Source of the DNA: Naegleria gruberi
Taxonomy: Eukaryota
Reading direction: 5' to 3' (one strand)
Assembly (NCBI GenBank): GCA_000004985.1
Contig: GG739443.1
Length of the DNA stretch: 1,349 nt
In this document: in pieces, positions 1 to 1,349 of the stretch
Layout of the letters: each line of letters starts with the position of its first letter
Numbering within the stretch: position 1 is the stretch's first letter
Translations under genes and position numbers: made by a program
Notes under the pieces: model-generated
Seen by the model: the letters and a program-made list of their open reading frames with translations, nothing else
Database searches by the model: none
What the model was told of the DNA's origin: nothing

Positions 1-2
1 AT

Positions 3-1349
3 ATTAATGATAAGAAATCTGATAGCAAGGAAGAAACAAAACCTGAAAAGATTGTTGAACACAAGAAAGAGAGTACATCTAGCAAGATTGAAAAGAAATC
101 TGAAGAATCAAAGCCAGACACCAAGGTGGAACAAGTCAAATCTGATGAAAAGAAACCTGATATCAAGTCAAAGACTGAAAAAAAGAAAGAAGAAAAGACA
201 TCTTCTCATAAGGATGATGTAAAGAATTCTGAAAAGAAGAAATCTGAAGCCAAGAAGGATGATAAGAAATCTGAAAAGAAATCAGAACATAAGGATGATG
301 AACTGGATGATAACAAAATTCAAATCAAATCAGAAAACCTCCAAAAGAAGGTGGATGAAAATAAGAAGAAATCGGATATGAAGGATGACAAGATGTTAAA
401 TGAAAATAAGGAGAAATCCAAGACCGATACCAAGAAATCCGCAGGAAAGAAGTTAGAGGAATCTAATGACAAGAAATCCAATGACAAGAAATCAGAAAAG
501 AAGGAAGACAAGGCAGGGCATAAGGATGATTCTATGAAGGACGAAAAGAAATCTGAAAAGAAAGCAGATGATAAAGAAGAAACGAATAAAAAGAGGGATG
601 ACGAGAAATCTGAACATAAGGAAGATAAGAAATCTGAAAATTCTGACAAGATGACCAATGAGAAAAACAAGGCGAACGATAAGAAATCTGATAAGGATGA
701 TGTAAAGAAGAAATCTTCAAAGAAATCAGAAGAAAATGAGAAGGAATCTATTGAGCATAAAAAGGATTCTGAAACTTCCAAACCAGATTCCAAAATGCAA
801 GTCAAATCATCAGAAAAATCAAATTTAAAGACGGATGAAAAGAAATCCGAACATAAGGATGATAAGAAATCTGATAAGAAGGCCAATCCGCTCGATAAAT
901 CCGAAGCCAACAAGGATGAAAAGAAGACACACGATGATGAAAATAAATCAGATAAGAAGGATTATAAGAAATCAGATCATAAGGATGAAAAGAAGACTGA
1001 TAAGAAACTTGATAAGGATAATAAGAAGACACATGATGATGAAAAGAAATCAGAGAAGGATGAGAAATCTGAAAAGAAATCATATGATGAGGATGAAAAG
1101 AAGGTTGATAAAAAATCTGATACCAAGAAGGATGATAAGAAATCTGATAAGAAATCCGAACATAAGGATGATAAGAAATCTGATAAGGAAAAGAAATCTG
1201 ATGACAAGAAAGATGAAAAGAAATCTGATAAGAAATCACATGATGAGGATGATAAGAAATCTGAAACCAAGAAGGATGATAAGAAATCTGAAAAGAAATC
1301 AGAACATAAGGATGATAAGAAGGCTGATAAGAAACCAGAACATATGGAT
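3..1349 (+). CDS. Partial CDS (5' and 3' ends outside the window, codon phase starting at nt 3) for a highly charged Lys/Asp/Glu/Ser-rich low-complexity repeat protein with periodic His/Tyr, likely intrinsically disordered. Specific family not recognised.
   Basis: Frame +3 was translated codon by codon across all 449 codons. It contains no TAA, TAG or TGA and is the only frame open across the whole window. Codons show strong purine-first periodicity (aag, gat, gaa, aaa) and a consistent synonymous preference (GAT about 68 of 77 Asp, GAA about 52 of 62 Glu, CAT 12 of 14 His). Every competing ORF in the track is a short alternative-frame or antisense product of low complexity. In-frame ATGs at 378, 411, 534, 651, 795 and 1344 are all internal because the frame is already open upstream of them. 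Approximate composition is K 153, D 77, E 62 and S 56 of 449 residues, with no W, C or F. Confidence 0.75.
   Translation, partial: MNDKKSDSKEETKPEKIVEHKKESTSSKIEKKSEESKPDTKVEQVKSDEKKPDIKSKTEKKKEEKTSSHKDDVKNSEKKKSEAKKDDKKSEKKSEHKDDELDDNKIQIKSENLQKKVDENKKKSDMKDDKMLNENKEKSKTDTKKSAGKKLEESNDKKSNDKKSEKKEDKAGHKDDSMKDEKKSEKKADDKEETNKKRDDEKSEHKEDKKSENSDKMTNEKNKANDKKSDKDDVKKKSSKKSEENEKESIEHKKDSETSKPDSKMQVKSSEKSNLKTDEKKSEHKDDKKSDKKANPLDKSEANKDEKKTHDDENKSDKKDYKKSDHKDEKKTDKKLDKDNKKTHDDEKKSEKDEKSEKKSYDEDEKKVDKKSDTKKDDKKSDKKSEHKDDKKSDKEKKSDDKKDEKKSDKKSHDEDDKKSETKKDDKKSEKKSEHKDDKKADKKPEHMD
177..198 (+). other. Longest uninterrupted polypurine tract in the window (22 nt, gaaaaaaagaaagaagaaaaga), sitting inside the CDS.
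   Basis: Direct reading shows every base from 177 to 198 is A or G, bounded by t at 176 and c at 199. It is one of many purine runs; the + strand as a whole is about three-quarters purine by codon-composition estimate. Confidence 0.5.
250..299 (+). repeat. Copy 1 of a 50-nt exact intragenic duplicate (ccaagaaggatgataagaaatctgaaaagaaatcagaacataaggatgat), encoding (A/T)KKDDKKSEKKSEHKDD.
   Basis: Position-by-position comparison shows it is identical to 1267-1316. The flanking bases differ: g/a at -1 and g/a at +1. Confidence 0.85.
1124..1173 (+). repeat. Copy 3 (diverged) of the 50-nt repeat, with 2 mismatches relative to 250-299.
   Basis: The sequence is ccaagaaggatgataagaaatctgaTaagaaatcCgaacataaggatgat. 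The mismatches are gaa to gat (Glu to Asp) and tca to tcc (synonymous Ser). It is in the same phase as the other two copies. Confidence 0.8.
1267..1316 (+). repeat. Copy 2 of the 50-nt exact intragenic duplicate.
   Basis: It is identical to 250-299 over 50 nt. It is in the same reading phase (both copies start at codon position 1 of frame 3), so the duplication preserves the frame. Confidence 0.85.

Follow-up and report, generated by a model that had tools for sequence, protein, structure and literature searches.

A stop-free plus-strand frame in purine-rich repeat DNA probably encodes part of a disordered, highly charged protein

Which frame of this purine-rich DNA, if any, codes for protein? 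The window (the whole stretch of DNA analysed, 1,349 nucleotides) offers an ORF list of at least 60 amino acids per entry with one ORF of 71 amino acids in frame +1 and four antisense ORFs of 197, 62, 145 and 97 amino acids. The original prediction held that all of these are by-products and that the real gene lies in frame +3, which the list lacks. The list does have this content, and translation of frame +3 yields 449 codons from nucleotide 3 to nucleotide 1349 without a single stop; the frame is omitted from the list because it passes both ends of the window. The reading frames that bear on the question are the following.

Positions 3 to 1349, plus strand: frame +3, stop-free for 449 codons and open at both window edges, encoding a low-complexity polyampholyte rich in K, D, E and S.
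Positions 7 to 222, plus strand: 71-amino-acid ATG ORF in frame +1, rich in R, N, L and K; probable by-product of the repeat unit, with few stops in +1 and a pN/pS of 1.48.
Positions 320 to 913, minus strand: 197-amino-acid ORF in frame -2, rich in S, F, L and D; probable mirror of the sense frame, with no record and no homologue.
Positions 977 to 1270, minus strand: 97-amino-acid ORF in frame -2; probably the same mirror artefact as the 197-amino-acid ORF.
Positions 802 to 1239, minus strand: 145-amino-acid ORF in frame -3, rich in S, Y, H, P, I and Q; probable by-product, with a pN/pS of 3.38 between repeat copies.

Over the window, stop codons number 0 in frame +3, 8 in +1, 114 in +2, 19 in -1, 4 in -2 and 9 in -3, and every 150-nt bin is free of stops in +3 while the same bins hold 7 to 18 in +2. 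This openness is far above what composition would lead one to expect. None of 2000 dinucleotide shuffles reached 449 codons (per shuffle, the longest run without a stop was 122 codons on average and 331 at most), nor did any of the 1000 Markov sequences simulated at each order from 2 to 6, where the maximum was 290 codons and where order 6 keeps the local repeat context. More than half of the frame (242 of 449 codons) lies one substitution away from a stop, and none of these stop-prone codons has turned into one; 5% random divergence of the frame introduces 4 stops on average and leaves it intact with P = 0.014.

The window has a GC content of 33%, consists of A at 51% and shows a strong purine skew from end to end. 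CpG has an observed/expected ratio of 0.46, the same as that of GpC (0.46), and CpG depletion therefore offers no clue to the taxon. The 449 residues of the +3 product include 153 K, 77 D, 62 E, 56 S, 14 H, 1 R and 2 G, corresponding to 34% K, 17% D, 14% E and 12% S. The codon bias that had been claimed for this frame is borne out as a clear skew (GAT 68 vs GAC 9; GAA 51 vs GAG 11), with TCT 28, TCA 16 and TCC 8 among the serine codons, 81% purine at codon position 1 and 74% A at position 2. Lysine is encoded by AAG 98 times and by AAA 55 times, so that AAG makes up 64% of lysine codons, and a lysine codon that precedes another lysine is AAG in 51 of 55 cases. As the lysine codons alternate AAG-AAA, long A runs are avoided: the longest in the window is 7, and runs of six A occur 3 times against 23.5 expected when lysine codons are shuffled, with none of 2000 shuffles equally low.

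The product is built of degenerate units such as (D/E)KKS(D/E) and KKSEHKDD, including a His-centred unit with the consensus KKSEHKDDKKSDKK, and at the DNA level Tandem Repeats Finder reports a 12-nt unit, GATAAGAAATCT. The main repeat features are given here.

Positions 912 to 1349, plus strand: most regular part of the repeat, with nested periods of 12, 24, 27, 36, 63, 81, 102 and 108 nt (Tandem Repeats Finder, families D1-D6).
Positions 237 to 299, plus strand: first copy of a 63-nt segment (KSEAKKDDKKSEKKSEHKDD), 98.4% identical to positions 1254 to 1316 (megablast self-match).
Positions 1254 to 1316, plus strand: second copy of the 63-nt segment, 1017 nt (339 codons) downstream of the first.

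The 36-nt consensus of the most regular part encodes DKKSDKKSDHKD. The 63-nt copies agree in synonymous codon choice as well, the family D4 portion within them (273-299 vs 1290-1316) is 100% identical, and another copy pair is 97.7% identical over 43 nt. Such similarity suggests that the 63-nt pair arose by a recent in-frame duplication or gene conversion. Repeat copies otherwise differ from each other by about 13-40%.

The arrangement of these repeats follows the codon. Three divides each of the 60 highest-ranking self-similarity offsets, the offset of every one of the 25 self-HSPs and every start-to-start spacing in the 15 direct-repeat families, and therefore the codon phase never slips; the 1- and 2-nt gaps present in gapped BLAST self-alignments are of ambiguous placement in such low-complexity sequence. 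Because the spacings, though divisible by 3, are often not multiples of the 12-nt unit (15, 21, 27, 39, 45, 51, 57, 63, 75 and 81 nt), the constraint operates at the level of the codon and not of the unit. Differences among copies cluster at the third codon position, which is also visible in the KKS motif, encoded by AAGAAATCN with T15, A8, C4 and G1 at the variable position. Between copies, pN/pS is 0.59 in frame +3, 1.48 in +1 and 1.15 in +2; since the copies are not independent, this ratio and the statistics on lysine codons imply more independent events than there were. The keeping of phase together with divergence without stops points to coding sequence and not to satellite DNA.

No relative of the product is detectable in any database searched. 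A similarity search with the +3 translation had been proposed along with the original prediction; an exhaustive phmmer search returned no match among 1.84 billion representative proteins, and controls exclude masking and the bias filter as the cause of the negatives. In a control that simulated substitutions without indels or turnover of repeat units, a collinear copy would still be detected after replacement of 60-70% of its residues. Word-indexed protein searches gave no match for the +3 product, for a profile of seven repeat-unit sequences or for the 197-amino-acid antisense ORF, a Pfam scan of the product found no family at E<=1, a PDB search returned a chance-level match only (uL23, E=0.27), and Rfam yielded two sub-threshold chance matches. 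No relatives were found among phages and plasmids by megablast, among phages by blastn at a distant setting or among plasmids by tblastn. Three collections of contigs (viral, GTDB-genome and metagenome) contained none of the exact 29-49-mers, and peptide patterns scanned in them and followed up by tblastn identified no related locus; a degenerate KKSEHKDDKK pattern identified none in viral contigs. Exact-product look-ups found the +3 product and three of the listed ORFs absent from records, and the peptide motifs turned up in the literature only in a repeat peptide of a P. berghei PHIST protein, apart from two incidental matches. The claim that frame +3 is the real gene and the listed ORFs its by-products thus draws its support from the sequence (kept phase, lack of stops, serine wobble in KKS) and receives none from a homologue or product record.

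Neither inverted repeats nor tRNA genes were found in the window. Eight sigma-70-like promoter matches (2.9 +/- 1.7 expected) and two terminator-like sites (1.0 +/- 1.3 expected) were attributed to chance agreement of repeat DNA of high AT content with the consensus.

AlphaFold, used as a single-sequence model and hence weak evidence, gives the product a mean pLDDT of 48.5, with values below 50 in 310 of 449 residues, and predicts disorder throughout except for one helix.

Positions 309 to 419, plus strand: lone predicted helix, residues 103-139 (DNKIQIKSENLQKKVDENKKKSDMKDDKMLNENKEKS), with a block pLDDT of 62-79 vs about 45 elsewhere.

This stretch is also the least repetitive part of the product and contains most of its few hydrophobic residues. 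A single alpha-helix domain of the E/K-rich type was ruled out, as in the same single-sequence model only residues 103-139 are helical and the remainder is coil with a pLDDT of about 45. Charged residues make up 65% of the product, the net charge per residue is +0.03 and hydrophobic residues account for 6.7%. In a simplified re-implementation of the method of King et al. (windows of 5 and 6 residues, 2000 shuffles), charge-patterning z-scores of -3.5 to -3.9 show that the charges are more evenly mixed than by chance. Lysines occur as 47 singles, 47 doublets and 4 triplets with no longer run, compared with a mean longest run of 5.3 after shuffling.

Could the open frame be an untranslated by-product of non-coding, purine-rich, satellite-like DNA whose 12-nt unit happens to be free of stops in two of the three plus-strand frames? 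The unit GATAAGAAATCT is indeed visible, the purine skew and high A content extend throughout, no frame has a homologue, and frame +1 with its 8 stops is almost open too, purely as a by-product. However, the first 900 nt are weakly repetitive and yet as open in +3 as the remainder, the repeat spacings keep to multiples of 3 that are often not multiples of 12, and variation is concentrated at codon position 3. In addition, copies have diverged by far more than the 5% that under neutrality would alone add about 4 stops, and order-6 Markov sequences stay well short of the observed length, which together leave this reading very improbable. Even less probable is that the minus strand codes in frame -2, in a gene split by introns that remove its four stops or in a recent pseudogene, with +3 as the mirror by-product. 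Frame -2 carries merely 4 stops in 449 codons and uses the same wobble position as +3, which gives it a pN/pS of 0.58 vs 0.59; pN/pS was therefore dropped as a strand discriminator. When the -2 codons are shuffled, +3 acquires 0.6 stops on average and stays open in 40% of trials, so that an open +3 would be expected from a coding -2 frame, and neither openness nor wobble variation in +3 proves the strand. Conversely, shuffling the +3 codons predicts 6.5 +/- 2.0 stops in -2, a range that includes the 4 observed (P(<=4)=0.16). As the two frames predict each other, stop-count asymmetry by codon shuffling was likewise dropped as proof of strand. What speaks against frame -2 is its four interruptions vs none in +3, and its composition (S 32%, F 23%, L 16%, D 10%). 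As its codon position 1 is the complement of position 2 of +3, T would fill it in 74% of codons, which is very unlike real genes, and a Gly-free low-complexity protein with 23% Phe is unusual, whereas K/D/E/S-rich disordered regions are common. The 197-amino-acid ORF in this frame also has neither homologue nor record. From the stop counts of 0 vs 4 and from composition we infer that the plus strand is the coding strand, and the reading of the ATG ORFs on either strand as by-products of a purine-rich coding strand is well supported. The earlier description of the antisense ORFs as rich in S, F and L fits the 197-amino-acid ORF, and also the 97-amino-acid ORF, but not the 145-amino-acid ORF.

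If frame +3 is translated now or was so recently, it may still be a young, runaway low-complexity expansion, within an ordinary protein or a de novo ORF, that is merely tolerated. The pN/pS of 0.59 indicates modest constraint only, the near-identical copies (63 nt and 43 nt) reflect recent duplication or conversion, the predicted structure is disordered, and not even the repeat-unit profile has relatives. Against this, three features suggest that more than openness has been maintained: charges are evenly mixed (z about -3.9), lysine runs are capped at 3 where shuffling would lengthen them, and the His-centred motif is conserved. The older, diverged copies also all remain open; we consider mere tolerance unlikely. 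Similarly unlikely, in our judgement, is the more ambitious proposal of a lineage-restricted family of very long (>449 amino acids), hyper-charged and well-mixed polyampholytes with a pH- or metal-sensitive, phospho-tunable SEHKDD unit, from an organism, probably a eukaryote, unsampled in a 15-billion-protein collection.

The window is thus quite probably an internal fragment of a coding gene or exon on the plus strand in frame 3, specifying at least 449 residues of a disordered and very highly charged polyampholyte. Within this coding interpretation, the segment would have grown as short units, namely (D/E)KKS(D/E) and the His-centred KKSEHKDDKKSDKK, were repeatedly duplicated in frame, with some conversion in recent times, and selection would keep the frame open and the lysine codons alternating. 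Since its charges are evenly mixed and its hydrophobic content is low, the chain would likely form an expanded, solvated coil. Judging from composition, the product could act as a spacer or bristle or as a multivalent electrostatic docking surface, the latter possibly tuned by phosphorylation at the 29 KKS sites, and the short, amphipathic predicted helix (residues 103-139) may be an interaction site. Codon usage, together with the lack of matches in prokaryotic and viral collections, hints weakly at a eukaryotic source.

For annotation, the locus holds a modest practical lesson. Start-to-stop ORF lists hide genes that span a window, and where coding DNA is purine-rich and of low complexity, what they show instead is long antisense ORFs that mislead. 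An antisense frame with a shared wobble position inherits both near-openness and low pN/pS, and therefore neither signal assigns the strand of such sequences. The product itself would be one more charged, disordered repeat region, and would gain interest only if the full gene, the organism and a conserved role of the His-centred motif were found.

Among known systems, dehydrins and KS-type hydrophilins (PF00257) resemble the product in being hydrophilic, disordered and rich in K, H, D/E and S. HK(D/E)-type motifs occur in some His-rich dehydrins, a likeness that serves as a lead only. Membership in the dehydrin/LEA group (PF00257 and related families) was ruled out, as the product has no Pfam match at E<=1, no K-segment and 2 G in 449 residues. 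A second likeness is to the nucleolar proteins Nop56, Nop58, DKC1, LYAR, PolR1F/G and NUCKS, which carry a grammar of K-blocks and E-rich regions (King et al. 2024, PMC11938373). Their K-block regions and the window product are alike as K-rich and acid-rich, serine-containing, fully disordered polyampholytes. This grammar, however, needs blocky segregation of charge, in which both the positive-positive and the positive-negative z-score must be 3 or higher, lysines must form blocks and E must be no rarer than D (PMC11938373), whereas the window product is over-mixed (positive-positive z -3.87, positive-negative z -3.88), contains less E (62) than D (77) and has no K run above 3. Nor did the Pfam scan find Nop, dyskerin or other domains in the window.

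Tandem lysine-rich repeats are also a feature of exported Plasmodium proteins, including GARP, KAHRP, Hyp12 and others (Davies et al. 2016, PMC5207086), and such low-complexity repeats are present in the window. Both consist of short K-rich units containing D, E and S whose in-frame expansion has produced long, disordered stretches of low complexity, and for Plasmodium the expansion and contraction of these repeats has been proposed as a route to function (PMC5207086). P. berghei PHIST PBANKA_114540 carries the repeat SEKKSEKKSEKKNEENSEKKSKKKSEKK (PMC4811531), and the Plasmodium motif SEKKSEKK is nearly identical to KKSEKKSE of the window. This is a likeness without sequence homology, and an N-terminus with an export signal or PEXEL would fall outside the window. 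The coding of lysine is opposite in the two: the window alternates AAG with AAA and holds no A run above 7, whereas Plasmodium uses long AAA and poly(A) runs (PMC7295572). Plasmodium-type lysine coding was accordingly rejected for the window on its codon counts (AAG 98, AAA 55) and its 3 A6 runs against 23.5 expected. Poly(A) tracts are avoided in translated sequence outside Plasmodium (PMC7295572), and the scarcity of A6 runs in the window fits this avoidance.

A further correspondence is to generic well-mixed, strong polyampholytes, with which the product shares its 65% of charged residues, near-zero net charge, even alternation of charge, 6.7% of hydrophobic residues and predicted disorder. 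These form a physical class and not a homologous family, and membership in it is silent on biological role. Disordered regions of this class occur as charged spacers or projection domains.

Frame +3 is open across the entire window and translates into 449 residues (nt 3-1349) without a stop, as the original prediction had stated, with the other frames containing 8 (+1), 114 (+2), 19 (-1), 4 (-2) and 9 (-3) stops. The listing of ORFs of at least 60 aa indeed shows a 71-aa ORF in +1 and antisense ORFs of 197, 62, 145 and 97 aa, and frame +3 is missing from it because ORFs running off the sequence are left out. Features referred to below are:

nt 3-1349, plus strand: open frame +3, encoding the 449-residue product
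nt 7-222, plus strand: 71-aa ORF in frame +1
nt 320-913, minus strand: 197-aa ORF in frame -2
nt 977-1270, minus strand: 97-aa ORF in frame -2
nt 802-1239, minus strand: 145-aa ORF in frame -3

The openness of +3 is not explicable by base composition (51% A, 33% G+C). When the window was shuffled 2000 times with dinucleotides preserved, the longest stop-free stretch over all frames was 122 codons on average and 331 at most. Markov models of orders 2-6, fitted to the window and hence retaining its local repeat context, gave open stretches of at most 290 codons, with none of the 1000 simulations per order reaching 449.

The product consists of 34% Lys (153 residues), 17% Asp, 14% Glu and 12% Ser, with 14 His, a single Arg and only 6.7% hydrophobic residues. 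It is made up of degenerate short units: the Lys-Lys-Ser motif (KKS) occurs 29 times and is followed by D or E in 24 of these, and a longer His-centred consensus, xxKKxEKKSEHKDDKKSDKK, recurs about 13 times. The His codons (e.g. nt 288-290, 852-854, 1161-1163 and 1305-1307) recur at intervals of 12-77 residues and share a constant context, (S/T)(E/D)-H-K-(D/E)(D/E), including four EHKDD and six HKDD; no position of the repeat unit is more conserved. In the DNA, nested periods of 12, 15, 24, 27, 36, 63, 81, 102 and 108 nt were detected by Tandem Repeats Finder, most of them within nt 912-1349, regularity being much lower in the first 900 nt; the only periods that are not a multiple of 3 belong to two short low-scoring arrays (7 and 11 nt). 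In two cases a segment has an almost identical counterpart elsewhere in the window, even at synonymous sites:

nt 237-299 and 1254-1316: 98.4% identity over 63 nt, 1017 nt apart
nt 836-878 and 1145-1187: 97.7% identity over 43 nt, 309 nt apart

Identity among the other repeat copies of the array is 60-87%. The pairs suggest recent in-frame duplication or gene conversion; possibly they are an artefact of assembly collapse or expansion.

Several independent features of the sequence point to a maintained reading frame rather than satellite DNA. In every 150-nt bin, frame +2 contains 7-18 stops and frame +3 none, so the codon phase never slips. Multiples of 3 account for the 60 strongest offsets in self-similarity, for the offsets of all 25 self-HSPs and for every start-to-start spacing of 15 direct-repeat families. 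Since many spacings (e.g. 15, 21, 27, 39, 45, 51, 57, 63, 75 and 81) are not divisible by 12, the length of the unit, the constraint acts on codons and not on the unit. The frame is also fragile, as 242 of its 449 codons lie one substitution from a stop. On average, simulated random divergence of 5% produced 4 stops (P(0) = 0.014) and 10% produced 7.7, yet frame +3 is free of stops at an actual divergence among repeat copies far above these values. In KKS (AAGAAATCN) the serine codon varies in its third base alone (N = T15, A8, C4, G1). Between repeat copies, pN/pS is 0.59 in +3, compared to 1.48 in +1 and 1.15 in +2, a statistic that overstates the number of independent events because the copies share ancestry. 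Together with lysine-codon context, this retention of phase, codon-level spacing, stop fragility and wobble variation make it improbable that the window is non-coding repeat DNA.

Codon usage at 33% G+C favors AAG over AAA and strongly favors GAA over GAG and GAT over GAC, with TCT as the commonest Ser codon, a combination that differs from low-GC bacteria. CpG and GpC are both at 0.46 of expectation, and CpG depletion is therefore uninformative about the source. Lysine is encoded by AAG in 51 of 55 cases before K and 18 of 19 before D, and by AAA in 38 of 39 before S, counts in which shared ancestry of the copies again inflates the number of independent events. Only 3 A6 runs occur, compared to 23.5 expected upon permuting K codons (none of 2000 permutations was as low), and the longest A run in the window is 7. 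Poly(A) tracts stall ribosomes and cause frameshifts in most organisms except Plasmodium, and avoidance of such tracts is reported (PMC7295572). The lysine codon pattern fits such avoidance, although part of it is merely the inherited AAGAAATC repeat core.

Assignment of the strand needs other evidence. The antisense frame -2, which holds both the 197-aa and the 97-aa ORF, shares the nucleotide of its third codon position with +3, so that it inherits the wobble-concentrated variation and reaches a pN/pS of 0.58. Random reordering of the +3 codons leaves -2 with 6.5 +/- 2.0 stops, where 4 are observed (P(<=4) = 0.16), while reordering those of -2 leaves +3 with 0.6 (P(0) = 0.40). As the two frames predict each other and share the wobble position, the strand can be decided neither from pN/pS nor from the open state of +3. 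For purine-rich low-complexity genes in general, pN/pS and near-openness cannot assign the strand, since the wobble-sharing antisense frame mirrors both. The strand call rests on stop counts (0 versus 4), product composition and codon position 1, which is 81% purine in +3 and would be 74% T in -2. Frame +3 is the more gene-like, a charged K/D/E/S-rich region being a common kind of sequence, whereas a hypothetical -2 product would have an unusual composition (32% Ser, 23% Phe, 16% Leu, 10% Asp). Coding by -2 would account for the equal pN/pS and quite often for an open +3, but in light of these three differences it is very unlikely. Sigma-70-like promoter matches number 8, compared to 2.9 +/- 1.7 in shuffles, with 6 of 8 on the minus strand (460-1045); each scores 9/12 and recurs with the repeat (TTGTCA/TTATCA ... 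TATCAT), and the repeated GATAAGAAATC unit most likely produces them incidentally.

The claim that +3 is the real gene and the listed ORFs by-products was sensible with regard to phase, spacing and stop fragility, although openness alone would have left the strand undecided. The window probably represents an internal fragment of a plus-strand gene whose product contains a long repeat region that is charged and disordered, and the listed ORFs are best read as by-products. A translated expansion without function takes up the small remaining probability. A low-complexity K/D/E/S repeat such as this is an ordinary kind of finding.

A single-sequence AlphaFold2 model of the product has a mean pLDDT of 48.5, with 310 of 449 residues below 50. 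A helix spanning residues 103-139 (nt 309-419), with block pLDDT 62-79, is all the secondary structure predicted; this part of the product is the least repetitive and the richest in hydrophobic residues, and it may form a short amphipathic or coiled-coil interaction site. There, I, L, V and M are spaced in a roughly heptad-like manner; hydrophobics are scarce elsewhere. Charged residues make up 65% of the product, at a net charge per residue of +0.03, and are distributed significantly more evenly than in shuffles (z = -3.87 pos-pos, -3.53 neg-neg, -3.88 pos-neg). Lysines are mostly singles and doublets (47 doublets versus 22.6 expected; runs of at most 3). This even mixing and the short K runs suggest selection against charge blocks or poly-Lys beyond a K-rich composition. 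As a disordered polyampholyte, the chain would be expanded and highly solvated, with no collapse or self-coacervation expected. Most likely, the region would serve as a charged spacer or bristle, or as a multivalent electrostatic surface, with KKS(D/E) as candidate phosphorylation sites. Perhaps the repeated His confers pH or metal sensitivity on the chain.

At the level of sequence, the product is an orphan in everything searched. Pfam gave no family at E<=1, PDB no relative (best uL23, E=0.27), and Rfam only two matches, both far below gathering thresholds. Neither the sequence nor a relative was found in phage and plasmid records, IMG/VR contigs, 185,579 GTDB species genomes or JGI metagenome contigs. 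Taken with the codon usage, this lack of matches among prokaryotes and viruses weakly suggests a eukaryotic source. Exact look-ups found no record of the product or of three of the listed ORFs. No relative emerged from word-indexed protein searches with the product, the 197-aa ORF and a repeat-unit profile, or from exhaustive phmmer against 1.84 billion sequences representing about 15 billion proteins. These negatives are meaningful, as phmmer at the same database size detected copies with 60-70% of residues replaced (E 4e-5 to 1e-57; replacement without indels or repeat-unit turnover) and reported 0 of 20 composition-matched shuffles, and BLAST self-hits survived DUST and SEG masking.

Among known systems, the product does not fit the dehydrin profile (no Pfam match at E<=1) and would not qualify as an SAH domain, with only residues 103-139 helical in the AlphaFold2 model. 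The nucleolar "K-blocks + E-rich regions" grammar requires that patterning z reach 3 or more and that E be no rarer than D (PMC11938373); in the product patterning is negative and E is rarer than D, which places it outside this group. Although there is no homology to the exported lysine-rich repeats of Plasmodium, and Lys codon use is opposite to the Plasmodium habit, these repeats are the closest to the product in style (PMC5207086), as seen in the similarly lysine-rich P. berghei PHIST repeat SEKKSEKKSEKK.

Follow-up and report, generated by a model that had tools for sequence, protein, structure and literature searches.

A lysine-rich, intragenically repeated coding sequence whose closest copies probably arose by recent copying within the gene

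We found that a 1349-nt stretch of DNA (the window, at its full length) comes from the interior of a protein-coding gene and is built largely from a degenerate 12-nt repeat, and that its repeat units share more identical codons than can be accounted for by the encoded protein together with a nearly fixed choice of lysine codons. We consider it probable that the sequence is a cryptic coding minisatellite in a gene for a polyampholyte, amplified in frame, whose youngest modules were copied within the gene. According to this reading, slippage in frame, or unequal recombination, would have multiplied a 12-nt unit encoding (D/E)KKS and made its copies diverse; larger blocks of 36–144 nt would have been duplicated later, giving the array at the 3' end; and three near-identical modules of 50–86 nt would be the youngest copies.

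A six-frame scan showed that frame +3 was free of stop codons across all 449 of its codons and that the other five frames were interrupted by stops, as expected if the repeats lie inside one coding sequence, which is what had been claimed for them. Because the frame is open from end to end without a start or a stop, we concluded that the window is an internal part of a longer coding sequence. The base composition was A-rich (51% A; GC content 32.6%), and the product consisted mainly of lysine (34%), aspartate (17%), glutamate (14%) and serine (12%), with 8% hydrophobic residues and only two aromatic residues. Antisense frame −2 likewise contained open stretches of as many as 197 codons. Long antisense ORFs, such as that at 320–913 (197 codons; S/F/L), had no match in Pfam. 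We rejected coding on the antisense strand and attribute these ORFs to the purine-rich codon repeat on the other strand. An Rfam search of the window matched no RNA family.

The nucleotide autocorrelation of the window was strongest at a lag of 12. The basic unit was GA(T/A) AAG AAA TC(N), which is degenerate and encodes (D/E)KKS; the product contained 29 instances of KKS and 24 of KKS[DE], and its repeat vocabulary was very small (DKKS, EKKS and EHKDD). Units stood head to tail and in frame within a single ORF, and TRF reported nested periods of 12, 24, 36, 63, 81 and 108 nt, mainly in the 3' array (Table 1). These last ~440 nt were the most repetitive portion of the gene fragment, and lag-12 identity climbed to 0.57 from position 1101 onwards (the last ~250 nt). 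The best 100 internal-repeat lags were all multiples of 3, and most of them were not multiples of 12; thus, length changes between copies involve entire codons, as a translated sequence would require.

Table 1. Features of the window by position, and nucleotide differences between the closest copies
Feature	Position (nt)	Strand	Description
Partial coding sequence	3–1349	+	Frame +3; 449 codons; neither start nor stop
Module copy A (KKSEAKKDDKKSEKKSEHKDD)	237–299	+	50-nt core at 250–299; 63 nt, 98% identical to 1254–1316; ~1 kb from B and C
Predicted α-helix (aa 103–139)	309–419	+	AlphaFold2 pLDDT 62–79; below 50 nearly everywhere else
Further near-exact repeat (EKKSEHKDDKKSDK)	836–878	+	43 nt, 98% identical to 1145–1187; 840–878 exact
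3' higher-order tandem array	912–1349	+	TRF and lag scan; nested periods of 36, 63, 81, 108 and 144 nt
Module copy B	1102–1187	+	Holds the 2-mismatch core 1123–1172 and the 39-nt exact repeat 1149–1187; 86 nt, 92% identical to 1246–1331
Module copy C	1246–1331	+	Holds the exact 50-nt core 1267–1316
A versus C			0 synonymous, 1 nonsynonymous difference
A versus B			1 synonymous, 3 nonsynonymous differences
B versus C			3 synonymous, 4 nonsynonymous differences
836–878 versus 1145–1187			0 synonymous, 1 nonsynonymous difference

The longest exact repeat of the window was 50 nt: positions 250–299 and 1267–1316 were identical, confirming the original prediction of an exact duplicate about 1 kb apart. 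The third copy, predicted to carry two mismatches, was real as well; its position is 1123–1172 and not 1124–1173, where we counted 35 mismatches. This copy departs from the 50-nt core by one change of GAA to GAT (Glu to Asp) and one synonymous change of TCA to TCC. The match between copies A and C reached 63 nt with one mismatch (237–299 versus 1254–1316; lag 1017), a GCC/ACC difference that exchanges alanine and threonine, and the flanks of this match fell to background at once on both sides. A near-identical patch is thus shared by non-adjacent copies with diverged flanks, an arrangement that fits short-tract intragenic gene conversion. Modules B and C adjoin in the 3' array, 144 nt apart, and module A stands alone ~1 kb upstream. 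Pairwise identity was 98% for A and C (62 of 63 bases), 93% for A and B, and 92% for B and C, which amounts to only 1–7 differences per pair.

Two long repeats had been missed in the earlier reading of the sequence. The top-scoring internal repeat paired 1102–1187 with 1246–1331 (86 nt, 92% identity, lag 144), and another exact repeat, 39 nt long, joined 840–878 to 1149–1187. The 14-mer GATAAGAAATCTGA, said to recur at least nine times in identical phase, occurred exactly nine times (at 9, 261, 624, 678, 861, 1134, 1170, 1251 and 1278), all in a single codon phase; for dinucleotide shuffles the corresponding result was 0 in 200.

We compared this nucleotide identity with two codon-shuffle nulls of 2000 shuffles each. 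The plain null kept the protein and exchanged synonymous codons between sites that encode the same residue; the context-preserving null also kept each codon's neighbouring amino acids. Under the plain null, the longest exact repeat had a mean of 21.7 nt and a maximum of 39 nt, so that 50 nt was reached in 0 of 2000 shuffles, and nine copies of a 14-mer were likewise reached in 0 of 2000. Under the context-preserving null, 50 nt was reached in 14–17 of 2000 shuffles (p ~0.008, or about 1 in 130), and nine copies of a 14-mer in 11–39 of 2000. The 50-nt identity is thus in genuine excess, although much less strikingly so than at first sight: it is significant, not overwhelming.

A gene-wide test used 36 exact peptide repeats of at least 6 aa, which comprised 260 positions of identical amino acid. 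The codons were identical at 229 of these 260 positions, compared with 152 ± 10 under the plain null and 193–197 ± 8 under context-preserving nulls, and the observed value was reached in none of 1000 shuffles. For serine codons in the peptide repeats, where the wobble base is at issue, 27 of 40 matched, compared with 13.7 ± 3.7 in shuffles (reached in 2 of 1000). Synonymous identity between units therefore lies above the expectation from protein and codon usage combined. Because gene-wide codon identity exceeded all context-preserving shuffles, we concluded that the repeat units share DNA ancestry beyond codon bias.

The gap between the two nulls reflects a rule of codon context. Lysine accounted for 34% of codons, and its codon followed the next base: AAA outnumbered AAG 43:3 before T or C, and AAG outnumbered AAA 95:12 before A or G. 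The octamer AAGAAATC occurred 28 times and accounted for 28 of the 29 KKS (AAG AAA TCN), and within this set the wobble base of the serine codon was variable (T, 16; A, 8; C, 4; G, 1). The rule was also valid outside KKS and in the non-repetitive part, where xKS was encoded with AAA in 9 of 10 cases. Lysine codon choice is thus nearly deterministic, with AAA before a pyrimidine and AAG before a purine, which keeps A-runs short and inflates apparent synonymous conservation. Most of the recurrence of the 14-mer, and much of the 50-nt identity, can be attributed to the peptide motif together with lysine codons fixed by their context. The original prediction had held that synonymous sites in such a repeat should decay quickly. 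These sites are less free than that supposes, since the following base all but determines the lysine codon; the excess identity nevertheless persisted when context was kept.

A-runs were rarer than the protein sequence would lead one to expect. The window contained 6 runs of at least 5 nt, compared with 22.8 ± 2.8 in synonymous shuffles (0 of 1000), a roughly four-fold depletion, and 2 runs of at least 6 nt, compared with 11.8 ± 2.3 (0 of 1000). Runs of AAA lysine codons lower protein output and allow the ribosome to slide (PMC4363877). A plausible cause for the use of AAG before codons that start with A is therefore selection against poly(A) tracts, given that 34% of the protein is lysine. 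We rejected avoidance of A-runs as a full account of the rule, because AAG also prevailed before G (31:5) and AAG AAG TCN was never used. These two features could reflect a general bias of the host toward particular 3' neighbours, or descent from one founding unit.

The differences between the closest copies bear on how the copies arose. Summed over these comparisons (Table 1), there were 4 synonymous and 9 nonsynonymous differences, a ratio close to what neutral change would produce in codons of this kind, and the replacements were conservative (D/E, A/T, S/A, V/D). A peptide that had been conserved for long would show an excess of synonymous changes, and the opposite was seen. The prevalence of nonsynonymous differences thus argues for recent copying rather than for conservation of the peptide, and recent copying of DNA seems to explain the identity better than selection on the peptide does. 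Module A is nearer to C (98%) than C's own neighbour B is (92%); this ordering suggests, though not firmly, that a short tract was converted or that a small block was duplicated to a distant site. A copy 1 kb away is not accounted for by tandem unequal crossover on its own. The likeliest origin of the isolated module A, or of its present sequence if an older one was overwritten, is short intragenic gene conversion or dispersed duplication. It is also conceivable that the same 16-aa string was re-created convergently from the tiny vocabulary of units.

We infer the recency and direction of copying from one sequence, with 0–7 differences per pair. The original prediction of recent unequal crossing-over or gene conversion was supported in part, as to recent intragenic copying, given the context-preserving test of the 50-nt repeat and the gene-wide codon identity; its argument from synonymous sites was overstated. 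In large surveys of protein repeats, the copies within a protein generally diverge from one another, whereas any given copy stays alike among orthologues (PMC5120217). Ongoing homogenisation should therefore not be taken as the default.

One rival explanation holds that the repeats reflect constraint rather than recency. According to this account, which we judge unlikely though it deserves to be taken seriously, KKDDKKSEKKSEHKDD would be an old, selected motif, and DNA identity would follow from nearly deterministic codons, including biases toward GAT, GAA, CAT and TCT, so that no recent duplication or conversion would be needed. The dependence of the lysine codon on the next base, the presence of AAGAAATC in nearly every KKS and the persistence of AAA in xKS in the non-repetitive part all fit this account, as does the finding that a 50-nt repeat became likelier when codon context was kept (about 1 in 130, compared with less than 1 in 2000). 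Charge mixing in the product was also better than random, which suggests selection on charge pattern. With context kept, however, codon identity was still above all 1000 shuffles, including at serine wobble sites that are free elsewhere, and the closest copies differed mainly at nonsynonymous sites, contrary to what is expected of a long-conserved peptide. For these reasons, we prefer in-frame amplification with recent copying of the youngest modules.

The remaining explanations concern the assembly, the coding status and the biological role of the repeat. We regard it as very unlikely that the contig is chimeric, mis-joined, collapsed or expanded in the repeat array, such that the distant copy or its spacing would be unreal. 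Within the window, 1.5% of 41-mers, 4.4% of 31-mers and 8.6% of 21-mers were repeated; the frame continues past both ends, which would be seen in a short contig broken inside a repeat-rich gene; and the 50-nt length of the longest exact repeat would fall just under a common final k of 55. Against such an artefact, the reading frame was intact over all junctions, every repeat offset was in frame, the sequence between the copies was unique and varied, and every k-mer of at least 51 nt occurred once. The accompanying warning that short-read assemblies may have collapsed or expanded this region is justified only mildly: ordinary reads of 100–150 nt would bridge every exact repeat, and the risk concerns small-k graphs alone. 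It is more doubtful again that the sequence is non-coding, purine-rich satellite DNA whose frame stays open merely because the 12-nt unit happens to lack stops, an idea that we hold to be extremely improbable. The open antisense frame −2 and the lack of a homologue or domain in support of coding are compatible with a satellite. It would not be expected, however, to yield 449 stop-free codons at 33% GC that include ~800 nt of diverged and poorly repetitive sequence, nor indels between copies of whole codons rather than whole 12-nt units; substitutions between copies were also conservative in the protein (D/E, A/T, S/A), and a context rule specific to codon position, together with depletion of A-runs, is typical of translated sequence. 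Lastly, we give little credence to a contingency-type locus, in which a secreted or surface polyampholyte would vary in length through intragenic recombination, or to a role of the AAGAAATC octamer, in its 28 copies, as a nucleic-acid signal such as a purine-rich splicing or RNA-binding element. If either were true, the gene, for which no relative was detected, would be a lineage-specific, fast-evolving one with a repeat that functions at the level of DNA or RNA.

The predicted protein was dense in charge and almost neutral overall, with a fraction of charged residues of 0.65 and a net charge per residue of +0.03. Opposite charges were mixed more evenly than in shuffles (κ-like measure 0.034 versus 0.090 ± 0.013; κ ~0.05), lysine runs did not exceed 3 residues, and acidic runs did not exceed 4. 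Pairs of opposite charge at i/i+3 and i/i+4 showed no excess (164 versus 189 ± 10 in shuffles). AlphaFold2, run on the single sequence, gave a mean pLDDT of 48.5 and predicted coil everywhere but in one helix (Table 1); the helix coincides with the least repetitive part of the window, and no other non-repetitive stretch was predicted to be structured. From these predictions, the product is a well-mixed polyampholyte and almost certainly an intrinsically disordered region, and we infer a role as an extended disordered spacer, linker or tail.

Searches for relatives of the protein were negative throughout. Profile searches of Pfam, NCBIfam and PHROGs gave no domain or family match (E up to 1–10), and the PDB sequences yielded no relative, the single match being one of chance (E = 0.27). 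A word-indexed protein search was empty both at E ≤ 0.001 and at E ≤ 10, and an exhaustive HMMER phmmer scan of 1.84 billion cluster representatives found no match; in all, no relatives were detected among about 15 billion proteins. BLAST against phages and plasmids in near, distant and protein modes gave no match, contigs of viruses, prokaryotic genomes and metagenomes contained none of the exact 32–40-mers taken from the unique part, back-translated patterns retrieved no relative in IMG/VR, and five peptide strings were not found in the full text of the literature. Because of the biased composition, we ran a control for HMMER, in which the protein recovered itself at 710 bits and a 50%-mutated copy at 337 bits. 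We therefore rejected the possibility that composition correction had hidden relatives, and concluded that the lack of matches was genuine.

A search with the 20-mer repeat core AAGGATGATAAGAAATCTGA recovered 29 loci. We rejected these as relatives, because BLAST showed only low-complexity, compositional look-alikes. They include K/D/S-rich tails and linkers in low-GC bacteria, such as an S1-like ORF ending in (KKSVEKKDD)n and a membrane-anchored ORF, which carry a charged repeat of the same kind and the same 20-mer. The match was confined to the low-complexity stretch, at ~70% over 150 nt and in many overlapping registers. To judge from these alignments, the bacterial tails are analogues and not homologues.

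The importance of these results is slight beyond the gene itself. The gene offers a worked example in which synonymous conservation in a low-complexity coding repeat needs a context-dependent codon null before recent conversion is invoked. Its lysine codon rule and roughly four-fold depletion of A-runs illustrate how poly(A) tracts are avoided where 34% of the residues are lysine. In an identified source organism, the gene would also be a reasonable candidate for a length-polymorphic marker, and a spot at which small-k assemblies may be checked.

Known proteins and repeats resemble this sequence to differing degrees. ER/K single α-helix (SAH) domains share its very dense charge and near-zero net charge; unlike them, the present protein has aspartate and serine (29% together) in place of glutamate, and no long helix is predicted. 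We rejected an ER/K helix on these grounds, together with the lack of excess in opposite-charge pairs and the AlphaFold2 prediction of coil outside aa 103–139. Low-complexity proteins of lysine with aspartate or glutamate include the KKE/D repeats at the C-termini of Nop56, Nop58 and Cbf5, and the cylicins, with their KKD repeats. The present sequence is like these in composition, in the alternation of KK with acidic residues and in predicted disorder, but it differs in its length of at least 449 aa, in having serine in nearly every unit and in the recurrent EHKDD. The window contained no globular domain adjoining the repeat, and nothing within it gave the match in Pfam, NCBIfam, PHROGs or PDB that would mark a KKE/D tail of the Nop56/Nop58/Cbf5 type, a cylicin or a Nopp140/SRP40 protein; a conserved domain may lie beyond the window.

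Copying within a coding repeat is common and ordinary, and the gene is a low-complexity coding repeat of a known type. Intragenic tandem repeats and minisatellites change by slippage, unequal recombination and gene conversion, as in yeast cell-wall genes and in the surface proteins of parasites and bacteria. The present repeat is like known coding minisatellites in its in-frame, head-to-tail units, its nested periods, its near-identical and apparently young copies and its identity above the expectation from codon usage. It is unlike them in the extreme shortness (12 nt) and the degeneracy of its unit, and in that only 3–4 modules are nearly identical, one of them dispersed 1 kb away.

The choice of lysine codon in frame +3 (window 3-1349) was set almost fully by the next base. 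AAA was used before T or C (43:3 over AAG), and AAG was preferred before A or G (95:12), as well as before G alone (31:5). The motif AAGAAATC occurred 28 times and covered 28 of the 29 Lys-Lys-Ser (KKS) codings in this frame, among which AAG AAG TCN was never used. The serine wobble position after AAGAAATC was freely variable, unlike the preceding lysine codons.

Runs of A of at least 5 nt numbered 6 across the whole window, compared with 22.8 ± 2.8 in synonymous shuffles that kept the protein (0/1000). They were thus about four-fold rarer than expected in this window of 51% A, a shortage that would fit a protein of 34% lysine whose gene avoids poly(A) tracts (PMC4363877). We also considered A-run avoidance as the cause of the AAG bias before G and of the total absence of AAG AAG TCN, and it accounted for neither.

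Charges in the protein of 3-1349 were interleaved more evenly than in residue shuffles (κ-like measure 0.034 versus 0.090 ± 0.013); the longest lysine run was 3 residues and the longest acidic run was 4. This even mixing suggests, tentatively, that selection has acted on how the charges are patterned and not on a particular exact motif. Structure was predicted nowhere in the fragment except the DNKIQIKSENLQKKVDENKKKSDMKDDKMLNENKEKS helix, which falls within its least repetitive part.

On the antisense strand, two stretches of 145-197 codons are free of stops, and a Pfam search with them gave no match. We read these long frames as a side effect of the purine-rich codon repeat.

Features of the window and of two look-alike loci
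Feature	Position	Strand/frame	Remark
Antisense open frame	320-913	(-)	Ser/Phe/Leu-rich
Antisense open frame	802-1239	(-)	Ser/Phe/Leu-rich
AAGAAATC copies	e.g. 12, 93, 237 ... 1293	+3	28 occurrences
Predicted 37-residue helix DNKIQIKSENLQKKVDENKKKSDMKDDKMLNENKEKS	309-419 (aa 103-139)	+3	pLDDT 62-79
L022 (MDSW01157551.1)	~690-870		S1-like ORF, (KKSVEKKDD)n at its end
L028	~8826-8969		Membrane-anchored ORF, DKKDDKKS linker

K/D/S repeats resembling those of the window were also present on two unrelated low-GC metagenomic contigs, L022 and L028, and the exact 20-mer AAGGATGATAAGAAATCTGA was common to both and to the window. The end of the S1-like ORF and the linker of the membrane-anchored ORF are each like the window's K/D/S repeat on an unrelated contig; both are compositional analogues only.
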